In this document: positions 1-64,000 of the stretch, piece by piece
How positions within the stretch are numbered: the stretch's first letter is position 1
Layout of the letters: every line of letters starts with the position of its first letter
NCBI GenBank assembly: GCA_017003895.1
Contig: GCA_017003895.1_4520.1
Source: a phage
Reading direction: 5' to 3' (one strand)
DNA: 64,000 nucleotides
The notes under the pieces: model-generated
Database searches by the model: none
Told to the model about the DNA's origin: nothing
What the model saw: the letters and a program-made list of their open reading frames with translations, nothing else
Position numbers and translations under genes: made by a program

Positions 1-422
1 CCACGATATTCGCCCATTCATTTTTAGATACATCTATTCCGGTTATTGTTACAGGCGATGGTGATAATGCTATTGTTGTGTCAAGATCTGGTGGATATTC
101 CGAAATGACCTATCGTAATGGATTTGAAGAAGCAAGTCGTCTTCAGACAATGGCTCAATATGACGGATATGCTAAATGCACTACTACAGGTAATTTTAAC
201 ATAACGCCTGCTACTAAAATTATATTTGTCGACCAAAAGAACCAATTCAAATCCGAATTTTACGTAGATGAAGTTATTCATGAGTTATCAAATAACAACT
301 CACAAACTCATCTGTACATGTTTACCAACTCAATGGTGTTAGAACCTGTTAACCCAGTTAAGGTTAAAAATGAACTTAAATCTGATTCTACCTCTAAAGA
401 AAATAATTCTACCACAGTCTAA
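1..422 (+). CDS. 27: Baseplate hub subunit gp27, C-terminal part (5' end lies outside the window)
   Basis: Frame is open from the window edge (no stop from nt 3) to the stop at 420-422; overlaps the start of gp28 as in the T4 27-28-29-48-54 cluster. Called by synteny only. Confidence 0.5.
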
Positions 423-903
423 TAAAAAGGTAATGATTCCCAAATTAGGGCTCAAACATTATAATCTTTTAAAGGACGTTAAAGGCCCTGATGAAAACAT
501 GAAAATCTTAGCTGATTCTATTTGTAAAAATATGAGTCCCGCAGATTTTGATTTTGCATGTCTACACATATTGGAATTTAATAACAAACTTAAGTCTGAA
601 GTTGAAAAAGATGGATTCACTTATAAACTAGATGACGTCTATGTATGCCAACGAACAGAATTCCAATTCCAAGGTAATACTTTTTATTTTAGACCCCCAG
701 GCAAATTTGAACAATTCGCTACAATCAGTGAAATGCTATCAAATTGCTTAATAAAAGTTAATGACGAAGAGAAAGAAATTTCTTTCCTTGAGATGCCTGC
801 TTTTGTAATCAAATGGGCAGAAGACCTTTCGACAACTATTGCTATTCCAGGCCCTAATGGTCCTATTAAGGGTATAGCAGAAATTATTGGATTGCTTGAA
901 TGA
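370..903 (+). CDS. 28: Baseplate hub distal subunit gp28
   Basis: 177 aa, same length as T4 gp28; sits between 27 and 29 with overlapping start/stop codons. Confidence 0.65.
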
Positions 904-2672
904 AACCTGAAGAAATGAAATCCATGCGTAGAAATAAGGTCATTGCCGATAATAAACCACAAAAAGTAGCTGCAACAGCAGCTACCGATTCATTAGAAGC
1001 ATTGAATGACATTTCATCAAAACTAGACGATGTCCAAGCCGCGTCTGAACTCACATCACAAAGTGTAGAAGATAAAGGCAATGGAATCATTGAATCAATT
1101 GGAGACTTAAAGAATTCGACAGATAATACTGCTGAAGGCACAGAGCTTATCGCAGAAGTTATTGAAAAACAAACTGAAGTCACTAAAAGTATAAACGAAG
1201 TTTCTAGTGCAATAAGCTCTAAGTTAGACCGATTAGCTACATTATTAGAGCAAAAATTACAAACATCTACCGCTATTCAAAATACAGGAGGCACCTCTCT
1301 TGAAGTAATTGAGAACGCAATACCTGTTAAAGTGGTTGAGAATGAAACTTCTGATGAGTTGTTTAAAGCATTCCCTACACCTGAAAAGATTGATAATAAG
1401 CCAGACGAAGATTTCTTCCCAGCACCGGTTCAAGAAAGTGCTAATTCTACTTCCGATTCTAAAGGCGGAATTAGCTTTAAATTGAGCGATAAAATTGCAA
1501 TGCTCACCAAAACAGTTCAAACCGGGTTTAATAAATCAATATCAATTTCAGACAGAATTGCTGGAATGCTTTTCAAATACACTATAACGGCTGCTATTGA
1601 AGCAGCAAAAATGGCCGCACTTATTCTTGGTATTGTTATCGGTATTGATTTATTGATAGTCCATTTCAAATATTGGACAGACAAGTTCACTTCTGCCTGG
1701 GATTTATTTGATGAAAACTTTACTAAATTCTCCGATGAAGCTAAAGAGTGGGGTAAATTCTTAAGCGATATATTCACCTCTGTTGACTCGATAAAACAAT
1801 TATGGGAAGCTGGAGACTGGGGTGGTTTAACCGTTGCTATTGTCAAAGGTGTAGGAACAGCATTAATGAACTTAGGTGAACTAATTCAATTAGGAATGGC
1901 TAAACTCTCTGCTTCTATATTGCGTGCTATAGGTTTTGGTGATACAGCGGACGAAATAGAAGGACGTGCTTTAGAAGGATTCCAAGAAACTACTGGGAAC
2001 AAATTAAAGAAAGAAGACCAAGAGAAAGTCGCTAAATATCAAATGAAACGTGACGATGGGGAATTAGGAACCGTTTCTAAAGGTCTTGATATGTTACAAC
2101 GCGGCAAAACATTCGTTACTAACTGGGTTCGTGGTAATGACAATAAAGAAGAGTTTAGTACAAGCGATGAGCGTGCTGCGGAATCAGCAAAATTAAAAGA
2201 GTTACCTGAAGAGGAGCGTAAAGAGGCGTATATAAAAGCTAATGAAACTCGTGCGGCACTGGTTAGATTTGAGGATTATATCGATAAAATCGATATGACT
2301 AATCCAGAAAATGCTAAAAACGTCGAGAAGTCTTATGCTGATTTAAGTAAACTTATTAAAGACCCTGAACTTAATAAAACTCCTGTTGTTAAAAAGGAAT
2401 TAGATGCTAGATTTGAAAAGCTAAATAATAAAATGGCTGAAGCCAAAAAGGCTCAGACCACAGTTAAGCCTGAATCTTCGTCTAAATCTCCGGAAGCAAA
2501 ACAAGTTCAGTCAATAGAGAAAGGACGTGCTTCTGAATCTAAACAACAGCAACCGGTAGCGGCGATTAGTAACACAAATAATGTCGTCAAAAAGAATACC
2601 GTAGTCCAGAATATGACCCCTGTAACAAGTACAACGGCTCCTGGAATTTTCCATGCCACCGGTGTTAATTAA
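900..2672 (+). CDS. 29: Baseplate hub subunit and tail-length determinator gp29
   Basis: 590 aa, same length as T4 gp29; start overlaps the gp28 stop (ATGA); position upstream of 48 and 54. Confidence 0.75.
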   Translation: MKPEEMKSMRRNKVIADNKPQKVAATAATDSLEALNDISSKLDDVQAASELTSQSVEDKGNGIIESIGDLKNSTDNTAEGTELIAEVIEKQTEVTKSINEVSSAISSKLDRLATLLEQKLQTSTAIQNTGGTSLEVIENAIPVKVVENETSDELFKAFPTPEKIDNKPDEDFFPAPVQESANSTSDSKGGISFKLSDKIAMLTKTVQTGFNKSISISDRIAGMLFKYTITAAIEAAKMAALILGIVIGIDLLIVHFKYWTDKFTSAWDLFDENFTKFSDEAKEWGKFLSDIFTSVDSIKQLWEAGDWGGLTVAIVKGVGTALMNLGELIQLGMAKLSASILRAIGFGDTADEIEGRALEGFQETTGNKLKKEDQEKVAKYQMKRDDGELGTVSKGLDMLQRGKTFVTNWVRGNDNKEEFSTSDERAAESAKLKELPEEERKEAYIKANETRAALVRFEDYIDKIDMTNPENAKNVEKSYADLSKLIKDPELNKTPVVKKELDARFEKLNNKMAEAKKAQTTVKPESSSKSPEAKQVQSIEKGRASESKQQQPVAAISNTNNVVKKNTVVQNMTPVTSTTAPGIFHATGVN

Positions 2673-2680
2673 GGATTATT

Positions 2681-3790
2681 ATGATTAGTGTAAAAGAAAT
2701 AGTAGTAGATGCAAAGGATTTAAATAAAGCAATCCCAGTCTCAGAAAGTGCTGGGCAAAGCACTAAAACCGAAACAACTACTAAAACTTATGTTGCCCAA
2801 TTTCCTACAGGAAGAGCAGCCGGAAATGACTCCACAGGAGACTTCCAGGTAACGGACCTTTATAAGAATGGATTATTATTTACCGCGTACAATATGTCTG
2901 CACGCGATTCAGGATCCCTCAGGAATTTACGTCCGGCGTATGCCGGGACTTCATCTAATGGTATCATATCAGATTTAACTGATAACGTGAAAGATGCAGT
3001 GACTAAATTCTCAAATGGCTTGCTTCCTGCCGGAGCTAATAAATCTACTATAAATAAAACTCCTGTTGCTAATATACTTTTGCCACGTTCCAAATCTGAC
3101 GTCGATACAACTTCACATCGTTTTAATGATATCGGTGATAGCCTTATTACTAAAGGTGGAGGTACTGCTACGGGTGTTTTAAGTAACATTGCTTCTACTG
3201 CAGTCTTTGGTGCATTAGATTCTATTACTCAAGGGCTTATGGCTGATAATAACGAACAGATTTATACGACTTCTCGTAGTATGTACGGTGGTGCTGAGAA
3301 CCGTACCAAAGTCTTTACATGGGATTTAACTCCGCGTTCAACTGAAGACCTTATGGCTATTATAAACATTTACCAGTATTTTAACTATTTCTCATATGGT
3401 GAGACCGGTAAATCACAGTACGCCCAAGAGATTAAAAGTTATTTAGACGAATGGTACCGTTCAACGTTTATTGAGCCTATGACGCCAGATGATGCAGTAA
3501 AAAATAAGACATTGTTTGAAAAGATTACTGCGTCATTAACAAATGTATTAGTTGTAAGCAACCCTACAATTTGGATGGTTAAAAACTTTGGTTATACATC
3601 TAAATTTGATGGATTAACTGATGTATTTGGTCCATGCCAAATTCAAAGCGTACGTTTTGATAAAACTCCAAATGGACAATTTAATGGTCTTGCTGTTGCT
3701 CCTAACTTACCGTCAACATTTACGTTAGAGATAACAATGCGAGAAATTATTACATTAAACCGTTCTTCACTTTATGCGGGGACTTTCTAA
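2681..3790 (+). CDS. 48: Baseplate tail-tube cap gp48
   Basis: 369 aa (T4 gp48 about 364 aa); synteny 29-48-54. Confidence 0.7.
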   Translation: MISVKEIVVDAKDLNKAIPVSESAGQSTKTETTTKTYVAQFPTGRAAGNDSTGDFQVTDLYKNGLLFTAYNMSARDSGSLRNLRPAYAGTSSNGIISDLTDNVKDAVTKFSNGLLPAGANKSTINKTPVANILLPRSKSDVDTTSHRFNDIGDSLITKGGGTATGVLSNIASTAVFGALDSITQGLMADNNEQIYTTSRSMYGGAENRTKVFTWDLTPRSTEDLMAIINIYQYFNYFSYGETGKSQYAQEIKSYLDEWYRSTFIEPMTPDDAVKNKTLFEKITASLTNVLVVSNPTIWMVKNFGYTSKFDGLTDVFGPCQIQSVRFDKTPNGQFNGLAVAPNLPSTFTLEITMREIITLNRSSLYAGTF

Positions 3791-4752
3791 TGTACTCTTT
3801 AGAAGAATTTAATAACCAAGCTATAAATGCAGATTTCCAACGAAACAATATGTTTAGTTGTGTATTTGCTACTACACCATCGACTAAATCATCTTCACTA
3901 ATTTCGTCAATTGGTAGTTTTGCTTATAATAACTTAGGGTTGGATTCTGATTGGTTAGGATTGACTCAAGGTGATATCAATCAGGGCGTAACAACCCTGA
4001 TTACAGCAGGAACACAGAAATTAATTCGAAAATCAGGTGTAAGTAAATATCTGATTGGAGCAATGAGTCAACGTACGGTACAAAGCTTGTTAGGTGAGTT
4101 CACAGTAGGAGCTTATCTGATAGACTTCTTCAATATGGCATATAATAATACAGGTTTAATGATTTATTCTGTAAAAATGCCTGAGAACCGATTATCTTAT
4201 GAAACGGATTTCAACTATAACTCCCCGAACATCCGAATTACCGGTCGAGAAATGGACCCGTTAGTAATAAGCTTTAGAATGGATTCCGAAGCATCCAACT
4301 TTAGAGCAATGCAGGACTGGGTAAACTCAGTCCAAGACCCTGTAACAGGTCTTCGCGCTTTACCACAAGACGTCGAAGCAGATATTCAGGTTAATTTACA
4401 TGCACGAAATGGTTTACCGCATACCGCTGTCATGTTCACCGGATGTATTCCTGTTAGTGTCTCTTCTCCTGAGTTAACGTATGATGGTGATAATCAGATA
4501 ACAGTTTTTGATGTAACATTTGCTTATCGCGTTATGCAATCAGGTGCTGTAAATAGACAGGCTGCTTTAGAATGGTTGGAATCAGGACTTATTAGTAGTG
4601 TTTCAGGAATGTTTGGAAATAATCAGAATGATTCTGGTCTAGGAAGTGCAGTATCAAGACTTTCTAGATTAGGTGGGACCGCTGGAGGTGTGTCTAATAT
4701 AAACACATTGACAGGTGTGGTGAATTCTACATCAAGAGTTTTAGGACTATAA
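3790..4752 (+). CDS. 54: Baseplate tail-tube initiator gp54
   Basis: 320 aa, same as T4 gp54; start overlaps the gp48 stop; followed by a hairpin terminator. Confidence 0.7.
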   Translation: MYSLEEFNNQAINADFQRNNMFSCVFATTPSTKSSSLISSIGSFAYNNLGLDSDWLGLTQGDINQGVTTLITAGTQKLIRKSGVSKYLIGAMSQRTVQSLLGEFTVGAYLIDFFNMAYNNTGLMIYSVKMPENRLSYETDFNYNSPNIRITGREMDPLVISFRMDSEASNFRAMQDWVNSVQDPVTGLRALPQDVEADIQVNLHARNGLPHTAVMFTGCIPVSVSSPELTYDGDNQITVFDVTFAYRVMQSGAVNRQAALEWLESGLISSVSGMFGNNQNDSGLGSAVSRLSRLGGTAGGVSNINTLTGVVNSTSRVLGL

Positions 4753-4759
4753 GAAAAAA

Positions 4760-4790
4760 GGGAGACAACGTCTCCCTTTAGGGTTTATTT
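4760..4790. terminator. Bidirectional hairpin terminator between convergent gene 54 and the alt operon
   Basis: gggagac-aac-gtctccc inverted repeat flanked by A-run upstream and T-rich sequence downstream; lies between convergent ORFs. Confidence 0.55.
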
Positions 4791-5150
4791 ACGGAATGAA
4801 AGGAATGCTGGTGCTCGGAATGGAGTATCATCTTTAGAGTATTTAACTAATACGACCATTGGTACCTCTGTTTCTAAATGTCCTGTCAATACACCGATAA
4901 AAATTTGATCAGTGTGCTCAGGGACACGAAAGTTTTTAAGAGGTTCCATAGCAATATGGAATGCACCTGGGAATACTCGATTCAATTCGTCAATCACAGC
5001 TTCGTTAAAAACATCATCCGCTGGGATAACATCTTCAACTACTAGTTCTTGACCATTAAAGCGAAGCATAGATTTCATAACGTTTTCCTCATGTTGTTGA
5101 TGGGATGATAGTATCACACATCCATGTGTTTGTAAACTATCCTTGGACAA
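4785..5150 (-). CDS. Hypothetical protein downstream of alt (alt.-1-like position)
   Basis: 121-aa ORF whose start overlaps the alt stop; no recognisable motif. Confidence 0.5.
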   Translation of the reverse strand: MSKDSLQTHGCVILSSHQQHEENVMKSMLRFNGQELVVEDVIPADDVFNEAVIDELNRVFPGAFHIAMEPLKNFRVPEHTDQIFIGVLTGHLETEVPMVVLVKYSKDDTPFRAPAFLSFRK

Positions 5151-7224
5151 ATTTAAACGGAACTGATTCTAAATCCATTAAAGATGCTAACAATTTCAAA
5201 CCTTTAGGTGCACTAGTTTTTTCTACAAATGAGGAGAACGATACCGGCTCATCCGATTCGATTTCACCCGTCATAGCAACCACCTCGCCCGTTTCCATGA
5301 GAACATCACCATCATAAATGACGGCTTCATCCAACTGGTCTGAGGACATGACTTCAGCTTGAATAAATTTAAGGTTGGATTCTAAACCTGCACCGGTGTC
5401 AGATGACGCATCTGTAATTTTATTTATCTGCAAGAGAATGCCTCTAGGCAAAATAATTTCTTGCTCATTAGGGTGATTACTCAACTGTCCTGGATAAATC
5501 ACGTTAACTTTATGGGCGCCATCAATAGCCCATCCAACGTTAACACGGATTTGTTCTGGAGCATGCATAGCTGTTCTTACTTGACTAGGAGAAATAGTAA
5601 CACCTTCGTCATTATTGTCAATGTTAAGCTCTTTGCGAACTTCTTCAGGAGCAAGTCCAAGGGCAACGTTCTCTTTAAACCCGCCGAAAATAATAGGAGC
5701 TAGTGAAGTGGAAACATAGTTTCTGAAGTAGAATACCTTATTTTTAACCATTGCTTCGTAAATAGGCATTCTGATAGACTGAGCTCTATATAACGTTAGT
5801 CCTTCAGGTAAACGGTCTCCATTTAAAAACGCCGAATCAAGACCATCAATAGCGCGTTTAACTTCATCTTCATCTGCAACATCGTAAAAATCTGGTTTAT
5901 AACGACCCAACAACATATTATTGATATCTGTATACGCAGAAGAGGCATATTCACGAATAGCTCGTTTTTCAGCAACAGAGTATTGTTTAGGGTCACGATT
6001 CATTGTTATATTAAAGGTGCCTCTAGCTGATTCTCGTGCATAAGTATACATCACATTAGACAAGAACGCTGATTTACGTTGTTTCCAAGTTCTTTCAGAT
6101 ACTTCAGCTAAAACGTCGTCAGGCAGTTGGAAATTATCACGTCTAAAATCTTCAAACCATTCGTCTTTAATAGAGTCTGCAATTTCATTTGCAGCTTCAA
6201 CAAAAGCAGCTAATGCTTTAACAGATGTTGTTTTTTCGGTTTTAATTTTCTTAGCAAACTTTTCTAAAGTCGGCTTAATAACACTACCATAAGAAACTTC
6301 ATCGGCAAATTTAAAGGATTCATCAATACGATTATAAATCTTATTTTCGATATCAGCAACTAAAGTGCCTTTTGCTGTGGACGATGCTTGGGCTAGTACG
6401 ATTTCATATGCTTCAGGAAGTAATTCGGCTGTAGCCGGGCCACTAACTTCTTTAGCAGAATTTTCGTATTTCTGGAATAACTCACCTTCTTGACGGTCAG
6501 CTTCTAAAGATTGACTTGCTGCAATAGCACGACGAGAAATTTTAGTGCGAGCAATAACAGGCTTATCTTTACGTTTTTCTTCTACCGCGGCAATAGAACC
6601 AGCGATAGCCGTTTCTTTGGTGACCTTTTCACCGGTCTTTTTACTCACATAAACTTCGCCAACATCAGAATCTACTTTCGTGTACAACTCTGTGTTAATG
6701 TTAGGGATGCCTTTAATATCTTCAATGTTGGCATTTTTACGAACCATCATCACATAGGTGTGTTTACCGGTGAATTGATACATTGCCGACAATACTTTAA
6801 AACGACCACCGGTTTTAGTAGAAACTAAACGAGCAAGAAGAGTTTGAAGCTGCTGTCCACGTCCTTTCAATTTCTTGGTAGGGAATCTGAACAGAACCGC
6901 ATCCATACGAAGAGCTTTAACCTGTTCATATACTGTATTGAAAATGGTGTTGATTGCATCAATAGGAGCAGGACCAAGGCCGTTTTTCAATTCAGCGAGA
7001 TTACCCTTTTCAGACAGACTCATAATAACAACATGGGCATATTTGTCGCCAAGTTTAACTTGTTTTACAGCATCGCCTTCAGAAAGGTAAGAGAATAAGC
7101 GAACTACGATGTTTGTATCGATATCACCAATTTTCCAGACTTGTGGAACTTTAGCTTTAGGGTTCAAATTGACGACAGGAAGACTGCCTTCAGATTCAAA
7201 CACTTCATTTAATTGTTCAGACAT
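5137..7224 (-). CDS. alt: Alt ADP-ribosyltransferase (virion-packaged, modifies host RNA polymerase)
   Basis: 695 aa (T4 Alt about 682 aa); C-terminal region has an ART-like R...S-T-S...E arrangement (YRAQS, YVSTSLAP, QEIILPRG); T4 position between 54 and 30. Confidence 0.75.
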   Translation of the reverse strand: MSEQLNEVFESEGSLPVVNLNPKAKVPQVWKIGDIDTNIVVRLFSYLSEGDAVKQVKLGDKYAHVVIMSLSEKGNLAELKNGLGPAPIDAINTIFNTVYEQVKALRMDAVLFRFPTKKLKGRGQQLQTLLARLVSTKTGGRFKVLSAMYQFTGKHTYVMMVRKNANIEDIKGIPNINTELYTKVDSDVGEVYVSKKTGEKVTKETAIAGSIAAVEEKRKDKPVIARTKISRRAIAASQSLEADRQEGELFQKYENSAKEVSGPATAELLPEAYEIVLAQASSTAKGTLVADIENKIYNRIDESFKFADEVSYGSVIKPTLEKFAKKIKTEKTTSVKALAAFVEAANEIADSIKDEWFEDFRRDNFQLPDDVLAEVSERTWKQRKSAFLSNVMYTYARESARGTFNITMNRDPKQYSVAEKRAIREYASSAYTDINNMLLGRYKPDFYDVADEDEVKRAIDGLDSAFLNGDRLPEGLTLYRAQSIRMPIYEAMVKNKVFYFRNYVSTSLAPIIFGGFKENVALGLAPEEVRKELNIDNNDEGVTISPSQVRTAMHAPEQIRVNVGWAIDGAHKVNVIYPGQLSNHPNEQEIILPRGILLQINKITDASSDTGAGLESNLKFIQAEVMSSDQLDEAVIYDGDVLMETGEVVAMTGEIESDEPVSFSSFVEKTSAPKGLKLLASLMDLESVPFKFVQG

Positions 7225-7244
7225 AGTGTTTTCCTTTTAGTAAT

Positions 7245-7252
7245 AATTTATA
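7245..7252 (-). promoter_or_regulatory. Possible late promoter (TATAAATT on minus strand) upstream of alt
   Basis: Plus-strand aatttata gives TATAAATT on the minus strand, about 20 nt upstream of the alt start; one mismatch to the T4 late consensus TATAAATA. Confidence 0.3.
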
Positions 7253-7255
7253 TTT

Positions 7256-7280
7256 ATGCCAAAAAGAGCCCGAAGGCTCT
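7256..7280 (-). terminator. CUUCGG tetraloop hairpin terminator upstream of alt
   Basis: agagcc-cgaa-ggctct inverted repeat; on the minus strand the hairpin is followed by UUUUU. Confidence 0.5.
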
Positions 7281-7489
7281 TAATCCACAATCGGGAGCAA
7301 AGTACGATAAACTTCAAAATTAGGGCCTTTTTCGTACTTATCGAAATTGTCCATAAAAATATGATAGGAATCGTTATTAGGAAAATCTAATATAATCTGA
7401 GAGCAAGAGGTGGAAACATCTCCACCATCCTTCTTAGCTACAATAACTGTTTCTAAATAAGCTTTCATTATAAACCTGTCTGGGACCAC
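7280..7489 (-). CDS. Hypothetical small protein
   Basis: 69-aa ORF between ligase and alt; start overlaps the ligase stop. Confidence 0.45.
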   Translation of the reverse strand: MVPDRFIMKAYLETVIVAKKDGGDVSTSCSQIILDFPNNDSYHIFMDNFDKYEKGPNFEVYRTLLPIVD

Positions 7490-8961
7490 GGTCCAAATAC
7501 GTCTTCAAACGAATCCGCTTCTGTTTTATCAAAACGGAACCCTTTAATAATTGGAAGGAAAATACCTACAGTACCTTCACGGCCTTTAGAATGAACCCAA
7601 CCATTACATTCACAATCAGCGATACGTCCAATTAATTTACCTTCACGAGCTTCGGTCATTAATCGTTCACGGTCCAAATCATGACGCTCATCTAAAGGAA
7701 TAAGAACCTTTACACCGTCAACTGTTTTATGAGTTGTATCTTTAAAACCTGAACCACAATCAGTTGTAATACGACGACAACGTGATACGAGTTCGACACC
7801 ACCTAATTTGTTAGGGTCTTTAGAGTGTTCATAGTATCCTACAACTTCTAAAGCGATATCAATAACTTCTTTAAATTTAATTAGGTTCTTAGAGCGTTTG
7901 TTTTCCCAGTATGAATCACGGTTTTTAAGGATAATACCTTCAAGACCTTGGTCAACATATTTTTTATAAACCACTTTAGCTTCATCAAGATTACGAACTA
8001 TCTGGTTTTCGATAGGTTCAATTCGTTTAAAGCCTTCAGCCATATTTTCAAGAGCAGCAAAACGAACATCGTATTTCTGACCTTTAATTTTGCCGTCAGA
8101 ATAGACTTCATCTAAAGGAACATAGTCCCAGGCTTGAAGAACCATACCTTCCGCTTCTTTAGGAGAAATAGTCCCTTGAAGAGATTTATTTGCTAAACCA
8201 TTTGAAGTGCTACGGTCTGCAACTTGTACTTCTTCGGATTCTTCATTATCACCAAATAAGAACGACAGGTCATTTCCTGAGCTCACAGCCTTTTTAATAT
8301 CAAATGAATGATAAACTAATTCACCGTCGATTAAAACCCCATTAGGGTGTCTTTCACGAGCTTCTTTAGTCATTTCCATTAGTTCATCTGCTAATAGAGT
8401 AAGACCATGGTATTCATTACCTGCACGAGAAAAGAATTGAACACCATCATCGCGAACTTCAGCGAAACAACGAGCACCATCGGCTTTTAATTGAGCAAAT
8501 GCGGGCCATTTAATATTTTTAGTAATCAATTTCTCGTCATATGCAGATGCTAACATCTGTGGTTGCAATTGAATAAGTCCAGGCCACACCTTATTCGCGA
8601 TAGACACTGAAGCACCTACTTCAAGGTCGCGCATCATTACACGACGAAGGACTTCTACATCATCAGGTTTACCGTCAGCGATATAACCCATGAGCTCTTT
8701 AATTGCCGCATTACCGGTGAGTTTACGAGTGGCTAATGTGAACTCAATAAAATCCAACATGTCATCTAATTCAAGAAGACCATACGCTTGAGACCTTTCA
8801 CCTGGTCCTGGCCATTTCTTAATATAATACTGGATACCACGTGCATATGTTAAACGATACACACGTTCAAGTAATTTGTTGTCCTTATTTTTCTTAAGGA
8901 TTTCCTGTTTTGTTTTAGTAGAACCGATCGCAGCTATTTGGTTTAAAATATCTAAAATCAT
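7468..8961 (-). CDS. 30: ATP-dependent DNA ligase gp30
   Basis: 497 aa (T4 gp30 487 aa); adenylation motif KxDG present (QLKADGARCF); T4 position next to alt. Confidence 0.9.
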   Translation of the reverse strand: MILDILNQIAAIGSTKTKQEILKKNKDNKLLERVYRLTYARGIQYYIKKWPGPGERSQAYGLLELDDMLDFIEFTLATRKLTGNAAIKELMGYIADGKPDDVEVLRRVMMRDLEVGASVSIANKVWPGLIQLQPQMLASAYDEKLITKNIKWPAFAQLKADGARCFAEVRDDGVQFFSRAGNEYHGLTLLADELMEMTKEARERHPNGVLIDGELVYHSFDIKKAVSSGNDLSFLFGDNEESEEVQVADRSTSNGLANKSLQGTISPKEAEGMVLQAWDYVPLDEVYSDGKIKGQKYDVRFAALENMAEGFKRIEPIENQIVRNLDEAKVVYKKYVDQGLEGIILKNRDSYWENKRSKNLIKFKEVIDIALEVVGYYEHSKDPNKLGGVELVSRCRRITTDCGSGFKDTTHKTVDGVKVLIPLDERHDLDRERLMTEAREGKLIGRIADCECNGWVHSKGREGTVGIFLPIIKGFRFDKTEADSFEDVFGPWSQTGL

Positions 8962-9227
8962 TTGATGTCCTCGATTTTGGTTACGGTTCTATTATAAGCC
9001 ACTTCATCTAGAAGCGATTTCAGCGTTTTCTGATAAGTTGTAATCCATTTACCGAGTCCTTCAACATAATATTCTGAAATGTAGATGAACCCTTGTTCAA
9101 CACACTCTTTAAATATTTCTGCGTCTTTTACTGAACGAAACAATGGCCAGTCTCGAAAGAACATGTTAACGTGACCGTAGTCACGTGTGGTATTTTTGCC
9201 ATCTGTAATATCATGAACTACAAACAT
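8958..9227 (-). CDS. Hypothetical protein (30.1 position)
   Basis: 89-aa ORF; stop overlaps the ligase start. Confidence 0.5.
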   Translation of the reverse strand: MFVVHDITDGKNTTRDYGHVNMFFRDWPLFRSVKDAEIFKECVEQGFIYISEYYVEGLGKWITTYQKTLKSLLDEVAYNRTVTKIEDIK

Positions 9228-9236
9228 AATTAACCC

Positions 9237-10061
9237 TTAACAATTTATAGACCAAGTCCATTTAGACGAATCTAAAGGAAAGTTTTGAATCGTCCACCAC
9301 GGCTGCATATCAGTTGGTCCTGGGGTTCGCCAGGTATATGGAGTACGTGTTGTCGAGGGGCCACCAATTTGATTAGGCCATGCACCTGGACTTGTTGCAC
9401 CAGATTCTTTAAGCAAATCCGCCAATCGTTTTAAAAGGTCTTCACGATCTGAATCTGAATTATTCTTAGGCAGAACCAAACGAGATTCAATATCATCCCA
9501 CGTGTGTACACGTTGTGCAGTACGAGGAATGGCATCACGTTCACCACGAGCCAACCAATAAATCGGTACATTAAGAATTTCTGCCGCATGGTCACAATGA
9601 TGAGCTAAATCGTCAACGTAACAAATTACGTTATATTTTGTTTTAGCTAGTTCGAATAATTGTTCCTTTGAAGAATCATGACCACACATCATTACTTCAG
9701 AGAAAGCGCCTGGGAACAAAGCATTCAAATTAAATTGTCTATTCAATCGAGCATCAATTGAATCACCTAGCGCCGTCACGGCTACAAAATTATAGTCTTC
9801 TTTTAGTTTATTGATAACTCGAAGAGCATCAGAATAAGGCGCTAAGTAACGAATAAAATCAGAGCTATTATATTTTTCTATTAATTGTTTACCAAGGTTA
9901 TCGTCGGTATTGAACAGTTTACCAGGAGAAATAAATTTTTCGTCCTGAATCATTTTTAAAATATGTTCTAATGGAAGGTTATATTTTTGGGCAAAATAAG
10001 GAAGTCCAGATTGCCAGCTTAAACATACACCATCAATATCAGTCAAAATAGTAGGCTTCAT
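9237..10061 (-). CDS. HAD-superfamily hydrolase-like protein (possible nucleotidase) with unusual W/P/T-rich C-terminal tail
   Basis: N-terminal motif ILTDIDGV resembles the DxDG(T/V) HAD phosphatase motif I; 274 aa; C-terminal 50 aa low complexity. Confidence 0.5.
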   Translation of the reverse strand: MKPTILTDIDGVCLSWQSGLPYFAQKYNLPLEHILKMIQDEKFISPGKLFNTDDNLGKQLIEKYNSSDFIRYLAPYSDALRVINKLKEDYNFVAVTALGDSIDARLNRQFNLNALFPGAFSEVMMCGHDSSKEQLFELAKTKYNVICYVDDLAHHCDHAAEILNVPIYWLARGERDAIPRTAQRVHTWDDIESRLVLPKNNSDSDREDLLKRLADLLKESGATSPGAWPNQIGGPSTTRTPYTWRTPGPTDMQPWWTIQNFPLDSSKWTWSINC

Positions 10062-10525
10062 AAAGAGTCTCTTAATAGGTTTAACACGTCAATAAATTCA
10101 TCTTCAGTTAGTATTGTATCATCTTTTGTTAGGTGGCTGGCCATGCTGTGCTTCAAAATTTTTCCTTTAGAGGCTTGTAAGGCATCACGAAACCCCTTAT
10201 TTTGGATCGCGGCTTCAAAATATGCATTTGTGTATAATTCTTTCCACGCTTCGGAGTATCTTGAAAATGGAACTCCTAACCAGAAGAGAGTCCCACGGTC
10301 CTGAGCTCTTGCGTAAGACCTTCCAGCTTGCTGTGCAGCCAATCCAGACAACCCAAATATACGTCTTTGTTGTTCAACATTTTTCACCTTACATCCTTGG
10401 AGAAATCCTTCAAGACCTCCGAATTGAATACCATCCATAACAAAAGGCCATTGAGCAAAGTTACTTAATGCACATGACGGCCATTTGAAATTACTTCTTA
10501 TTTCTAATTCAGACATCTTTAACAC
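10058..10525 (-). CDS. YbiA/NADAR-like domain protein (DUF1768 family; possible N-glycosidase/ADP-ribose-processing enzyme)
   Basis: 155 aa; FKWPSCALSNFAQWPFVMDGIQF... resembles the conserved (D/G)xxSNF(A/Y)xxP...DG core of E. coli YbiA as recalled from memory. Confidence 0.45.
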   Translation of the reverse strand: MLKMSELEIRSNFKWPSCALSNFAQWPFVMDGIQFGGLEGFLQGCKVKNVEQQRRIFGLSGLAAQQAGRSYARAQDRGTLFWLGVPFSRYSEAWKELYTNAYFEAAIQNKGFRDALQASKGKILKHSMASHLTKDDTILTEDEFIDVLNLLRDSL

Positions 10526-10721
10526 TTATAATTTCAACATCAGCCCAATGTCCATAAGCCGGTAGACGGTCTTTGATAGATAATCCACCGTCATATTTCA
10601 GCATTTTAATTGTTTTAGTATATGGTTCAACTTTTCGGGCCCATGGGCTTACATCAGTCACACGATAAGTAACTTCAACCATTTCTGTACCTAACAATTT
10701 CTGAATTAATTTCTTTAACAT
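10509..10721 (-). CDS. Hypothetical protein
   Basis: 70-aa ORF in operon orientation; overlaps upstream ORF stop. Confidence 0.45.
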   Translation of the reverse strand: MLKKLIQKLLGTEMVEVTYRVTDVSPWARKVEPYTKTIKMLKYDGGLSIKDRLPAYGHWADVEIISVKDV

Positions 10722-10722
10722 A

Positions 10723-10917
10723 TTATCCTCGCTTTAAAGATTTGATTACAGACAGTTCACCACCCATGCGAACGTCTTCAGTTCCATCGACCCATAGGAC
10801 GGTGTAGGCTTCTTTAATAGTAGAATTACCTAATTTAAAAGCAGGTAAAACCTTTGAAATCATTCCGGGGATACCTATACCTTTTAACTGGACAGTTTGT
10901 GATAAGAATAGTTGCAT
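10723..10917 (-). CDS. Hypothetical protein
   Basis: 64-aa ORF tightly packed between neighbours. Confidence 0.45.
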   Translation of the reverse strand: MQLFLSQTVQLKGIGIPGMISKVLPAFKLGNSTIKEAYTVLWVDGTEDVRMGGELSVIKSLKRG

Positions 10918-11204
10918 TAGAACCTCATCTGAAAGCCGTGCGATTTAACATTACCGCCATAAATGTCGGAGGTATTGACTTCACGTGCGGCGCTAGGGTC
11001 GATGTTAATAACATGGTTGAGCTTAGTGATTGCTAAGGTATCACGACCGTTAACAGTACGGAATTCTACCGGGCACACAACATCAGCATAAGCCTTAATG
11101 GATTCACGAGTGGGCTGTTTGTCGGCAGGAACATCTTTACCCGCTTTAGAGAAAACAACTTCACAGAAATTTTTACGAGTATCAAAATAAGTGGTCATAA
11201 ACAT
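10917..11204 (-). CDS. Hypothetical protein (start moved to internal Met with GAGGA Shine-Dalgarno)
   Basis: Track ORF 10917..11237; the first codons would lie inside the hairpin at 11222-11237, whereas ATG at 11202-11204 has GAGGA 7 nt upstream. Confidence 0.45.
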   Translation of the reverse strand: MFMTTYFDTRKNFCEVVFSKAGKDVPADKQPTRESIKAYADVVCPVEFRTVNGRDTLAITKLNHVINIDPSAAREVNTSDIYGGNVKSHGFQMRF

Positions 11205-11221
11205 AATATTTTCCTCAAAGG

Positions 11222-11237
11222 AGGCCGAAGCCTCCAT
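11222..11237 (-). other. CUUCGG tetraloop RNA hairpin (intercistronic)
   Basis: ggaggc-cgaa-gcctcc inverted repeat; no long U tract on the minus strand, so more likely a stability/processing element than a terminator. Confidence 0.45.
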
Positions 11238-11245
11238 TTTTAAGA

Positions 11246-11611
11246 TTAAATATCGAATTCGTTCAGAACTACATCAAAGATTGCTTCTAGGTGTTCAGGT
11301 TTAGCTCGGTTACTCAGGATATGACGAATCCAAGTTTTAACCAGAAGTTTACGATTAACACCATTCCAGCAAGGATGAGTACCTAAATCACGCTGACGGA
11401 AATCATCATCTAATGCAATTTTAAAATTTGAACCTTCCATCGTGATTGAAACCGTGATACCATTTTCAAATCGCATATAAACGTAATTAGGAGTCATGCA
11501 CTGTTCGATTTCACAAACTGTACCGTTTTCGTGTTTCCATAAGCAAATAACTTCAGAAGAACCAGCAATACCGTTAGAAACATATTTACGTTCGAAGTTG
11601 ATGTAGTTCAT
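11246..11611 (-). CDS. Hypothetical protein
   Basis: 121-aa ORF preceded by an early-type promoter. Confidence 0.55.
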   Translation of the reverse strand: MNYINFERKYVSNGIAGSSEVICLWKHENGTVCEIEQCMTPNYVYMRFENGITVSITMEGSNFKIALDDDFRQRDLGTHPCWNGVNRKLLVKTWIRHILSNRAKPEHLEAIFDVVLNEFDI

Positions 11612-11652
11612 TTTATTCTCCAGATGTTTAAGTTGTTTATTGGTACAGGTCT

Positions 11653-11681
11653 ATAATAACATAACCTGTACCAAAGTAAAC
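11653..11681 (-). promoter_or_regulatory. Early (sigma70-type) promoter, GTTTAC-N17-TATTAT
   Basis: Minus strand reads cagTTTACtttggtacaggttatgtTATTATag; -10 lies in the loop of the inverted repeat ggtacaggt/acctgtacc. Confidence 0.55.
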
Positions 11682-11685
11682 TGTT

Positions 11686-12054
11686 TTATGCAACTTTAAT
11701 CCAATTGTCTAAATTTAAAACACCTTTGGCTTTCATTTTTTCTATCAGGTTATCTGCTGTAATGCGTCCATTTTGATACCATGTAACATCTTCAGAGTAA
11801 CCAGTTTCTTCGTCAACATATGTTTCTGAACGAATTTTACCGGTAATAATAGTTTTTAATTCGTATGTGTCACCTGTGAAAAAGTTTGCTAACACAATTT
11901 TCCAAGAGAAATCATCAGAAGGACCTTCAGGGGTCATACAACCTACGAACTCAAATTGCTCTTTGTATAACATCCACTGGAATTCTTTAATTTCGATAGC
12001 TTTATAACCATCGTGGTCTTTACATTTGATGTATGAGTTCAGATTGATTTTCAT
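11686..12054 (-). CDS. Hypothetical protein
   Basis: 122-aa ORF preceded by an early-type promoter. Confidence 0.55.
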   Translation of the reverse strand: MKINLNSYIKCKDHDGYKAIEIKEFQWMLYKEQFEFVGCMTPEGPSDDFSWKIVLANFFTGDTYELKTIITGKIRSETYVDEETGYSEDVTWYQNGRITADNLIEKMKAKGVLNLDNWIKVA

Positions 12055-12096
12055 TTTGTTCTCCAGGTTGTTTTATTGATTAGGTGGTACAAGTCT

Positions 12097-12125
12097 ATAG
12101 TAACACATCCTACAGGAGAGTAAAC
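12097..12125 (-). promoter_or_regulatory. Early promoter, GTTTAC-N17-TACTAT
   Basis: Minus strand reads gtTTACtctcctgtaggatgtgtTACTATag, about 40 nt upstream of the ORF start at 12054. Confidence 0.5.
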
Positions 12126-12154
12126 ATCTTTTTAAACTTTTTCTGCCCTAAACG

Positions 12155-12180
12155 CACAAAAGGGAGACCGAAGTCTCCCT
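12155..12180 (-). terminator. CUUCGG tetraloop hairpin terminator
   Basis: gggagac-cgaa-gtctccc; minus-strand hairpin followed by UUUU; 22-nt identical copy at 27559-27580. Confidence 0.55.
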
Positions 12181-12184
12181 AAAA

Positions 12185-12364
12185 TTATGCAACAACCTTT
12201 CCAAAACGAGAAGCATCATCTCGAAGAACTGCACGTGCTCTGCGCATGATCTTCTCAACTGTTTGATTAATACGAGAGTTCGACCCACGCTTGTATCCAG
12301 CGCGTTTAGAGGTACCATCAACTTTCTTTTCAACTGCTTTCTTTGCTTTAGCTTGTTTTGCCAT
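12185..12364 (-). CDS. Small highly basic protein (59 aa), not in the supplied ORF track
   Basis: Manual translation of the minus strand gives MAKQAKAKKAVEKKVDGTSKRAGYKRGSNSRINQTVEKIMRRARAVLRDDASRFGKVVA; ends just before the terminator hairpin. Confidence 0.45.
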   Translation of the reverse strand: MAKQAKAKKAVEKKVDGTSKRAGYKRGSNSRINQTVEKIMRRARAVLRDDASRFGKVVA

Positions 12365-12659
12365 TATAAATTCTCTTTAAATGAAAATGCAGGACTTATT
12401 GACATTGCCTGCGCAAGCCCTCAAGGGGAACATAGGTTTTGGATATTTAACGACAGGATAACCATAAACCCGTCATCATACCAACCACGACTTAGACAGA
12501 TAACCTTTTTCTGACGCGTGATAGTACAAAATACATTCAAGAGGTACACCGTAAAACTGCCGGGGCCTTAAAACTATAATGATTCGCAAATCATTAATCA
12601 GACAGTTCGACGGCTCCTCGATTTTCTAGCCGCACTTAAGGTAGCGAATCACCTAAAAC

Positions 12660-12908
12660 TTATTTAAGGGTAATAACAAAATGACGTACTGCTTTACGAG
12701 CTGCAGAAGCCAAAGGCTTAGCATATTTCAGTTCATCTTTTGCTTCCAGTTCAGAGGCCAAAGCTGCCTGTACCGGGTTCAGATGTTTGAAATAATGCAG
12801 GATTTCCAGTGCTTCGGCTTCAACATCAATCGACGCGCCGTAGTTTTCGTGACCGTTATTCCATGCGTTTCGTTGCAGTTCAAGAGCGTGTTGTAATTGT
12901 TTAATCAT
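12660..12908 (-). CDS. rIII: rIII lysis-inhibition accessory protein
   Basis: 82 aa, same length as T4 rIII; immediately downstream of gene 31 as in T4. Confidence 0.6.
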   Translation of the reverse strand: MIKQLQHALELQRNAWNNGHENYGASIDVEAEALEILHYFKHLNPVQAALASELEAKDELKYAKPLASAARKAVRHFVITLK

Positions 12909-13024
12909 TTTAAATTCTCAATTCGAGATAATATTTAGTAGCCACGTTCGTCTGAATTTCACCTTCTTTCGACAAGTCTCTCAGTTGTAGGCTACCGCTT
13001 AGAAGAGTGTTCTCTTCATATAGT

Positions 13025-13032
13025 TATTTATA
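13025..13032 (-). promoter_or_regulatory. Late promoter TATAAATA (minus strand) upstream of rIII
   Basis: Plus-strand tatttata is an exact reverse complement of the T4 late promoter consensus; about 115 nt upstream of the rIII start. Confidence 0.5.
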
Positions 13033-13365
13033 TCACTTATAAAGACACGGAATAGCTTTATAGTGGCATGTTACGAATTTCTGTTTAATTTCTTTAGGTT
13101 GTTTAAGTCCCAAAGCCACAAATGGATGTGGAACATTTCGAATTTGTCCAACTGGTAGTGGAGTCAAATCACCGACTTCAACAAAACCTTCAGGAACATC
13201 AGGACCTACAGAATGAACTACACATAGTTCAGGAACTTCACCTTGAACACGTTTACCAATCACAAGTCCTGATTCGGTAACTTCTTCATCACCTGCTTGA
13301 GCGGGTTCAGAAACCAGAATGACATATTCACCAACAGCACGAATTGGGAGTTGTACTTCAGACAT
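13033..13365 (-). CDS. 31: Co-chaperonin gp31 (GroES-like, required for major capsid protein folding)
   Basis: 110 aa; near-identical along its length to my recollection of T4 gp31 (MSEV...[29 protein letters not shown]...[15 protein letters not shown]). Confidence 0.85.
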
Positions 13366-13394
13366 CTTATTTCCTTGTTGTTTGACGATAGATT

Positions 13395-13420
13395 AATAAT
13401 ACCATACTATTCGTAAAGCA
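13395..13420 (-). promoter_or_regulatory. Candidate MotA-dependent middle promoter for gene 31
   Basis: Minus strand has the MotA box TGCTTTA (plus taaagca 13414-13420), a 13-nt spacer and TATTAT (-10). Confidence 0.4.
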
Positions 13421-13422
13421 TA

Positions 13423-13731
13423 TTACATAAGAAGCAAACGTTCTACCGGAGTACCATCAACCGAAATTACTTTATCAAGGCGGAAAGAACGCCACTGACC
13501 TAACTTGGTATCGAATGCTCGAACTGATTCACGAGGTTCAGAACGAACTTCTGATGCCGGATTGTTATTTTCATATTTGACTTCAAGTTCATCGCGAGAA
13601 GCAAACATAGTGCGTACCTCACCGTTAGCCTTTTCAAATACAACACAATGAACGCCTACAGACAGAATAGTTTTAATACGTTCACGAAGAACCATAGTTT
13701 CTTGTTCAGTTAAAATCATATTATTCACCAC
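13423..13731 (-). CDS. Hypothetical protein (31.1 position)
   Basis: 102-aa ORF between cd and 31. Confidence 0.5.
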   Translation of the reverse strand: MVNNMILTEQETMVLRERIKTILSVGVHCVVFEKANGEVRTMFASRDELEVKYENNNPASEVRSEPRESVRAFDTKLGQWRSFRLDKVISVDGTPVERLLLM

Positions 13732-14302
13732 AAAAGTTTCGGATTTGTTCCCAATTCAGAGAACGAAGATTATTACGAGAGTACTGAATTACTTCAATAC
13801 CGGCTTGTTTTAGAATGTCTGCCCAATTTTCAGGAGATCGGTCGTATAATTCTGCATATACAACCTTTTTAATACCTGACTGTGTAATAGCTTTAGTGCA
13901 ATCAGGACACGGAGAAAGCGTCGTATATAACGTAGCACCTTCAATAGAATTACCTTTACGAGCTGCAAATAAAATTGCATTCAGTTCAGCATGGATTTCA
14001 TTATTAGCAGACCATGCACTATGAGCGGCCCGATGTTCTTTAGCCAAAACAAAATTATCCACCCGTCCAAATGCTGTAGTGCCTTCTTTATGCCCAGCAA
14101 CGATGACCGGGCTTGGTTTATTCTTCAACCAACCGTTTTCGGATGCATGTTCGCAACAGTTTGTACCACCTGAAGGAGAGCCATTATAACCTGTAGAAAT
14201 AATGCGTCCATCTTTTTCAATGACGGCACCAACTTTCCATGAACAACATTTTGATTCTTGAGAAATCAAATAAGCAATTTGAAGATATGTGCTAGCTTTC
14301 AT
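13721..14302 (-). CDS. cd: dCMP deaminase
   Basis: 193 aa, same as T4 Cd; zinc-binding deaminase motifs HAELNAI and SPCPDC present. Confidence 0.9.
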   Translation of the reverse strand: MKASTYLQIAYLISQESKCCSWKVGAVIEKDGRIISTGYNGSPSGGTNCCEHASENGWLKNKPSPVIVAGHKEGTTAFGRVDNFVLAKEHRAAHSAWSANNEIHAELNAILFAARKGNSIEGATLYTTLSPCPDCTKAITQSGIKKVVYAELYDRSPENWADILKQAGIEVIQYSRNNLRSLNWEQIRNFCGE

Positions 14303-15294
14303 TATTGAACCTTATTAATATAAGTTAACAGCTCTTTAGTTTGTTCCCAACTGATGCACGCATCGGTAACGGAAACGCCATAGGACATATTATCAGAAAT
14401 TTTTTGATTTCCTTCATGTAGGAATGATTCTATCATAATTCCTTTGACCAAATCATTAGCTGCTAAATTTTTACCAATACCAATTTGATTGCTATAATGC
14501 CCAGCAGCGTTTGCATGGCTACAGTCAACCATTACATAATGATTCAGACCTACTGCACTTGCTTTGTTAGAAGCTTCTTGAATATCAGAAGAATGATAGT
14601 TCGGGCCGTTGGTCCCGCCACGCAATACGATATGCGTATTCTGATTACCTTCAGCTTCAACAATGCCTACAGTACCATCGACGTCCATACCCATATACCG
14701 ATGAGGCCTGGCGGCACTATACATCGCGTCTGTAGCTACTTTAATAGAACCATTGGTTGCGTTCTTGAAGCCTACGCACATCGGTAGACCTGAAGCAATT
14801 TCACGATGTGTCTGACTTTCAGTCGTACGGGCGCCAATAGCAACCCATGAGAAAATACCAGAAAGATACTTAATCGTGAATGGGTCTAATACTTCAGTTG
14901 CTAATGGAAGTCCCATACGTAGAAGTTTACGACACAATGTTCGTGCAACTATAAGACCGTGGTTCATATCAAAACTTCCGTCAAGATATGGATCATTTAC
15001 AAGACCTTTCCAACCTACGGTAGTTCGAGGCTTTTCAAAATAAACGCGCATCACTAACAGAACATTAGGAAGACGAGTTTGAAGTTCAGCCAGACGTTTG
15101 CCGTATTCAACAGCAGCAATAGGGTCATGAATTGAACAAGGACCTACAACGATAAGTTTGCGTGGGTCTTCACCGTTCATAATCGAATTAACTTGTTCGC
15201 GATGAGAAGCCACTTGTGATGCGTAAGCTTCCGACAAAGGAATAATCTCAGCCAGTTCTTTTGGAGAAATAAGTTTTCTGACGACAGGTAACAT
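14302..15294 (-). CDS. 3-deoxy-D-arabino-heptulosonate 7-phosphate (DAHP) synthase, class I (AroG/AroF/AroH-like)
   Basis: 330 aa; matches my recollection of E. coli AroG motifs (VGPCSIHDP, MRVYFEKPRTTVGWKGL, GARTTESQTHRE, VGFKN, ESFLHEGNQ); stop overlaps the cd start (TAATG). Confidence 0.85.
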   Translation of the reverse strand: MLPVVRKLISPKELAEIIPLSEAYASQVASHREQVNSIMNGEDPRKLIVVGPCSIHDPIAAVEYGKRLAELQTRLPNVLLVMRVYFEKPRTTVGWKGLVNDPYLDGSFDMNHGLIVARTLCRKLLRMGLPLATEVLDPFTIKYLSGIFSWVAIGARTTESQTHREIASGLPMCVGFKNATNGSIKVATDAMYSAARPHRYMGMDVDGTVGIVEAEGNQNTHIVLRGGTNGPNYHSSDIQEASNKASAVGLNHYVMVDCSHANAAGHYSNQIGIGKNLAANDLVKGIMIESFLHEGNQKISDNMSYGVSVTDACISWEQTKELLTYINKVQ

Positions 15295-15414
15295 AACAAT
15301 CCTTAGGAGATATAAACAGATTCTGATTCAACAATACCTTTAACCGGATTAGACAGGCTAAGTTGGTAGTGCTCAGATTTATGACCATTCTCGATAGTAA
15401 TGAGATAGCTCTCA

Positions 15415-15651
15415 TTATAGTGTTCCATATACTCGAGTTGCTTCAACAAGACCATCACTGCCTAATTTAAGATTAGTAATTTGGTCACCATCTTTAGGAT
15501 TAACGATTATGAGAAAAGAACGTGGAGATTCTTGAATAACTCGTAATGTTGCATCTTGGAAACGTTCAGACACTTTATTGATGAGTGCTTGAGCAAATTC
15601 TTTTACTTTAATCTGAAATTCGTGTACTGTAATTGGGTTTTCACTTAGCAT
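15415..15651 (-). CDS. Hypothetical protein
   Basis: 78-aa ORF preceded by an early promoter. Confidence 0.5.
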   Translation of the reverse strand: MLSENPITVHEFQIKVKEFAQALINKVSERFQDATLRVIQESPRSFLIIVNPKDGDQITNLKLGSDGLVEATRVYGTL

Positions 15652-15679
15652 TTCTATTTCCTCATTTGTTGGTAGAGTT

Positions 15680-15709
15680 ATAGTATCACAACTCCACCAC
15701 GTTGTAAAC
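15680..15709 (-). promoter_or_regulatory. Early promoter, GTTTAC-N18-TACTAT
   Basis: Plus gtaaac at 15704-15709 and atagta at 15680-15685; imperfect inverted repeat (ggtagagtt/aactccacc) flanks the -10. Confidence 0.5.
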
Positions 15710-15711
15710 CA

Positions 15712-15987
15712 TTAAATTGCTTTGCATTCAATTTTTTGTGTACCGAAATTGATATCACATTGGATAACTAAATCGCCGTCAAGATCAAATACCACGATGA
15801 CGTGTGCAGACCCAGGGAGAAGAGTAATAGCAATAGAATCTACTTGGTCTGGGAGCAAAGCATTGAGTACATGAGTTACTTGAGCATGAACTCTGAGTTC
15901 GGCTGCATTATCAAGCACTTCAAACATATTATTAGCAATAATCTGACTGAAGACTACCTTTACAATTTCAGAATAAGTTGGGAACAT
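15712..15987 (-). CDS. Hypothetical protein
   Basis: 91-aa ORF in operon orientation. Confidence 0.45.
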   Translation of the reverse strand: MFPTYSEIVKVVFSQIIANNMFEVLDNAAELRVHAQVTHVLNALLPDQVDSIAITLLPGSAHVIVVFDLDGDLVIQCDINFGTQKIECKAI

Positions 15988-15994
15988 AATTACC

Positions 15995-16219
15995 TCAGTG
16001 CACAGTATTTACTTTAACTCGAACAACAAATCGCTCGGTTGGTTCACCTACAGGAACAAACTCTACATGATATTCACCTTTGTAACGAGTATTCAGATCA
16101 TTACGAATTCCTGCGAGTTTGTTGATTAATGTAGGACTCATATTAAGTCCCACTAGTTTACGAAGCATTTTGTATGCTTCATCTTCGATTTCATGATGTT
16201 TATCGTACATAGTTTTCAT
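15995..16219 (-). CDS. Hypothetical protein
   Basis: 74-aa ORF in operon orientation. Confidence 0.45.
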   Translation of the reverse strand: MKTMYDKHHEIEDEAYKMLRKLVGLNMSPTLINKLAGIRNDLNTRYKGEYHVEFVPVGEPTERFVVRVKVNTVH

Positions 16220-16391
16220 TTAACCATTCAATTGCCTGGTCGACGTTATCAAATATACCGCCGTCCAAACGTTCTTCATGCTCATAGTCCAGCACATCAA
16301 TACCGAACTGTCCATTTACTAAAGGCCAGGCAACAAACAAATATTCTTTATGCTGTTCGATGGCCTCAATCACTTCATATAATCGTTTCAT
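16200..16391 (-). CDS. Hypothetical protein
   Basis: 63-aa ORF immediately downstream of pseT. Confidence 0.45.
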   Translation of the reverse strand: MKRLYEVIEAIEQHKEYLFVAWPLVNGQFGIDVLDYEHEERLDGGIFDNVDQAIEWLNENYVR

Positions 16392-17478
<1,087 letters not shown>

Positions 17479-17479
<1 letters not shown>

Positions 17480-17778
17480 TATTTGATTCCTAAGAAAGCT
17501 TCAAGAATACGAATGTTGAGTTCGCGCCGGTCTTTATTAATTTCAGCAACGTTTTTATTAATTGACGTACTTCTAACGTTTGAAGAAATAAATTTAATCA
17601 TATGACTTTTGAGTTGTTGCAAATCCAACCCTTTTTCTTTAGCAGCTTTACGAAGAGCTTTACCTGCTTCATCTAGTGCCTTTGCTGCATCTTTGTCATA
17701 ATCTACAAGTGTCATTCCACGGCAGATATCAATATACTCATCAGACCGTTTGATGTAATTCTCTAGTAATGTTTTCAT
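17479..17778 (-). CDS. Hypothetical protein
   Basis: 99-aa ORF preceded by an early promoter. Confidence 0.5.
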
Positions 17779-17806
17779 TTAGATTTCCTCAATTATCCAT
17801 AGGAGC

Positions 17807-17836
17807 ATTATACTCTGCTCCCGAGAGTTTGTAAAC
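17807..17836 (-). promoter_or_regulatory. Early promoter, GTTTACA-N17-TATAAT
   Basis: Minus strand reads aGTTTACAaactctcgggagcagagTATAATgctcc; -10 sits in the loop of ggagca/tgctcc. Confidence 0.6.
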
Positions 17837-18060
17837 TATTTTACTAAAGATTCAATATACTCATGAAGAGCTTTAGTCGCTACTGCCCACTTATTCTGAT
17901 ATTCATTTTTCAGATTAGCACGAGACTGAACTAACAAGCGGTCATTAGTCGGAGGCAAAGATTCTAATCGTTGAATCTGGCGTCCATAAATCATAGCCGC
18001 CATTTCAGATTCATAGATAAGCCCTTTAATGTATTCATGCTGTTCTTTAGTCATTGGCAT
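17836..18060 (-). CDS. Hypothetical protein
   Basis: 74-aa ORF in operon orientation. Confidence 0.45.
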   Translation of the reverse strand: MPMTKEQHEYIKGLIYESEMAAMIYGRQIQRLESLPPTNDRLLVQSRANLKNEYQNKWAVATKALHEYIESLVK

Positions 18061-18341
18061 TTTTCCTCTTTTAAACCACTACGATAATAACATAACATAG
18101 TCTTCTGGTCATGTATATATCTTTTTACGTCGTTTAACCAGATACGAAATTCTTGAGAGTCTTCAAATGGCATTCCAACCCACGGATTACCATCAATAAC
18201 CTTTACTTGCCATTTCTGGTTGTATTCGGAAATAGGCGTAGGCCATGAAGGATGTAAAGTTTCTTTAGGGCTTACTGGCACATCCTGAGTACATCCAACT
18301 AGGAGACCAATAGATAATACAGCCACAGTTAATTTAATCAT
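18051..18341 (-). CDS. Outer-membrane lipoprotein, probable o-spanin (T4 pseT.2 equivalent)
   Basis: 96 aa; signal peptide with lipobox (MIKLTVAVLSIGLLVGC); adjacent to a membrane-anchored partner, as in Rz/Rz1-type spanin pairs. Confidence 0.55.
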   Translation of the reverse strand: MIKLTVAVLSIGLLVGCTQDVPVSPKETLHPSWPTPISEYNQKWQVKVIDGNPWVGMPFEDSQEFRIWLNDVKRYIHDQKTMLCYYRSGLKEEKCQ

Positions 18342-18694
18342 TCTGAGAGCTTCCTGAGGTCTTCTGCAAAGGAATCGAAGGACCTGTTGATTTGTTTTTC
18401 GACCAATCCTGGTTTACTTGCCACCACGTTCTTCTTCTTCGAATCCTTACGGAGCTTTTCATTTTCGGCCTTAAGTTGGTCAACTAAAACACGGTTCTTA
18501 TAAGTCATTTCTTCGATTGACTGATATTGAACCTTGAAGTCGTCTAATACTTTAGCATTGTTTTTAGCTGTATCTTTGACAGAAGCTAATTCAGTATTCA
18601 ACGAATCAACTTTGTTGTTTAAGACCACTATTGTTACAGTAGAAACTAGAGCAAAAGCTGCCGCTATAGCATAAATCGGATTTACTTTAAGCAT
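18338..18694 (-). CDS. Membrane-anchored coiled-coil protein, probable i-spanin (T4 pseT.3 equivalent)
   Basis: 118 aa; N-terminal hydrophobic helix (IYAIAAAFALVSTVTIVVL) followed by charged helical region; overlaps lipoprotein gene start by 4 nt. Confidence 0.5.
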   Translation of the reverse strand: MLKVNPIYAIAAAFALVSTVTIVVLNNKVDSLNTELASVKDTAKNNAKVLDDFKVQYQSIEEMTYKNRVLVDQLKAENEKLRKDSKKKNVVASKPGLVEKQINRSFDSFAEDLRKLSE

Positions 18695-19182
18695 GTTTTA
18701 ATAATCTCAATGATTTCATCTCGGGATAATCCATTGATAAGAACGGTTTTCAAACCATCACACTGGATTTTGTACGATTCAAACAATACACACAACTCTT
18801 CTGCTGTATGATACGGACTTGAAATTCCGAGGCGGTTGAATTTGTCGGTAAGAGGGTCGCAAATGATGTAGAATTTTATACCTGCGATATGTACGTTTGG
18901 TTGACTAATATTAATGAACACATTAGCGTCATATTTAGTCAAATTGTTTTGAAGAAATTCTACCATGGCATTAACTGCTTCCGGCATCGCTTCGCGTTTC
19001 TCTTCAGCGTATCGGGTGGAATACTCTTTTTGTTTTACTTTCTTTTTAAGATTTTTGGCCAGTGTAACACGTAGGTCAGTAAGATAACCAACTGGACGTC
19101 CTTTCTTAAAGACCCGGATTCCGTCAGTTGTGTCTCCAAAAGCGGTTACGACCATATCGTTAGTAATCAATTGCATATTCAT
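18682..19182 (-). CDS. alc: Probable Alc (inhibitor of host transcription on cytosine DNA)
   Basis: 166 aa (T4 Alc 167 aa); T4 position between rnlA and the pseT.x genes. Assigned by size and synteny only. Confidence 0.5.
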   Translation of the reverse strand: MNMQLITNDMVVTAFGDTTDGIRVFKKGRPVGYLTDLRVTLAKNLKKKVKQKEYSTRYAEEKREAMPEAVNAMVEFLQNNLTKYDANVFINISQPNVHIAGIKFYIICDPLTDKFNRLGISSPYHTAEELCVLFESYKIQCDGLKTVLINGLSRDEIIEIIKTCLK

Positions 19183-19212
19183 AATTTTCTCCTCGTATTG
19201 TTGATAAAAGCC

Positions 19213-19242
19213 ATAGTAACACCTTCCTTGGTGTTTGTAAAC
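19213..19242 (-). promoter_or_regulatory. Early promoter, GTTTACA-N18-TACTAT
   Basis: Plus gtaaac at 19237-19242 and atagta at 19213-19218; upstream of the alc start. Confidence 0.5.
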
Positions 19243-19244
19243 CG

Positions 19245-20378
<1,134 letters not shown>

Positions 20379-20394
20379 TCAGTTAGTTTTTTAA

Positions 20395-20424
20395 ATTGTA
20401 CCACAATCCTTGTGGTGTGTAAAC
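20395..20424 (-). promoter_or_regulatory. Early promoter, GTTTACA-N18-TACAAT
   Basis: Minus strand reads aGTTTACAcaccacaaggattgtggTACAATtt, upstream of rnlA; spacer contains the ccacaa/ttgtgg inverted repeat. Confidence 0.45.
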
Positions 20425-20834
20425 TACTTTTTCTTATGTTGGATATTCCAAGGCGGGTTGAACTTTTTGATAAAAAGTGGTTCTTCAAGGTCCATTGTTG
20501 CGATGGTCATTGAACCAAGTTCGTTGGTGACTGAAAGGTCAAAACATTGGCGGGCCCAGAATTCAACCTTTTTGCCTTGCATTAAGGCATCCAAAATCAT
20601 AAGTGATTTTCTTGAATCTGAAGTCTGGTCTTTTCGATTTATGGCTGTTCGATAATAGTTAATGCGTTTCTTTAAATTCTTGGTTTTACCAATATACACA
20701 AGTTCGTCATCTATAGCAATAGCGTATATGACATTTTTCTTATTAGGGACATCAACTGTTTTAATTGTTGCATCTTCTAATAGCTCCAATTCTGTATATT
20801 TAATAAAGGAATATTCGGCGGCAATATCTTTCAT
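20424..20834 (-). CDS. denA: Endonuclease II (GIY-YIG family)
   Basis: 136 aa, same as T4 DenA; GIY-YIG-like N-terminus (NVIYAIAIDDELVYIGKT...R..YY). Confidence 0.8.
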   Translation of the reverse strand: MKDIAAEYSFIKYTELELLEDATIKTVDVPNKKNVIYAIAIDDELVYIGKTKNLKKRINYYRTAINRKDQTSDSRKSLMILDALMQGKKVEFWARQCFDLSVTNELGSMTIATMDLEEPLFIKKFNPPWNIQHKKK

Positions 20835-20842
20835 AATAAAGT

Positions 20843-20856
20843 GGGACCGAAGTCCC
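20843..20856 (-). other. CUUCGG tetraloop hairpin between nrdB stop and denA start
   Basis: gggac-cgaa-gtccc inverted repeat occupying the position where the denA ribosome-binding site would be. Confidence 0.45.
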
Positions 20857-20860
20857 GTCC

Positions 20861-22039
20861 TTAGAAATATTTTTTGTATGAATTAATTACATTTTGGTCT
20901 ACATCATTATCAATTTGTGCGACAAGATAAGAACTGATTTCAACTTCCTGAGGAGCTGCTTGAACTAAATCAGAGTTCAGATATTCACGAATCCAAGGAT
21001 ACGGATGTTTGGTCGGAGCATCAGTGATTGGGCATGGCAAACCACACTGTTTCATACGAGACACAGTCAAGTAATCAACAAAAGCACACATACTCTGCGT
21101 ATTGATACCCGGACATGTACCGTCTTTAAAGAGGTGTGCAGCCCATTCCTTCTCTTGTCTATTTACTTCCATAAAAATGTCAACTGCTTCTTGTTCACAT
21201 TCTTTAGCAATTTGAACCCACTCATCACCATCGGTACCGGACTGAAGTTGACGGATAATGTACTGAGTACCCTTGAGGTGGAGTTGTTCGTCACGAGCAA
21301 TGAACTTCATAATCTTTGCATTACCTTCCATAATTTCCATATTTTTATGGAAGTTGAAAGTACATGCAAATGATACGTAAAAACGAATAGCTTCTAAGGC
21401 GTTGATAACATGCAAACAGAGATAAAGAGATTTCATTAGCTCACGCTTCCAATATGTCTCATGCTCAATAGCATCTTCAATAACGTCTTCGTCTGCATTA
21501 ATTTCTTTTTGGTATTCGATATCAGCTTTAGCGTTTTCCCAATAACGAGTTTTAACCAGAACATCATCGTAATATTTACCTATTGATTCAGCTCGTTTCA
21601 TGATTGCTTCATCTAATACAATCTCATCAAATACTTTGGATGGATCAGTATAAAGATTTCGCATAATATGTGTATATGAACGAGAGTGAATAGTTTCACT
21701 GAATGTCCATGTTGCAACCCACGTATCTAATGAAGGGTCAGAAATCAGTGCCATAAGTACCGCAGATGGGGCCCTGCCTTGGATAGAATCTAATAATGAT
21801 TGATACTTAAGATTGTTTGTAAAGATGTCCTGTTGGAACTGAGGAAGCTTATTGAACTGAGCAGAGTCCAACATCAAGTTTACCTCTTCGGGGCGCCAGA
21901 AAAATGACAATTGCTTTTCGGTCAAATCTTCAAAAACTTTATGGCGTTGAATATCATAACGCGCAATACCGAGTCCAGAACCAAAGAACATCGGTTCGTT
22001 CAAAACATCGACTTGTTGTGTGTTAAAAACTGTACTCAT
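20861..22039 (-). CDS. nrdB: Aerobic ribonucleotide reductase small subunit (uninterrupted)
   Basis: 392 aa continuous ORF (T4 NrdB 388 aa); ferritin-like R2 fold motifs; no intron or homing-endonuclease ORF. Confidence 0.9.
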   Translation of the reverse strand: MSTVFNTQQVDVLNEPMFFGSGLGIARYDIQRHKVFEDLTEKQLSFFWRPEEVNLMLDSAQFNKLPQFQQDIFTNNLKYQSLLDSIQGRAPSAVLMALISDPSLDTWVATWTFSETIHSRSYTHIMRNLYTDPSKVFDEIVLDEAIMKRAESIGKYYDDVLVKTRYWENAKADIEYQKEINADEDVIEDAIEHETYWKRELMKSLYLCLHVINALEAIRFYVSFACTFNFHKNMEIMEGNAKIMKFIARDEQLHLKGTQYIIRQLQSGTDGDEWVQIAKECEQEAVDIFMEVNRQEKEWAAHLFKDGTCPGINTQSMCAFVDYLTVSRMKQCGLPCPITDAPTKHPYPWIREYLNSDLVQAAPQEVEISSYLVAQIDNDVDQNVINSYKKYF

Positions 22040-22077
22040 TATATTTTCTCACTTAGTTTTAACTCATCCATGAGTAA

Positions 22078-22101
22078 ATTATAATCAAAAGTCTTAAAGC
22101 T
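22078..22101 (-). promoter_or_regulatory. Candidate middle promoter for nrdB
   Basis: Minus strand has aGCTTTAa (MotA-box-like), 11-nt spacer, TATAAT; overlaps the nrdA 3' end. Confidence 0.3.
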
Positions 22102-24349
22102 TACAAGCAGAACAATCTTCAGCTTTAGGTGTTTCTAATTCATAGTCATCTGTACCTGACCCATCACGGGTGTTATGATAGTAGAGGTTTTTTCCGCCAA
22201 AGTACCAGAAGTAAAGCAGATCGTCAAGCATTACTGACATTGGCACTTTACCTTTCTCAAATACTGCAGGGTCATAGTAAGTATTAGCAGAAGCAGATTG
22301 GCACACCCATTTCAACATGATAGCAACTTGGGTCAAATAAGGTTTATTACCTTTCTTAGCAAGTTTCCACGCGTAGTCGTAAAGACCCATGTTATGTTCT
22401 ATATTAGGAACAACCTGACGGAAGTTGCCTTCTTTAGATTCTTTAATACTCACTGGACCACGTGGGGGCTCAATCCCGTTTGTAGAGTTCGATACTTGAC
22501 TGCTTGACTCACAAGGCATGAGTGCAGACAACGTTGAGTTACGAATTCCATGTTCTTTGAGTTCAGCTCGAAGTTCTTCCCAGTCACAGACATAGTTCGG
22601 GGCTGCGATTTGGTCAATCTTTTTATTGTACCAGTCGATAGGTAATTCGCCTCTAGACCATTTAGTGTCTGAATAATACTCACAAGGTCCTTTTTCTTTG
22701 GCGAGTTTGATTGATGCTTTGATAAGGCCATATTGCAATCTCTCGAACAATTCATGGGTCAAATCGTTAGCGTCTTCATATGAAGCAAAGTTAGAAGCTA
22801 ACCATGCAGCATAGTTCGTCACACCAACACCGAGATTTCGACGCTTTTTAGCTTTTAAAGCTTCTGGAACCGGATAATCTTGATAGTCTAACAGGTTATC
22901 AAGTGCACGTACTTGTACTTCAGCAAGTTCATTAATTTTATCTTGGTCTTGCCAATCAAATTTATCTAATACAAAAGCAGATAATGTGCATAAACCAATT
23001 TCAGCATCAGGACCATTCACATCATTAGTTGGAATAGCGATTTCACAACATAAGTTACTCTGACGAATTGGAGCTTTTTCACGAATAAATGGAGTGTAGT
23101 TATTTGTGTTATCAACAAACTGTGGATAAATTCGAGCAGTACCAGAACGTTCAGTCATGAACAATTCAAAGAGTTCTAGTGCTTTGATTCTTTTCTTTCT
23201 GATTGTTGGGTCTTTTTCAGCTTTCTCATAAAGCTCACGGAATTTATCTTGATCTTCAAAGAACGAGTAGTATAGTTCGCCTGACATTTCGTGAGGGCTA
23301 AATAAAGTAATATAATCATTTTTACCAAGGCGTTCCATCATAAGGTCATTAATCTGAATTCCGTAGTCCATATGTCGAATACGGTTTTCATCCACGCCTT
23401 TGTTATTTTTCAGAACTAATAGGTTCTCTACTTCTAAGTGCCACATCGGATAATACGCTGTAGCAGCACCACCACGAATACCACCTTGAGAACAAGATTT
23501 TACTGCAGTTTGGAAATGTTTCCAGAATGGAATAACACCTGTATGTCGAACTTCACCCATACCGATCTTAGAACCTTCTGCACGAAGCATGCCGACGTTG
23601 ATACCGATACCAGCTCGTTTAGAAATATATTCAATAATTGATGCTGAAGTTTTGTTAATAGATTTTAACGAATCACCGGCTTCAATAACTACACAACTAG
23701 AGAACTGGCGAGTCGGAGTACGAGCACCTGCCATAATTGGGGTTGGCAATGAAACTTGATGAGTAGAAACAGCATCATAAAAACGAATAATATGTTTCAA
23801 ACGGTCGTGAGTTTCGTCTTGATGTAAGGCCATACCAATAGCCATGATAGCAAACTGGGGAGTTTCATAAATCTTACCAGTTGTTTTATCTTTAACCAGG
23901 TATTTTTCTTTAAGCTGCATAGCACCAGCATAAGTCAGGTCAAAGTCTCGTTCATGTTTAATCTGTGAATCGAGATAAATGATTTCTTCTGCAGAATATC
24001 TAGACAACAGCTCAGGGTCGTATTTGCCTTCATTAACACAGTAAGAAATATGGTCGATAAAAGCAGGTGGTTCAAACTGCCCATATACATCTTTACGAAG
24101 TGCAAACATTAATCCTTTAGCAGCAACATATTGATAATCAGGTTCTTCGACAGAAATCGAGTTAGCTGCAACTTTAATACAAATCTTCTGAATATCTTTG
24201 GTGCTCATCCCATCGACAAGATGGGTCTTAATTTCTTCGTACAATTCATATGGGTCGATTTGTGTTCCTTCACATTGCCAAGTTAAGACTTGAATAATTT
24301 TCTGTGCATCAAAATTTTGGGATACACCACTGCTCTTAGTTACTTGCAT
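22094..24349 (-). CDS. nrdA: Aerobic ribonucleotide reductase large subunit
   Basis: 751 aa (T4 NrdA 754 aa); class I RNR features including C-terminal redox cysteine pair (CSACKL). Confidence 0.9.
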   Translation of the reverse strand: MQVTKSSGVSQNFDAQKIIQVLTWQCEGTQIDPYELYEEIKTHLVDGMSTKDIQKICIKVAANSISVEEPDYQYVAAKGLMFALRKDVYGQFEPPAFIDHISYCVNEGKYDPELLSRYSAEEIIYLDSQIKHERDFDLTYAGAMQLKEKYLVKDKTTGKIYETPQFAIMAIGMALHQDETHDRLKHIIRFYDAVSTHQVSLPTPIMAGARTPTRQFSSCVVIEAGDSLKSINKTSASIIEYISKRAGIGINVGMLRAEGSKIGMGEVRHTGVIPFWKHFQTAVKSCSQGGIRGGAATAYYPMWHLEVENLLVLKNNKGVDENRIRHMDYGIQINDLMMERLGKNDYITLFSPHEMSGELYYSFFEDQDKFRELYEKAEKDPTIRKKRIKALELFELFMTERSGTARIYPQFVDNTNNYTPFIREKAPIRQSNLCCEIAIPTNDVNGPDAEIGLCTLSAFVLDKFDWQDQDKINELAEVQVRALDNLLDYQDYPVPEALKAKKRRNLGVGVTNYAAWLASNFASYEDANDLTHELFERLQYGLIKASIKLAKEKGPCEYYSDTKWSRGELPIDWYNKKIDQIAAPNYVCDWEELRAELKEHGIRNSTLSALMPCESSSQVSNSTNGIEPPRGPVSIKESKEGNFRQVVPNIEHNMGLYDYAWKLAKKGNKPYLTQVAIMLKWVCQSASANTYYDPAVFEKGKVPMSVMLDDLLYFWYFGGKNLYYHNTRDGSGTDDYELETPKAEDCSACKL

Positions 24350-24370
24350 ATATTCCTCAGTATAGGTTGA

Positions 24371-24436
24371 TAGACATTACTCCAAACGGGATAGTATTTA
24401 TCCCGTTAATTTATTATACACTTTTAAACTGAAGCG
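24371..24436 (-). promoter_or_regulatory. nrdA leader: candidate middle promoter plus stem-loop
   Basis: Minus strand has cGCTTCA (plus 24430-24436), 11-nt spacer, TATAAT (plus 24413-24418), then the inverted repeat aacggga/tcccgtt (24386-24408) in the leader. Confidence 0.3.
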
Positions 24437-24691
24437 TTAATTATTCTTAGCAATAATTTCTTTGTATTCTTTAGGAGTCAAGACCGTAATATTGAAATAA
24501 ACCACTGGTTCTTTTTCCATACCGTAACCACCACAAAATTCAAGATATTCATAAATTCGTTCGTGTGAATAGCAAATAAATCGTTCACCTTTAACTGTGA
24601 TTTCACTATTCGGCGAAGGGATATCCAGTTCGGTAGGATTTTTCATTTCAAAAATTGTGGTGCCATATGAATTAATAAAACGTAAAATCAT
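24437..24691 (-). CDS. Hypothetical protein (nrdA.1 position)
   Basis: 84-aa ORF between td and nrdA. Confidence 0.5.
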   Translation of the reverse strand: MILRFINSYGTTIFEMKNPTELDIPSPNSEITVKGERFICYSHERIYEYLEFCGGYGMEKEPVVYFNITVLTPKEYKEIIAKNN

Positions 24692-24692
24692 T

Positions 24693-25553
24693 TTATACCG
24701 CCATTTTAGCTTTGATAGCTGGATGTGATTCGTAATTTTTAAGAATAAAGTCTTTAGGACGAAGTTTTAATACATATTCGATTTGTTCTTCGGTTGATAG
24801 ATGCCTAAATTTGTATGGTAATCCGTTAATAACTAATTCACACAGTTCTTTAGGCTCACGACGTAAAACTTCTTTGCATTGCTCTACGTGGTTGCTGTAG
24901 ATATGCGTGTTGCCGCCTGAGAACACCAAATCACCCGGGATAAGATTACACATCTTAGCTACAATATGAGTCAAGGCGGCGTACGAGGCAATGTTGAATG
25001 GCAAGCCTAAGAAAACATCTACACTGCGTTGATACCATTGTAAATCAAGATGCCCATTACGCACATTAAATTGATAGAACATATGACAAGGAGGAAGAGC
25101 CATTTGATTTATTTCGGCTGGATTCCAGGCAGAAACAATTTGACGACGGTCAGTTGGTAATTTTTTAATACGGTCAATTGTTTCAACTAATTGGTCCACA
25201 CCACTGAAATCACGCCATTGTTTACCATATATGGGACCAAGTTCGCCGCTATGATATCCAAGGTCTTTTGCCTGATTTTCGTAATTATCGTCCCAAATAG
25301 TTTTACCTTCAATTAGACTACCATGAGTACGAAGACGTAATTCATTAACATTAGTAGAACCGGACATGAACCACAATAACTCGGCAATACAAGCTTTCCA
25401 TGCTAATTTCTTAGTTGTTACTGCAGGGAATCCTTTAGTCAGGTCCCAACGTAATTTAGTTCCGAACAGGGCAATAGTGCCGGTACCTGTACGGTCATCT
25501 GTTTCGTAGCCGTTTTCAAGGATATTTTTAATTAAATCTTGGTATTGTTTCAT
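24693..25553 (-). CDS. td: Thymidylate synthase (uninterrupted, no group I intron)
   Basis: 286 aa, same as the T4 TS protein; conserved TS motifs (active-site region PPCH..FQF, DRRQIVSAWNP); one continuous ORF. Confidence 0.95.
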   Translation of the reverse strand: MKQYQDLIKNILENGYETDDRTGTGTIALFGTKLRWDLTKGFPAVTTKKLAWKACIAELLWFMSGSTNVNELRLRTHGSLIEGKTIWDDNYENQAKDLGYHSGELGPIYGKQWRDFSGVDQLVETIDRIKKLPTDRRQIVSAWNPAEINQMALPPCHMFYQFNVRNGHLDLQWYQRSVDVFLGLPFNIASYAALTHIVAKMCNLIPGDLVFSGGNTHIYSNHVEQCKEVLRREPKELCELVINGLPYKFRHLSTEEQIEYVLKLRPKDFILKNYESHPAIKAKMAV

Positions 25554-25566
25554 TTAGCACCTATAA

Positions 25567-26524
<958 letters not shown>

Positions 26525-26806
26525 TCAAAACCCCTTTTCAATAAACCATTCAGTGGCTTTATTAGCGTCAAAGAATAACTCTTCATATGTCTTTTCTTTG
26601 TTTTCAAAAACTGTCACACAAACACGTTGACATTCTCCACAGTATTCTTCTGACATACTCAAAGCGTCAGAAAACATTTCATTAAATTCACTTAAATCGG
26701 GATTATGCAATGCGTTAAAAATTGCATAATCGAATTCGTCATTCATAAATTCAAATACAAAAATCATATTATTTTTCCTCAAACAGACTTTTTCACAATT
26801 TTCCAA
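26525..26806 (-). CDS. Hypothetical protein (frd.1 position)
   Basis: 93-aa acidic ORF. Confidence 0.5.
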   Translation of the reverse strand: MENCEKVCLRKNNMIFVFEFMNDEFDYAIFNALHNPDLSEFNEMFSDALSMSEEYCGECQRVCVTVFENKEKTYEELFFDANKATEWFIEKGF

Positions 26807-27021
26807 TCAGCTTTAAACTGATCGACGTCAGAATGATAAATCCAGAATCCTGCGCTTTCTCCATCTTCATAAAGAGGGCATTCATCACATTCATCTTCCC
26901 ATCCCATATCACGTAAAAGATGTTCAGCTTTTTCAACAAGTTCAGAATCTTTACCAATGATATTAAAATACCATTTACCTCTAACTTCTGAATCTTTGAT
27001 GCTCTGGCGTTGTAATCTCAT
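26779..27021 (-). CDS. Hypothetical protein (frd.2 position)
   Basis: 80-aa ORF preceded by an early promoter. Confidence 0.5.
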   Translation of the reverse strand: MRLQRQSIKDSEVRGKWYFNIIGKDSELVEKAEHLLRDMGWEDECDECPLYEDGESAGFWIYHSDVDQFKADWKIVKKSV

Positions 27022-27056
27022 TTTATTCTCCGCTTCACTTTTGATTTGATAGGGCT

Positions 27057-27086
27057 ACTATAACATAGCCCTATCTTGTTATAAAC
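27057..27086 (-). promoter_or_regulatory. Early promoter (GTTTAT-N18-TATAGT) with -10 inside a 10-bp inverted repeat
   Basis: Plus ataaac at 27081-27086 and actata at 27057-27062; perfect inverted repeat gatagggcta/tagccctatc (27048-27075) with loop ctataaca. Confidence 0.45.
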
Positions 27087-27487
27087 TACTTTTTAAAAGT
27101 TTTTTGCAAAAGTTCGATGATTTCGTCGACGTTGGTTTCATCTACGATACAATGGATTTTTGTTACACCTAAAGTTATACCTTCGTTAGTAGGTTGAGGC
27201 TTTTCTAAAGTTACCTCAGTAAAGTATTTGAATTCTTCAGAGTAAATCTCAAAATACGTCTCAAGTGGGCCACCAGCCGTGTATTCAGTGCCATCTTCCA
27301 TAGTTACACGTACCACACATTCACCAGCACAATCATCACTTTCCATTTCATCTACAACAAAACTAGGTCCGTGCTTCTCTATTAAATTTAGCATCATTAC
27401 ATTGCAACGGCACTCGTTAGCAAAGTCATTTTTTAAATAAAGGGTTAATGATATAAGATTTTCCGATTTCCATTTTGATTTCCTCAT
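27086..27487 (-). CDS. Hypothetical protein (frd.3 position)
   Basis: 133-aa ORF with several cysteines. Confidence 0.5.
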   Translation of the reverse strand: MRKSKWKSENLISLTLYLKNDFANECRCNVMMLNLIEKHGPSFVVDEMESDDCAGECVVRVTMEDGTEYTAGGPLETYFEIYSEEFKYFTEVTLEKPQPTNEGITLGVTKIHCIVDETNVDEIIELLQKTFKK

Positions 27488-27501
27488 GTTGTTGATAAGT
27501 C

Positions 27502-27530
27502 TATACTAACACATCCAGGGAAGAAGTAAA
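27502..27530 (-). promoter_or_regulatory. Early promoter, GTTTAC-N17-TAGTAT
   Basis: Plus gtaaac at 27525-27530 and atacta at 27502-27507; between the gene 32 terminator and the next gene. Confidence 0.45.
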
Positions 27531-27555
27531 CAACTTTTTCGGCAATTTACAGATA

Positions 27556-27580
27556 CTCAAAAGGGAGACCGAAGTCTCCC
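27556..27580 (-). terminator. Gene 32 terminator (CUUCGG tetraloop hairpin + U tract)
   Basis: gggagac-cgaa-gtctccc followed on the minus strand by UUUU; the 22-nt run aaaagggagaccgaagtctccc is identical to 12158-12179. Confidence 0.6.
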
Positions 27581-27586
27581 AATTTA

Positions 27587-28489
27587 TTATAGACCGGCTA
27601 ACAGGTCATCGAGGTCACCATCATCAGAGGACGAGGTAGAGCTCATGAAGTCATCTTCAGTTTTTGCAGAACTAAAGGCTTCCATGTCTTTATCAAAATC
27701 GTCAAGGTCAGAAGCAACTTTATCTGCAACAGAAGCTGCGGCAGCTGCTGCACCGCCCAGAGCGGCAGTACCAAGAACCTTAGCGAAAGATTCATTTAAT
27801 TTTTCAAAGGATTTGAACCGGTCTTTAGCCGTCAAAGTAGTAAGGTCTACCATCTGGTCATACAGTTCTTTCTGGAATGCTTCGTCATTAATACGAGGAA
27901 TTTCAGATTGACCCAAGAATTTAGATTCGTCATAGTTGCTAAAACCTGAAACCTGCTTAGCTTTCAGAACAAAGTTAGCACCTTCAAACGGACAAGTAAC
28001 GTCAACTGGAGTTTCACCCATTTCGGTATCAACTGCAATCATTGCATTGATTTTGTCCCAAATCTTTTTACCAAAACGATATTTAAATACTTTACCTTCG
28101 TTATCTGGAGCTTGAGGGTCTTTAACAACCAGAATATTAGCCCAATAAGAAGTTTTACGTTTCAGTTGAGAATATTCAGCTTTGTTGGTATTGTACAGGT
28201 CATTTTTACTAATGTACTGACATACAGGACAAGAGTCATAATCACCATGTGTAGAAGAGCAATTTTCAATATACCATTTACCATTTTTCTTGAAACCGTG
28301 GTTAACAAGAATTGCAAATGGTAGTGCATCATCAGTTTTTGCTGGCAAGAAACGAATTACCGCTTGACCATTACCGGATGCATCTAACTTCAGCTTCCAT
28401 TCGCCTTTATCTTCTGAAGAGAAACCTTTGTTACCATTCAGTTTAGCCATTTGAGCAGCGAGGTCAGCAGTAGATTTACGTTTAAACAT
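27587..28489 (-). CDS. 32: Single-stranded DNA-binding protein gp32
   Basis: 300 aa (T4 gp32 301 aa); near-identical to my recollection of T4 gp32 in the N-terminal and core regions, acidic C-terminal tail. Confidence 0.95.
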
Positions 28490-28576
28490 TATATTTACCT
28501 TTATTTAGATTATTTAATTTATTTACAGTTGGTTGCTACGACACTTATACCTCGTAGCTGGTATGATTTATTTATA
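28490..28576 (-). promoter_or_regulatory. Gene 32 upstream region with late promoter TATAAATA and AU-rich leader (translational operator region in T4)
   Basis: Plus tatttata at 28569-28576 is an exact reverse complement of the late consensus; AU-rich leader follows. Operator role is inferred from T4 biology. Confidence 0.45.
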
Positions 28577-28605
28577 AAGTAATTTTAACACACAAGAAAT
28601 AAAGC

Positions 28606-29259
28606 TTAATACTTACATGATTTGATTGTTTCTATGAACAATTTCTTAGCAGCATTTCCATCGATTTGAAGTATTTTTCGATATGCCTTTAATTTGGTAG
28701 AATAATTTTGCCAGACTAAGTTATCGGTAAGTTCGTCGTGCTTATCTATAATATTCAAGAATGAATCCAACAACAAGAAGGTTTCAAACGAAATTATATT
28801 GCTTTGTAGCAATTTAAATATGTAGCTCGACTGAACTTTATTATTATAATCAAATATCTCTTGAAGCGCACTAACTTCCACTTTCTTACTGAAATAGTAG
28901 ATGTTACGCACATCTTCAGCAAACGTCTCCTTGGCTTGTTTGAGACGTCCAATATATTCCCTATAGAAAACTAATGCATCAGCGTCTGATATCTCACCAA
29001 TCCATGCATCTTGGTTAGCAACTAAGTTGCTTATGAATATCAAGGTGAGTTCCTTTAATTTATATTTCTCTGCCAGTTTTTCAAAGAAATATTTATCTCG
29101 GCGTTTTTGATACGCATTATCCGAAACACGCATGCACCAGTTATATTTGATTACGTCATACCGACCATTAAAATGTTGTTTGCACATCAAGTATAGTTTG
29201 TATACCGATTTTCCGTTAATATAACGTTCTCCGTCAGGAGGCATGCGTATTTTAATCAT
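28606..29259 (-). CDS. 59: Helicase loader gp59 (loads gp41)
   Basis: 217 aa, same as T4 gp59; strong match to my recollection of T4 gp59 N-terminus (MIKLRMP..GERYI.GKSVYKLYLM.KQH.NGKYDVIKYNW). Confidence 0.8.
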   Translation of the reverse strand: MIKIRMPPDGERYINGKSVYKLYLMCKQHFNGRYDVIKYNWCMRVSDNAYQKRRDKYFFEKLAEKYKLKELTLIFISNLVANQDAWIGEISDADALVFYREYIGRLKQAKETFAEDVRNIYYFSKKVEVSALQEIFDYNNKVQSSYIFKLLQSNIISFETFLLLDSFLNIIDKHDELTDNLVWQNYSTKLKAYRKILQIDGNAAKKLFIETIKSCKY

Positions 29260-29594
29260 AATAAGAAATCTAACGTATTAGTTTTTTCACCACGAGCAAC
29301 TGATGGGCGAAGCATGTTTTCGTCAATTGCTTCGCTTGTAATTTTTTCAACAATTCCTGTAGGAATAAATTTAGCAAATTGTGTTTCTGGAATAGAATTT
29401 TCTTCCAAGAAAGCAGTTGTTGCTTCTAAATAAGACATACCAAATTGTTCAACCATGGATTCGATAATGAATCCGTTTTCTTGTCGGTCAAGCAATTTAG
29501 CGATATCATCTTTATCGTGTTTTACTGCTAATTCTTGTTCAGATAAACCGGCCTCATCAACCGGTTTAATATCACTTAGTGAAAACTGTGTCAT
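29256..29594 (-). CDS. 33: Late transcription co-activator gp33
   Basis: 112 aa, same as T4 gp33; strong match to recalled T4 sequence (MTQFSL.DI.PVDE.GLSE.EL...ENSIPETQFAKFIP). Confidence 0.8.
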   Translation of the reverse strand: MTQFSLSDIKPVDEAGLSEQELAVKHDKDDIAKLLDRQENGFIIESMVEQFGMSYLEATTAFLEENSIPETQFAKFIPTGIVEKITSEAIDENMLRPSVARGEKTNTLDFLL

Positions 29595-29859
29595 AAAGCT
29601 CGACTACCTCTTCGTTTTCGGCTTCAAATTGGTCACGAGCGTCTTTATGATAAAGAGCTAACAAACGATTAAACATTTTTCCATCGACACCAAGCTCTTC
29701 TTTAGCACGAGTACGAATGTCTTTAATCAGTTCATTATAACCAGAAATTTTAAGTTTGTTATCGGAAGCTTCCTTGACTAGTTTAGCCAGTTCTTCACCA
29801 TGCACATCTTGATTAAATTCAACTGCTTCTTTCTTAGCCATGTTTACCTCAGAATTCAT
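29572..29859 (-). CDS. dsbA: Probable DsbA (dsDNA-binding late transcription enhancer)
   Basis: 95-aa basic ORF between rnh and 33 (T4 DsbA 89 aa); assignment by synteny. Confidence 0.5.
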   Translation of the reverse strand: MNSEVNMAKKEAVEFNQDVHGEELAKLVKEASDNKLKISGYNELIKDIRTRAKEELGVDGKMFNRLLALYHKDARDQFEAENEEVVELYDTVFTK

Positions 29860-30766
29860 TAATTACACTTGTTAATTTAGAAAGACCAGATTTTACAAAG
29901 TATGAATAAATCTTGCCTTTAGGTTGTGGTTTATATGAATTATAATACTCTATAATGGTTGAAGCAATATTATCAGGGATATAATCAAAATCAATGAGAA
30001 CCAAATTTTCTTGATACCGTTTATATTCTTCTGCACTTAATAATACTTCAGCTTGAGAACGGTCATTGGCAATTGCTTCAATAATCGATGTTTTCATACT
30101 CGGAGTTCGTTCACCATCAACTCTGGTAAACCAGAAGTCGCCACGAACTCGAACAGATGCAACACCATCCTTACGGTCACCTTTAAGAATTTTAGTCATG
30201 CAATCAATTTCAGCAGAACCGTTCTTAATTTTAACCCATTTTTTCTGTGGTGGCGACCACTGTTTAACGTTAGGATATTTGTGTAATTGTGTAAAGTCAC
30301 CATCTGATGCAACAATACATACTTTATGTCCAGCTAATGACAAATATTTAGTTAATACACCGATATGGTCATCCGCTTCATACTTGTCAATATCCATTAC
30401 AACGTATGGCATGTATTTCTTAATCTCATCAACAACTTGATGGAGTGCAGTAAAATATCCTTCCCAATCCCACTTTGAAGCTTCACGATCGGTTTTACGA
30501 TTTTTCTTGTAATAGTAAGCAAAGTCACGACGCCAATAACCCGAAGTAGCATTATCCATACACAATACAAATTTTGTATAGCCTTGCTTACGGAACATCA
30601 CTACGTTTTTACGAATTGAATTCAAGATTACATGGCGAACCATCGGAACGGTAATTTTATCGCCGTCTTCAAAGTTGTTTAATGCGGCTGCCAATGCAAT
30701 GTTACTAAAGTCGGCAAGTGCAATACCTTCTTTGTAATCTTCATCCAACATCATTTCTAAATCCAT
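29849..30766 (-). CDS. rnh: RNase H (5'-3' exonuclease, FEN-1 family)
   Basis: 305 aa, same as T4 RNase H; N-terminus matches recalled T4 sequence (MDLEMMLDEDYKEGI). Confidence 0.8.
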   Translation of the reverse strand: MDLEMMLDEDYKEGIALADFSNIALAAALNNFEDGDKITVPMVRHVILNSIRKNVVMFRKQGYTKFVLCMDNATSGYWRRDFAYYYKKNRKTDREASKWDWEGYFTALHQVVDEIKKYMPYVVMDIDKYEADDHIGVLTKYLSLAGHKVCIVASDGDFTQLHKYPNVKQWSPPQKKWVKIKNGSAEIDCMTKILKGDRKDGVASVRVRGDFWFTRVDGERTPSMKTSIIEAIANDRSQAEVLLSAEEYKRYQENLVLIDFDYIPDNIASTIIEYYNSYKPQPKGKIYSYFVKSGLSKLTSVINEF

Positions 30767-30798
30767 ATGAACCTCTTGTTCAGTTAGTCAACTTGTCT

Positions 30799-30828
30799 AT
30801 AGTAACACACTCATTTGAAAGCGTAAAT
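30799..30828 (-). promoter_or_regulatory. Early promoter for rnh (ATTTAC-N18-TACTAT), divergent from the gene 34 late promoter
   Basis: Plus gtaaat at 30823-30828 and atagta at 30799-30804. Confidence 0.4.
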
Positions 30829-30843
30829 AGTCTTTTACTCATT

Positions 30844-30851
30844 TATAAATA
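30844..30851 (+). promoter_or_regulatory. Late promoter TATAAATA for gene 34
   Basis: Exact TATAAATA about 35 nt upstream of the gene 34 start. Confidence 0.65.
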
Positions 30852-30885
30852 GTAAAATAGAACACATAATGATAAGAGGACTACC

Positions 30886-33800
30886 ATGGTTGACATCAAA
30901 CGTAAGTTCAGGGCCGAAGATGGTCTTGATGCAGGCGGTGATAAGATAGTTAACGTTGCGCTTGCCGACCGCACAGTTGGCACCGATGGCGTGAACGTTG
31001 ACTTTTTGGTGCAAGAAAACACCGTACAGAATTATGACGATACGCGCGCGTATACAAAAGATTTTATTGTTCTTTATAATAATCGTTTTTATCAAGCTTT
31101 AAGCGATATTCCAGCTCCGGCAGGCCCTTTCTCTTTGGTTAAATGGAAGGCAACTCGTGCAGATGCAGAATGGATTACAGTTCAAGGCGGAGATTTCCAA
31201 TTATCAGTAGGTAACTCTATTGCGGTTGATACTTCAGCTGGCACTGATATTAATTTCACTTTGCCTCAAAATCCTTTAGATGGCGATACAGTTATTTTGT
31301 CTGATATTGGTGGTAGAGTAGGCTATGTAAAAGTTCAAATTACTGCAGCGGCTCAAAGTATTGTAAACTTTAGAGGACAACAGGTTCGTTCAGTTTTAAT
31401 GACGCACCCAAAATCTAAAATGGTCTTCATTTTTAGCAACCGCCTATGGCAAATGTATGTTTCTGATTACGAACGTAATGCAGTCACAGTAACTCCTGCT
31501 ACGCCATATCAAGCACAACCTAATGATTTTATCATTCGACGTTTTACATCAGCCGCTCCTATTAATATTACATTGCCTCGTAATGCTAATAATGGCGATA
31601 TTATTAATTTAGTGGATTTAGACAAATTAAACCCATTATATCACACAATTGTCAAAACTTACGATGATACAACTTCTATACGAGAAGCTGGTGTTCATGT
31701 AGCAGAAGGACGTAATTTTGCTGATGCTCTTTTTATTTTTGATGCAGCATCTAGTTTGTGGAGAGTTTGGGAAGGTGACCAGAAATCTCGTTTACGTATA
31801 GTTCGTAATGATACTGATTTACGCCCTAATGAAGAAGTTCTTGTTTTTGGAACTGATAATAATACAATCTCGACCGTAAATCTTACTTTGCCTACAGATA
31901 TTTTGTCTGGCGATACTGTTAAAATATCGTTGAATTATATGCGTAAAGGGCAAACTGTAAAAATTAAAGCTGCTGAAGGCGATACAATTGCTAGCAGTAT
32001 TTCTTTATTACAGTTCCCAAAACGTTCGGAGTATCCACCTGATGCACAATGGGTTTCTGTTAGTGAGCTGGAATTTAATGGCGATACTTCGTATGTACCT
32101 GTACTTGAGCTAGCTTATATAGAAGATTATTCATCTGAAACAAAATATTGGGTAGTTCAACAAAACACCGTAACCGTCGAACGAGTCGATGCATCGAGCA
32201 ATACAACTCGAGCTCGTTTAGGTGTTATTGCTCTTGCTTCTCAAGCGCAAGCAAATGTTGATTTAGAAAATGCTCCTGGTAAAGAACTGGCTATTACTCC
32301 GGAAACATTAGCAAATCGTACAGCAACTGAAACTCGTCGTGGTATTGCTCGTATTGCAACAACTGCACAAGTTAACCAGAATACCGATTTTGCATTCCAA
32401 GACGACTTGATTATTTCTCCTAAGAAATTGAACGAACGTACAGCAACTGAAACCCGTAGAGGTGTTGCTGAAGTTGCAACTCAGGCTGAAACTAATGCTG
32501 GAACAGATGATACCACTATTATTACTCCTAAGAAATTGGATGCCCGTCAAGGTTCTGAAGTTTTATCTGGTATTGTAAAATACACATCTACGACTGGTAC
32601 TACAGCTGCTACTATTCGCGGTAATGCTGGGACTAACGTTTATAACAAAGCCGTAGATAATTTAACTATTTCTCCAAAGGCCCTTGACCAATATAAAGCT
32701 ACCCCTACTCAGCAGGGTGCAGTAATTCTTGCTATTGAAAGCGAAGTTATCGCTGGCGAATCACAAGCTGGTTGGGCTAATGCTGTAGTGACCCCTGAAA
32801 CTCTGCATAAGAAAACTTCTACTGATGGACGTATTGGTTTAATTGAAATTGCTACGCAAGCAGAAACTAACACTGGAACTGATTATACTAGAGCAGTAAC
32901 GCCTAAGACGTTAAATGATAGGAAAGCTACGGAAGGATTATCTGGCATAGCCGAAATTGCTACGCAAGTTGAATTTGATACTGGAACTGACGATACTCGT
33001 ATCTCGTCTCCACTGAAAATTAAAACTCATTTTGATTCTTCTGACCGTACCAGTGTTAATTCTGATTCCGGACTTATTGAAGAAGGAACCTTGTGGAACC
33101 ATTATACTCTTGATATTTCTAAAGCAAATGAAACACAACGTGGTACACTTCGTGTAGCGACCCAGGCAGAATCTAATGCAGGAACTTTAGATGATGTTCT
33201 TATTACTCCTAAAAAGCTTTTAGGTACTAAGTCCACTGAAACGTCTGAAGGCGTAATTAAGGTTGCTACTCAGGCTGAAACTGTAACAGGAACTTCTGCT
33301 AATACTGCTGTATCACCTAAGAATTTAAAATGGATTGTTCAATCAGAACCATCATGGACTGCTACTACGGCAATTCGTGGATTCGTTAAAACTTCATCTG
33401 GTTCTATTACATTTGTTGGTAATGATACAGTTGGTTCAACACAATCTTTAGAATCATATGAGAAAAATAGCTATGCGGTATCACCATATGAATTAAACCG
33501 TGTACTTGCTAACTACTTGCCGTTGAAAGCTAAAGCAGCTGATAGTAATTTGTTAGATGGTCTAGATTCTCTTCAGTTCATCCGTAGAGACATCGACCAG
33601 ACGGTTAATGGTTCTTTAAGTCTTACTAAACAGACCAACCTGAGTGCTCCTTTAGTATCTACAAGCACTGCTTCTTTTGGTTCCGAAGCATCTGTTACTC
33701 GTAGATTAACTCTTAATGATTCTAGCGGTTCCGAAATAATTTTCACTAAAGGAACCCAATCTCTTAGTAATAAAGAGAATTTCGTTGTTAGAGCATGGGG

Positions 33801-34719
33801 TAATAGCGCTACAGATGGTGCCCGCGATACAGTATTTGAAGCTGGTGACGAAACCGGATACCATTTCTATTCTCAGCGCGCTGCTGATAATAGAGTATCA
33901 TTTAATATTAATGGAACACTTTATTCAACAGGTATTGTTTCTACAAATGGATTAAATGTTACAGGTGTTTCTACCTTTACAGGGCCTATTAGTGCTACAG
34001 GCGAAATTGTTTCTAGTTCTCCTATTGCATTCAGAGCTATTAATGGTAACTATGGTGTTATGCTTTATAATGCTGGTAACAGTTCTTATATTGCATTAAC
34101 TAACTCAGGTGACCAGACCGGGACGTTTAATAACTTACGCCCGATCACGATTAACAACGCCACAGGCTTAGTTCGTCTTGACAATGGTGTTCAAATCACA
34201 AGTGGTGCAACAATAACTACCGGTGGGTTAAATGTAAATAACAGAATTATTTCTAACGGCGTTAAAACTGCCACTGTTTATACCGATAAACCAACAGCTT
34301 CTACTGTAGGTTTTTGGTCTATTGACATTAACGATTCTGCTGTATATAGCCAATTCCCTGGATACTGGACGCGTGATAACAAAGGTAACCGTGACCAAGA
34401 AATTAAATATCCTGGTACTTTGACTCAATTCGGCAATAGCTTAGATTCGCTTTATCAGGATTGGATTTGTTATCCTACAGGTGCAAATGGCGGTAGCATT
34501 CGATATACTCGTACCTGGCAGAAAAATAAAGATGCTTGGACTTCATTTGCAATGGTATTTGATAGTGGCAACCCACCTTCACCTAGCGATGTCGGTGCTA
34601 TCCCGTCTGATAATGCTGTTATTGGAAACCTTACTATTCGAGACTTCTTACAATTAGGAAATGTGAGAATTGTTCCAGACCCGGTTAACAAAACCGTTAA
34701 ATTTATATGGGTTGAATAA
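30886..34719 (+). CDS. 34: Long tail fibre proximal subunit gp34
   Basis: 1277 aa (T4 gp34 1289 aa); first gene of the fibre operon after rnh; internal tandem repeat motifs. Confidence 0.85.
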   Translation: MVDIKRKFRAEDGLDAGGDKIVNVALADRTVGTDGVNVDFLVQENTVQNYDDTRAYTKDFIVLYNNRFYQALSDIPAPAGPFSLVKWKATRADAEWITVQGGDFQLSVGNSIAVDTSAGTDINFTLPQNPLDGDTVILSDIGGRVGYVKVQITAAAQSIVNFRGQQVRSVLMTHPKSKMVFIFSNRLWQMYVSDYERNAVTVTPATPYQAQPNDFIIRRFTSAAPINITLPRNANNGDIINLVDLDKLNPLYHTIVKTYDDTTSIREAGVHVAEGRNFADALFIFDAASSLWRVWEGDQKSRLRIVRNDTDLRPNEEVLVFGTDNNTISTVNLTLPTDILSGDTVKISLNYMRKGQTVKIKAAEGDTIASSISLLQFPKRSEYPPDAQWVSVSELEFNGDTSYVPVLELAYIEDYSSETKYWVVQQNTVTVERVDASSNTTRARLGVIALASQAQANVDLENAPGKELAITPETLANRTATETRRGIARIATTAQVNQNTDFAFQDDLIISPKKLNERTATETRRGVAEVATQAETNAGTDDTTIITPKKLDARQGSEVLSGIVKYTSTTGTTAATIRGNAGTNVYNKAVDNLTISPKALDQYKATPTQQGAVILAIESEVIAGESQAGWANAVVTPETLHKKTSTDGRIGLIEIATQAETNTGTDYTRAVTPKTLNDRKATEGLSGIAEIATQVEFDTGTDDTRISSPLKIKTHFDSSDRTSVNSDSGLIEEGTLWNHYTLDISKANETQRGTLRVATQAESNAGTLDDVLITPKKLLGTKSTETSEGVIKVATQAETVTGTSANTAVSPKNLKWIVQSEPSWTATTAIRGFVKTSSGSITFVGNDTVGSTQSLESYEKNSYAVSPYELNRVLANYLPLKAKAADSNLLDGLDSLQFIRRDIDQTVNGSLSLTKQTNLSAPLVSTSTASFGSEASVTRRLTLNDSSGSEIIFTKGTQSLSNKENFVVRAWGNSATDGARDTVFEAGDETGYHFYSQRAADNRVSFNINGTLYSTGIVSTNGLNVTGVSTFTGPISATGEIVSSSPIAFRAINGNYGVMLYNAGNSSYIALTNSGDQTGTFNNLRPITINNATGLVRLDNGVQITSGATITTGGLNVNNRIISNGVKTATVYTDKPTASTVGFWSIDINDSAVYSQFPGYWTRDNKGNRDQEIKYPGTLTQFGNSLDSLYQDWICYPTGANGGSIRYTRTWQKNKDAWTSFAMVFDSGNPPSPSDVGAIPSDNAVIGNLTIRDFLQLGNVRIVPDPVNKTVKFIWVE
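32270..33350 (+). repeat. In-frame tandem repeats within gp34 (about 7 copies of a 30-40-aa motif)
   Basis: Recurring TPxxL..R(T/K)ATE..G(I/V)A.IATQAE.N.GTDD...I(T/S)PKKL units in the translation; boundaries approximate. Confidence 0.6.
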
Positions 34720-34727
34720 GAGGTTAT

Positions 34728-35852
34728 ATGGAAAAATTTATGGCAAGGTTTGGACAGGGATACGTCCAAACGCCGTTTTTATCGGAAAGCAATTCAGTTA
34801 GATTTAAGCTAAGTATAGCGGGCTCATGCCCGCTTTCAACAACTAATCCGTATATTTTGTTCCAAAACGAGCCTTTAGGGTTGCAGTCTTTTGGTATTGG
34901 ACTAAATGTTAGGGTGATAAATCCGGAAAATGGAACTATAGTTGATAGTAAATTATACAATTTTGCGCCTACAAATAATGCAACTTCAGCTGCATTTATT
35001 TCGTTTGTTAATACGTACGCAGATAATTTCATTTTCGCATTTATTTCTAATAACAAATTTAATTTGCCACCAGAAATAATTGAATGGTTTAAAGCTGCTG
35101 GGAGTTCAGTTATACCGTCAATTGAAGTTGCTAGTCTTGTTGATATTTCATATTCGGCGTTTTATGTTTCAGGTAAAAATACTATTGCATTAGAACACAT
35201 AAAATACAGTAATAAGAAAACAATTTCTGATTACGCAACTCCATTAGATATTGTATATGACTCTATTGCTGATATAGGTGCTACCGGCTATCCTAGACGT
35301 ACATATGAAGCTCTAGAAACGTTTTTATCTCCTGTTGGAGGAACTAACAATGAAATAAAAAGGATGCCTACATCATCCCTTGTTACTCCTATCGCAAACT
35401 ATGGATTAAAGCCTACAGATTTTCTCTATTTGAAATTTCAATTAATGGCTGATGAAGAATTATTAGAGGAAGGAACCACAAGACTTTCAATTCGTTTCTT
35501 TAAGTCTCCATCTAGCTCTCCTATATCATCTAAAGATATAAACTTTGATGGAACTGCCCGGGAGTGGAAGCTATATGAAGAATACGTTGAAATACCAGCT
35601 GAAGCTGATGGCTTTACAGTATATTGTTACCGTACGGCCTCAGCCGGTCAAGGTGGACTAAGAAATGTTATTTTCACTGAAGTATCATGTAACGGAAGTA
35701 TAGCAAAACCCGCTGAGTTTGGTATAAACGGTATTCGTGTTAATTACATTGATGAATCGTTAACAGGTAATGATATAATGGACTTGCCTACTCAGTTATC
35801 TAACGACACAGGTAAGGTATTTGGGCAGGAATTTAAAGAGTACACAGAATAA
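34728..35852 (+). CDS. 35: Long tail fibre hinge connector gp35
   Basis: 374 aa (T4 gp35 372 aa); synteny. Confidence 0.7.
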   Translation: MEKFMARFGQGYVQTPFLSESNSVRFKLSIAGSCPLSTTNPYILFQNEPLGLQSFGIGLNVRVINPENGTIVDSKLYNFAPTNNATSAAFISFVNTYADNFIFAFISNNKFNLPPEIIEWFKAAGSSVIPSIEVASLVDISYSAFYVSGKNTIALEHIKYSNKKTISDYATPLDIVYDSIADIGATGYPRRTYEALETFLSPVGGTNNEIKRMPTSSLVTPIANYGLKPTDFLYLKFQLMADEELLEEGTTRLSIRFFKSPSSSPISSKDINFDGTAREWKLYEEYVEIPAEADGFTVYCYRTASAGQGGLRNVIFTEVSCNGSIAKPAEFGINGIRVNYIDESLTGNDIMDLPTQLSNDTGKVFGQEFKEYTE

Positions 35853-35853
35853 A

Positions 35854-35874
35854 GGAGACTTCGGTCTCCTTTTC
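35854..35874 (+). terminator. CUUCGG tetraloop terminator after gene 35
   Basis: ggagac-ttcg-gtctcc followed by TTTT. Confidence 0.55.
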
Positions 35875-35877
35875 GCG

Positions 35878-35885
35878 TATAAATA
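35878..35885 (+). promoter_or_regulatory. Late promoter TATAAATA for genes 36-37-38
   Basis: Exact TATAAATA about 27 nt upstream of the gene 36 start. Confidence 0.65.
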
Positions 35886-35911
35886 CTTTAATATTAATAA
35901 GGAGACACGAA

Positions 35912-36568
35912 ATGGCCGATTTAAAAGCCGGAAGTACAGTTGGTGGTTCCGTCATATGGCATCAAGGCAATTTTCCTTTAATGCCAGCTGGCGATGACAT
36001 CCTATATAAAACATTTAAATTATACACCGAATATAACAAGCCAAAAGCGGCTGATAACGATTTCGTATCTAAAGCAAATGGTGGGACATATCTCAAAAAG
36101 GTAATCTTTAACGAAGGTATTGCAGTCAAAACAGCAGATGACCAAACGAATGGTATTTTTTCTGGTGGTGGTGACGCCGCGACATTCGACCAAACAAACA
36201 TGGATATTGTTTCGTGGTACGGTGTTGGGTTTAAATCATCTCAAGGTACAGGTGAAAGAACTGTTGTAATTGATACTCACACCGGTAATATAAGTTCTAA
36301 AGGTGTTATTGAAGCATCTCAATTCAGAGCCACAACGTTAGCACCTTTAAATAATTACGACCTTACTCGCAAAGATTATGTTGATAGTCAAATAAATACA
36401 GTTAATGCTAATGCAAACAGTCGTGTACTCCGTTCAGGAGATACGATGACCGGCGCGCTAACCGCCCCAAACTTTTTCTCACAGAATCCTGCATCTCAAC
36501 CCTCGCATGTTCCACGATTTGACCAAATTGTTATTAAGGATTCTGTTCAAGATTTCGGCTATTATTAA
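35912..36568 (+). CDS. 36: Long tail fibre distal connector gp36
   Basis: 218 aa (T4 gp36 221 aa); synteny. Confidence 0.7.
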   Translation: MADLKAGSTVGGSVIWHQGNFPLMPAGDDILYKTFKLYTEYNKPKAADNDFVSKANGGTYLKKVIFNEGIAVKTADDQTNGIFSGGGDAATFDQTNMDIVSWYGVGFKSSQGTGERTVVIDTHTGNISSKGVIEASQFRATTLAPLNNYDLTRKDYVDSQINTVNANANSRVLRSGDTMTGALTAPNFFSQNPASQPSHVPRFDQIVIKDSVQDFGYY

Positions 36569-36576
36569 GAGGACTT

Positions 36577-39500
36577 ATGGCTACTTTAAAACAAATACAA
36601 TTTAAAAGAAGCAAAACTGCAGGAGCACGTCCTGCCGCTTCAGTATTAGCCGAAGGTGAATTGGCTATAAACTTAAAAGACCGTGTGCTTTTTACTAAAG
36701 ATGACCAAGGAAATATTATTGATCTGGGTTTTGCTAAAGGTGGTAGCATTGACGGGAATGTTATTCATACTGGCAATTATAACCAAACTGGCGATTATAC
36801 TTTAAATGGCACCTTCACTCAAATTGGCGATTTCAATCTCAAGGGTATTGCTCGCGTAACTCGTGATATTATTGCTGCGGGTCAGATAATGACCCATGGT
36901 GGCGAACTTATTACAAAAAGTTCAGGTACAGCACATGTTCGTTTTCATGATTCAGCTGACCGTGAACGTGGAATCATTTTTTCTCCTGCTAATGATGGAT
37001 TAACTACACAAGTTCTTAATATTAGAGTTCAAGATTACAAAGCTGGTTCAGAAAGCACTTTCGCTTTTAATGGAAATGGTTTGTTTTCTTCACCAGAAGT
37101 TTTTGGGTGGAAATCTGTATCAACTCCGGTAATTTATACCAATAAAGTTATCACCAATAAAAAAGTTAAAGATGATTATGACATCTATTCGATGGCAGAC
37201 AATGTTCCATTGTCTGAAAGCACTACTGCTATTAATCATCTCCGTGTTATGCGCAATGCTGTAGGCGCTGGTGTATTCCATGAAGTTAAAGATAATGATG
37301 GAATAACTTGGTATACCGGAGATGGCTTAGACACTTATCTTTGGTCGTTTACCTGGTCCGGTGGATTGAAAGCAGGCCATTCTATTTCTGTTGGTACTCC
37401 TGGTGGCAATAAAGGATACTCTGAATTAGGGACTGCTTCAATTTCTCTTGGTGATAATGATACTGGATTTAAATGGCATCAGGATGGATATTTCCATACA
37501 GTAAACAACGGAACAAGAACTTTCATTTACGGTCCTGCGGAAACACAAAGCCTTAGAAAAATGGTTATGGGTTATTCTCCGGATGGTGTTCTTATGACAA
37601 CGCCACCGACAGAAAACTATGCTTTGGCTACTGTTGTTACTTACCATGATAATAATGCATACGGCGATGGTCAAACACTTTTAGGATATTATCAAGGTGG
37701 TAATTACCACCACTATTTCCGTGGTAAAGGCACTACAAATATTAACACTGCAGGCGGATTGTTAGTTACTCCAGGCAATATTGACGTTATTGGTGGTTCT
37801 GTTAATATCGATGGTAGAAATAATTCTTCTACGCTGATGTTTAGAGGTAACACAACAGGATACAGCTCAGTTGATAATATGGATATTAAAGTTTGGGGTA
37901 ATACGTTTGTTGATCCAAGCGGAGGTATCCGTAAAAACATTATGGAAATTTCTGATGCAACTAGCTGGATGAGCTATATTCAAAGACTTACTACTGGCGA
38001 AGTAGAAATGAACGTTAATGGTTCATTTGAATCATCTGGTGTTACTGCTGGAGATAGAGGAGTTCACACAACAGGTGAAATTTCATCTGGAGCAGTGAAT
38101 GCTCTTCGTATTTGGAACGCAGATTATGGAGCCATTTTTAGACGTTCAGAAGGAAGTCTTCATATTATTCCAACTGCTTATGGCGAAGGCAAAGATGGCG
38201 ATATCGGTCCACTTCGCCCATTTAGTATGGCTTTAGATACTGGTAAAGTTACTATTCCAGATTTACAATCAAGTTACAATACGTTCGCTGCTAACGGTTA
38301 TATTAAATTTGTTGGTCACGGAGCGGGTGCCGGCGGTTATGACATTCAATATGCTCAAGCGGCTCCTATTTTCCAGGAAATTGATGATGATGCTGTAAGC
38401 AAATATTATCCTATTGTTAAACAGAAGTTTTTAAACGGTAAATCTGTTTGGTCTTTAGGTACCGAAATTGAATCAGGTACATTCGTTATTCATCATCTGA
38501 AAGAAGATGGTTCACAAGGCCATACATCAAGATTTAATATGGATGGTACAGTTAATTTCCCTGATAATGTTCTGGTCGGTGGTGGTGAAGCTGCTATTGC
38601 TCGTAATGGTAATATTTTCTCGGATATTTGGAAAACGTTTACTTCTGCAGGCGACGTAACTAATATTCGCGATGCAATAGCTACTCGTGTTGCCAAAGAA
38701 GGTGATACGATGACCGGCACTCTTTGGATTAATAAAGATGCTGCTGGAATAGTTCTTAATCCTCCTTTGGCCAGTGATTCATCATTTATTCGTTCCGATA
38801 CGGCCGGGGTCAATAATTGGTATATTGGTAAAGGCGGTGCCGACAACGGTCTAGGTTTTTACAGTTATGTTACACAAGGCGGTGTATATATAACAAATAA
38901 CGGAGAAATATCACTTTCTCCTCAAGGCCAAGGAACATTTAATTTTAATAGAGACCGCCTCCATATAAACGGTACACAATGGACCGCACACCAGGGAGGT
39001 GGTTGGGGAAATCAATGGAATCAAGAAGCACCGGTATTTGTAGATTTTGGTAATGTTGGTAATGATAGTTATTATCCTATTATTAAAGGAAAATCCGGTA
39101 TTACTAATGAAGGATACATATCTGGTGTAGATTTTGGTATGCGACGCATTACTAATACATGGGCACAAGGTATTATTCGTGTAGGTAATCAGGAAAACGG
39201 TTACGACCCACAAGCTGTATATGAATTCCATCATAACGGTACTTTTTATGCTCCAAGCTTACTTAAGAGCAGTAGAGTATCAGCTGGTGGTGGTGACCCT
39301 GCATGGGGCGGGCCGTGTATTGTACTTGGAGATAACGACACCGGTTTGCTTTGGGAAAACGATGGTATTTTCAACGCATATGCAAACGGCCAAGGTGTGT
39401 TTAGTTTTAGACCTGGTTTAGCTCAGACATTCGGTGATGTTAACTTCCACTGTAATGCAGGTATGTATGTTCGTGATAACATTGATGTTAACGACGTTTA

Positions 39501-39828
39501 TATTCGTTCTGATATTCGTTGTAAGTCGGAAATTAAGCTTATTAAGAACGCTCAAGAGAAATCTAAACTATTGGGCGGTTATACTTATCTGCTTAAAAAC
39601 TCTGTTACAGACGAAGTTAAACCGTCCGCAGGTTTAATTGCTCAGGAAGTTCAAGAAGTATTACCTGAACTTGTTTCTGAAGATAAAGAGACCGGACTGC
39701 TTCGTTTGAACTATAACGGTATTATTGGTTTAAATATAGCTACAATCAACGAGCATACTGACGAAATCAAGGAATTGAAATCTGAAATTGCTGAATTGAA
39801 AGCATTAATTAAATCATTGATAAAATAA
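36577..39828 (+). CDS. 37: Long tail fibre distal subunit gp37 with C-terminal intramolecular chaperone (peptidase S74-like) domain
   Basis: 1083 aa; C-terminus (SDIRCKSEIKLIKNAQEKSKLLGGYTYLLKN...LNIATINEHTDEIKELKSEIAELKALIKSL) resembles self-cleaving chaperone domains of fibre/endosialidase proteins. Confidence 0.8.
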   Translation: MATLKQIQFKRSKTAGARPAASVLAEGELAINLKDRVLFTKDDQGNIIDLGFAKGGSIDGNVIHTGNYNQTGDYTLNGTFTQIGDFNLKGIARVTRDIIAAGQIMTHGGELITKSSGTAHVRFHDSADRERGIIFSPANDGLTTQVLNIRVQDYKAGSESTFAFNGNGLFSSPEVFGWKSVSTPVIYTNKVITNKKVKDDYDIYSMADNVPLSESTTAINHLRVMRNAVGAGVFHEVKDNDGITWYTGDGLDTYLWSFTWSGGLKAGHSISVGTPGGNKGYSELGTASISLGDNDTGFKWHQDGYFHTVNNGTRTFIYGPAETQSLRKMVMGYSPDGVLMTTPPTENYALATVVTYHDNNAYGDGQTLLGYYQGGNYHHYFRGKGTTNINTAGGLLVTPGNIDVIGGSVNIDGRNNSSTLMFRGNTTGYSSVDNMDIKVWGNTFVDPSGGIRKNIMEISDATSWMSYIQRLTTGEVEMNVNGSFESSGVTAGDRGVHTTGEISSGAVNALRIWNADYGAIFRRSEGSLHIIPTAYGEGKDGDIGPLRPFSMALDTGKVTIPDLQSSYNTFAANGYIKFVGHGAGAGGYDIQYAQAAPIFQEIDDDAVSKYYPIVKQKFLNGKSVWSLGTEIESGTFVIHHLKEDGSQGHTSRFNMDGTVNFPDNVLVGGGEAAIARNGNIFSDIWKTFTSAGDVTNIRDAIATRVAKEGDTMTGTLWINKDAAGIVLNPPLASDSSFIRSDTAGVNNWYIGKGGADNGLGFYSYVTQGGVYITNNGEISLSPQGQGTFNFNRDRLHINGTQWTAHQGGGWGNQWNQEAPVFVDFGNVGNDSYYPIIKGKSGITNEGYISGVDFGMRRITNTWAQGIIRVGNQENGYDPQAVYEFHHNGTFYAPSLLKSSRVSAGGGDPAWGGPCIVLGDNDTGLLWENDGIFNAYANGQGVFSFRPGLAQTFGDVNFHCNAGMYVRDNIDVNDVYIRSDIRCKSEIKLIKNAQEKSKLLGGYTYLLKNSVTDEVKPSAGLIAQEVQEVLPELVSEDKETGLLRLNYNGIIGLNIATINEHTDEIKELKSEIAELKALIKSLIK

Positions 39829-39833
39829 TAAAA

Positions 39834-39847
39834 GGGCCTTCGGGCCC
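39834..39847 (+). other. CUUCGG tetraloop hairpin between genes 37 and 38
   Basis: gggcc-ttcg-ggccc; no U tract, directly precedes the gene 38 ribosome-binding site (ggagg). Confidence 0.45.
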
Positions 39848-39858
39848 TGGAGGTTTAT

Positions 39859-40638
39859 ATGGCAGTAGTAGGAATTCCTGGTTGGATTGGGACTTCAGCC
39901 GTCGCTGAAACCGGGCAAAGATGGATGTCGGCCGCTTCTAGAGAATTGCGTCTTGGTAACCCATCCTGGATGTCACAATTTGCTGGACGCTCAAGAGAAA
40001 TTATTCATACACTTGGAGCAGACCATAACTTCAATGGTCAATGGTTCCGAGATAGATGTTTTGAGGCAGGTAGTGCACCTATAGTGTTTAATATCACCGG
40101 AAATTTGGTATCATATAGTAAAGATGTTCCATTATTCTTTATGTATGGCGATACGCCAAATGAATATGTTACTTTGAATATTCATGGTGGGGTTCATATG
40201 TGGGGACGAGGTGGTAACGGTACTGTAAACGGAAACCCAGGCACAAATGGCGGTGATGTAATCCAAAATGATATCGGCGGAAGACTTCGTATTTGGAACT
40301 ATGGCGTTATTGCATCAGGTGGTGGTGGTGGTGGTGCAGTGTCATTACAGAATAGCTGGGCGCCAAATGCTACAGCAGGTGGCGGTGGCGGCAGACCATT
40401 TGGCCTCGGCGGCGGTGGCGTTAATTGGCCTGGCGGTAATGCTAGTTATGACGCCCCGGGCGGTGCCGGTTACACTTCCCAATTCGGCGGAGGCAATGGC
40501 GGTGATGCTGGAGGTCGGGGCGGAGATGGATGGGGTAATCACTTATCTAGATCTGGCGGTGGTGCTCCTGGCAGAGCAGTATTCGGAAGTTCACCGTCAT
40601 GGGGTGCTACAGGCACAATCTACGGCTCCTGGATTTAA
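39859..40638 (+). CDS. 38: gp38 receptor-recognising adhesin (T2/T6 type) with glycine-rich motifs
   Basis: 259 aa; conserved N-terminal region then poly-Gly stretches (GGGGGG, GGGGG, GGGG) separating variable segments; differs from the T4-type gp38 chaperone. Confidence 0.8.
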
Positions 40639-40656
40639 ACGATAATACCTCTCAAT

Positions 40657-40664
40657 TATAAATA
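40657..40664 (+). promoter_or_regulatory. Late promoter TATAAATA for holin gene t
   Basis: Exact TATAAATA 8 nt upstream of the start codon at 40672-40674. Confidence 0.35.
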
Positions 40665-40671
40665 TTGATAA

Positions 40672-41343
40672 ATGGGAGGTAATATGGCAGCACCAAAAGT
40701 ATCATTTTCGCCTAGTGATATTTTATTTGGGTTGCTAGACCGCATTTTCAAAGATAACGCCTCTGGAAATATTCTTATTTCAAGAGTTGCTGTTGTAGTT
40801 CTTTTGTTCCTAATGGCACTAATATGGTACAAAGGGAATATTTTTATGGATTATTACGTGAGGTCGAAATATGATACTTACACAGAAGTAATTCAAAAAG
40901 AAAGAAATACACGATTTGAATCTGCGGCTTTAGAACAACTACAAATAGTCCATGTCACATCAAGGGCGGATTTTAGTTCGGTGTATTCTTTCAGACCTAA
41001 AAATCTAAATTATTTCGTCGACCTTATTGCGTATGAAGGTAAGTTACCTAGCACAGTAACTGAAAAATCTATGGGAGGATTTCCTGTTGATAAAACGACA
41101 GCAGAATATTCGGTCCATTTAAGTGGACTTCACTTTACTTCTAAAACAGATTTTGCTTTCTTACCAACCAAATCAAAAACTCCGGAACTGGCGTATATGT
41201 ATAGTTGTCCTTACTTCAATTTAGATAACATATATGCGGGAACTGTTTCTATGTATTGGTATAAGGGGTCGGATGTGTTAAATGAAGAACGCTTGGCTGC
41301 AATATGCAACCAAGCAGCAAGGATATTAGGGCGGGCTAAATAA
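40672..41343 (+). CDS. t: Holin T
   Basis: 223 aa (T4 T 218 aa); one N-terminal transmembrane segment and large periplasmic domain; strong match to recalled T4 T (FSPSDILFG.LDR.FKDNA, SCPYFNLDNIYAG, AQAARILGRAK). Confidence 0.9.
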   Translation: MGGNMAAPKVSFSPSDILFGLLDRIFKDNASGNILISRVAVVVLLFLMALIWYKGNIFMDYYVRSKYDTYTEVIQKERNTRFESAALEQLQIVHVTSRADFSSVYSFRPKNLNYFVDLIAYEGKLPSTVTEKSMGGFPVDKTTAEYSVHLSGLHFTSKTDFAFLPTKSKTPELAYMYSCPYFNLDNIYAGTVSMYWYKGSDVLNEERLAAICNQAARILGRAK

Positions 41344-41616
41344 TTAGTTGTTAGAATACATCGTCAAATGGCGATAAATATTTTCAAAACCTTCATTGAA
41401 TTCACTAATCAGTGTTTTCTTTTCTTCGGCAGTTAAATTTGTAATTAGTTTTCTGAACGAATTCTGATTTAGCTGCCGACCATCTTTTTTAATTCCAATC
41501 TCATTCAAGAATCCGATGAAATTTGCTCGGTCTTCAACAATATCTTCCCTAGAGAATTTAATCAAAATAGAAGCAATAGTAATAATTTCACGTACGATTT
41601 CAATGTCTTTATTCAT
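41344..41616 (-). CDS. asiA: Anti-sigma70 factor AsiA
   Basis: 90 aa, same as T4 AsiA; strong match to recalled T4 AsiA (MNK.I..VREIIT.ASILIKFSREDIVE.RANFI.FLNEIG); stop abuts the t stop with no spacer. Confidence 0.9.
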   Translation of the reverse strand: MNKDIEIVREIITIASILIKFSREDIVEDRANFIGFLNEIGIKKDGRQLNQNSFRKLITNLTAEEKKTLISEFNEGFENIYRHLTMYSNN

Positions 41617-41662
41617 AACGTTTTATTCATTCCACTTAGTTGATATGGATATAGTACCATTA

Positions 41663-41824
41663 TCAGTGTTGATTGTAAACATCTTTTTCTACACTTTTAA
41701 CGTAATTGGTGTAGTCTTCCTGTTCGTACGAGTGTAAGGCCAAGAACTGAACTAATAGTTCATTATAGACTAAAGCCTCACGCTCACGTTCGGCCTCTAC
41801 TACGTTCTGAAGATTATGACTCAT
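41663..41824 (-). CDS. Hypothetical small protein (start uncertain; track ORF extends to 41878)
   Basis: Track ORF overlaps the upstream gene by 53 nt; internal ATG at 41822-41824 removes the overlap. Confidence 0.35.
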   Translation of the reverse strand: MSHNLQNVVEAEREREALVYNELLVQFLALHSYEQEDYTNYVKSVEKDVYNQH

Positions 41825-41825
41825 A

Positions 41826-42200
41826 TCATTCCTTATAACTATCAATATAGTCTTGTATGTCGAAGAATGACATTTCATATTCTAGGGCATTAAGAGCCCG
41901 TTCTTCAGTGTAGTCGGAACCAAAGACGATAGTGATTTCACCAGGCTTCATGTGATTGAAATCGACACTAAAAGGAATACGAGAACATACTTCATCTGCC
42001 ATATCTGCAACAACACTACGATACACTTCTCGGTTAACCTGATAAAGCTCTGCGAGTTCTTCGCAACGAATAACAAGTTCAGTGGCAGGATTTTCTTTGA
42101 TTTTAGTAAGCATAGTCTTTACCCTTATGTTTTTGTTTGCGTTTAGATTGAAGTTCTGATTTCTTCTTGTCCTTATGGACAGAAGCCTTATTGAAATCAT
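41826..42200 (-). CDS. Hypothetical protein
   Basis: 124-aa ORF in operon orientation. Confidence 0.5.
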   Translation of the reverse strand: MISIRLLSIRTRRNQNFNLNANKNIRVKTMLTKIKENPATELVIRCEELAELYQVNREVYRSVVADMADEVCSRIPFSVDFNHMKPGEITIVFGSDYTEERALNALEYEMSFFDIQDYIDSYKE

Positions 42201-42412
42201 GTTTTGCTACAAGATTGTTCATAATGATTTATAACCTCATTTAAACATTTATCAGTAAAAGAAAACTTTTTAGCCACAGAACATTCGATAATGTGTTCTT
42301 TCAAATCTTTAGAGTCAGTATAACCCATCTCAGTAATAAAGTGGCGAATTAAAGCTTTATTCTTATCATTAACAGAATTAAAATAATCTGCTTTAGAATC
42401 AATTATTCTCAT
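42197..42412 (-). CDS. Hypothetical protein
   Basis: 71-aa ORF with overlapping start/stop. Confidence 0.45.
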   Translation of the reverse strand: MRIIDSKADYFNSVNDKNKALIRHFITEMGYTDSKDLKEHIIECSVAKKFSFTDKCLNEVINHYEQSCSKT

Positions 42413-42680
42413 CGTCTAATTTCCTTAATTGATATTGCAACGAGCTAATAATTTCTTCGTTAATTTTAATATACATGTCGCGCAAGAAAGGTTTTAACCC
42501 TTCACGAATAATTGCTAATGTATCACCTTTACATAAATTAACCAAATAGGGATGGTCTAAAGCATCCCAACCAGGCTGATTAGCATACATACCATAGTTT
42601 TCTTCCATCATATGATTAAGACGTTTTATATCTTGGATACGTGATTCAATAGCATCTTTCTGGAGTTGTTTAATATTCAT
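42399..42680 (-). CDS. Hypothetical protein (size and position compatible with T4 Arn, unverified)
   Basis: 93-aa ORF (T4 Arn 92 aa) in the asiA-motA interval; no motif recognised. Confidence 0.4.
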   Translation of the reverse strand: MNIKQLQKDAIESRIQDIKRLNHMMEENYGMYANQPGWDALDHPYLVNLCKGDTLAIIREGLKPFLRDMYIKINEEIISSLQYQLRKLDDENN

Positions 42681-43141
42681 TAATAAAGGTCCTCTGAATA
42701 AAGTTCTTTCTCACTTCCACCACGTTCAATACGTACCTGTCCAGCATATGTTGCAATAATCATTGCTTCTTCACGCGTCCAGTAATTAGAGTATTGGTCA
42801 ATAAAACCTTGGTCGTCACCACAAACTTGTTGCGAGACTAATTGAGGACCAACTATATCAAGTACTTCAGCCATATCTTTAGAGTAATGACGAACTCCAG
42901 GAATAATCAGAGTTCCGCCGCTCTTCAATTTAAACCTATTAGCTGCACATACTATAACACGTTGAACTTTTTGGTCATTGTTCCAATAGCACGTTTGCCA
43001 ACAGATTTCAGGAACTTCATTCATTATATCATCAGCAGAATAATTATAACCGTAGGACTGGAATTTTTCTGCTAGACTTTCAGGAGTCTCACGAGACAAG
43101 GCCAAATCTAATAGCTCTAAACGTTCTTTAAATGATTTCAT
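42680..43141 (-). CDS. Hypothetical protein
   Basis: 153-aa ORF; stop overlaps the next start. Confidence 0.5.
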
Positions 43142-43467
43142 TTAAACCATTCCTTAATACGTTGCCAAATAGATTTTTGTGCTTGTTTATTTACACCAAT
43201 CGAACGAATAACCGGTTGTGACTGCTGATATTCTTTATAATCTTCTTTATAGATTTCGTAAGCTGCATCAACAAATGAACTGATCGCTGACATGTAGTTT
43301 TTACGAAGGCCAAATGGCGCGTCATTATTTTCACGAATAACTGTATATTGGCCTGCTTTAATCTTTACAATTGTCCCTAAATAAGCCCCGTGGTACCAAA
43401 TATCCCATCCTTCCTGAGTAGGTTCTGCACATTTACGAAGTTCGTTAATAATATTCAGCTTATTCAT
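43138..43467 (-). CDS. Hypothetical protein
   Basis: 109-aa ORF immediately downstream of motA. Confidence 0.5.
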
Positions 43468-43477
43468 TATGTATTCC

Positions 43478-44110
43478 TCACAGTACGTTAGTTACAAGGG
43501 TAATGATTTCTTTGGACACATTAGGGAAGTCAATGTAAGTATATTTACCACCGATCTTAATCTTAACATCATTTTCAAGAGAAGTAAACAGCTTTGATTC
43601 AGTTTCTGACATGTTGTATGCAAAGATTCTAAGAGCGCCATCTCGTCGAATTTCAATTTGGCGAATACCTAGAACTCGTTTTGCAAATCTAACTTCCAAG
43701 TTACTACGGTTTTCACCAATTTCCTTAACTTCAACTTTATCTTTAATATTTTCAAAAACAAAGTTTGCTAGTTCATGCATTTCAGGAGTAACTCCACGTG
43801 CTTTTCTAGTGTTACGTTTCTGAAGAAGTTCTGGAGCATTTTCTTGGGCAAAGAGGTCTGCAGCTTTTTGGATAATATCCATTGCTTCGCCGGTTGCCAC
43901 AAGTCCATCACCAGATTTTTCGACTAAACCTTTCTTAATCAATACACCAATGTTAGAGTTAACAACTGATGCATTGTATTCTGCTTCCAGAGCTTCACGG
44001 ACATTGGCAGCAGTGGTGAAGTTGTTCTTAATGATATAAACCATTATTGCAGCAGTTTTTTCATTCAGAGCGTTTTCAGAAGCTTTGATGATGTAAGTAA
44101 CTTTAGACAT
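43478..44110 (-). CDS. motA: Middle-transcription activator MotA
   Basis: Track ORF is 240 aa; the recalled T4 MotA N-terminus (MSKVTYIIKAS) starts at the internal ATG at 44108-44110, giving 210 aa (T4 211 aa). Confidence 0.85.
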   Translation of the reverse strand: MSKVTYIIKASENALNEKTAAIMVYIIKNNFTTAANVREALEAEYNASVVNSNIGVLIKKGLVEKSGDGLVATGEAMDIIQKAADLFAQENAPELLQKRNTRKARGVTPEMHELANFVFENIKDKVEVKEIGENRSNLEVRFAKRVLGIRQIEIRRDGALRIFAYNMSETESKLFTSLENDVKIKIGGKYTYIDFPNVSKEIITLVTNVL

Positions 44111-44147
44111 TTTATTTCTCCAAATTAGTATTTGTTTTGATAGGTCT

Positions 44148-44176
44148 ATAATATCATGTTTGAAGCACATGTAAAC
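44148..44176 (-). promoter_or_regulatory. Early promoter for motA, GTTTACA-N17-TATTAT
   Basis: Plus gtaaac at 44171-44176 and ataata at 44148-44153. Confidence 0.5.
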
Positions 44177-44195
44177 TGTTTTGTGAGAAAAAATG

Positions 44196-44219
44196 CACAA
44201 AAGGGAGCTTCGGCTCCCT
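44196..44219 (-). terminator. CUUCGG tetraloop hairpin terminator between gene 52 and motA
   Basis: gggagc-ttcg-gctccc; followed on the minus strand by UUUU. Confidence 0.5.
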
Positions 44220-44294
44220 AATCATGATTGTCCAACCAATACAGCCAAATCACTAGTGCAGCTATTGCACCGAGAAATCCTAAGGCTAGGGCAC

Positions 44295-45620
44295 TCAAAG
44301 TGCCTCCAAGTCTTTAGTGTACTCTGTCACAACATCAGTAGACTTCCAATACTCATTTTCTTCTTTCTTAGCTTTAGCTTCTTCTGCTAGTTTACGTGCT
44401 TCATCGGAAGTGATATGGAAGATGTTAAGTCCTACCAGTTTATCGACATGTTCTTTATACATTTCGATTTGTGCTAGCTCTTCAGTCAAAGCTTTACGTG
44501 TCTTGCCCTGAATCACAATTTCGCCACTGATAACTTTTTTGATGAAGTGTGCCTTAGCAAAAGCAAGTTTAAATGCTTTTTCAGATTCAAGGATTTTGTT
44601 ATCAATACGTTTCTGAACGTAAGTCTTACGGACTTCAACAAAATCTTTGATTAAGTCCACTACGTTATCGTAGACCGCTAATTTACCCTTTTCATTAATC
44701 ACTGTGATGTTTTGTGAACGACGTTCGATGAGACTAAAATCTTTCATGATTTTTTCATGACGTAGCTCTTCATCGTCAGGAAGCGAGTACTCTTTACGGA
44801 ACTTCACCTTAAATCCAAAGCCGTGTTCACCACAATCATCTTCCCATGAGATTAGACCTTTGTCTTCCAACGGGTCAAGAACCTTACTCACATACGTTTC
44901 ACGGTCGAATTTATATGGGATTTCAGTTATCTGCATTTGAGTGCGAGATGTGAACTTATATGTTCCGTGAATCTCATAACGCCCATCAACTTCATGCACT
45001 TCACCACGGAATTCCGGGAATTCAACTTTTGGTTTAGTGACATTTTTACCTTGAAGAGCTTGTAATACAGCCTTTTTGACCGATTTAAAACTATGAGGCA
45101 GAATATTTGTTGCGTAACCGGTTGCAATACCAGAGACGCCATTCAAAAGAACTGTCGGAATAATAGGAAGATAGAATTTTGGTGGAACGTGTTCTTTATC
45201 TTCATGTGCTGGAGCATATTCAGTATCTTTATATACGTTATAGAAATTTTTACTTACACGAGCAAAAATATAACGAGATGCTGCAGCCTTTTGGACTGTT
45301 CTAGAACCAAAGTTGCCTTGGCCATCTAACAGTGGATAGTTGTTATTCCATGTGTTAGCCATCAATGCACCTGCATCTTGTGCAGAAGATTCACCATGGT
45401 GATAACCTAAATCTGCAACACCTCCTGCAATTGACGCAAGTTTATGAAATTTTTCTTTATTACCACGAGCCAAATCTAATGCACGATGAACCACAAAACG
45501 TTGAACCGGCTTAAATCCATCAATCATGTTCGGGATTGCACGGTTTTCAACGGTGTACATCGCATATGCTAAGGCTTCGTTATCAATAATACTTTTTAGA
45601 TTACGAGAATTCAATTGCAT
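44295..45620 (-). CDS. 52: DNA topoisomerase II medium subunit gp52 (GyrA-like)
   Basis: 441 aa (T4 gp52 442 aa); GyrA-like cleavage-religation domain with catalytic-tyrosine region; T4 position next to motA. Confidence 0.85.
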   Translation of the reverse strand: MQLNSRNLKSIIDNEALAYAMYTVENRAIPNMIDGFKPVQRFVVHRALDLARGNKEKFHKLASIAGGVADLGYHHGESSAQDAGALMANTWNNNYPLLDGQGNFGSRTVQKAAASRYIFARVSKNFYNVYKDTEYAPAHEDKEHVPPKFYLPIIPTVLLNGVSGIATGYATNILPHSFKSVKKAVLQALQGKNVTKPKVEFPEFRGEVHEVDGRYEIHGTYKFTSRTQMQITEIPYKFDRETYVSKVLDPLEDKGLISWEDDCGEHGFGFKVKFRKEYSLPDDEELRHEKIMKDFSLIERRSQNITVINEKGKLAVYDNVVDLIKDFVEVRKTYVQKRIDNKILESEKAFKLAFAKAHFIKKVISGEIVIQGKTRKALTEELAQIEMYKEHVDKLVGLNIFHITSDEARKLAEEAKAKKEENEYWKSTDVVTEYTKDLEAL

Positions 45621-45624
45621 ATTT

Positions 45625-45765
45625 TCACCATATTAATGAACGAATATCCATTATAACATCTGAAATGAAAAGCACTACTTGGATTAGCCCAAACATCACA
45701 CCGTAGTACAGAACCGTAAGCAGCAACAAGAGCCCGAAGGCTCCTGCTAAGATTTTCTTAATCAT
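45625..45765 (-). CDS. Small hydrophobic membrane peptide (46 aa), not in ORF track
   Basis: Manual translation MIKKILAGAFGLLLLLTVLYYGVMFGLIQVVLFISDVIMDIRSLIW; stop 4 nt before the gene 52 start. Confidence 0.4.
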   Translation of the reverse strand: MIKKILAGAFGLLLLLTVLYYGVMFGLIQVVLFISDVIMDIRSLIW

Positions 45766-45911
45766 TACTCGCCTTTTAACACGTTAAGAAGAGCTAAGAC
45801 CGCTAAGGTACCTTGTGATATGGCCTGTTGAAATACTGTTGTTTCGCCTGTAACTAAAGTGTTAACGAATAAAAACGACCAACACAGCAATGCAATAATC
45901 CATGCTACCAT
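45765..45911 (-). CDS. Small hydrophobic membrane peptide (48 aa), not in ORF track
   Basis: Manual translation MVAWIIALLCWSFLFVNTLVTGETTVFQQAISQGTLAVLALLNVLKGE; stop overlaps the next start (TAATG). Confidence 0.4.
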   Translation of the reverse strand: MVAWIIALLCWSFLFVNTLVTGETTVFQQAISQGTLAVLALLNVLKGE

Positions 45912-45919
45912 TTTAATTA

Positions 45920-45957
45920 CCTCAAAAATAAATTAAAGGCCTAACTTAATAGGCCTG
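45920..45957 (-). terminator. Rho-independent terminator downstream of ndd
   Basis: Inverted repeat aggcct(N8)aggcct followed on the minus strand by a U-rich tract. Confidence 0.45.
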
Positions 45958-45963
45958 TATAAA

Positions 45964-46410
45964 TTAATAACTCTGCAGAATGAATTTGAAATTATCTGCC
46001 AGAAGACGGTTCATTTCAGTGAGTGTTTGATATTCTGATGTATGGTTGCGAGTGAATGCCAGAGCCAATTGACCTTTACCATAACCAGTGGTCAGTGGTT
46101 TCATGTTCTTAGCTGCAACAAAGATTACATCATATTCAATATTGTTAGTGCCCATGGTACGGGCTAGTTGCGAACGGCCTTGACGAATGTGAGAAAGAAT
46201 TGCATCCAACCCTTGTTTAGAACGTTGACGTCCTACAAAGAATCGTGCTGCTACTTGTCGCCAATCAGATGAACCTTTAACGAAGAAGTAAAAACCTTCA
46301 CGAGAACGAAACTCTTTAGAAACTTCAGAACCGTATTCACCATTACGAACTACTGCAACAACTTCACCGCCAACTGCCAGAAGGTCTTTACGAGTTAAAT
46401 ATTTGGACAT
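45964..46410 (-). CDS. ndd: Nucleoid disruption protein Ndd
   Basis: 148 aa (T4 Ndd 151 aa); shares recalled T4 Ndd motifs ([55 protein letters not shown]). Confidence 0.8.
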
Positions 46411-46454
46411 GCTAATTTCCTCAATTGATTAATGTTTTTGTAATCCATGAGAGC

Positions 46455-46483
46455 ATTATACTCTGCTCTCAAGAGTTTGTACA
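46455..46483 (-). promoter_or_regulatory. Early promoter for ndd (TGTACA-N17-TATAAT) with -10 in hairpin loop
   Basis: Minus strand reads tTGTACAaactcttgagagcagagTATAATgctc; inverted repeat gagagca/tgctctc (46449-46470) flanks the -10. Confidence 0.55.
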
Positions 46484-46486
46484 ATT

Positions 46487-46687
46487 TTATTCGGCCATAT
46501 CAGAACGTTCAAAAAGCTCTTCAACAGTTAAACATTCAGTGTCATCCTCAATAAAGAATCGGGTCCAACACGTTGGGGCGATGCAGTTATGAGTTTGTCC
46601 AGCTATAGAAGCTACACGAATAAGCTGCTGTCCATTATTCAGGACAAATTTTTCACCAATTTCAACATCTTTAAAAAGCTTAGCCAT
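46487..46687 (-). CDS. Hypothetical protein
   Basis: 66-aa ORF preceded by an early promoter. Confidence 0.5.
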   Translation of the reverse strand: MAKLFKDVEIGEKFVLNNGQQLIRVASIAGQTHNCIAPTCWTRFFIEDDTECLTVEELFERSDMAE

Positions 46688-46715
46688 TTTGTGTTCCTCA
46701 TGTTTCAGTAGGACT

Positions 46716-46745
46716 ACTATACCATAATCCTACTGTGTTGTAAAC
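46716..46745 (-). promoter_or_regulatory. Early promoter, GTTTACA-N18-TATAGT
   Basis: Plus gtaaac at 46740-46745 and actata at 46716-46721; imperfect inverted repeat around the -10. Confidence 0.45.
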
Positions 46746-46937
46746 AATTAAATTACATTAAAATATGTTAAAGCCAACCATGTTCCAGTGAACGAACATG
46801 CAATGTAAAAAACCGTATCACAAAATGTTCTTAGTACAATAAGAAGTGCATTTTTCATAAGTACCTCAATGCAATTGAAAATATTATACAAATCATAGGG
46901 ATACTAAGCAACCATATTCCGATCCACATTTTAGAGC

Positions 46938-47201
46938 TCATATCTCAACTTCCACGAGTTCCATATATCCTTTGTTGATAACCTCTTTAAGGTCTTTAGA
47001 AAGAATGACATTAAAATGGTCATTCATATGTCCATTAACCAGACGAGTTATTTCGGCTTCAGATGACATATAAGGCACGTCCGAGTCCCAATGAGATAGT
47101 CCCAAATGGGTATAAATCATCCCTTCGTCGTCTGCAGTGTTGTACATTGAAACAAATTCGCCTGTTACTTTATGTTTTGCGTAGAAAAATTTAAATTTCA
47201 T
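46938..47201 (-). CDS. Hypothetical protein
   Basis: 87-aa ORF preceded by an early promoter. Confidence 0.5.
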   Translation of the reverse strand: MKFKFFYAKHKVTGEFVSMYNTADDEGMIYTHLGLSHWDSDVPYMSSEAEITRLVNGHMNDHFNVILSKDLKEVINKGYMELVEVEI

Positions 47202-47227
47202 AATGTTATCCTCTTTTAGATAGGACT

Positions 47228-47257
47228 ACTATATCATAGTCCTACTTAGTTGTAAAC
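47228..47257 (-). promoter_or_regulatory. Early promoter (GTTTACA-N18-TATAGT) with -10 in hairpin loop
   Basis: Plus gtaaac at 47252-47257 and actata at 47228-47233; perfect 7-bp inverted repeat aggacta/tagtcct (47222-47243). Confidence 0.5.
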
Positions 47258-47269
47258 ACTTTTATGAAA

Positions 47270-47827
47270 TTAAAGATGAAGATACCACCCGTTGTAGTTG
47301 CTCTTGCGGACGATTTTCTTTAGGTCTTCATGGTCTCCCACGAACTTTATAGAATAAGAGAAGACGTCGGGTGAGGTTTCTTTGACATCTAATATAATAA
47401 TGCAATCTGCGACTCGATGGTTCAAGAAGGGCCCTATATTGATTCCATTACCACCCGGATAATCGCCGCTGTATCCTGTGGTAACCGAAATCCATTTAGA
47501 ATCTACCTGGTGCGTCTTGACTTCGACACGCAACCCGCAGTATTTAGGATGAGCTAACACGTCCCATGCATACGTGTACGGGTCTTCTACGTCTTCAATA
47601 CCTTTATTAACATATCCATCTAGCCAATTTGCTACTACATACTCTGCAAAGACTGCAACCTTACAACGTCGAACTACATCTTCTTTGTTTTGATCAGGAT
47701 TTTGGCTCAGGGAATATCGAGCGGTGTCAGCAATCTTCACCTTCATTTCACTAGTCAAAAACTCATTCGACAGGATAAATGTCGGAAGATTCTTCAGTCT
47801 CAACAGTCCCAAGTTCGTCTTTACCAT
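47270..47827 (-). CDS. Possible endonuclease IV (denB) by size and position; start uncertain
   Basis: Track ORF 47270..47890 (206 aa) overlaps the upstream ORF; starting at Met22 gives 185 aa, the T4 DenB size. No motif recognised. Confidence 0.4.
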   Translation of the reverse strand: MVKTNLGLLRLKNLPTFILSNEFLTSEMKVKIADTARYSLSQNPDQNKEDVVRRCKVAVFAEYVVANWLDGYVNKGIEDVEDPYTYAWDVLAHPKYCGLRVEVKTHQVDSKWISVTTGYSGDYPGGNGINIGPFLNHRVADCIIILDVKETSPDVFSYSIKFVGDHEDLKKIVRKSNYNGWYLHL

Positions 47828-48050
47828 AGATACCTCTGATGTGTAGTTCGCCAAAATAAATGCGGTCACCTTCTTCAAGATATTCTGCATCTACCGGTGG
47901 GATTTCAATAACAACTTCGTCGCATTCTAACCAGCCGTAGTGTGCATCACCAGGATGTTTTACCAATTTAGCACAATAAACTGATTTACACTTATGATGA
48001 CCACGAAGATTAGCAATTTTGGATTCTGATACGTCAAATGGATGAATCAT
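47763..48050 (-). CDS. Hypothetical protein
   Basis: 95-aa ORF immediately downstream of rIIB. Confidence 0.4.
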   Translation of the reverse strand: MIHPFDVSESKIANLRGHHKCKSVYCAKLVKHPGDAHYGWLECDEVVIEIPPVDAEYLEEGDRIYFGELHIRGIYGKDELGTVETEESSDIYPVE

Positions 48051-48060
48051 AATTACCCCT

Positions 48061-48086
48061 AAAGAAAAAAGGGGACCGAAGTCCCC
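48061..48086 (-). terminator. CUUCGG tetraloop hairpin terminator after rIIB
   Basis: ggggac-cgaa-gtcccc; followed on the minus strand by UUUUUU. Confidence 0.55.
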
Positions 48087-48091
48087 AATTA

Positions 48092-49027
48092 TTATTCTGC
48101 AAATAATTCAGTAACGTCTGAAATTACTTCATACCGACAAGTACGCATCTTAGCATCGCCATAGTCAACTGGGATGGATACAACATCACGTGGATGAACT
48201 TTAACCTTAACAACTTTATCTGAGCTAGAACCAAAGTAACGAATATATGATTTAGCACAAACATGTAGACCACGGGAGCAGGTTTGAGTATCATCATCGT
48301 TAACACGAGTACGAGGCATTGAAACAACTTTACCAGGCGAGTTATCAAATGTGCCACTATAGCAATCTAAATAGTCTTTACGAACTACTTTCCATGCATA
48401 GAAATACCCATCTTCAGTGATTTCAATATCGTTTGCAACCAAGAAGTCGAATAAACGTTGTACAGCTTTTTCGCTTGGGTTTTCTAACAGGTTTTCAAGG
48501 AACGGCAGGTAGAATTTAAAGTCTTCGCCTTTTTCCATGGAATCAATAATACGGTTAACCAGTCCTGAACGAATTTCTATACCTTGATAAAATAAACTAC
48601 CACCTTCAATAGTAACATTACCATCAACAAACTTACTAATAGCTTTCTTGATGTTAATAAGTTCGACAGCTTTACTAAGGTTTCCTGCGACCAAATTAGC
48701 TTTAATTTCTTCAAAATTTGCATGACTTGATGGGGTCGCATTGTATGCTACGCGTCCTTCAATGATTGAAATAAATTTAGATGACGCGTTCCATACTATT
48801 TCAGGACGGTGTCCGCCGATAATAGGTTCATCATTTTCTGGGACCTGTTCTTCGTCTTCAAATTCAGCTGCTTTCTCTTCAGCTTTAAAATTCTTAACAA
48901 TCTTACGAAGAGTATCTGTTGAAATGTCAAAGTAATCGGCAATTTCTTTACGGGTCCATTTGCCTGATTCAACCAGCCCGTAAGCTTCTAACTGTTCTTC
49001 TTGGGACAAGCATTTGATATTGTACAT
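48092..49027 (-). CDS. rIIB: rIIB (rapid-lysis / exclusion-related membrane-associated protein)
   Basis: 311 aa (T4 rIIB 312 aa); N-terminus MYNIKCL as recalled for T4 rIIB; directly downstream of rIIA. Confidence 0.75.
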   Translation of the reverse strand: MYNIKCLSQEEQLEAYGLVESGKWTRKEIADYFDISTDTLRKIVKNFKAEEKAAEFEDEEQVPENDEPIIGGHRPEIVWNASSKFISIIEGRVAYNATPSSHANFEEIKANLVAGNLSKAVELINIKKAISKFVDGNVTIEGGSLFYQGIEIRSGLVNRIIDSMEKGEDFKFYLPFLENLLENPSEKAVQRLFDFLVANDIEITEDGYFYAWKVVRKDYLDCYSGTFDNSPGKVVSMPRTRVNDDDTQTCSRGLHVCAKSYIRYFGSSSDKVVKVKVHPRDVVSIPVDYGDAKMRTCRYEVISDVTELFAE

Positions 49028-49036
49028 AATGTTTCC

Positions 49037-51250
49037 TTATTTGGCCGCTTCCACGGCCTTCATGAATTTAACGATTTGAGCGACCTGTTCTTTGGAAAGA
49101 GTACCACGTCGTCCCATGTATTCTGACACAATATGATAATTGGTTTCGAATTCAATAACCATTTTATCATCATTATCGTAAGCATTATCTTTAAGCTTAT
49201 CGAAAATTTTAGCACATAATTCTAACTTCTTATTCAGGTCTCTGTTATCAGCACCTGCGAATCGATTCCATCCCCAGCGATTATTTACTGTTGAGAGTTT
49301 TGCAAAGTCTTTACTGATTTCTTTGTTCTTAGAGCTAAAATACTTACTAAGGAAGTTAAGCTCTTCATTACGAGTAATATGGTTTAGATAGGGCTGTGCT
49401 CTACGACTTGGTGATACATACTCATCATAATCTACTTTATCGATTAGCGTAATATAGTCATTAATTGATTTTTCGAACAAGCATTCTACTTCGCCAAGTT
49501 TACGAACTTTCTTAGCAATCTGTGGGCGAACTACAGTGAACTCTTTAATACCTGACAAATCAGCAATACGAGTCAAGAAATTAGAGTCATAGTTTAACCA
49601 ACCTTTATCTGCGACAAGACATTCAGCATTAGAACGATTACGAATTACAACATAACCTTGAATCTCATCAGCTTTACTAGCCGGAATAAAGAGATCTTCT
49701 GATACCCAAACATCGTTTTCATTCTTAAAGAACCGATGAGCACTTGGGGATTTAGGACGAGGCTGCGATGAACGTTCTTTAACTTCAATCCATGGTTTAA
49801 CTAATGCAAGAATTTCAGAGGTCTTATAAAATTTAAGGCTATCACCAGCGAAAATAACCTTTAATCGTTCCAGAAGTTTCATTGCAACTTCATCTTCCGG
49901 GTTAATGAATAATACGCTACTACCATATCCAGAAGGAACCTTATCAACGAGTGTTGATGCATCTGTGGAAGTCAAAGCATCGTTCAGAGCACGCATCATT
50001 GGTACGCGGCCTTTCACATCATCAATAACAATATCAATATGCTTACGACTAATACCTAGCAGGCTATTAATTGAAATAGTTGTAGACGAGCTTCCGCTTT
50101 CACGAATACGACGAAGTCGTGGGTCTGAAACGATATCATATACAACACCAAGGTTGCACCATTCAGGTCCCATTTTAAAACGTTTGTACAACTCAGAATA
50201 AGTTAGTTGTTCTTTAGAATATTTCAGTGATTCAATATTAGAACCGGCTTTTTCCATGTATTTACGAGCAGAGTAACCAAGAGAATCGATTTCACGGAAT
50301 ACATGACGTGGATATTCACAATCAATCCATTTCTTAGAATCTTCAGCAAATAATTTTGCATCGATTTCTGCAACGCGTTTATGGATATTTGCTACTGTAC
50401 GTTTATCAAATGACAATGCTTCACGAGACGGGGCTACATCTAGTTCACCCATAGGGAATTTAATATAAGCTGTAGTGCATCGCGTCATCATCCATGTTTG
50501 TTCTTTAATAACACTTCCGATTGGATATACAATACCACCATAAACAGCCATGATATTACCACGTTCACCCCATGGAGCTTCCTTGGCTAAATATACATCG
50601 TCAAATTCAGGAAAGTATTTAATATCTTTAACACCGCGAACTTCTGCAATATCACCTAGAGGACGCATAACATAAGCAATTTCGGATGCGAACTTTTCAA
50701 AATCTTCTGGGTTAACAGGCACAACTACTTCAACGCCGGTTCGGTCATCAGGACCCATCTTATCTACAAAGGTTGGCTTAATTTGTGGACCACTGTCATC
50801 TTGATAAATTACATAACCACGAACTTCACCATTATGATAAGAAGTAATGTTAAACGTATCAGTATATGCTAATGGAGCTTTAGAACCGAGACCGAAACCA
50901 CCAATGAAATCGTTACTCGATGTTTTAGTTGAAGCAAAATATGAGTTATAGATTCCTGGCTCTTCGTCGTTACCTCGAATGGTGAAATCACTCATACCAG
51001 GACCAAAGTCTCGAACTACAAAACGTGGGTCTAAACGACCTGGAGCCTGAACAATAAACTTATCAGTGCAACCATTAAGAATTTGTCCATCGATACAGTT
51101 TGTGATTAATTCACGTACACAAGCCAATTCTTTGTTTGTATAAAGGTCATTAGACAAAATCTTATAAACTTTGCTATTGCCTTGAATAGTGAATGCTGTG
51201 CTCTTACCGCCTGAACCAATAATCGTTTCTTTAGCCGTTTCAATAATCAT
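49037..51250 (-). CDS. rIIA: rIIA
   Basis: 737 aa (T4 rIIA 725 aa); synteny rIIA-rIIB; N-terminal GHKL-ATPase-like region. Confidence 0.75.
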   Translation of the reverse strand: MIIETAKETIIGSGGKSTAFTIQGNSKVYKILSNDLYTNKELACVRELITNCIDGQILNGCTDKFIVQAPGRLDPRFVVRDFGPGMSDFTIRGNDEEPGIYNSYFASTKTSSNDFIGGFGLGSKAPLAYTDTFNITSYHNGEVRGYVIYQDDSGPQIKPTFVDKMGPDDRTGVEVVVPVNPEDFEKFASEIAYVMRPLGDIAEVRGVKDIKYFPEFDDVYLAKEAPWGERGNIMAVYGGIVYPIGSVIKEQTWMMTRCTTAYIKFPMGELDVAPSREALSFDKRTVANIHKRVAEIDAKLFAEDSKKWIDCEYPRHVFREIDSLGYSARKYMEKAGSNIESLKYSKEQLTYSELYKRFKMGPEWCNLGVVYDIVSDPRLRRIRESGSSSTTISINSLLGISRKHIDIVIDDVKGRVPMMRALNDALTSTDASTLVDKVPSGYGSSVLFINPEDEVAMKLLERLKVIFAGDSLKFYKTSEILALVKPWIEVKERSSQPRPKSPSAHRFFKNENDVWVSEDLFIPASKADEIQGYVVIRNRSNAECLVADKGWLNYDSNFLTRIADLSGIKEFTVVRPQIAKKVRKLGEVECLFEKSINDYITLIDKVDYDEYVSPSRRAQPYLNHITRNEELNFLSKYFSSKNKEISKDFAKLSTVNNRWGWNRFAGADNRDLNKKLELCAKIFDKLKDNAYDNDDKMVIEFETNYHIVSEYMGRRGTLSKEQVAQIVKFMKAVEAAK

Positions 51251-51262
51251 ATTTTTCTCTCA

Positions 51263-51463
51263 TCACAAGTTACGTTTAAAAATTTCTGCTACTTCAAGAA
51301 GTTCTTCTTTAGTAGCTGTATCGGTTTGTATTTTATATCGAATTTCTTTAAAGCGTTCTTTAAATGACTCTGCTGATTCGATATCAAAAAATCTTTGGAT
51401 AAGTCGGAATTCCCGGAGCACCGCTTTATCAAAAAGTTCCAAGTCCACGTTATACGTTCTCAT
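51263..51463 (-). CDS. Hypothetical protein (rIIA.1 position)
   Basis: 66-aa ORF just upstream of rIIA. Confidence 0.5.
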   Translation of the reverse strand: MRTYNVDLELFDKAVLREFRLIQRFFDIESAESFKERFKEIRYKIQTDTATKEELLEVAEIFKRNL

Positions 51464-51555
51464 AATATTCTCTTCAGTAGATTGCTAGGGCACTATTACT
51501 AAAGACCATATAATTTATCATCTTATGTGTAATAGTGCCTCAGGCTATTCAGGAT

Positions 51556-52656
51556 TTACGCTGTGAAGATTTTATCCCACATCGCAACAACTGCATCTCG
51601 ATTATACTTCTTCCATACTGCTTCAGCACGTTTAACTCGAGCTTCGTATGTGTCAGTGAATTCTAATACAGCTTTTGTGTAAAGCGCAACTACTTCTTTC
51701 TTAGGAGTGGAGGAATCAATTTCTACACGCACAGTATCTGGGTCGTATTCGAATGTCGCATGAGGATAATCCTTAAAAACTAACTGGATTACAGGGACAC
51801 CTTTAGAGATGGCTTCAATAGAACTATTCTCTACCGTACCTGTGTCAGGACATGTATTAATAAGTGCTTTAGCTGTTTTAAGACGTTCCATGATTTCACT
51901 GTGTGGAGCATCAATAATAACAGGATATTTAGCTGGTGGTGCCCATTTGCTTGGACAATAACCAATACCATTTTCGCCTAGTGCTTTAATTGCTTCAAGA
52001 GCAACATCAGTGCGACGCATCTTAGTGTCATAACGTTGAGCACTAATAATCAAATCAGTTGCCGGGAGAACTTCTGGCTTTTCAGACAAACAAATAACCG
52101 GGTAGTCATCAGGTTCAAATAATGGATTTTCACGCCAGTAGTCATAATCAATTTTGTCAGTAAGAGCTGAAGTCATATGACAATATTTACGTTCAAATTC
52201 ACGGAATGCTTTAGTAGGAGCATAGCTCTTCCCACCGTTCTTGTGAATCTGGATAGTCTGATCCCAAATTTGAACAATACCACGAGACACAGGTTCAAAC
52301 GGCGTAGCCATAAAATTCTTATGAACTTTAGAGAGTCCAGCATCTTTAATTGCCTGAACGGTTAGTTTAGTCGGTTCCATAGTAACAACAAAATCGTATT
52401 CATGGATGCCGGCTAGTTCAACAATCTTACGAGCCATAGTATAACTCATACCTAGACTGAATTTAGTCAGATGACCAACAGGATGGTGTGTAACTTTCCA
52501 GTCACCAAACGTGTCATTATCAAAGCCGATATAATCAATATCAGCACCGATGGACACAAGATATTTCAACACATTTAAATGTACTGCTTCAAGTCCACCT
52601 TGTACACGGTCAGGATTAAATGGGACTGCACGAGATGGGATAAACATAACTTTCAT
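51556..52656 (-). CDS. GT-B fold glycosyltransferase-like protein (GT4-like); candidate DNA or sugar-modifying enzyme
   Basis: 366 aa; N-terminal ...VQGGLEAVH... (GGxE-like) and C-terminal ...TGTVENSSIEAISKGVPVI...YDPD... resembling the GT4 nucleotide-sugar binding signature. Confidence 0.55.
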   Translation of the reverse strand: MKVMFIPSRAVPFNPDRVQGGLEAVHLNVLKYLVSIGADIDYIGFDNDTFGDWKVTHHPVGHLTKFSLGMSYTMARKIVELAGIHEYDFVVTMEPTKLTVQAIKDAGLSKVHKNFMATPFEPVSRGIVQIWDQTIQIHKNGGKSYAPTKAFREFERKYCHMTSALTDKIDYDYWRENPLFEPDDYPVICLSEKPEVLPATDLIISAQRYDTKMRRTDVALEAIKALGENGIGYCPSKWAPPAKYPVIIDAPHSEIMERLKTAKALINTCPDTGTVENSSIEAISKGVPVIQLVFKDYPHATFEYDPDTVRVEIDSSTPKKEVVALYTKAVLEFTDTYEARVKRAEAVWKKYNRDAVVAMWDKIFTA

Positions 52657-52672
52657 AATTAAGCCTTATTAA

Positions 52673-52690
52673 AATTAAAATGAAGCTCCC
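52673..52690 (-). terminator. CUUCGG tetraloop hairpin after gene 39
   Basis: aagctcc-cgaa-ggagctt; followed on the minus strand by a U-rich stretch. Confidence 0.45.
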
Positions 52691-52698
52691 GAAGGAGC

Positions 52699-54516
52699 TT
52701 AGGACATCCATTCTTTACGAAGTTCTGAATCATCACCCATCAACATTTCAAATAGTTCTTTCCAATTTTCAGGAAGTTTAACTACGTCGTACACAGGGTT
52801 CTGAATCATTTCACGATATTCTGACTTTTCAAGGGAGCCTAATCCCTTGATGTATCGAATACTATGCTTAGGCAGTGTATCTTTAACTTCTTCATACTCA
52901 GCTACAGTATAAAACCATTTTTGAGTTTTGCCAATTTGTGCAATAATTACAGGCGTTTTAACAAAGCGAATACGTCCCTGTTCAAACAATTCAGGCCAAT
53001 TACTAAAGAAAGCAAGCAAAGCCGGATAAATACTTCCAAGACCGTCATGATCGGCATCGGTCATAATTGCAATATTACGATAGTTCGTATTCTCTGCCTT
53101 TTCGCCAAGAATAAGACCTGTGATAGCACAGATATCAAAGAGCTCTTTGTTCTTCATCATATCAGCATATGACATACCCCAGCTATTCATCACCTTACCA
53201 CGTAACGGGAATCCACCGTGTAGTTCACGGTCACGAACATCAATGAGATAACCAATTGCCGAATCACCTTCTGTTAAGAACAATGTCGTATCTGCATCTT
53301 TACCGCATTGGTTAGCTTTAATATGCTTATGAACCTTAGCTTTAGTTGCCTTTTTAGCTGCTTTAGTTTCTGCAGCCTTTTCTGCTGCCAATTTACGAGC
53401 TAATGCTGCTTCAACAATAGGCATAATCAAGGCTTCGTTTTTAAGAAGTGCCTGAGCAATTTTCTTAGCATCTAATTGGATATGATTACGAATATCACCA
53501 TACGTTGACGTTAAACGTTCTTTAGTCTGAGAATCAAAACGCATATTGCTCATGTCTCTAATAAACATCAACATTGTGAGGCATTCTTTAACACGAGCTT
53601 TAGTGACTTCAATACCCTTATATTTCTTTTTAATACCTGGCAAAAGATGTTCGCAGATATCATCCATTACACATTCAACATGATGACCACCATTTTTAGT
53701 ATGGATGTTATTCACATAAGTTAAATGACGGAAGCCATCTGGTGATGTTGTGAATGCTATAGAGACTTTATCATTTTCTTGAATGATGTTATCTTCACCA
53801 AATTGTTTAGCAAATCGTTTAAAATTACCATCAACCTTTTTACCATTAAATGTGAACTTGATATCAGGATAAACGACTGCCAATGTTTGAAGTCGGTCTA
53901 AAGTAATATCTAAATAAATTTGAGATAAATTATGCTCTTCAAATGAAGAGAAATCAGGAGTGAAGATTACTTTAGTGCCTTTACCTTTAGATTTCTTAGA
54001 AGACCATGATTTGTTTTCCATTCCGTTTGAACAGTTAACAGTGATTTCGTTTTCGCCATCTGACGTGATGCCTGTAAACAACGTAGAGAAGATATTAGTT
54101 AAACTACTCCCGACGCCGTTCATACCACCAGTCTTGCGTTCAGAGTCATCACCAAAGTTACCACCGGCCTTTGGAATAGTCCAGGCTGCTACAGGCCCAG
54201 GAATTTGTTCACCTGTTTGGTCAGTAACTAAACCTTGAGGAATACCACGCCCGTTATCTTCCACCGAAACTTGATTATTTTTAATTTGCACATCAATTTT
54301 ATTTGCAAACTTAAATGATGTACGAATAGCTTCATCAACCGAGTTGTCAATAATCTCATCGATTAATTTAACCAGACCAGGAACATATTCAACTTGTTGA
54401 TATTTACCAAACAAAAAACGCTCATGTGCTTCTTTAGCAGAAGAACCAATATACATACCACTACGTTTCTTAATATGTTCTACATCTGACAATACCTTAA
54501 TTTCATTTTTAATCAT
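52699..54516 (-). CDS. 39: DNA topoisomerase II large subunit (GyrB-like), single uninterrupted ORF covering the T4 gene 39 + gene 60 equivalent
   Basis: 605 aa; GHKL ATPase N-terminus, toprim-like region and C-terminal segment in one frame; no bypass element or separate gene 60. Confidence 0.85.
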   Translation of the reverse strand: MIKNEIKVLSDVEHIKKRSGMYIGSSAKEAHERFLFGKYQQVEYVPGLVKLIDEIIDNSVDEAIRTSFKFANKIDVQIKNNQVSVEDNGRGIPQGLVTDQTGEQIPGPVAAWTIPKAGGNFGDDSERKTGGMNGVGSSLTNIFSTLFTGITSDGENEITVNCSNGMENKSWSSKKSKGKGTKVIFTPDFSSFEEHNLSQIYLDITLDRLQTLAVVYPDIKFTFNGKKVDGNFKRFAKQFGEDNIIQENDKVSIAFTTSPDGFRHLTYVNNIHTKNGGHHVECVMDDICEHLLPGIKKKYKGIEVTKARVKECLTMLMFIRDMSNMRFDSQTKERLTSTYGDIRNHIQLDAKKIAQALLKNEALIMPIVEAALARKLAAEKAAETKAAKKATKAKVHKHIKANQCGKDADTTLFLTEGDSAIGYLIDVRDRELHGGFPLRGKVMNSWGMSYADMMKNKELFDICAITGLILGEKAENTNYRNIAIMTDADHDGLGSIYPALLAFFSNWPELFEQGRIRFVKTPVIIAQIGKTQKWFYTVAEYEEVKDTLPKHSIRYIKGLGSLEKSEYREMIQNPVYDVVKLPENWKELFEMLMGDDSELRKEWMS

Positions 54517-54566
54517 GTTGTCTCCTCGTTATGAAGGTATTCTATCATCCGAAATCTAAAGCAAAA

Positions 54567-54580
54567 AGGGCCGAAGCCCT
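54567..54580 (-). terminator. CUUCGG tetraloop hairpin terminator upstream of gene 39
   Basis: agggc-cgaa-gccct; followed on the minus strand by UUUUU. Confidence 0.5.
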
Positions 54581-55005
54581 TATTTAAATTTAATTTTCTG
54601 AAGTGCATCAATTGCAGCTAAACGCCCTTGTTCACTTTTAACTGTAATGACCACATCGCCTGATACGATCACCGATCCATCAACAAATTCTATAGAGCCT
54701 TTTTTGAAATCGACAGATGTATCTGGTTCCGGAACTTCTTCAAAGAATTTAAATTCTGCACCATAAAGCAGAATATCACCTTGCATACTATGAATAGTTC
54801 GGCCATAATCGCCTACGGCTTCTACAGCAATAACCGAAACACCGTAACCAATCATCTCTTCCACAATAAAATCTTTGGACAATAAAGTAGTATGCAGATT
54901 AGTATTAAGACGTTTACCAGTCGTATTAAGAATTCTCAAGAAATTATCTTCTTGACCTTTGATAATACGATATTTCTTACCAACTTCAAAACCTTTAAAA
55001 GCCAT
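54580..55005 (-). CDS. Hypothetical protein
   Basis: 141-aa ORF upstream of gene 39. Confidence 0.55.
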   Translation of the reverse strand: MAFKGFEVGKKYRIIKGQEDNFLRILNTTGKRLNTNLHTTLLSKDFIVEEMIGYGVSVIAVEAVGDYGRTIHSMQGDILLYGAEFKFFEEVPEPDTSVDFKKGSIEFVDGSVIVSGDVVITVKSEQGRLAAIDALQKIKFK

Positions 55006-55007
55006 AA

Positions 55008-55187
55008 TTAACCCTTCTTAAGTAAGTCGTAAAAACCACCGTTCACATGTTTAGGAGCAGAAACCCGACGAGTAGACAGACGATGACATTCAGGGCAAAC
55101 ATCGTTTTCTCGTTCAGAAATCCTTTTAATTTTTTCATATTCATGTCCGCAATCTTCAGATTGGCATTTATAGTCGTATAACGGCAT
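55008..55187 (-). CDS. Small zinc-ribbon protein (FmdB-like CxxC...CxxC), not in ORF track
   Basis: Manual translation MPLYDYKCQSEDCGHEYEKIKRISERENDVCPECHRLSTRRVSAPKHVNGGFYDLLKKG; two CxxC pairs. Confidence 0.5.
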   Translation of the reverse strand: MPLYDYKCQSEDCGHEYEKIKRISERENDVCPECHRLSTRRVSAPKHVNGGFYDLLKKG

Positions 55188-55192
55188 TATTA

Positions 55193-55603
55193 TTATTCCT
55201 TAAAATGTGCTTTCAACATTTGATACAAAGACCATGCCTGGTCGTTATTTTCGATAGTAATTGTCATCACCGGAAATTCAGACAATTCGTCAAGTTCACC
55301 AGAATCTTGCTCTTCGGACGCTTGATACGGATTTCCAACTTCGTCAAAGAACTCTGCTTCATTCGTGGAGAGCCAGATAAAGTTTTCATCAAGGATATCA
55401 CCGCCTGTTGCGTATCCAACCGTGCCAGTAGATGTCACAATTTTAGTAGGACGTCCAAGATGGTCAACATCTAATACTTTAAATGGTTCCATGCCAAGAC
55501 GTCGTGCATAAATCCCATTATCAGTGTGGTCTTTAATAAACTCTTCTTGGGCACGTTTATCTTTAAATTGGTACCATGAGTTAACGCGGAATTTATTAGC
55601 CAT
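55193..55603 (-). CDS. Hypothetical acidic protein
   Basis: 136-aa ORF in operon orientation. Confidence 0.55.
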
Positions 55604-55830
55604 TAGTAAGTTTCCTTCCAGTAAGTTGTACCGTTTTCAGTGATTTCACGGAAGATACCATAGATAGGCATTTCATCACCGAGTTTTTCGTAAACGTAAA
55701 CCACTTCGGTGTAGCATAAAAATTCGGTCCAGTTTTTCTGTACAACAACTAAATCAGGATTAAACAGAACATCTTCAAACTCATCGATGTTTGAATCAGT
55801 AGTTACGTTTTTAATGATTTGACGTTTCAT
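55603..55830 (-). CDS. Hypothetical protein (start moved to internal Met downstream of promoter)
   Basis: Track ORF start at 55875 lies inside the promoter; ATG at 55828-55830 has AGGAGA Shine-Dalgarno. Confidence 0.45.
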
Positions 55831-55859
55831 AATATTCTCCTCTTGTTTTGATAGGTCTA

Positions 55860-55889
55860 TAGTATCATAGACCATAGTTGTTGTACATC
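55860..55889 (-). promoter_or_regulatory. Early promoter (TGTACA-N18-TACTAT) with -10 in hairpin loop
   Basis: Plus tgtaca at 55884-55889 and atagta at 55860-55865; inverted repeat ggtcta/tagacc (55855-55874). Confidence 0.45.
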
Positions 55890-56412
55890 ATTTTAGCAAA
55901 ATAAAATCAACTTGTTCTGCCAATGAACGTCTAAACATTAATTGACAACTTCCGAGGATGAAATCAGGTGCTTCATAGACTGCGATGTAGTATCCTTTAG
56001 CTTTCAAGAGTTCAACATCCACCTGGTCATCAAACCATGCATAAACCGCATCAACACTTTCAAATCCAAAATAGAACCCTTGAGCCCAATCTTCATTCAA
56101 TTCAAATGTGTGCTCAATTCTATAGTATCTTAAGATATTTTGTTCAAGGAGTTTGTCTTCATTTACTGTAGGACGATTAGGGACATTATAGTTGTCGCCA
56201 TGATGGTAGAAGTTACCTGAGAGTATTCCATGTTTATCAAGGAACTCCCATGTTTCTTCAGAGTTGTCGGTGCCCGACCAACCGTACGGCGAGCGAGGTT
56301 CTTTATTCCAAGAGGTTTCCCAAATTCTGACGGCTTTACCGTCTTTGATAGCAATTCCTGGTAATGATTCACGTTGAGTACAAAAACTACGTTCTACACG
56401 GTAAACTAACAT
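55888..56412 (-). CDS. Hypothetical protein
   Basis: 174-aa ORF preceded by an early promoter and AGGAGA RBS. Confidence 0.55.
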   Translation of the reverse strand: MLVYRVERSFCTQRESLPGIAIKDGKAVRIWETSWNKEPRSPYGWSGTDNSEETWEFLDKHGILSGNFYHHGDNYNVPNRPTVNEDKLLEQNILRYYRIEHTFELNEDWAQGFYFGFESVDAVYAWFDDQVDVELLKAKGYYIAVYEAPDFILGSCQLMFRRSLAEQVDFILLK

Positions 56413-56438
56413 ATTATTCTCCTCTTGTTGATATGGTT

Positions 56439-56467
56439 ATAATATCAAAACCAGAGGAGAAGTAAAC
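56439..56467 (-). promoter_or_regulatory. Early promoter, GTTTAC-N17-TATTAT
   Basis: Plus gtaaac at 56462-56467 and ataata at 56439-56444. Confidence 0.5.
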
Positions 56468-56471
56468 AACT

Positions 56472-56891
56472 TTATGCGAAAGCAGCTGGGCTATATTTTT
56501 TAATTTGGAATTCAGGAACTACCATGAACTGACCAGCGAAAACGATGTTATAAAGCTTAACACCATCTTCTACCCAACGGTCGCTAATAAATCCGGCGAT
56601 TTGCTTAGTTTTCCATGGCGTTCCATCAGTTGCCGCAGCAATAGTGAATTCATGGTCTTTTTCAACAGAAACTGATCTGCATAGTCCCCATTTGAACGCT
56701 TTTTCTTCTGGCTCAATGAACTGGCTTGAGACGTAGCCAATATTACCATTAGCATCACGAACTTTAACTTGGTTACGACCAAAAACCGGATCACTCACAG
56801 AAAGAACTTCAACCAACTTCCCGGCAACTTTAGAGCGAGAAGCAACAGATACATATACGTAATCACCTGTAGAGAGATTTACAATATTCAT
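56472..56891 (-). CDS. Hypothetical protein, paralog family member 1 of 3
   Basis: 139 aa; shares SRSK(A/V)AGKLVEV and GFISD.WVEDG.KLYNIVF motifs with the two upstream ORFs. Confidence 0.55.
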   Translation of the reverse strand: MNIVNLSTGDYVYVSVASRSKVAGKLVEVLSVSDPVFGRNQVKVRDANGNIGYVSSQFIEPEEKAFKWGLCRSVSVEKDHEFTIAAATDGTPWKTKQIAGFISDRWVEDGVKLYNIVFAGQFMVVPEFQIKKYSPAAFA

Positions 56892-56900
56892 AATAATTCC

Positions 56901-57386
56901 TTAAGCTTTACGAGGAGACACATAGCGAGTGATTTCGGATTCTTTAACAACTCGGAAGTCACCTAAGAATACGATATTGTATAACTTTTCACCATCTTCT
57001 ACCCATTGGTCACTAATGAAGCCACACATGGTATCAGTTGTGCTTGGATAACCATATTCATCGATGAAGTCAAATTCTTTATCAGTCTGGAATTCAACAC
57101 CTTTACACAAGGCCCATTTGAACTGTACATTAGGCTCTGTGGATTCAACTTTTTCTCTTGAAGCAAAAGCACTACTCGCAGGAGTTTCCAAGAACTTTGC
57201 ACGAACATAAGCGAACTGAGTTTCCCTCGACCCAAGACTAGGAATAATACGAACTTTTACCTCAGAATCTTCATCTTTAACGCCTTCTTTAAGTTGAATA
57301 CTTACAACTTCGACCAATTTTCCTGCTGCTTTAGAACGAGATTTGTTAGATACGCGAACGATTTCACCAATAATACCAAGATTCAT
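56901..57386 (-). CDS. Hypothetical protein, paralog family member 2 of 3
   Basis: 161 aa; same conserved N- and C-terminal motifs as 56472..56891. Confidence 0.55.
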   Translation of the reverse strand: MNLGIIGEIVRVSNKSRSKAAGKLVEVVSIQLKEGVKDEDSEVKVRIIPSLGSRETQFAYVRAKFLETPASSAFASREKVESTEPNVQFKWALCKGVEFQTDKEFDFIDEYGYPSTTDTMCGFISDQWVEDGEKLYNIVFLGDFRVVKESEITRYVSPRKA

Positions 57387-57415
57387 AATTTTCTCTCTTT
57401 GTTTAAGTTGAATTC

Positions 57416-57444
57416 ATTATACTCCACCCGTCCTTGGATGTACA
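57416..57444 (-). promoter_or_regulatory. Early promoter, TGTACA-N17-TATAAT
   Basis: Plus tgtaca at 57439-57444 and attata at 57416-57421. Confidence 0.5.
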
Positions 57445-57447
57445 ACA

Positions 57448-57942
57448 TTAATTAAGGATATTAACCACAGCACTACGTGGAACTACACTAAAATCACCTG
57501 CATGAACAACGTTCAGAAGTTCAACACCGTCTTCAATCCACTGATCAGTCACCCATCCATTTACTGGACCAGCGAATGGGCGTCGAATTGAAACATATTT
57601 ACACAACAAATCAGTAGGCTCAATAGGCTTAATCAGAGTACCGTACATACAAGCGATATCCATATCAATACAGATATCTTTAACGGGTTCTACTTCTTCA
57701 ATCAACAGTTCAAAGTCGGTGCTTGGAAGGGCGGTGGTAGAAATTGTACCATATGAATTTTTAATTTCTAAGAATAACCAAGGGCCTTCAACTTGTTTGA
57801 TGAAGTTAACAATAGTGAAACTATTACCTTGAGTGGCACCTAAAATTTCACAAAACTTTTCATAAGCTCGCACTGAAGCACCGTACCAGTTGATTTGTTT
57901 TTCATCTTTCAGGATGTAAGTAGCCGTAGTATTGATATTCAT
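57448..57942 (-). CDS. Hypothetical protein, paralog family member 3 of 3 (start moved to internal Met)
   Basis: Track ORF start 57984 lies inside the promoter; ATG at 57940-57942 (MNINTTATYIL) is downstream of it; C-terminus GWVTDQWIEDGVELLNVVHAGDFSVV matches the paralog motif. Confidence 0.5.
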   Translation of the reverse strand: MNINTTATYILKDEKQINWYGASVRAYEKFCEILGATQGNSFTIVNFIKQVEGPWLFLEIKNSYGTISTTALPSTDFELLIEEVEPVKDICIDMDIACMYGTLIKPIEPTDLLCKYVSIRRPFAGPVNGWVTDQWIEDGVELLNVVHAGDFSVVPRSAVVNILN

Positions 57943-57972
57943 AATGTTTTCCTGTTTGGTTAAGATAGAAAG

Positions 57973-58002
57973 ATTATACTCCAACCATCCTTGGTTGTAA
58001 AC
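57973..58002 (-). promoter_or_regulatory. Early promoter, GTTTACA-N18-TATAAT
   Basis: Plus gtaaac at 57997-58002 and attata at 57973-57978. Confidence 0.5.
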
Positions 58003-58007
58003 TGGTT

Positions 58008-58685
58008 TTATCGCTGTTTTACACTTAACGGGTCAGGATTCTCAGGTACATCTTCAAGGCCAAGCGCATAACGCTGAGCGTATTTTAACATCAAAATATC
58101 TTTAGCACAATCATGAACACTATCATGGGCAACGAATCCTTTTAGCGTACCCATCGGTAATGGACACATACTTAATCCTCGTGTCAACGAGTAAGCTTCG
58201 ATTGCCGTACGAATATCGCGTTGAGCCCAGAATTTAACCGGTTCTAATTTATCAGTATCAATATCTGGTTCAAGAACACCTTCATCACGATAGAGGTCAC
58301 GAATCAAATCGACTAAGATTGGGAAGTCAAAGCTCATACCACGGCACCACATCTGTGATTTCCATTGGTCAACTTTATTAGCTCGGCAATAATCTAAAAA
58401 GATTTTAATGCCTTCAAGCGTAGTGACATCATCTTCAGACGGAGCCAAGTTTTTACGCGCTTCAGCCGATTGTTCTTTCCACCATTTCATAGTGGATTTA
58501 GCGAAAACTCGCTTCCCTTTCTGAGAAGCTAAATTAAATTTAATTCGCTTACCTCGTTGAACAAGTTCTTCAAATGATTCAACAACTTCAGGGTCTGAAT
58601 TATATGCAATAACCGCAAGGTCAATAACAGCCGCTTTTGATGTATTGCCGAATGTTTCAAAATCTATAATAACATCAGTGCTCAT
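58008..58685 (-). CDS. dexA: Exonuclease A (DEDD-family 3'-5' exonuclease)
   Basis: 225 aa (T4 DexA 227 aa); N-terminal exo motif VIIDFETFG; T4 position next to dda. Confidence 0.8.
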   Translation of the reverse strand: MSTDVIIDFETFGNTSKAAVIDLAVIAYNSDPEVVESFEELVQRGKRIKFNLASQKGKRVFAKSTMKWWKEQSAEARKNLAPSEDDVTTLEGIKIFLDYCRANKVDQWKSQMWCRGMSFDFPILVDLIRDLYRDEGVLEPDIDTDKLEPVKFWAQRDIRTAIEAYSLTRGLSMCPLPMGTLKGFVAHDSVHDCAKDILMLKYAQRYALGLEDVPENPDPLSVKQR

Positions 58686-58694
58686 AATTTTCTC

Positions 58695-60008
58695 TCAAAT
58701 AAAATGGACGTCAAAACGACCACGAGTTGTGCCGACATACAATAACTGTTTAGCTAATTCTGAATCGGCATAATGGATACACGGTGTATAAACAAAGGCC
58801 GTGTCAACAGACATACCCTGGGCCTTATGGAAGGTTGATACTGGTAGTGCCTTCACCTTAGTGAACATACGTTTAGCATCCCAGAATTCGCTCCATGGAG
58901 CTTTACCACCTTTATTCCAGAATTTGTATGTTTCTGCGGTCTTAGCCAAAAACAAATTGAATTTATAAAGCTCTTCTTCAGAAGAAATAACCTTTATATC
59001 TTCGCGGATGTATTCTTCATCATCACCATATGTTTCTACTGTAAGATTCCAGTATCGTATCATATATTCGCCTGAAACACCACGTGCTTTAACGAATGTA
59101 GACGTTTCTACAGCATCTCGAATACGAACGAATTGCCCATTATTGAAAAGCATTTCGGTCATATTTTTACCATCTAGCTTATATGTCTTAGTAAACGGCT
59201 CTTGTAGAACAATGACTTCATCTTTAATAAATGGCTTTTCTGTTTCAAGAAGTTTTCGGCGAATAATTGAATTTAACTTGTCTACTGACTTATTTGTGAA
59301 TGCCATCATTCGATTTTCGAAAAGGTCTTCAGGAGTTTTAACGACGTTAAAATAGTTCATCATATACGATTTAAGGTCTGTATATCCGTGAACACCGTGT
59401 CCATCAACTACTTTATCGTAAATCCATTTGCCATTACGAATATCAGTCGCAACATCAATAATTGGTGCATTGCTACGTTTAACTTCTGTAAGGTTGCATT
59501 GCACGAAGTCTTTGTGAGTGAAGAAAGGACTTAGATACGCAGTTGATTCGCCTGGGTCTACCGGTCGAATCTGGCATCTGTCACCAATTCCAATTACTGT
59601 ACACCATTTAGGGATACTAGCTAACATTATTTTAAACAGAGGACGGTCGCACATTGACGCTTCATCAAATAACAGTACACGACACAAGGCTAAGTCGGGA
59701 ACCTTTTTCTGCTCAAACAATACGTTTTCTTCGTATGTAGTTGGGTTGATTTTAAGAATGCTATGAATAGTCGATGCTTCTTGACCCGCAAGTTTGCTTA
59801 GAACCTTTTTAGCAGCATGTGTAGGGGCTGCTAAAATAATACCTGATTCTCCAGAAGAAATAAGGGCTTCAACGATGAATCTAGTAAGGGTTGTTTTACC
59901 TGTACCGGCAGGCCCATTAATAGTTACGTGATGTTTCTTTTCTTTAATAGCTTTCATAACAACGTTGAAGGCGTTTTTCTGGCCTTCGGTCAAATCATCA
60001 AATGTCAT
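58695..60008 (-). CDS. dda: Dda DNA helicase (SF1B)
   Basis: 437 aa (T4 Dda 439 aa); Walker A GPAGTGKTT and Walker B LLFDEASM. Confidence 0.85.
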   Translation of the reverse strand: MTFDDLTEGQKNAFNVVMKAIKEKKHHVTINGPAGTGKTTLTRFIVEALISSGESGIILAAPTHAAKKVLSKLAGQEASTIHSILKINPTTYEENVLFEQKKVPDLALCRVLLFDEASMCDRPLFKIMLASIPKWCTVIGIGDRCQIRPVDPGESTAYLSPFFTHKDFVQCNLTEVKRSNAPIIDVATDIRNGKWIYDKVVDGHGVHGYTDLKSYMMNYFNVVKTPEDLFENRMMAFTNKSVDKLNSIIRRKLLETEKPFIKDEVIVLQEPFTKTYKLDGKNMTEMLFNNGQFVRIRDAVETSTFVKARGVSGEYMIRYWNLTVETYGDDEEYIREDIKVISSEEELYKFNLFLAKTAETYKFWNKGGKAPWSEFWDAKRMFTKVKALPVSTFHKAQGMSVDTAFVYTPCIHYADSELAKQLLYVGTTRGRFDVHFI

Positions 60009-60316
60009 CGTAAAGTCCCTGCAATTGGAATACTAACAATACGGCCTGTGTCCAGAATTCGTTGATACAATCTTTGCGTCTCCGCATCTAGTTTAACGTG
60101 TTTCATTTCAAGCTTATTAAACCAGAACTTACGCGGAGTTTCGACCATTCTTAGAACTCCCATTTTTAAATCTGTTTTATACTGTGTTTTCAAAGTATCG
60201 AAAACTTTATCTGCAATATCCTTTCTAAAAAATACTGCAGGACGATGCTCATCAAGTGGAACCGGGACGGTAAATCCTTCCATATCTCGATAAACTATTG
60301 CATATACATAAACCAT
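60005..60316 (-). CDS. Hypothetical protein (dda.1 position)
   Basis: 103-aa ORF; stop overlaps the dda start. Confidence 0.5.
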   Translation of the reverse strand: MVYVYAIVYRDMEGFTVPVPLDEHRPAVFFRKDIADKVFDTLKTQYKTDLKMGVLRMVETPRKFWFNKLEMKHVKLDAETQRLYQRILDTGRIVSIPIAGTLR

Positions 60317-60318
60317 AA

Positions 60319-61065
60319 TTAACCTTTAATTAGTTGGAATAATGATGCGCTAAGTGGTAAGCCGCGTTTCAATTTTAATTTACCAATGAAACCAATCTTT
60401 TCAAAACGTTGCAGACCTTGGATAACTTTATCATATGTATCGAAAAGCGATTCAGCGTCAGTTAATTTAGTTTTAGTTTTCCAGTCAGAACCTTTAAGAA
60501 GAACGTTGAGTTTAGTAAGTTCATGGCCTTCTGCTTGATGTGAGCCATTAATGCGTGCTTTCAAAGCAACAATTCTAAGTTTAGATTCGTTAGATAAAGG
60601 TTGATTTTTCATCATGTTCGCCATATGCTTAACACGATTTTCACGTTTTGCTCGGATTTTTAAAATAGCACCATAAACCTTTTTAATTTGGGCCCATTTC
60701 TTCTCGTCGAGATTAAGTTTCTCTACTTTACGGGCAGAAGGATTAGCAATACGTCTTGCAACAGCGTCACGTTTCTCAATAAGTTCTTCTAGTGTTAAAT
60801 CAGAACGAGCCGTGTTATATTTTTTCTTAACTGGGATAACATTACCTTTAATGTAGCCTATATCATTATTAAAACGTTCTAAGGATAATTTCTCACCTTC
60901 AACAGAGTTATTGAAAGATTCACCTGAGTAAGCGCAGACCTTTTGATCAAGAATGTTTTTAAGGTAATTAAAGTCTAAGTTAAAATCCTTAGAGCGTCTC
61001 TTCGCAGAAGCTCTGGTGTGGTCAAGACGACGATTGATTTTGTTAATTTTATTATTTGATAACAT
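60319..61065 (-). CDS. Probable Srd (sigma-related, anti-sigma-like) protein
   Basis: 248-aa basic ORF at the T4 srd position between dda.1 and the mod genes; assigned by size and synteny only. Confidence 0.45.
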   Translation of the reverse strand: MLSNNKINKINRRLDHTRASAKRRSKDFNLDFNYLKNILDQKVCAYSGESFNNSVEGEKLSLERFNNDIGYIKGNVIPVKKKYNTARSDLTLEELIEKRDAVARRIANPSARKVEKLNLDEKKWAQIKKVYGAILKIRAKRENRVKHMANMMKNQPLSNESKLRIVALKARINGSHQAEGHELTKLNVLLKGSDWKTKTKLTDAESLFDTYDKVIQGLQRFEKIGFIGKLKLKRGLPLSASLFQLIKG

Positions 61066-61115
61066 AATATTTTCCTCTGTCTTACGGACGTTAAGGTCAT
61101 TTAGCTGATAAGCTT

Positions 61116-61143
61116 ATAATATCATGCCCTCAGGTAGTGTACA
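61116..61143 (-). promoter_or_regulatory. Early promoter, TGTACA-N16-TATTAT
   Basis: Plus tgtaca at 61138-61143 and ataata at 61116-61121; local palindrome ataagcttat. Confidence 0.4.
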
Positions 61144-61218
61144 CTCTTTTTTCGTAAAATGCTTTAATTTTTTATGTGTTATAATGGTTCTGAGTTCCAT
61201 TCGGTTATTCCAATTTAG

Positions 61219-61827
61219 TCAGTAACTGACAATAGACAGATTCCAGATTGTATAGCGTCCATCTTGAATAATAGAATCTACACGCAGTGTAGTCCCTATA
61301 GGGAGCATAAATTCACATTCGTCGGATATAAGTCTAGCATTAGACCGTCTTGTCGCTTCAGGGAAAGCTCCATTGAACTCACAAGATGGCGCGGCCAGAA
61401 TCATGTTAAGCATATGTTCACGGAAGTTGAAAGCAAATGGTGCATCTTTGATGCAGAACATATTAAATGTTCCGTAAAAATTATACGAAGCAAAGTTACG
61501 TGCTACACCGAACACTGGGCTGAAGCTCATTACTCTGTCAAATTTAATAATACTACCAATGCCTTTATCATCAAGTGTGGCCATAGTTTTCTTAGAGATT
61601 CCACGATACATTGTCTCAGGAACAGAAGACGTCCAATTTCTACGAACGATTGAACTTAACTCCTGTTGAATACAGTCTGGCTTGTTTTCCATACACTGCC
61701 ACAGTACACTTTGTTCAATGTCGCTGAATTGACTATCAATTTCGTACTGCAATACATCTTGATATTCGGGGTTTTGAGCACGACGAACAATTTCTTCAAT
61801 TTCACACTCGTTATACGGCATAAACAT
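61219..61827 (-). CDS. Mod-family ADP-ribosyltransferase (modA/modB paralog; probably ModA by position)
   Basis: 202 aa; R-S-E ART triad candidates (MYRGIS, SFSPVF, ECEFMLP); paralogous to the adjacent ORF. Confidence 0.7.
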   Translation of the reverse strand: MFMPYNECEIEEIVRRAQNPEYQDVLQYEIDSQFSDIEQSVLWQCMENKPDCIQQELSSIVRRNWTSSVPETMYRGISKKTMATLDDKGIGSIIKFDRVMSFSPVFGVARNFASYNFYGTFNMFCIKDAPFAFNFREHMLNMILAAPSCEFNGAFPEATRRSNARLISDECEFMLPIGTTLRVDSIIQDGRYTIWNLSIVSY

Positions 61828-61855
61828 TTAGGTTTCTCCTGTGGTTGATAAAGGT

Positions 61856-61884
61856 ATAGTATCATCATCGGAAGAGTTTGTACA
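61856..61884 (-). promoter_or_regulatory. Early promoter, TGTACA-N17-TACTAT
   Basis: Plus tgtaca at 61879-61884 and atagta at 61856-61861. Confidence 0.5.
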
Positions 61885-62466
61885 CTAAAAATTCAACATT
61901 TTCAAATGAATGATTTTGTATAATCGAGATAAAGGGTCATATTCTAAGTCTTCAATTTCCACAATCTCAAATCTAGAGATACCTGAGACCATGTACTCTT
62001 GTTCAGATTCAATCATATCTAGGACGTCAACACGCTTTTCTTCCATAACATGCTTAGGGTTCTTTCCGGCGAGTACAATGTTAACCATGTTTTGGTAGTA
62101 ATCAAAAATGAATGGAGCATTCCTGAGACTAAGAATAGTGTACGTCTGATATTCCCATCTCCCAGAGAATTGACGAGCTGTACTGAAATCAGTTGTGAAC
62201 GATGTTACTCGTCCAGGAGACCAATGGCATCCAACAGAAAGAAGTGAAAGACGTTCTACTTCTTCTGGAGTTACACCACGGTAGAGTTCTACTGGTACTG
62301 TAGAAGTCATATGCTTACGAACAAGATGGTCTAATTCATAGTGGAAATCCGGGTCTTCCTTAGAATCGGTGCAAGCCCAGAGAATGTTTTGTTCTTGGCG
62401 GGTGAATTTGCTATCAATCAGATTTGTTAGGTATTCACGTTCTTGAAGTTCAGATTGACATGTCAT
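61885..62466 (-). CDS. Mod-family ADP-ribosyltransferase (modA/modB paralog; probably ModB by position)
   Basis: 193 aa; R-S-E ART triad candidates (LYRGVT, SFTTDF, EQEYMVS). Confidence 0.7.
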   Translation of the reverse strand: MTCQSELQEREYLTNLIDSKFTRQEQNILWACTDSKEDPDFHYELDHLVRKHMTSTVPVELYRGVTPEEVERLSLLSVGCHWSPGRVTSFTTDFSTARQFSGRWEYQTYTILSLRNAPFIFDYYQNMVNIVLAGKNPKHVMEEKRVDVLDMIESEQEYMVSGISRFEIVEIEDLEYDPLSRLYKIIHLKMLNF

Positions 62467-62493
62467 GATAGACCTCCATTTAAAGATAAGCCT

Positions 62494-62522
62494 ATCATAA
62501 CACGAGAGGAGGGAATGTAAAC
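62494..62522 (-). promoter_or_regulatory. Early promoter, GTTTACA-N17-TATGAT
   Basis: Plus gtaaac at 62517-62522 and atcata at 62494-62499. Confidence 0.45.
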
Positions 62523-62682
62523 TACTTTTTAAGCTTTCCTACTAAAGGACCATCAGGACCAGGTTGTTCTAACATGAATAACGATGCTTTAAAAAGCAAT
62601 GTCAACCCTTTCACCATTCGATACCATGTCTCAAAGTCTTTTTCCTTGATTTCTAGTAAGAATTTCTCTTTCAATTTCTCTT

Positions 62683-62871
62683 TCATTTCCAAGGACTCCA
62701 TGGCGGAGGGTCGTCATAATAAGAGGCAAGGTCTTTCAGGGCTTCAACAGGTAAACTAAAGCCGTGTCGTTGTATAATACTATCTAGTTCATCAACAAGT
62801 TCACTACGATGCACTTTAGGAGCCTCAACTTCAGGCTCGTCAAACATACTCATAAGGTCCATATTATTCAC
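62683..62871 (-). CDS. Hypothetical acidic protein
   Basis: 62-aa ORF; start overlaps the upstream ORF stop. Confidence 0.45.
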   Translation of the reverse strand: MNNMDLMSMFDEPEVEAPKVHRSELVDELDSIIQRHGFSLPVEALKDLASYYDDPPPWSPWK

Positions 62872-63328
62872 CTAAATAAAAACTAGGCTGCTCGGAGAAT
62901 GTTTCTAGCGCTACACCTTTTGTCTTAAAAAATTTCCAAATAGCTCGTTGCAAATGGATTAAATCTGCTAATGATGTAATAAAGTATTTTTTGGCAAAAT
63001 ACTTGTGGTCTCGCTTTTCAAACAAGTCTAAACGCTTTTCAGGATTCACATAAACAGCATTTTCCGTAGATTCATAACCTAAGTCCTTTATGCCTTCTTC
63101 AAGACTAAACGGAGAATTTTTAGAACGAGTAATAGCTCCAACTCGCTCTACACGAATTTTGTAACCTTTAGGAATCTGCAATTTGCAGAATTCTTCTACG
63201 ATATATTGCGGATTATTTAGACTTTTGTTAATGAGAATAGCTATTTCTAGTGGAGTCTTATCTTCTACTGGTATATGTTTAAACGACTTGGCTTCAAGCA
63301 AATACATTTTAAATAACATAGCATCCAT
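62864..63328 (-). CDS. Hypothetical protein
   Basis: 154-aa ORF in operon orientation. Confidence 0.5.
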   Translation of the reverse strand: MDAMLFKMYLLEAKSFKHIPVEDKTPLEIAILINKSLNNPQYIVEEFCKLQIPKGYKIRVERVGAITRSKNSPFSLEEGIKDLGYESTENAVYVNPEKRLDLFEKRDHKYFAKKYFITSLADLIHLQRAIWKFFKTKGVALETFSEQPSFYLGE

Positions 63329-63503
63329 TATAATTTCCTCGATGGTTCACCCATATAAAGTTTTACAATACGTTCGCCTTCATCTTCGACGAGCTTTTCT
63401 TCATGTTTCTGGAGTTCTTTGACCATTTTCTCTTCAAAAACATCTAACCAATCTTCTGGTTCGACTCCATCATTCAAGCTTTTAAACCATTTTACTATTC
63501 TGT

Positions 63504-63692
63504 TCATTCACAGCTCCCTGAGCTTGAACCACAATCAGAATAACTTGACCCAGAATCACCAGGCCAAGACGATACGTATGAATGATTATAACTTGAAGAG
63601 CTTGAAGCAGACTTAGGACGAACAACTTCTTCCATCATTCCATCACCGATATATTCCCAACTTTTTTCGTGTGTATCAGGAATCGGCATCAT
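63504..63692 (-). CDS. Hypothetical Ser/Gly/Cys-rich small protein (start uncertain)
   Basis: Track ORF 63504..63815 overlaps the upstream ORF in another frame; internal ATG at 63690-63692 (MMPIPDTHEK...) removes the overlap. Confidence 0.35.
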   Translation of the reverse strand: MMPIPDTHEKSWEYIGDGMMEEVVRPKSASSSSSYNHSYVSSWPGDSGSSYSDCGSSSGSCE

Positions 63693-63705
63693 ACCTTCGC
63701 CTGGT

Positions 63706-63933
63706 TTAACAGCAAACAACTTCTTCAGTATCGTAAGCATTAATTGTTCCTCGAACAAAACGAACACCACCGTCATCCCAACGGATTTCGGCATTAAATT
63801 TGACGTCTTCACCATCCATCATGAATGAGTGTACGACTACATCATCGTAATATCCAAGACCGTATTTCAACGAAACTTCTTGAGCAATCAAAGCACCTAA
63901 TGTGTTATTAGGTTTAATCCAACGATTTAACAT
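63706..63933 (-). CDS. Hypothetical protein
   Basis: 75-aa ORF preceded by GTTTAC and a weak -10. Confidence 0.45.
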   Translation of the reverse strand: MLNRWIKPNNTLGALIAQEVSLKYGLGYYDDVVVHSFMMDGEDVKFNAEIRWDDGGVRFVRGTINAYDTEEVVCC

Positions 63934-64000
63934 ATTGTTCTCCTCTTGAGTAAGTAAAAATATCTTAACACAGTTTTTAGTGGTTGTAAACTGTAGAAAC

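Follow-up and report, generated by a model that had tools for sequence, protein, structure and literature searches.

What does a small YbiA/NADAR-like protein do in a phage that also encodes ADP-ribosyltransferases of its own? The question is raised by an open reading frame at 10058..10525, on the minus strand of a 64,000-nucleotide stretch of phage DNA (GenBank assembly GCA_017003895.1, contig GCA_017003895.1_4520.1; the whole stretch is called the window below). The original prediction offered two roles for the product: a hydrolase that tempers the phage's own modifications, or one that counters host ADP-ribosylating toxins such as DarT. The reading that best accounts for the evidence, and that we hold with high confidence, is that the gene is a functional adfN, encoding a minimal, core-only NADAR enzyme that would release ADP-ribose from guanine in DNA by hydrolysing the N-glycosidic bond, in the genome of a Mosigvirus-type T-even phage. 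Publications from 2023-2025 already contain the assignment to NADAR, the activity of the enzyme and its role against DarTG1, and no new biology is claimed for them here.

Read from its GTG codon, as it stands in the open reading frame list of the window, the frame encodes 155 aa. The frame itself, as first predicted, is real, its Pfam score, its spread among phages and its codon differences from T4 lying well beyond chance; its start is more likely the ATG at 10516, three codons inside the GTG, which yields a product of 152 aa with the N-terminus MSELEIR. The ATG is probably the true start because it is the annotated one in T4, RB69 and Bas47 and because the upstream GTG corresponds to GCA in T4, so that the three extra codons GTG-TTA-AAG (10517..10525, minus strand) are probably untranslated. 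On this start the gene, the ortholog of T4 gene 30.3 and a putative DNA ADP-ribosylglycohydrolase of the phage NADAR clade, occupies 10058..10516 on the minus strand (152 aa plus stop). Going by the frame coordinates and the sequence, its start overlaps the stop of gene 30.4 (10509..10721) in ATGTCTGA at 10509..10516 on the minus strand, and T4 30.4 matches the window at 10512..10709 by tblastn. At the other end the frame coordinates place the adfN stop over the start of gene 30.2 (9237..10061), in an ATGA at 10058..10061 on the minus strand; the same overlap is found in T4 and Bas47 and is consistent with translational coupling of the two genes. With overlaps at both ends, adfN therefore lies within a tightly packed minus-strand run. 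Consensus scans of positions 7000-13500 stayed at chance level both for promoters (20 found against 18.9 expected) and for terminators (3 found against 3.9 expected), and no transcription-unit boundaries are assignable from them. T4 has an overlapping out-of-frame reading frame, 30.3' (75 aa), inside gene 30.3, whose equivalent in the window is the minus-strand frame 10153..10380. Because that frame meets an in-frame stop at codon 35 in both the window and Bas47, 30.3' was dismissed as a conserved gene, and it is probably no gene.

By its sequence, the window gene is an ortholog of T4 gp30.3 (AdfN) and belongs to the gp30.3/AdfN clade of the NADAR superfamily. The protein matches the Pfam family PF08010, 'Bacteriophage protein GP30.3' (Phage_30_3), at E 2.2e-69, with 232 bits against a cut-off of 36 and over model positions 1-138 of 138. 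Amino acid identity is 96% to T4 gp30.3, end to end over 152 residues, 98% to the protein of Bas47 (AlbertHofmann, a Mosigvirus) and 97% to that of RB69 over the common 137 residues; one GenBank phage, FL18, encodes the identical protein. Six substitutions separate it from T4 (K11R, E89P, I120V, M125I, H128G and D139A), all of them conservative or of surface type, and three from Bas47 (K11R, R74H and D139A), and none in either set is catalytic. The gene order Alt, alt.1, ligase (30), 30.1, 30.2, 30.3, 30.4, 30.5 is that of T4; the T4 gene overlaps 30.4 at its start and 30.2 at its stop just as the window gene does, and the two have the E36/K43/H123 set and the C-terminal helix in common. The genomes differ in type. 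The closest DNA matches of the window, at 96-97%, include AlbertHofmann (Bas47), which is classified as Mosigvirus, and by this closest classified relative the window is an RB69-like, Mosigvirus-type T-even genome, whereas T4 is a Tequatrovirus.

The neighbours of adfN in the minus-strand run 5137..10917 are only 41-67% identical to their T4 counterparts as proteins (Alt 41%, ligase 64%, 30.1 58%, 30.2 66%, 30.4 45%, 30.5 67%). Within adfN itself, codon differences from T4 comprise 38 synonymous and 6 non-synonymous changes, at a nucleotide identity of 88.7%. The excess of synonymous changes, set beside the divergence of the neighbours, points to strong purifying selection on adfN. Recent transfer was considered as a cause of the high protein identity to T4 and was rejected, since the nucleotide identity and the number of synonymous differences lead to purifying selection instead.

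The family is widespread: tblastn finds it in 1511 phage records from many host genera, 1504 of which cover at least 80% of the query and 780 of which are less than 60% identical to it. Genes of the gp30.3 family also occur far outside the T-even phages, in varied neighbourhoods. The homologues of Aeromonas phage AhMtk13a and Ralstonia phage RSP15 sit inside tRNA gene clusters; that of Vibrio phage K566 lies upstream of SbcCD-like genes, and in Rhizobium phage RL38J1 the neighbour is a helicase gene.

Membership of the wider NADAR superfamily emerges from profiles and from the predicted fold. With the single adfN protein as query, a Pfam scan returned no PF08719 match at E<=1, NCBIfam gave no match, a PDB sequence search found nothing, and PHROGs matched only a family of unknown function. 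The family was then represented by an alignment of 60 sequences, with members down to about 35% identity. Its profile retrieves E. coli YbiA from the PDB at E 0.0089 with the residues LSNF...DG...E..Q..K aligned, and 23 of the 60 members individually match PF08719 (best E 1.5e-7); reciprocally, some YbiA-family proteins carry PF08010 matches. An hhalign comparison of the 60-sequence family with a 29-sequence YbiA-family alignment gives a probability of 97.5% and an E of 7.9e-12 over 125 columns. An AlphaFold2 model made on the same 60-sequence alignment (pLDDT 92.8, pTM 0.88) is predicted to adopt the NADAR fold, with an alpha-helical core and small flanking beta-sheets. On profile and model evidence, then, the window protein is a member of the NADAR superfamily, and the YbiA/NADAR assignment put forward from the motif alone stands, with the refinement that the single protein reaches PF08010 directly and PF08719 only through family members and profiles. 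That assignment had been staked on a NADAR match and on the presence of the catalytic residues; the profiles supply the former, and E36, K43 and H123 are invariant across all 60 homologues.

The N-terminal NADAR signature FKWPSCALSNFAQWPFVMDGIQF spans residues 10-32 (10421..10489, minus strand) and aligns to FSNFAAWPIKVDG of YbiA; the pattern first noticed, FxWPxxALSNFAQWPF..DG..F, is exact at these residues of the 152-aa reading. Across the 60 aligned family sequences P13, A16, L17, S18, N19, F20 and F25 do not vary. Glu36 (codon GAA, 10409..10411, minus strand), opposite the E of YbiA SEHYFQAQK, is the predicted catalytic glutamate, and Lys43 (codon AAG, 10388..10390, minus strand), seven residues past it and aligned within the same YbiA segment, the predicted phosphate-coordinating catalytic lysine. 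Glutamate and lysine are likewise seven residues apart in PnNADAR (E43/K50) and E. coli C7 (E88/K95) (PMC11543638). The third position is probably occupied by His123 (codon CAC, 10148..10150, minus strand), a putative catalytic residue of the phage clade at the end of model strand 120-123, the last beta-strand. According to three papers, PMC11543638 and PMC12945103 among them, this residue is His in phage NADARs, Glu in the YbiA family and Asp in the DarG1 (BC4488) family. The hhalign register places H123 opposite the nearly invariant YbiA H126 and leaves the adjacent invariant E125 in a gap, one residue off the published His-for-Glu replacement. It is uncertain, with a register that may be off by one residue here, that H123 replaces the YbiA-family Glu, a correspondence taken from the published structure-based alignments.

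Could the gene be a metabolic enzyme of the YbiA type? The role described for YbiA is that of an N-glycosidase acting in riboflavin metabolism, and cells exposed to DarT1 are not rescued by it (PMC11125620, PMC11543638); an equivalent enzyme in the phage would cleave reactive intermediates of the riboflavin pathway and would be an auxiliary or damage-control gene, not an anti-defence one. The window protein is only 18-20% identical to E. coli YbiA, PF08719 and the Phytophthora NADAR 8bau, and differs from YbiA in having no YWGDGG loop and, by the published alignments, a His where the YbiA-family Glu sits. In the hhalign comparison E125, Y132, W133, G136 and G137, all invariant in the YbiA alignment, are gapped or unmatched against the phage family. 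Since the loop and the family Glu are unmatched, the protein is, as judged from these alignments, not a YbiA-type enzyme. Given that the phage clade conserves neither the W-G-D-G-G loop nor the Glu that defines the YbiA family, in whose place the published alignments put His123, and that the phenotype of the T4 ortholog is specific to DarTG1 (PMC11825919, bioRxiv 10.1101/2025.11.20.689424), a metabolic N-glycosidase has next to no chance of being the right description.

Work on T4 has established what the ortholog does. T-even phages' resistance to DarTG1 was mapped to gene 30.3, which was renamed adfN, for anti-DarT factor NADAR (PMC11825919, Nat Commun 2025). T4 and T2 with adfN deletions form no plaques on DarTG1 hosts, and RB69 is rescued by ectopic adfN (PMC11825919). 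In a transposon screen, insertions in adfN disappeared on DarTG1 hosts specifically, and the gene is dispensable on E. coli K-12 (bioRxiv 10.1101/2025.11.20.689424). Purified AdfN strips ADP-ribose from DarT1-modified DNA and the E36A protein is inactive in vitro; in vivo, T4 E36A and K43A give only partial rescue (PMC11825919). T4 gp30.3 hydrolyses G-ADPr and not T-ADPr (PMC11125620), and it does not remove C-ADPr (PMC12945103). The suggestion that the gene encodes a hydrolase acting against DarT is thus supported, having been published for a 96%-identical protein that is guanine-specific and directed at DarTG1. That the T4 function carries over to the window allele we infer from the 96-98% identity to its relatives, the intact catalytic set and the intact C-terminus.

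The other role in the original prediction hinges on the phage's own ADP-ribosyltransferases. All three, Alt and two Mod proteins, are indeed encoded in the window, Alt being recognised by Pfam and the Mod proteins by tblastn to T4. The Alt homologue (5137..7224, minus strand) matches ADPrib_exo_Tox (PF03496) at E 6.5e-28 and is 41% identical to T4 Alt. The Mod paralogs (61219..61827 and 61885..62466, both minus strand) match T4 ModB at 1.6e-27 and 1.7e-23. These paralogs are highly divergent, with 30-37% identity to T4, and neither reaches a Pfam model at E<=0.1. Both score higher against T4 ModB than against ModA, and the labels ModA and ModB, being given by position, may not mirror the specificities of the two. 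Alt, ModA and ModB target arginine. An enzyme that undid their work would remove ADP-ribose, or RNA attached by ModB, from arginine-modified host proteins. Two points favour such a reversal: the 64-kb window encodes Alt together with two Mod paralogs, and in the locus of Acinetobacter phage DP45 homologues of 30.3 and 30.2 again neighbour ligase and Alt. However, the activities of the T4 enzyme reported in the papers cited here are all on guanine-linked ADP-ribose in nucleic acid, with thymine- and cytosine-linked ADPr left untouched (PMC11125620, PMC12945103), and on E. coli K-12 the phage can do without adfN, needing it only with DarTG1 (PMC11825919, bioRxiv 10.1101/2025.11.20.689424). Moreover, four of the six distant phages compared carry the gene in unrelated contexts (tRNA clusters, SbcCD, helicase), with no Alt or Mod annotated in those 5.4-kb loci. 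Tempering of the phage's own modifications is for these reasons highly improbable; Alt and the two Mod genes are standard T-even gene content, and nothing ties them to AdfN.

An enzyme that removes the products of DarT1 invites comparison with DarG1, the BC4488-family NADAR represented by Geobacter lovleyi 8bat and the E. coli C7 NADAR. The window gene differs from it in being an orphan with no adjacent DarT1: it adjoins 30.2 (HAD-like) and 30.4, no ART gene borders it, and Alt, about 2.8 kb off, is an ARTC-type protein transferase. The protein is also a 152-aa core that lacks the N-terminal extension of DarG1, 133 of its residues aligning to the 219-residue chain, and by the published alignments it has His123 where DarG1 has Asp at the third catalytic position. 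A PADLOC search with the adfN protein gave no match and recognised no DarG-type defence component. On these four features of sequence and context (no adjacent DarT1, no N-terminal extension, His for Asp, no PADLOC match) the window gene is not a DarG1. T4 AdfN, likewise, cannot replace DarG1 in uninfected cells (PMC11125620, PMC11825919).

Orthology does not by itself guarantee a working allele, as RB69 illustrates. In that phage an extra T, at alignment column 425, causes a frameshift in which the last 15 residues are lost and the protein ends at T137. The segment removed includes the predicted C-terminal helix, which in the window covers residues 138-152 (10061..10105, minus strand; helix 138-151 in the model) and is absent from the DarTG1-sensitive RB69 allele. 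An RB69-like truncation of T4 AdfN reduces both activity and rescue in vivo (PMC11825919). RB69 gp30.3 thus resembles the window protein in genus-level background, synteny and sequence over the common part, and differs in being frameshifted and without the helix, a loss that makes RB69 DarTG1-sensitive. Might the window allele have decayed or weakened in the same way, leaving its phage DarTG1-sensitive? RB69 is a Mosigvirus like the nearest relatives of the window, and a few database phages match residues 1-144 only, both of which lend the idea some substance. Yet the window allele is without the extra T and reads through to the T4 stop with its C-terminal helix and catalytic residues intact, its substitution pattern is one of purifying selection, and resistance to DarTG1 is on record for Bas47, whose protein is 98% identical (PMC11825919). 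The same study reports that Bas35-Bas47 are all DarTG1-resistant and that the AdfA variant of Bas47 is non-functional (PMC11825919). A decayed allele is accordingly very hard to credit, and a functional adfN remains the preferred reading. Shortened gp30.3 frames are also seen in several database phages, as matches that end at residue 144 and as proteins of 91-126 aa on contigs as long as 170 kb; they may be further natural loss-of-function alleles like that of RB69, or artefacts of annotation or assembly.

In uninfected E. coli, T4 gp30.3 gives no protection from DarT1 (PMC11125620), and T4 AdfN rescues non-T-even phages only weakly, its full activity being confined to T-even infection (PMC11825919). 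The mechanism therefore appears to need a further T-even factor and is incompletely understood. AdfN-Bas32 and AdfN-Bas60, which were acquired independently, share the anti-DarTG1 function and guanine specificity of T4-type AdfN; unlike it, they come from other NADAR clades and require no T-even infection in order to act; the T4-type clade, that of the window gene, depends on the T-even context (PMC11825919).

Could the adjoining downstream gene supply the missing factor? Gene 30.2 (9237..10061, minus strand) encodes a protein of 274 aa that begins MKPTILTDIDGVCLSW and carries a HAD-type DxDGV motif. Its matches are weak (Pfam HAD_2 at E 0.014; the 5'(3')-deoxyribonucleotidase 2jao at E 0.11), and it belongs to PHROG 420, of unknown function. 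Such a protein might localise AdfN, or it might process an adduct left behind or the ADP-ribose that AdfN sets free. As described above, the adfN stop runs into the start of 30.2 in T4 and Bas47 as well as in the window, and RB69, where ectopic AdfN works fully, has an intact 30.2. Against this, the main text of the HIDEN-SEQ preprint, which finds adfN conditionally essential on a DarTG1 host, makes no mention of 30.2, and four of the six distant loci have no 30.2 nearby. In the other two, Acinetobacter phage DP45 and RB43, the 30.3 homologue has one of 30.2 next to it or close by, and with linkage in only two of six distant loci, 30.2 as an obligate partner by synteny was rejected. That 30.2 is the T-even factor is on balance doubtful, a long shot.

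An additional role, which is no strict rival to a functional adfN directed at DarTG1, would be a range beyond that system, with the enzyme clearing guanine ADP-ribosylation from RNA or the adducts of other guanine-specific transferases. All NADAR families are stated to remove G-ADPr from RNA in vitro, in earlier work cited in the introduction of PMC12945103, and PMC11825919 raises the possibility that certain counter-defences detoxify further types of ADP-ribosylation as well. The spread of the family over 1511 phage records and many host genera points the same way. The sole conditional phenotype reported is nevertheless that with DarTG1 (PMC11825919, bioRxiv 10.1101/2025.11.20.689424), and we regard the wider range as unlikely.

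Taking the window gene as a functional adfN, infection of a DarTG1 host would expose phage DNA to the DarT1 toxin, which would ADP-ribosylate its guanines and block replication. AdfN, acting as an orphan mimic of the antitoxin, would remove the guanine adducts and let replication proceed; in the active site the distal ribose would be positioned and activated by Glu36 together with His123, and the diphosphate held by Lys43. The intact adfN, unlike the allele of its relative RB69, predicts that the window phage would be DarTG1-resistant on DarTG1-bearing E. coli, a prediction that may be useful for host-range prediction and for the choice of therapeutic phages. The gene also touches on the question of why the full activity of T4-type AdfN is limited to T-even infection.

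Follow-up and report, generated by a model that had tools for sequence, protein, structure and literature searches.

A conserved mosaic of candidate RNA hairpins between rIII and gene 30.9 of T-even phages

Comparison with relatives indicates that the 295-bp untranslated spacer between rIII and gene 30.9 of a T-even phage (positions 12365–12659, minus strand, of the 64-kb stretch of DNA that we analyzed, hereafter the window) is conserved, non-coding, and made of small RNA hairpins. On balance, and with moderate confidence, we read it as a cis-acting structured intercistronic leader that controls the translation or stability of the 30.9 mRNA; effects on translation, stability, and processing, and any protein partner, are what we infer from this reading. 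Among three options that the original prediction had offered for this gap from the sequence of the window, one was a long, structured leader of the basic-protein gene that follows; the others were a small RNA and a decayed gene. The leader is the best supported of the three: modules D, F, and G of the spacer (described below) precede 30.9 in every relative that bears it, compensatory changes are seen in their stems, and G-U pairs assign the RNA to the gene strand.

The interval, its neighbors, and its conservation

The source is a Mosigvirus-type T-even phage, with 100% identity to phages such as vB_EcoM_G53 over window positions 12100–12950. Gene order on the minus strand here is gp31 (13033–13365), rIII (12660–12908), 30.9 (12185–12364), a terminator hairpin, and gene 30.8. 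The rIII coding sequence is an ORF of 82 aa whose DNA is 100% identical to that of annotated Mosigvirus records, where, as in T4, it bears the name rIII; 30.9 is an ORF for a 59-aa lysine/arginine-rich protein, annotated as 30.9 in ATK47 and T4. No relative of gp30.9 was found in Pfam, NCBIfam, or PDB, and PHROG 1427, to which it belongs, is labeled "unknown function." The 30.9–30.8 junction (12055–12184) has the canonical form of a PeSL, one of the promoter-early stem-loop cassettes of T4-like phages (Arbiol et al. 2010, PMC2839356; Comeau et al. 2014, PMC4122927).

Taking as ORF-free any stretch that is not under an ATG-initiated ORF of at least 45 aa, we found the rIII–30.9 spacer to be the biggest such stretch in the window, which bears out the claim of a 295-bp ORF-free gap beside rIII. 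The accompanying description of the genome as "otherwise gap-free" is somewhat overstated, since the next largest stretches measure 250, 209, and 201 bp, with a median gap of 57 bp. The longest ORFs within the spacer are 26 aa on the plus strand, exactly as the original prediction had it, and 42 aa (GTG start) and 37 aa (TTG start) on the minus strand.

We found matches to the spacer in 776 phage records, and in 516 of these the match covers 80% or more of the spacer; T4 has a 244-bp gap at the same place. Of the 47 T-even-like sequences that we examined, 43 (42 loci and the window) have gene 30.9 next to rIII, and in all 43 the two genes are separated by a gap of 120–416 bp. The spacer is 91% identical to that of T6 where aligned; the identity of rIII DNA to T4-lineage loci, which are comparably distant from the window, is ∼85%. 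By this measure the spacer is at least as conserved as rIII DNA. In each lineage, module D surpassed the third codon positions of rIII in conservation. Alignment across T-even relatives, which had been proposed as a check, thus found both a conserved spacer and compensatory changes within it.

The 46 loci that we fetched included 42 with both rIII and a recognizable 30.9, giving 41 distinct spacer sequences. No ORF was common to these 41 spacers in frame or position, and five of them had no ORF of at least 30 aa. The ORFs that submitters have called in the spacer are 37–42 aa long, start with TTG or GTG, and are different ones in different records. Two shorter candidates were rejected: a 10-codon mini-ORF in module D (MMTGLWLSCR), whose frame is shifted by 1-nt indels in close relatives, and a 13-codon ORF running from the loop of module F to a UAAUG on the 30.9 start, whose frame is shifted by indels and whose ATG is ACG in L014–16. 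In T4 the ATG of the latter is in frame with 30.9, which accounts for the longer 30.9 in the T4T record. The option of a decayed gene fared poorly: no relative has a frame-conserved ORF or the intact ORF that had been named as the mark of a pseudogene remnant, and 1-nt indels fall within conserved blocks.

Searches for known elements came out empty. Rfam 15, run on window positions 11500–13500 with E-values up to 10, returned chance matches only, all outside the spacer; 12 related loci gave no match at the gathering threshold, and the L029 spacer gave none at E-values up to 10. The covariance-model search that had been suggested as a check therefore found no family that matches the spacer. ARAGORN found no tRNA or tmRNA at 11900–13100, and a 10-bp acceptor-like pairing (12644–53/12578–87) has no D or T arms between its two strands. 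A 16-nt identity was seen between the junction of an rIII fragment with tRNA-Gln in L045/L046 and the sequence TAATTTATTGGAGATT, in which the rIII stop of the T4 type runs into the beginning of module A; a decayed tRNA was nevertheless rejected, as there is no cloverleaf. A replication origin was likewise rejected, as the mapped T4 origins are elsewhere (oriC near rI.-1, oriA near soc, plus oriE/F/G; PMC3016281) and the spacer has no iterons, its sole direct repeat being a single 10-nt pair; the ATK47 record bears an "ori type 2 repeat" label. No copies of the spacer modules were found elsewhere in the 64-kb window. We also rejected a Rho loading site: G exceeds C along the entire spacer, so this is not a typical Rho-loading region. 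Our search of the literature on T4 transcript-end maps and T4 sRNAs found nothing relevant to the spacer.

Hairpin modules and their covariation

The spacer can be divided into seven hairpin modules (A–G) on the gene-sense strand, whose presence and order differ by lineage. The window has D before E, and other genera have E-D-F-G, D-A-E-F-G, or D-A-X-E-F-G, where X is an additional element described below. Modules D, F, and G are kept in every 30.9-bearing locus, even in the shortest spacer of 120 bp. The region of A, B, and C (the rIII-proximal 180 nt) is lineage-specific, and A and C would be accessory.

Module A (12626–12653) is a small hairpin with the stem UCGC (12644–12647)/GCGG (12630–12633) and a conserved 10-nt loop, UACCUUAAGU. 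It has a G-C to A-U compensatory change between the Mosigvirus and T4 groups, with 100% of alignment cells paired. The module is optional, being absent from L014–16 and L022 and standing beside D or X in other lineages. Module B (12541–12619) is a 79-nt imperfect hairpin of four helical segments, recovered in both the centroid fold and the RNAalifold consensus. Five of its pairs are compensatory, ∼98%–100% of cells are paired, and several of its G-U pairs are invariant. Its apex, UAAUGAUU-UGCG-AAUCAUUA at 12577–12596, is the aatgatt/aatcatt repeat of the original prediction, which is real (TAATGATT/AATCATTA at 12577–84/12589–96) and lies a few bases off the coordinates first given. A variant of this palindrome in L022 keeps the RNA pairing through G-U, and not the DNA symmetry.

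A second repeat, TGATTCGC/GCGAATCA at 12580–87/12644–51, is also present in the sequence, although comparison with relatives lends no support to its pairing. T4 is mismatched there, while the local hairpins covary, and module A is missing in several relatives; the pairing first proposed (12583–89/12643–49) is probably fortuitous.

Module C (12479–12526) is an optional cassette defined from the family alignments, a hairpin with the inner stem CAGA/UCUG. It is cleanly deleted in T4 and has element X in its place in other relatives. Its layout resembles an early promoter, with an A-tract (12506–12510), GTTATC (12499–12504), N14, ttgg, and TATGAT (12475–12480). The T4 early-promoter form used for comparison was GTTTAC(N14)gtggTAttaT with an upstream A-tract, and sites were scored on a weight matrix that we derived from the window itself, using 11 of its early promoters that are clear. 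The module C site was the best in the spacer, with a score of 4.6 versus 16–40 for the 11 window promoters. Given this score, a silent sigma-70 scan, and the deletion in T4, we did not class module C as a T4 early promoter; it is a weak early promoter at best.

Element X is of interest in its own right. It is 136 nt long, is found in 403 phage records, and lies between B and D or between A and E, once per genome, in phages of Klebsiella, Escherichia, Enterobacter, Yersinia, Citrobacter, Serratia, Edwardsiella, and Aeromonas. Copies are mostly at least 94% identical. RNAalifold assigns X 42 pairs, 20 of them compensatory, with a closing helix and a GNRA-type hairpin; two hairpin loops look mutually complementary and co-vary. 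X had no match in Rfam, and a covariance model built from 14 copies had no match in the window or in T4 at E-values up to 10. In the records, X is either unmarked or carries the label "hypothetical protein" or "terminator." We consider X a good candidate for a new structured-RNA family.

The 30.9-proximal ∼115 nt comprise modules D to G. Module D (12431–12480) has a hairpin stem, S1, of GACGGG (12469–12474) and CCUGUC (12452–12457), enclosing an 11-nt loop (12458–12468) and followed by a conserved single strand, GUUAAAUAUCCAAAA (12437–12451), an A/U-rich linker. A candidate second stem, S2, would be formed by GGUU in the loop (12460–12463), which is able to pair with AACC (12435–12438), giving a hairpin-type pseudoknot. 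Across the family alignment of module D (A1; 28 distinct sequences), pairing reaches 88% in S1, where four of the six pairs are compensatory, and 71% in S2, where four of eight are. S2 joins the loop to the stretch immediately 3′ of the conserved linker, and examples of its covarying arms are GUGAG/CUCAC, UUAGUAGUU/AACUACUAA, GUUGGUU/AACCAAC, CAAGGUU/AAUCUUG, and GAUGG/CCAUC. With the relatedness of the sequences ignored, the covariation score of D was 0.351, versus 0.151 in shuffled alignments (reached in 0/500) and at most 0.173 in slid controls. Duplexes between the loop and the downstream strand were more stable for cognate pairs (mean −6.4 kcal/mol) than for non-cognate pairs (mean −4.1 kcal/mol; permutation P ∼ 5 × 10−5). 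By its covariation and its cognate advantage, then, D has the behavior of a hairpin-type pseudoknot in the family as a whole. The window's own S2 has only 4 bp and −4.0 kcal/mol, which is the mean non-cognate value.

Module E (12414–12428) is a small hairpin, CCC-CUUGA-GGG (CCCUUGAGGG), followed by a CUUG tail, and the stretch GUACCCYUUGAGGGCUUG is conserved. Only one-sided changes were seen in it. In this lineage the module follows D, whereas other lineages have it immediately behind the stop codon of rIII. Module F (12389–12412), just 5′ of the ribosome-binding region, is a hairpin of 5 bp, GCAGG (12408–12412)/CCUGC (12389–12393), with a 14-nt loop and followed by AUUUUCAUUU. It corresponds to the GCAGG/CCTGC repeat noticed originally, which a direct reading of the sequence places at 12391–95/12410–14. 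Module F has no sequence change within the close lineage; a hairpin occupies this place in all lineages, with unrelated stems such as ACUGG/CCAGU, GAGAGGU/ACCUCUC, GGGAGC/GCUCCC, GGCUCUA/UAGAGCU, and GUGGAG/CUCCAC. Module G (12371–12387) is a weak, A/U-rich hairpin, UUUUC (12383–12387)/GAGAA (12371–12375), that is present in the minimum-energy and centroid folds and covers the Shine-Dalgarno-like GAGA of 30.9. Its cells are 91.8% paired, with zero double changes in the close lineage, and its analog in other lineages is UCUCC-N5-GGAAGA.

Folding energy did not set the spacer apart from shuffled sequence. The z-score was −0.01 for the gene strand of the whole spacer, −0.79 for the opposite strand, and +0.07 for the last 111 nt of the spacer. 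For E–G it fell below −3 in only two of 12 lineages, and the E–G of the window was not different from shuffles. The claim that the gap is structured is thus left without help from energy, and is sustained by comparison with relatives, from which all of the support for structure comes. An alignment of 11 sequences of the close lineage had 98.1% of cells paired, compared with 39%–48% in slid controls, and six compensatory pairs, located in A and B. This was equaled in 0/500 column shuffles, which, as in all of our shuffle controls for covariation, ignore the relatedness of the sequences. Overall, the alignments show that the predicted stems of A, B, D, and F are kept by covariation. Many G-U pairs in the stems are conserved, several of them invariant, and would be A-C mismatches on the opposite strand; the RNA is therefore the gene-sense transcript.

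Transcription signals were sought within the spacer. The scan called no sigma-70, middle, or late promoter motif and no terminator there, and our own reading of the spacer sequence found no late (TATAAATA) or MotA-box (TGCTT) motif. An intrinsic terminator was rejected, as the scan found none, the U-run of F is not conserved in L014–17, and B is followed by UUGAAUGUAUUUU, with no clean tract. RegB/S1 targets a single-stranded GGAGRAYARAA (PMC1702504). The sole GGAG of the spacer (12613–12616) was rejected as a RegB site, for it reads GGAGCCGUCGA, with C at positions 5 and 6, and is paired in the basal stem of B. Since no internal transcription signals were found, it is simplest to suppose that rIII and 30.9 share a transcript, in which the spacer is an intercistronic leader.

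A proposed leader for 30.9 and its alternatives

We propose that the spacer would be transcribed from the minus strand as untranslated RNA between rIII and 30.9, with 12365–12480 (D–G) as its conserved core, a structured 5′ leader. Within this core, D would be a hairpin or pseudoknot with an A/U-rich linker, E a small hairpin, F a hairpin before the ribosome-binding site, and G a weak hairpin that would occlude the poor Shine-Dalgarno sequence of 30.9. Together, D–G would most likely set the translation of gp30.9 and/or the survival of the 30.9 part of the message, independently of rIII. Hairpin B would probably be a 3′ stabilizer or an endonuclease processing site for the rIII message.

Two exceptional loci bear on this proposal. 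L041, a relative without 30.9, has no such modules and carries a 116-nt junction of terminator, consensus promoter, and Shine-Dalgarno sequence, which is a canonical PeSL. In the TG1-like phage L030, an unrelated ORF of 208 aa is preceded by E-D-A-F-G and by the first 30.9-like codons. Both loci agree with a cis-acting cassette that moves together with the start of 30.9 translation.

Some observations count against a leader: the folding energy of the window is random-like, S2 has 4 bp, and G lacks double changes. The varying order of the modules (D-E, E-D, D-A-X-E) counts against an integrated leader and is a better fit to autonomous units. Such units could be structured RNA domains that are cut from the rIII–30.9 transcript and work in trans, either as stable small RNAs or by serving as decoys to which RNA-binding proteins or RNases of the host are drawn; we consider this explanation unlikely. 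It draws on the independent permutation, loss, and gain of modules between lineages, on the self-contained and strongly covarying X at the same site, on the highly conserved, sRNA-seed-like single strand of D, and on the fact that T4 already makes stable rnaC and rnaD by processing. However, no promoter or terminator delimits a unit, no conserved U-tract lies behind F, nothing here is like rnaC/rnaD or any Rfam family, and D, F, and G always stand directly before the 30.9 start and vanish with 30.9. It is similarly improbable that the junction of rIII and 30.9 is a cassette site for a family of autonomous structured RNAs (A, B, D, and, in hundreds of relatives, X), shuffled between lineages and processed out of the early transcript, whose targets in trans would be the RNA-binding machinery of host or phage; if true, these would be a new class of phage non-coding RNAs, and not a leader. 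The large indel polymorphism of the site (T4 without C, several phages without A, and X coming and going) would also be expected of a functionless relic, the debris of cassette recombination (PeSL-type or a lost tRNA gene) that is kept because deletions are rare. The likeness of C to a degraded early promoter, the report of "half" PeSLs near indels (PMC4122927), the identity to the tRNA-Gln junction noted above, and the random-like folding energy all agree with debris. Yet D surpasses synonymous sites in conservation across lineages whose rIII proteins are 65%–79% identical, the stems of A, B, D, and F are preserved through compensatory changes, and debris of 120–416 bp in every lineage is hard to reconcile with genomes as tight as those of the T-even phages; we regard a relic as unlikely.

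That module C works as an early promoter seems to us decidedly unlikely. The interval would then be a terminator-like hairpin (B), a promoter (C), and a leader, a long PeSL-type cassette that restarts transcription for 30.9. The layout GTTATC-N14-ttgg-TATGAT with its A-tract does match T4 early-promoter architecture and approximates the PST/T4 PeSL consensus TTTACW-N17-TAYWAT (PMC4122927), the site is the top one in the spacer and within the top 0.1% of window positions, and hairpin B lies upstream, as in PeSLs. But its score is far under those of the 11 promoters and is reached by 111 window positions, the cassette is deleted in T4 and replaced by X in other lineages, TATGAT becomes TATAAA, TATGTA, or GGACTT in other lineages, a start ∼7 nt downstream (∼12468) would remove the 5′ arm of hairpin D, and the ∼110 nt between the −10 element and the AUG are unlike a PeSL. 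Least of all do we expect a decayed protein gene or an element acting as DNA (an origin of replication, for example, or a palindrome to which a protein binds), which we rate as very improbable. The 37–42-aa ORFs of some submitters, the origin label in ATK47, and a perfect 8-bp palindrome at 12577–12596 are what such a reading can call upon, against which the annotated ORFs are TTG/GTG-started, differ by record, and are not conserved, with no intact ORF in relatives, the T4 origins map elsewhere (PMC3016281) with no iterons here, and the L022 variant of the palindrome preserves pairing in RNA and not symmetry in DNA.

If the spacer is a structured leader, as we favor, it offers a way into how gp30.9 is regulated and what it does. 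Although no phage has been studied better than T4, the annotated records that we inspected leave this untranslated region of 244–295 nt blank or give it spurious small ORFs, and the 37–42-aa "hypothetical proteins" in the spacer should go. The locus is also a case in which RNA hairpin modules have changed places from one phage lineage to another.

Comparison with known systems

By kind, the spacer would be a cis-acting structured leader, and it is a member of no Rfam family. It shares with PeSLs the character of an intergenic regulatory mosaic, in which a stem-loop is followed by an A/T-rich tract and sigma-70-like −35 and −10 elements, with indels and module swapping among close relatives; hairpin B (12541–12619) supplies the upstream stem-loop, lying ahead of the promoter-like C. 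A PeSL ends directly in a Shine-Dalgarno sequence and a start codon, whereas here ∼110 nt (D–G) separate TATGAT from the 30.9 AUG. PeSLs are also short cassettes with many copies per genome, next to indels. Indels cluster at the spacer, and its modules have no second copy within the 64-kb window. Compared with a PeSL, then, the promoter-like part of the spacer is weak and dispensable, and ∼110 nt of conserved, probably structured RNA precede the AUG.

The rnaC and rnaD RNAs of T4 (species 1 and 2) are, like the spacer, T-even non-coding RNAs, in their case processed from a longer transcript. They differ from it in lying at the tRNA cluster, and alignment found no similarity of either the spacer or element X to them (z of −0.4 to 1.4). 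Genes of phage T7 are separated by RNase III processing hairpins (e.g., R1.1). Module B is like these in being irregular, with ∼25 bp and internal loops, and in lying between two cistrons of one transcript; no dependence of T4 on RNase III sites is known.

The mRNA leader of T-even gene 32 has a pseudoknot at its 5′ end that is the translational operator for gp32. The spacer differs from it in that the two have no sequence relation, that S2 of the window has 4 bp, and that the extra hairpins E, F, and G follow. What they have in common is a hairpin-type pseudoknot, in our case a candidate one, at the upstream end of the untranslated leader of a T-even early gene, with A/U-rich RNA leading from it to the ribosome-binding site.

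Variation of the rIII-30.9 spacer among related phages

In relatives of the window, the interval between rIII and gene 30.9 can hold a strongly conserved multi-helix RNA of 136-143 nt, which we denote element X (for example, L029:1756-1898 and L013:1881-2023). It was found in 403 phage records, in a single copy per genome, and has no annotation; a comparison with Rfam returned zero matches. Compensatory changes affect 20 of its 42 predicted pairs, and the modeled fold seems to include a GNRA-type hairpin as well as kissing loops that co-vary. The window lacks element X at the corresponding site (about 12480-12530).

A Yersinia phage TG1-like genome (L030:1747-2533) retains hairpin modules E-D-A-F-G of the leader, in which D behaves, at the family level, as a hairpin-type pseudoknot. 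Gene 30.9 is replaced there by a 208-aa ORF whose N-terminus is still 30.9-like (…SKAKAKTAVKE…). Retention of both the modules and this N-terminus ahead of a substituted ORF suggests that the leader and start region behave as a portable expression cassette. At another locus (L045:1501-1706; same in L046), tRNA-Gln directly follows a C-terminal fragment of rIII, within a cluster of 12 tRNAs. The junction TAATTTATTGGAGATT is identical to a T4-type rIII stop plus the beginning of module A, which hints at an ancient recombination between the spacer and a tRNA gene.

Annotation of gene 30.9 and of a 330-aa ORF

The loop of hairpin F contains an ATG (window 12402-12404, minus strand) that, in T4, shares the reading frame of 30.9. 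The T4T record (HM137666; L066:582-800) starts the gene at this codon, giving a protein of 72 aa instead of 58 aa. We consider this longer annotation probably wrong, because the same ATG is out of frame in the window and missing from L014-16.

Next to the dCMP deaminase gene lies a 330-aa ORF (14302-15294, minus strand), which the ATK47 record annotates as a DAHP synthase of the AroG type; such enzymes serve the synthesis of aromatic amino acids. The gene is absent from the corresponding place in T4, and the G53 record gives the region as a misc_feature with no CDS.

Early promoters and the 30.9-30.8 junction

The window has three other ORF-free gaps in the range of 200-250 bp (46688-46937, 41617-41825 and 47891-48091). 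A strong early promoter of the GTTTAC type is present in each of the first two, at 46745 and 41680 respectively, and another of this kind occurs at 47257, in a smaller gap close by. In several early promoters (47257, 46745, 17836, 15709 and 5137, minus strand), an inverted repeat flanks the -10 hexamer, as in gtaggactatgaTATAGTagtcctat, so that the hexamer would form the loop if the DNA or RNA folded into a hairpin.

The junction between 30.9 and 30.8 (12055-12184, minus strand) combines a terminator hairpin, GGGAGACUUCGGUCUCCC, and an A-rich tract with a promoter (GTTTAC-N17-TACTAT) and a Shine-Dalgarno sequence, GGAG. This is the canonical form of PeSL, the promoter-early stem-loop cassette of T4-like phages, with which the rIII-30.9 spacer contrasts.

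Follow-up and report, generated by a model that had tools for sequence, protein, structure and literature searches.

A DAHP synthase (DAHPS) family of T4-like phages is already known from annotated records, from PHROG 5045 and from mentions in two genome papers. We found the gene in 213 deposited phage records, most of which annotate it as a DAHP synthase. Examples are gp218 of Edwardsiella phage PEi20, the gene of Klebsiella phage KLB31 and ORF64 of Escherichia phage phiC120, which lie at the same locus as the gene described here and have products 59-100% identical to its own. The PHROGs category of PHROG 5045 is "moron, auxiliary metabolic gene and host takeover", and some records label the protein "aroF, Tyr-sensitive". 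The literature that we searched in full text contains no functional study of this clade, which appears in one-sentence mentions only, and no activity, inhibition or expression data for any of its members. In the E. coli enzyme AroG, the substitutions P150L and S180F confer feedback resistance, the main chain of the inhibitor is contacted by Q151/Q152 and S180/S181, and a salt bridge of D155 stabilizes the inhibitor site (PMC9529685).

The gene lies in a 64,000-nucleotide stretch of DNA from a T4-like phage of the RB69 type (GCA_017003895.1), referred to below as the window. It is a member of the known family and does not differ materially from the annotated phage DAHPS or PHROG 5045; its product is 100% identical to proteins of G2285, NicPhage and PTE-Eco05. 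A first-pass annotation made from the sequence alone had called it an aroG-like class I DAHP synthase, and the class is right, with Pfam, NCBIfam and AroF matches far beyond chance. The Pfam family that had been expected of a profile search, DAHP_synth_1 (PF00793), was obtained with E=2.2e-75 and 253.5 bits (cutoff 25.5). The NCBIfam models TIGR00034 (aroFGH) and NF009395 gave 428.8 bits (cutoff 173.2) and 457.1 (cutoff 343), and residues 1-330 match positions 8-337 of the 341 in the PHROG 5045 profile (E=3.2e-181). All five AroG-type motifs (GPCSIHDP, MRVYFEKPRTTVGWKGL, GARTTESQTHRE, VGFKN and ESFLHEGNQ) were found in the order claimed, on the minus strand, which had not been stated. In the alignment with AroG, AroF and AroH, the metal ligands C53, H260, E289 and D311 correspond to AroG C61, H268, E302 and D326, and the ten residues that bind PEP and E4P (R83, K88, P89, R90, T91, G154, A155, R156, K177 and R225) are the same as in AroG; none has been lost. 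The E4P motif KPRTT is present, and the 10-residue catalytic signature is unchanged across 129/129 aligned homologues.

The structure predicted by AF2 (pLDDT of 94.1) is a (β/α)8 barrel with the β6a/β6b hairpin (strands 198-203 and 209-214), and Foldseek matched it to the solved DAH7PS structures 4hso, 1gg1 and 1qr7 with TM 0.95-0.96 and rmsd 1.4. The superposed structures are from N. meningitidis and E. coli. The ORF is confirmed as a type Iα metal-dependent DAHP synthase, and from the intact residues and fold it is predicted to be catalytically competent. KDO8P synthase or another PF00793 activity was rejected, as the NCBIfam matches are to DAHPS families only and KPRTT is present. A decaying pseudogene was also rejected: dN/dS against six other genera is 0.15-0.23, with dS saturated (>1) in these inter-genus comparisons, and the catalytic residues are all kept.

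The "aroG-like" of the first label needs a small correction, AroF being slightly closer. Identity is 51% to AroF, 47% to AroG and 44% to AroH, and E. coli AroF (6agm) is the best PDB match (E=4.8e-105). The protein scores 365.6 with the AroG equivalog NF006723, under its cutoff of 568, and 385.6 with the AroH model NF009396, under its cutoff of 463. In the NJ tree, E. coli AroF lies with enterobacterial AroF, AroG is in another group, and the phage clade stands apart and is monophyletic in 60/60 bootstraps. The phage protein is outside all three isoenzyme lineages. Compared with the E. coli enzymes (6agm, 1kfl/1qr7), it shares the fold, the metal ligands, the PEP/E4P residues and the β6a/β6b hairpin but is 20-26 residues shorter; five residues are deleted near AroG 284-288, and one is inserted after the RGG motif. 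The phage protein also lacks the first ~10 residues, which in the E. coli enzymes help to form the inhibitor site on the adjacent subunit.

The closest cellular proteins, which belong to phyla unrelated to one another, share at most 55% identity with the phage protein. The GC3 of the gene is 29.6%, compared with 29.3±4.4 for the ORFs of the window and 50-57% for E. coli aroFGH, and in every genus the composition of the gene follows that of its own genome. The clade is compositionally ameliorated, under purifying selection and without a close cellular donor; it is a phage-only clade that has probably long been part of T4-like genomes. Recent capture from an enterobacterial host was rejected because identity to the host AroF (51-52%) is at the level of the Planctomycetota/Pontiella proteins; the phage-like GC3 and the monophyly of the clade also counter it.

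At least six genera of T4-like phages carry the gene at this place, between pseT and cd. Gene order is pseT-...-DAHPS-(0-2 small ORFs)-cd in Mosigvirus-like phages, Kanagawavirus, Kagamiyamavirus, Marfavirus, Winklervirus and Bragavirus, and pseT, DAHPS and cd also occur in this order on a metagenomic T4-like contig. The earlier statement that T4 has no such gene in this interval is true: T4 carries only the small cd.1-cd.5 ORFs there, with cd.1 in the slot. The gene is also absent from RB69, JK36 and mar005P1, and about 760 records contain a pseT of at least 60% identity, compared with the 213 that contain DAHPS. The comparison of the cd-pseT interval across T4-like genomes that had been proposed shows an accessory metabolic gene outside the core set and not a universal T-even gene. 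Since the gene is dispensable in RB69, JK36 and mar005P1, any benefit from it must be conditional.

The features of the locus are listed in Table 1. Relative to RB69, the gene is part of a 1.09-kb insertion that bears a recombination scar. The flanks (17498..15400 and 14305..13000) are each 97% identical to RB69 by blastn, and their RB69 coordinates are contiguous with a 19 bp overlap; the two copies of the direct repeat at the boundaries are identical at 16/19 positions. The insert comprises a donor-type cd.2 3' fragment, the Shine-Dalgarno sequence and DAHPS. The 51-aa ORF matches only positions 43-76 of the DUF7320 profile and aligns with the C terminus of the PEi20/Entb_45 cd.2, not with the RB69-type copy, which indicates a remnant carried in together with DAHPS. 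DAHPS probably moves between T4-like genomes through recombination where cd.2 meets cd. The cd.2-cd position is a known variable slot, occupied by cd.1 in T4.

Table 1. Coordinates in the window of the DAHPS gene and its surroundings
Feature	Position	Strand	Basis
pseT polynucleotide kinase, upstream landmark of the syntenic interval	16392..17291	-	ORF; pseT in JK45, RB69 and Mizar annotations
T4-type early promoter-like element (TTTACA, 17 nt, TG-TACTAT)	15680..15708	-	consensus scan, cd.3/cd.2 gap
cd.2 (DUF7320), full length, RB69-type allele	15415..15651	-	96% aa identity
51-aa ORF, C-terminal-half remnant of Kanagawavirus-type cd.2 (DUF7320)	15303..15458	-	partial Pfam match
Imperfect 19-bp direct repeat, left copy, ATAATGAGAGCTATCTCAT	15400..15418	-	insert boundary
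~1.09-kb segment absent from RB69	14306..15399	-	blastn vs RB69
Shine-Dalgarno sequence of DAHPS (AAGGA, 5-nt spacing to the ATG)	15300..15304	-	sequence read
DAHP synthase CDS, 330 aa, type Iα, phage clade (PHROG 5045)	14302..15294	-	ATG-initiated ORF
Direct repeat, right copy, ATAATGAAAGCTAGCACAT	14287..14305	-	DAHPS stop / cd start
cd, dCMP deaminase	13721..14302	-	Pfam dCMP_cyt_deam_1 1.7e-26

The junction sequence bears out the overlap reported earlier between the DAHPS stop and the dCMP deaminase start: the stop TAA (14304..14302) runs into the cd ATG as TAATG, through which DAHPS is predicted to be translationally coupled to cd. At the other end of the gene, phage Mizar has an annotated ribosome-binding site at the place equivalent to AAGGA. 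A longer N terminus from an upstream start was rejected, given the TGA that closes the frame 12 codons before the ATG and the Shine-Dalgarno sequence at -5, and is also excluded by the equally short N terminus in 31/31 clade members. The early promoter-like element lies about 390 nt upstream of DAHPS; its conservation extends to RB69 and to the gap in T4 for which the T4 record notes the early promoter Pe133295. The promoter scan as a whole was not enriched over shuffles (13 found vs 14.9 expected). Between this element and cd, the minus strand shows no terminator-like site. There is no T4 late promoter (TATAAATA) upstream of DAHPS, the nearest being downstream at 13025-13032, and the sole MotA-box-like site on the coding strand of the pseT-to-DAHPS interval is within pseT (16675-16699). 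DAHPS is probably transcribed with an early/middle cd.3-cd.2-DAHPS-cd unit.

The first-pass annotation had proposed that the allosteric region be inspected, and this was productive, as the region is systematically remodelled across the clade. We compared 31 phage sequences with 95 cellular homologues. The residues before the AroG-P20 equivalent number 9-13 in 31/31 phage sequences and 17-54 in 94/95 cellular ones; the first ~10 N-terminal residues are missing in every clade member, and equivalents of AroG D6/D7 are therefore absent. Seven of 329 positions are diagnostic of the clade: I141 (AroG P150), K142 (Q151), G146 (D155), I147 (L156), P171 (S180), Y200 (F209) and A214 (T223). Four of them (P150→I, Q151→K, S180→P and F209→Y) are among 10 AroG positions listed as conferring feedback resistance (hypergeometric p=1.5e-5). 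Of the 95 cellular homologues, the AroG residue is retained in 87 at P150, 93 at Q151, 92 at S180 and 92 at F209; P150 is not universal in regulated enzymes, as AroH has Gly there. Y200 is a conservative change from F209, and G202 is an AroF-type residue.

In the light of the lost N-terminal residues and the changed inhibitor-binding side chains, the phage DAHPS is most likely insensitive to feedback by aromatic amino acids. Engineered resistant enzymes include the AroG alleles P150L, S180F, D146N, L175D and F209A and a DAHPS with an engineered N-terminal domain; the phage protein combines changes at four of the same positions with a truncation, a natural counterpart of the enzymes with which strain engineers drive flux into the shikimate pathway, but its residues (I, K, P and Y) differ from the engineered ones and have been fixed by selection across genera. 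N-terminal engineering of DAHPS is reportedly the subject of one 2014 study.

It could also be proposed that the protein is an ordinary Tyr-sensitive isoenzyme of the AroF kind, still under feedback control, that merely adds DAHP synthase capacity. AroF is indeed the closest E. coli protein as well as the best PDB match, the positions of AroG S211 and M147 carry the AroF-type Gly and a Pro, the β6a/β6b hairpin, which is part of the inhibitor site, is kept in the model, and some records bear the Tyr-sensitive label. However, the region of AroF N8 and I11 is missing, and P151→I, Q152→K, D156→G and S181→P (AroF numbering) are found in essentially every clade member; the changed residues are inhibitor contacts or known resistance positions, and enterobacterial AroF lies elsewhere in the NJ tree. 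We consider this proposal unlikely, and the "Tyr-sensitive" labels on phage DAHPS are probably wrong.

The remodelled site might also have been put to another use. The seven diagnostic residues are fixed even though the clade sequences are otherwise just 55-77% identical, and 8/14 inhibitor-site positions are invariant in the clade compared with 34% overall (p=0.058, suggestive only). Site residues that are fixed rather than drifting seem to fit a retained function better than simple decay, and because K142 could still bind a carboxylate, the sequence agrees equally well with an altered and with a lost effector specificity. The former inhibitor pocket may have been re-tooled, either into a new effector site with an anionic metabolite at the Lys or to give an altered oligomeric or always-on state, an idea that we find doubtful. 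A nucleotide or a pathway intermediate would be a candidate ligand. A DAHPS-like gene that was acquired independently by Aeromonas phage HJ05 has S180→P together with Q151→H, which hints at convergence. If the pocket has been re-tooled, entry into the shikimate pathway would be coupled to a phage-specific signal and not to the aromatic amino acids.

On balance we favor, with somewhat better than even confidence, the view that an early-expressed, feedback-insensitive DAHP synthase sustains carbon flow into the shikimate pathway of the host during infection. The enzyme would convert PEP and erythrose-4-phosphate to DAHP and Pi and would be expressed after host genes have been switched off by the phage. 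Acting like an engineered aroG-fbr/aroF-fbr allele, it would force carbon into the otherwise intact host pathway (AroB to AroC), and this flux would sustain chorismate and the aromatic amino acids for phage protein synthesis. The logic is that of other phage auxiliary metabolic genes, in that one rate-controlling host enzyme is carried instead of a whole pathway. The target differs from theirs, being aromatic/chorismate metabolism and not nucleotide, photosynthetic or NAD metabolism.

The first-pass annotation had suggested a different purpose, a chorismate boost for pABA and folate that would feed td, frd and dCMP hydroxymethylase. The position of DAHPS amid nucleotide-metabolism genes and its predicted coupling to cd would suit this purpose, as would td and frd, which share its orientation and are located some 10 kb upstream or, on the metagenomic contig of P0020, within 6 kb. 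Nevertheless, the idea found no specific support: in the annotation of a close relative, DAHPS is not joined by any pabA/B/C or fol biosynthesis gene, and the folate-dependent enzymes in question operate in T4 and RB69, which have no DAHPS. Folate is a catalytic cofactor that is recycled by frd, and its demand on the shikimate pathway is hence small compared with that of the aromatic amino acids. The adjacency of DAHPS and cd may be historical rather than functional because the cd.2/cd slot is variable. We regard the folate purpose as very unlikely.

Another reading is that DAHP itself does not matter and that the enzyme serves as an irreversible sink for E4P and PEP, which would pull F6P + G3P → E4P + Xu5P or lower PEP. 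The purpose of such a sink would be to draw the non-oxidative pentose-phosphate reactions towards pentose phosphates for nucleotide synthesis. Co-location and predicted translational coupling with nucleotide-metabolism genes speak for it, the predicted deregulation would suit a sink, and metabolic-engineering reviews link E4P and PEP supply tightly to transketolase flux. However, the idea is purely inferential, and the sequence does not separate a sink from the supply of product. One PEP would be wasted per pentose, and RB69 and T4 manage without DAHPS. We give the sink little credence.

The modified base arabinosyl-hmC (ara-hmC) was first identified in RB69 (PMC6024577). That DAHPS supplies or consumes a sugar phosphate for this DNA hypermodification, or has an arabinose-5-phosphate activity like its homologue KDO8P synthase, is extremely improbable and largely refuted: several carrier genera do overlap the reported arabinosyl-hmC phages (HY126 and other relatives of RB69, as well as Serratia phages) and PF00793 also covers KDO8P synthases, but RB69 itself lacks DAHPS and the pathway papers are silent on it, which excludes an obligatory link, and both the DAHPS-type E4P motif KPRTT and the equivalog score with TIGR00034 denote a DAHP synthase, with the KdsA families unmatched.

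The gene is already catalogued and in that respect of modest importance; it is a widespread auxiliary metabolic gene in therapeutically relevant T4-like phages of E. coli, Klebsiella, Serratia, Proteus and Edwardsiella. If the deregulation is true, these phages would open the most expensive amino-acid pathway of the host, a new facet of T4-type takeover, and their enzyme would offer shikimate-pathway engineers a naturally evolved feedback-resistant DAHP synthase scaffold already proven under selection. Natural pairs with and without the gene, JK45 vs JK36 and JS98-type phages vs RB69, make its effect on fitness directly testable.

The class I DAHP synthase (DAHPS) that the first-pass annotation had placed between pseT and cd, the polynucleotide kinase and dCMP deaminase genes, is borne out by profile searches and structural comparison. 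The translation matches Pfam DAHP_synth_1, as had been expected, at 2.2e-75, the NCBIfam aroFGH equivalog TIGR00034 with 428.8 bits (cutoff 173.2), NF009395 with 457.1 (cutoff 343), and PHROG 5045 'phospho-2-dehydro-3-deoxyheptonate aldolase' at 3e-181; its scores with the AroG- and AroH-specific NCBIfam models are below their cutoffs. Among solved structures, E. coli AroF ranks first (6agm, 4.8e-105), ahead of the N. meningitidis enzyme and AroG. In the proposed alignment with the isoenzymes of E. coli MG1655, AroF is the nearest (51% identity), above AroG (47%) and AroH (44%), and all 4 metal ligands and all 10 PEP/E4P-binding residues are the same as in these enzymes. The AlphaFold2 model, for which the input alignment held 55 sequences (pLDDT 94.1, pTM 0.92), keeps the β6a/β6b hairpin and has the same fold as the solved type Iα DAHP synthases (superposition: TM 0.95-0.96, rmsd ~1.4 Å). 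Taken together, the profile matches, the intact ligand and substrate residues, and the model fold suggest with high confidence that the ORF encodes an active DAHP synthase. The analysis confirms the original observation, including the five motifs listed, all found in the order described, and supports the core of its interpretation.

The new observation of this analysis is the remodelling of the regulatory site in the phage-only DAHPS clade. Ahead of the equivalent of AroG P20, every clade member has just 9-13 residues, compared with 17-54 in 94 of 95 cellular homologues, and therefore the equivalents of AroG D6/D7 and of the AroF N8 region are missing. We screened all 329 aligned positions for those at which at least 90% of the phage proteins share one residue and at least 80% of the cellular proteins another, with the phage residue in <5% of cellular sequences. 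Only seven were clade-diagnostic (AroG equivalents in brackets): I141 (P150), K142 (Q151), G146 (D155), I147 (L156), P171 (S180), Y200 (F209), and A214 (T223). Four of them are among the ten AroG positions listed as conferring feedback resistance (PMC9529685; hypergeometric p=1.5e-5). According to the same study, Q151/Q152 and S180/S181 contact the inhibitor main chain, a salt bridge of D155 stabilises the region, and P150L and S180F are resistant variants. Judged from the alignment, the differences that define the clade therefore cluster on the allosteric site and leave catalysis untouched. The first-pass annotation had looked to this region as a guide to feedback insensitivity; it proved to be remodelled throughout the clade, and the most economical reading, to which we give a fair measure of confidence, is that feedback by Phe, Tyr, and Trp was lost. 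Since the new residues are fixed in the clade and not drifting, the inhibitor site may instead have been re-purposed.

The ORF itself is real (Table), with an AAGGA Shine-Dalgarno 5 nt upstream of its start. A longer N-terminus is excluded because an in-frame TGA lies 12 codons upstream. The described overlap of its stop with the dCMP deaminase start was seen in the sequence. Between cd and pseT, T4 has only the small ORFs cd.1-cd.5 and, as the first-pass annotation had it, no DAHPS, and in RB69, a member of the genus to which the closest relatives of the window belong, cd.2 directly adjoins cd. In six genera of T4-like phages, the gene lies between pseT and cd, with 0-2 small ORFs on its cd side. 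The metagenomic members that branch deepest likewise come from T4-like contigs; on one of these, the genes run frd-td-...-pseT-DAHPS-cd-ligase.

Coordinates of the features discussed (window unless a record is named)
Feature	Record	Coordinates	Strand	Remark
DAHP synthase ORF		14302..15294	minus	ATG start, 330 aa
dCMP deaminase ORF, downstream of DAHPS		13721..14302		ATG overlapped by DAHPS TAA as TAATG
55-aa ORF (MRAIS...)		15248..15415	minus	begins at TAATG ending cd.2
51-aa ORF, 5' end of insert		15303..15458	minus	C-terminal half of Kanagawavirus-type cd.2 allele
19-bp direct repeat, left		15400..15418		16/19 identical to the other
19-bp direct repeat, other		14287..14305
MotA-box-like site, example		13396..13420	minus
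MotA-box-like site, example		16675..16699	minus
Insert-free locus, RB69	NC_004928.1 (L011)	7743..8503
Insert-free, Shigella phage JK36	MK962754.1
Insert-free, vB_Eco_mar005P1	LR027390.1
DAHPS-like gene, Aeromonas phage HJ05	OQ594355.1 (L019)	3899..5062		38% identity
DAHPS-like gene	MT837466.1 (L020)	about 3004..4002		35% identity
P0110 gene	L013	8001..9083		bacterial metagenomic DAHP synthase

The window matches RB69 at 97% identity on both flanks (17498..15400 and 14305..13000), with about 1,094 bp of additional sequence between them; where the two flanks meet on RB69, their coordinates share 19 bp. Imperfect 19-bp direct repeats, ATAATGAGAGCTATCTCAT and ATAATGAAAGCTAGCACAT, bound the insert, and a full RB69-type cd.2 (96% identical) lies immediately upstream of the cd.2 fragment, which in turn neighbours the start of DAHPS. 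The fragment beside the full gene and the flanking repeats look like the recombination scar of a phage-to-phage transfer of a 'cd.2-3'-end + DAHPS' cassette. RB69 may never have had the insert or may have lost it by recombination between the repeats. The whole segment is present in 140 close-relative records; RB69, JK36, and mar005P1 have only the flanks, 94-97% identical, and lack exactly the DAHPS insert. The 55-aa ORF starts within the left repeat, which resembles the start of cd (MKAST...), and is probably a junction by-product and not a gene.

The cd.3/cd.2 gap contains an early promoter element of the T4 type (GTTTACA, 17 nt, TGTGATACTAT). It is kept in RB69 and in the gap of T4 for which Pe133295 is noted in the T4 record; on the coding strand, no terminator-like site was found from this element to cd. 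The early-promoter scan overall gave no enrichment over shuffles. MotA-box-like sites (TGCTTNA-N11-13-TANNNT) number 13 in the whole window against 3.45±1.86 expected, a count that no shuffle reached and that would fit middle promoters of the T4 type distributed along it.

By tblastn, the gene was found in 213 phage records. In 140, from Escherichia and Shigella phages of the RB69/JS98 type, it is at least 95% identical, and three deposited phages have a 100% identical protein; the remainder (59-77%) are T4-like phages of Enterobacter, Edwardsiella, Klebsiella, Serratia, Erwinia, Proteus, and Providencia. Most records already carry the label DAHP synthase; as an accessory metabolic gene, it is catalogued and of low novelty. 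A full-text literature search found no functional study, only one-sentence mentions for Klebsiella phage KLB31 (PMC11845039) and phiC120 ORF64 (PMC8022965). The 31 phage proteins were monophyletic in 60/60 NJ bootstrap replicates. A recent host donor is excluded, as the nearest cellular proteins (341-388 aa) are ≤55% identical and scattered over unrelated phyla, with enterobacterial AroF among them. In GC and GC3, the gene follows the genome of the phage that carries it (for example, 32.5% in Proteus phage PM2 and 44.3% in a Klebsiella phage) and differs widely from E. coli aroFGH. Comparisons with six genera gave dN/dS values of 0.15-0.23, dS being saturated. In the NJ tree, the clade is placed, tentatively, as sister to a pair of bacterial metagenomic proteins, P0109 and P0110, whose inhibitor-site residues are likewise unusual. 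At AroG positions 146/150/151/180/209 they have Q-A-G-P-H, and their neighbours are DctPQM and UvrC; they may belong to a cellular line in which the regulatory site has changed, or may owe their position in the tree to a long-branch artefact.

For the role of the enzyme, we infer a supply of chorismate and aromatic amino acids. DAHPS would be made early, after the block of host transcription, because of which TyrR/TrpR derepression in the host could no longer respond. A deregulated enzyme would drive PEP and E4P into those shikimate enzymes that the host still has, as the feedback-resistant aroG/aroF alleles of production strains do, and would keep chorismate and aromatic amino acids available for making phage proteins. 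That the enzyme serves as an E4P/PEP sink has no specific support. Neither has the folate supply suggested in the first-pass annotation: the 49 kb around the gene in a close relative are annotated with td, frd, nrdAB, and cd, the same as in T4, but with no other shikimate, pab, or folate-synthesis gene. A link to arabinosyl-hmC DNA modification is contradicted by the absence of the gene from RB69. The remaining interest lies in a predicted natural feedback-insensitive enzyme and in readily testable phage pairs, since JK36 versus JK45 and RB69 versus JS98-type phages are natural with/without pairs for fitness comparison.

Phage JK45 is filed as Tequatrovirus, yet at this locus it shares 99.3% identity with the RB69-like window. 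GenBank names for the gene vary ('Tyr-sensitive aroF', 'putative aldolase', 'phosphate synthase I alpha', hypothetical), and some records label the adjoining cd as ribD or as tRNA-specific adenosine deaminase. Distant DAHPS-like genes also occur in unrelated, non-T4-like phages (HJ05 and MT837466.1). The HJ05 protein has S180->P and Q151->H, and KPRTGQGW instead of KPRTTVGW; these changes may mean that the inhibitor site was lost convergently, or that the activity is a different one.

Follow-up and report, generated by a model that had tools for sequence, protein, structure and literature searches.

In a 64,000-nucleotide stretch of phage DNA (GenBank assembly GCA_017003895.1, contig GCA_017003895.1_4520.1; the whole stretch is called the window below), a predicted early promoter at 47220-47257, on the minus strand, carries its -10 hexamer in the loop of an inverted repeat. 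A preliminary description of this DNA had noticed the same arrangement at six or more of about 20 early promoters. The locus raises the question of whether such repeats exceed chance expectation and, if so, whether they operate at the promoter as DNA or in a transcript as RNA. Taken alone, the locus is only modestly unusual (RNA minimum free energy -13.2 kcal/mol, z=-2.4); the signal lies in the ensemble of promoters.

The 4-kb stretch around the locus (rIIB-52-ndd-denB region) is 96.7-97.4% identical to RB69 and other Mosigvirus, and gene order in the window is that of Escherichia phage AlbertHofmann and of T4 (118.9-168.9 kb plus 0-15 kb). These similarities assign the window to an RB69-like Mosigvirus, a T4-type phage. 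Early genes, hence early promoters, lie on the minus strand. Promoters were searched for with a pattern set without regard to repeats, [GAT]T[GT]TA[CT]-N17/18-TA[TC][ATG][AG]T with a Shine-Dalgarno sequence and start codon downstream. The pattern has 28 matches in the window compared to 9.6 expected in shuffles, and 24 of the 28 are on the minus strand. The curated set comprises 21 intergenic predicted early promoters of the GTTTAC-N17/18-TATAAT type, all 21 on the minus strand, with A-rich runs 5' of the -35 and, after each promoter, a Shine-Dalgarno sequence and an ATG. Promoters and start sites are predictions throughout, the start site being set 7 nt after the -10.

In minus-strand orientation, the six inverted repeats quoted in the preliminary description share one layout: the -35 is GTTTAC-like, the spacer holds the 5' arm, the loop contains a TGn-TATAAT-like -10, and the 3' arm extends over approximately -8 to +2. 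Perfect stems of at least 6 bp with the -10 in the loop are found at eight promoters (47257, 46745, 46484, 27086, 17836, 11681, 55888 and 56467), and a ninth promoter, 15709, has a 12 bp stem if G.U pairs are allowed. Besides the eight -10-centred hairpins, the window contains four that lie in the spacer (promoters 58002, 20424, 19242 and 5137). Promoters 47257 and 46745 form a pair of paralogous cassettes, as do 17836 and 46484. The features are the following:

47220-47257, minus strand: early promoter with -10-centred hairpin; -35 GTTTAC at 47257-47252, -10 TATAGT at 47233-47228; arms GTAGGACTAT (47245-47236) and GTAGTCCTAT (47229-47220), with 8 bp perfect at 47221-47244 and 10 bp with G.U; 5' of an 87-aa ORF (46938-47201), the stop of the preceding ORF falling 12 nt before the -35.
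46706-46745, minus strand: paralogous promoter and hairpin; -10 TATAGT at 46721-46716; arms CAGTAGGATTAT and GTAGTCCTACTG, 8 bp Watson-Crick, 12 bp with G.U; -16.8 kcal/mol, z -5.8; 5' of a 66-aa ORF.
46448-46484, minus strand: ndd promoter TTGTAC-N18-TATAAT; hairpin TGAGAGCA-gagtataa-TGCTCTCA, 8 bp at 46448-46471.
27048-27086, minus strand: frd.1 promoter GTTTAT-N18-TATAGT; hairpin GATAGGGCTAT-gttata-GTAGCCCTATC; -18.7 kcal/mol, z -6.6.
17801-17836, minus strand: promoter GTTTAC-N18-TATAAT; hairpin GGGAGCA-gagtataa-TGCTCCT.
15670-15709, minus strand: cd.3 promoter; hairpin TGGTGGAGTTGT-gatact-ATAACTCTACCA, 12 bp including G.U, 5 bp Watson-Crick.
11640-11681, minus strand: 30.8 promoter GTTTAC-N17-TATTAT; hairpin TTGGTACAGGTT-atgttattata-GACCTGTACCAA, 11 bp perfect at 11640-11674, 12 bp with G.U.
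55854-55888, minus strand: promoter ATGTAC-N18-TACTAT; hairpin GGTCTAT-gatact-ATAGACC, 7 bp at 55854-55873; z -5.2; 5' of a 75-aa ORF.
57982-57997, minus strand: spacer-class hairpin CAACCA-agga-TGGTTG, between the -35 and -10 of promoter 58002-57973.
20400-20416, minus strand: spacer-class hairpin ACCACAA-gga-TTGTGGT in the rnlA promoter, 20424-20395.
19218-19235, minus strand: spacer-class hairpin AACACC-aaggaa-GGTGTT in the alc promoter, 19242-19213.
62459-62504, minus strand: variant geometry; the 5' arm is the -10 region of promoter 62522-62494, the 3' arm contains the Shine-Dalgarno sequence and AUG of a 193-aa ORF.
56417-56461, minus strand: variant geometry; spacer TTCTCCTCT paired with the Shine-Dalgarno region AGAGGAGAA of the downstream ORF.

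All six repeats quoted in the preliminary description are thus present, and its estimate of at least six in about 20 agrees with the eight of 21 counted here. It was also right that stem sequences differ between loci, the arms being dissimilar across promoters. Some details needed amendment: several stems are longer than it gave them (47221-47244, 46448-46471, 11640-11674 and 55854-55873), two cases escaped its list (46706-46735 and 15670-15699), and the spacer, given as 17 nt after GTTTAC, is usually 18 nt (17 if counted after TTTACA).

Of the 21 promoters, 8 have the -10 enclosed by a perfect stem with 6 bp or more, as opposed to 3.7% of the 597 non-promoter TA[TC][ATG][AG]T hexamers of the window (binomial p=4.5e-7). 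A second null, which keeps position-specific composition, fused left and right halves taken from different promoters; 5% of these chimeras had such a stem, compared to 8 of 19 regex-defined promoters (permutation p<5e-5). The dyad axis is fixed: in a scan from -15 to +15, the mean Watson-Crick run reaches 3.5 at +0.5, where the axis separates bases 1 and 2 of the hexamer, and most of the remaining 60 axes tested give about 1.1. A minor further peak, at +6 (2.7), arises from the conserved TGATA and TATCA motifs. These findings bear out the enrichment around -10 elements that the preliminary description had envisaged and confirm that the repeats at early promoters are real, non-random and statistically robust.

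Orthologous loci were gathered via a pseT protein alignment and gp30.8; a search with the Ndd protein gave only three near-identical loci. The arms of the frd.1 promoter, GATAGGGCTAT/GTAGCCCTATC in the window, are GTAGGGTAGT/ATTACCCTAT in one T4-like phage, AGGCTAT/ATAGCCT in two other relatives, L031 and L033, and ATGGGGCTAT/ATGGTCCCAT in L034, with pairing retained. At the 30.8 promoter, the same arms (GGTACAGG/CCTGTACC) are found in four genera, between flanks that have diverged; in a more distant pair, L039 and L040, the arms have become TTGGTGTAGGAGTAT/GTACTCTTACACCAA, which entails two double compensatory changes. The T4 orthologue of the cd.3 promoter, Pe133295, has GGTAGAGTT/AGCTCTACC and differs from the window by A-U to G.U switches only. 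The outermost pair of the 17836 hairpin is G.U in the window and A-U in phage AlbertHofmann, and the 46484 ndd promoter, which has paralogues in the 17836 promoter and T4 P-motB (GGGACCA/TGGTCCC), shows compensatory arm changes. The covariation of stems in related phages to which the preliminary description had pointed is therefore seen at the frd.1, 30.8 and cd.3 promoters, where pairing is kept with different arms.

A formal pair count was made for a ten-pair helix in a gap-free alignment (A2) of 63 distinct Tevenvirinae promoters with an 18-nt spacer. In this set, 65.7% of cells are paired, versus 59.0+-1.3% in shuffled alignments (0/500) and 33-49% with a slid partner; changes on both sides of a pair involve 86 cells, versus 46+-7 in the shuffled alignments (0/500). 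The 59% pairing upon shuffling indicates that the column consensus is itself partly self-complementary. The sequences in these orthologue-based tests are related, so p-values overstate independence. The fixed axis, the compensatory changes and a tolerance of wobble pairs confined to the sense strand make it a well-supported interpretation that the pairing is under selection.

The wobble pairs bear directly on the nature of the paired molecule. Internal stem mismatches flanked by Watson-Crick pairs, scored on the sense strand of 38 distinct hairpin promoters, comprise 15 G.T, no A.C and a single T.T, these events not being all independent. Mean stem length is 6.8 if G.T is allowed on the sense strand, 5.5 if A.C (the counterpart of antisense G.U) is allowed and 5.3 with Watson-Crick pairs. 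Sense RNA also folds more strongly than antisense, as exemplified by the cd.3 promoter (15709; -16.9 versus -8.0 kcal/mol). Tolerance of G.T alone on the sense strand favors a single-stranded sense structure, the simplest candidate for which is read-through RNA. A cruciform is disfavored, since it requires pairing in both strands and the antisense strand would carry A.C mismatches.

The position of the promoters relative to neighboring genes is consistent with a role in read-through RNA. At 16 of the 21 promoters, the stop codon of the upstream ORF lies -1 to 12 nt from the -35, often as TAGTTTAC, and at most promoters an ATG follows 25-44 nt after the -10. With the stop touching or overlapping the -35, the intergenic space is filled by the promoter, which would account for promoter and hairpin being superimposed. 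Since transcription is predicted to start downstream of the 5' arm, only read-through RNA is able to fold; accordingly, predicted folds give 0 to -5 kcal/mol for promoter-initiated leaders versus -8 to -22 kcal/mol for read-through RNA. Across eight phage regions, hairpins are stronger where a promoter directly adjoins the preceding ORF with no canonical terminator between them (-10.3 versus -5.0 kcal/mol; Mann-Whitney p=3e-4, with orthologues not independent). The ORFs that follow hairpin promoters are smaller (median 83.5 versus 174 aa, p=2e-4). From the strand asymmetry and this arrangement, we infer that the hairpin acts in the sense-strand RNA of read-through transcripts.

Like rho-independent terminators, the hairpins form a stem-loop soon after a stop codon in sense RNA; unlike them, they have loops of 6-14 nt and are devoid of a U-tract. 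A U-tract was sought 3' of all eight -10-centred stems and was absent, the first 8 nt containing one to three T residues, which makes classical intrinsic termination unlikely. A sense-strand terminator scan of the window did not pick up the -10-centred hairpins. Genuine terminators of the window are readily recognized and of another appearance, an example being GGGGAC-TTCG-GTCCCC with TTTTTT behind it at 48071-48086. None of the ARNOLD terminators annotated in the related genome MK373774 coincides with these hairpins, and Rfam covariance models gave no match at the gathering threshold across the whole window. Two more specific candidates were discarded. One was an antisense terminator at 47221-47244 on the plus strand, flagged because the -35 region reads as a T-rich sequence there; it was rejected as G.T becomes A.C on the plus strand and antisense folds are weaker. 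The other was the 27086 hairpin as a substitute for the gene 32 terminator, dropped since the ORF that follows is frd.1 and the coordinate offset relative to AlbertHofmann places a gene other than gene 32 upstream. No usable maps of 3' ends or start sites in T4 or RB69 came out of a literature search.

Promoters joined to stem-loops have been described in other T4-type phages. The PeSLs (promoter-early stem-loops) of RB49 and phi1 (Arbiol et al. 2010; PMC2839356) are strong sigma-70-like promoters fused to stem-loops that lie most commonly between -35 and -10 or overlap the -10 and contain G-T pairs. They were proposed to serve as terminator/attenuators and as recombination sites, and one RB49 stem-loop lowered lacZ read-through. 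The only experimentally tested PeSL stem-loop (RB49 211/210) belongs to the GC-rich spacer class, followed by TATACT, and not to the -10 class. Comeau et al. 2014 (PMC4122927) extended PeSLs to PST/T4 and nt-1/KVP40. Re-derivation of the RB49 geometry gave GGGGGTA-gtaata-TACCCCC centred on the -10 and AGGGGATC-ggt-GATCCCCT in the spacer, both classes being as in the window.

The elements in the window resemble PeSLs in having a sigma-70-type early promoter, an AT-rich upstream region and a stem-loop, all between an upstream stop and a Shine-Dalgarno/start; in their many copies beside small ORFs; in their two commonest geometries; in the G-T pairs of their stems; and in cassette indels. Found in the window are the promoter type, the stem-loop in or near the promoter, the intergenic position, the repeated cassettes by small ORFs and, in one case, an indel boundary. 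The differences concern the lineage, Mosigvirus as opposed to the PeSL hosts described; the -35, GTTTAC as opposed to TTGACA; and the arms, which are AT/GC mixed (e.g., TAGGACTA) rather than polyG/polyC. The stem-loop is centred on the -10 in the window, whereas for PST/T4 the authors placed it just upstream from the promoter. The fixed axis, the covariation among orthologues and the sense-only G.U tolerance come from the present analysis and are not reported in the PeSL papers. The 57 early promoters that Nolan et al. 2006 predicted for RB69 were described without mention of repeats; a literature search found no paper linking PeSLs with RB69, and another, for earlier reports of T4 early promoters with dyad symmetry, had no usable result. 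On these comparisons, it appears well supported that the feature, which is biologically meaningful, belongs to the already described PeSL class, not recognized in the preliminary description, and is largely known, what is new being its instance in the RB69/Mosigvirus lineage.

The expectation that the -10-centred form would be equally prominent in T4 was not borne out. By the same criterion it is found at about 2 of 23 T4 early promoters, plus two more with larger loops or wobble pairs, making approximately four (dmd, motB, 30.8 and cd.3) in the regions examined. Such scarcity means that the form is not required for early-promoter or operon function.

We lean towards the view that the repeats are PeSL-type cassettes of an RB69-like phage, in which a strong sigma-70 promoter is laid over a hairpin that folds only in read-through RNA. 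With the 5' arm in the spacer and the 3' arm ending at approximately +1 to +3, the promoter-initiated transcript would lack the 5' arm and have an unstructured leader. RNA originating from an upstream promoter would instead fold, some 10 nt or more past the stop of the preceding gene, into a hairpin of 7-12 bp that marks the 3' side of the upstream cistron. In such RNA the hairpin may attenuate, pause or weakly terminate transcription and/or block 3' exonucleases, and could insulate neighboring early transcription units. The repeated promoter-hairpin cassettes would in addition supply homology for cassette gain or loss and gene shuffling.

Among hairpins located between the cistrons of polycistronic RNA, the mRNA-stabilizing REP elements and malE-malF hairpin and the RNase III hairpins of T7 early genes set or shield 3' ends and are not terminators. 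The hairpins in the window may be comparable to these, although their stems are too short for canonical RNase III sites. The suggestion in the preliminary description that the hairpin doubles as a 3'-end or processing signal for the upstream transcript is upheld in part: sense-only G.T, compensation in orthologues, folding in read-through RNA alone and upstream-ORF context speak for it, the missing U-tract against. A similar proposal was made in the PeSL papers (PMC2839356).

It seems unlikely that the elements are mainly a recombination device, in which the hairpin and some 40-90 nt of repeated promoter sequence drive cassette exchange (excision, insertion, mini-circles) and any effect in RNA is secondary. 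In RB49 and phi1, crossovers map in or next to the stem-loop and mini-circles were observed (PMC2839356). AlbertHofmann has an extra small ORF between two motA-type promoter-leader copies separated by 321 nt, at a place where the window has a single copy, and the paralogous cassettes (47257/46745 and 17836/46484) and the small ORFs after hairpin promoters fit as well. However, homologous recombination needs sequence identity, not intrastrand pairing, so that compensatory changes and sense-only G.T would be left unexplained; moreover, the cassette that bounds the indel (44176 promoter) is without a -10-centred hairpin. Recombination of cassettes and an action in RNA are compatible and do not exclude each other.

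Rather unlikely, in our judgment, is translational control specific to read-through, whereby read-through mRNA would be a poorer template and the next cistron would rely on its own promoter. Such control is established in T4 for the genes e, soc, 49 and I-TevI, where a hairpin that contains an internal promoter sequesters the ribosome binding site (reviewed in PMC3014915). As in the window, the 5' arm lies 5' of the internal start site, transcripts from upstream fold and promoter-initiated RNA is open. At promoters 62522 and 56467, and at the T4 alc and alt.-3 promoters, the promoter region pairs with the Shine-Dalgarno/AUG in read-through RNA only; predicted folds give -22.5 kcal/mol for read-through RNA versus -3.0 kcal/mol for promoter-initiated RNA at 62522, and -17.6 versus 0 kcal/mol at 56467. 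The T4 genes, however, have late promoters and a hidden Shine-Dalgarno/AUG, whereas the 3' arms of the eight -10-centred hairpins in the window end at the start site (approximately +1 to +6), leaving the Shine-Dalgarno further 3' and unpaired in predicted folds. Sequestration is thus seen only at 62522 and 56467 (62459-62504 and 56417-56461) and not in the -10-centred hairpins.

Control of the promoter at the DNA level, through a cruciform, a hairpin in the non-template strand or a dimeric or structure-specific factor gating access to the -10, we consider improbable. The dyad axis falls exactly at the -12/-11 junction, where promoter melting begins, and the G.T-tolerant strand is the non-template strand read by sigma-70, so that the asymmetry by itself fits. 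The shut-off of early promoters, whose mechanism is called unexplained in reviews (PMC2988021, PMC3014915), offers a possible link. Against these points, the arms are wholly different between loci, which leaves no common recognition sequence; the complementary strand of the cd.3 promoter (15709) has A.C mismatches and a fold of just -8.0 kcal/mol (z=-1.0); hairpin strength follows upstream ORF context and not promoter features; and some 60% of equally good promoters are without a repeat. Short arms with large loops extrude poorly as cruciforms, and the arms here are 6-12 bp with loops of 6-14 nt. Neither the shared arm sequence of an operator nor the equal pairing of both strands of a cruciform was found. 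The alternative raised in the preliminary description, that dimeric factors or DNA extrusion modulate promoter access, is disfavored by the differing arms, the 6-14 nt loops and the A.C mismatches in the other cruciform strand.

Promoters of the N4 virion RNA polymerase have a template-strand DNA hairpin with a 3-nt loop and are used by a phage RNA polymerase. The window shares with these and with cruciform-dependent promoters the coincidence of an inverted repeat with a phage early promoter, but its promoters are of the ordinary extended -10 sigma-70 type and most equally good ones lack the repeat. Within the DNA-level reading, a hairpin of the non-template strand serving as a promoter-intrinsic device, displaying the -10 single-stranded or hiding it after passage of an upstream polymerase, appears quite improbable. 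If true, it would couple promoter firing or early shut-off to local transcription and supercoiling, and the exact position of the axis at -12/-11 would be the functional feature.

Finally, the notion that the repeats have no function, having arisen by chance in AT-rich DNA or as a side effect of a promoter consensus that pairs with itself, can draw on the pairing of TRTG 5' of the -10 with T(A/G)TA within and after it, on the consensus-driven second dyad (TGATA/TATCA) and on the 59% pairing of column-shuffled alignments, but is rejected as extremely improbable, because the consensus-keeping nulls (arm swap, row permutation) are exceeded, orthologues show compensatory changes, only 3.7% of non-promoter -10-like sites have the stem and, with regard to a single recent duplication, arm sequences differ among promoters.

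The elements in the window carry the PeSL concept over to the RB69/Mosigvirus lineage and, across Tevenvirinae, to orthologous promoters, and they add sequence-level evidence of selected pairing in the form of a fixed axis, compensatory changes and sense-only wobble. This is relevant to the annotation of transcription units in therapeutic T4-like phages. The spacer and discriminator of these promoters are not free to mutate, which matters for the engineering of such phages.

The predicted start site of all early promoters in the window carries a conserved ccTATC(A) motif (for example at 47228-47216 and 44148-44136). A second 5-bp dyad, TGATA/TATCA, is driven by the consensus: it combines this motif with TGATA from the extended -10 element, and its centre lies 6 nt into the hexamer. 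At its other end, the promoter often overlaps the upstream gene, whose stop codon runs into the -35 hexamer as TAGTTTAC (62525-62517, 27089-27081 and 20427-20419, among others); where this occurs, the promoter is directly continuous with coding sequence, leaving no free intergenic DNA.

Canonical tetraloop terminators are found at two sites:

Window 48071-48086, minus strand: GGGGAC-TTCG-GTCCCC, followed by TTTTTT.
Window 44202-44219, minus strand: AGGGAGC-CGAA-GCTCCCT, followed by a T-run.

Immediately downstream of the second comes the motA promoter, itself devoid of a hairpin, the same arrangement as in promoter-early stem-loop (PeSL) cassettes of the T4/PST type. The motA region and a segment near rIII differ from the Escherichia phage AlbertHofmann locus (L001):

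Window 44102-44177 (one copy); L001 43846-43929 and 44165-44250 (two copies): motA-type promoter cassette.
Window 12481-12660 (179 nt) versus L001 12158-12409 (251 nt): replaced segment near rIII.

In AlbertHofmann, a block comprising the motA-type promoter, its leader and the first codons occurs twice; the copies are 84-91% identical and 321 nt apart, with an extra small ORF between them that the window lacks. The difference is a cassette indel with repeated promoter sequence at its bounds. The window segment near rIII contains a regular-expression promoter match at 12549.

A possible rearrangement on a smaller scale concerns the T4 cd.3 promoter hairpin:

L007 (T4) 14397-14410, corresponding to T4 133300-133313: 14-nt loop segment.

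The T4 RefSeq record gives this segment as the inverted complement of the earlier published sequence, a correction to early promoter Pe133295. Because the corrected segment coincides exactly with the loop between arms GGTAGAG and CTCTACC, the earlier sequence had the loop flipped, whether as an artefact or through a real inversion between the arms.

A separate group of hairpins, the spacer class, lies between the -35 and -10 elements:

Window promoters 58002, 57445, 20424, 19242 and 5137, minus strand; T4 promoters L006 2458 and L007 48183.

They have in common a CCA(A)GGA(T/A)GG-like core (ACCACAAGGATTGTGGT, ACACCAAGGAAGGTGT, CCAAGGATGG) and look like a single diverged paralogous family that includes the T4 members.

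Elsewhere, promoter sequences can pair with the Shine-Dalgarno region downstream:

L007 17433 and 4190, minus strand: the T4 early promoters preceding alc and alt.-3, nearly identical in sequence.
Window 56417-56461, minus strand: spacer-Shine-Dalgarno pairing, promoter 56467.
Window 62459-62504, minus strand: promoter-Shine-Dalgarno hairpin, promoter 62522-62494, downstream 193-aa ORF.

The spacer of the T4 pair (CCTCGTGTTGTGTTA) forms 15 bp, G.U included, with TGACATAACATGAGG or TAACATAACATGAGG, a partner that takes in the Shine-Dalgarno sequence; this pairing is kept in several T4-like loci. At promoter 56467, spacer TTCTCCTCT is exactly complementary over 9 bp to the downstream Shine-Dalgarno region AGAGGAGAA, and the predicted pairing would mask the ribosome-binding site in read-through RNA only. 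The long hairpin at 62459-62504 has the -10 region as its 5′ arm, and its 3′ arm holds the GGAGG Shine-Dalgarno sequence and AUG of the 193-aa ORF. Its predicted folding energy is -22.5 kcal/mol in read-through RNA versus -3.0 kcal/mol in promoter-initiated RNA, the logic of T4 e, soc and 49 being applied here to an early promoter.
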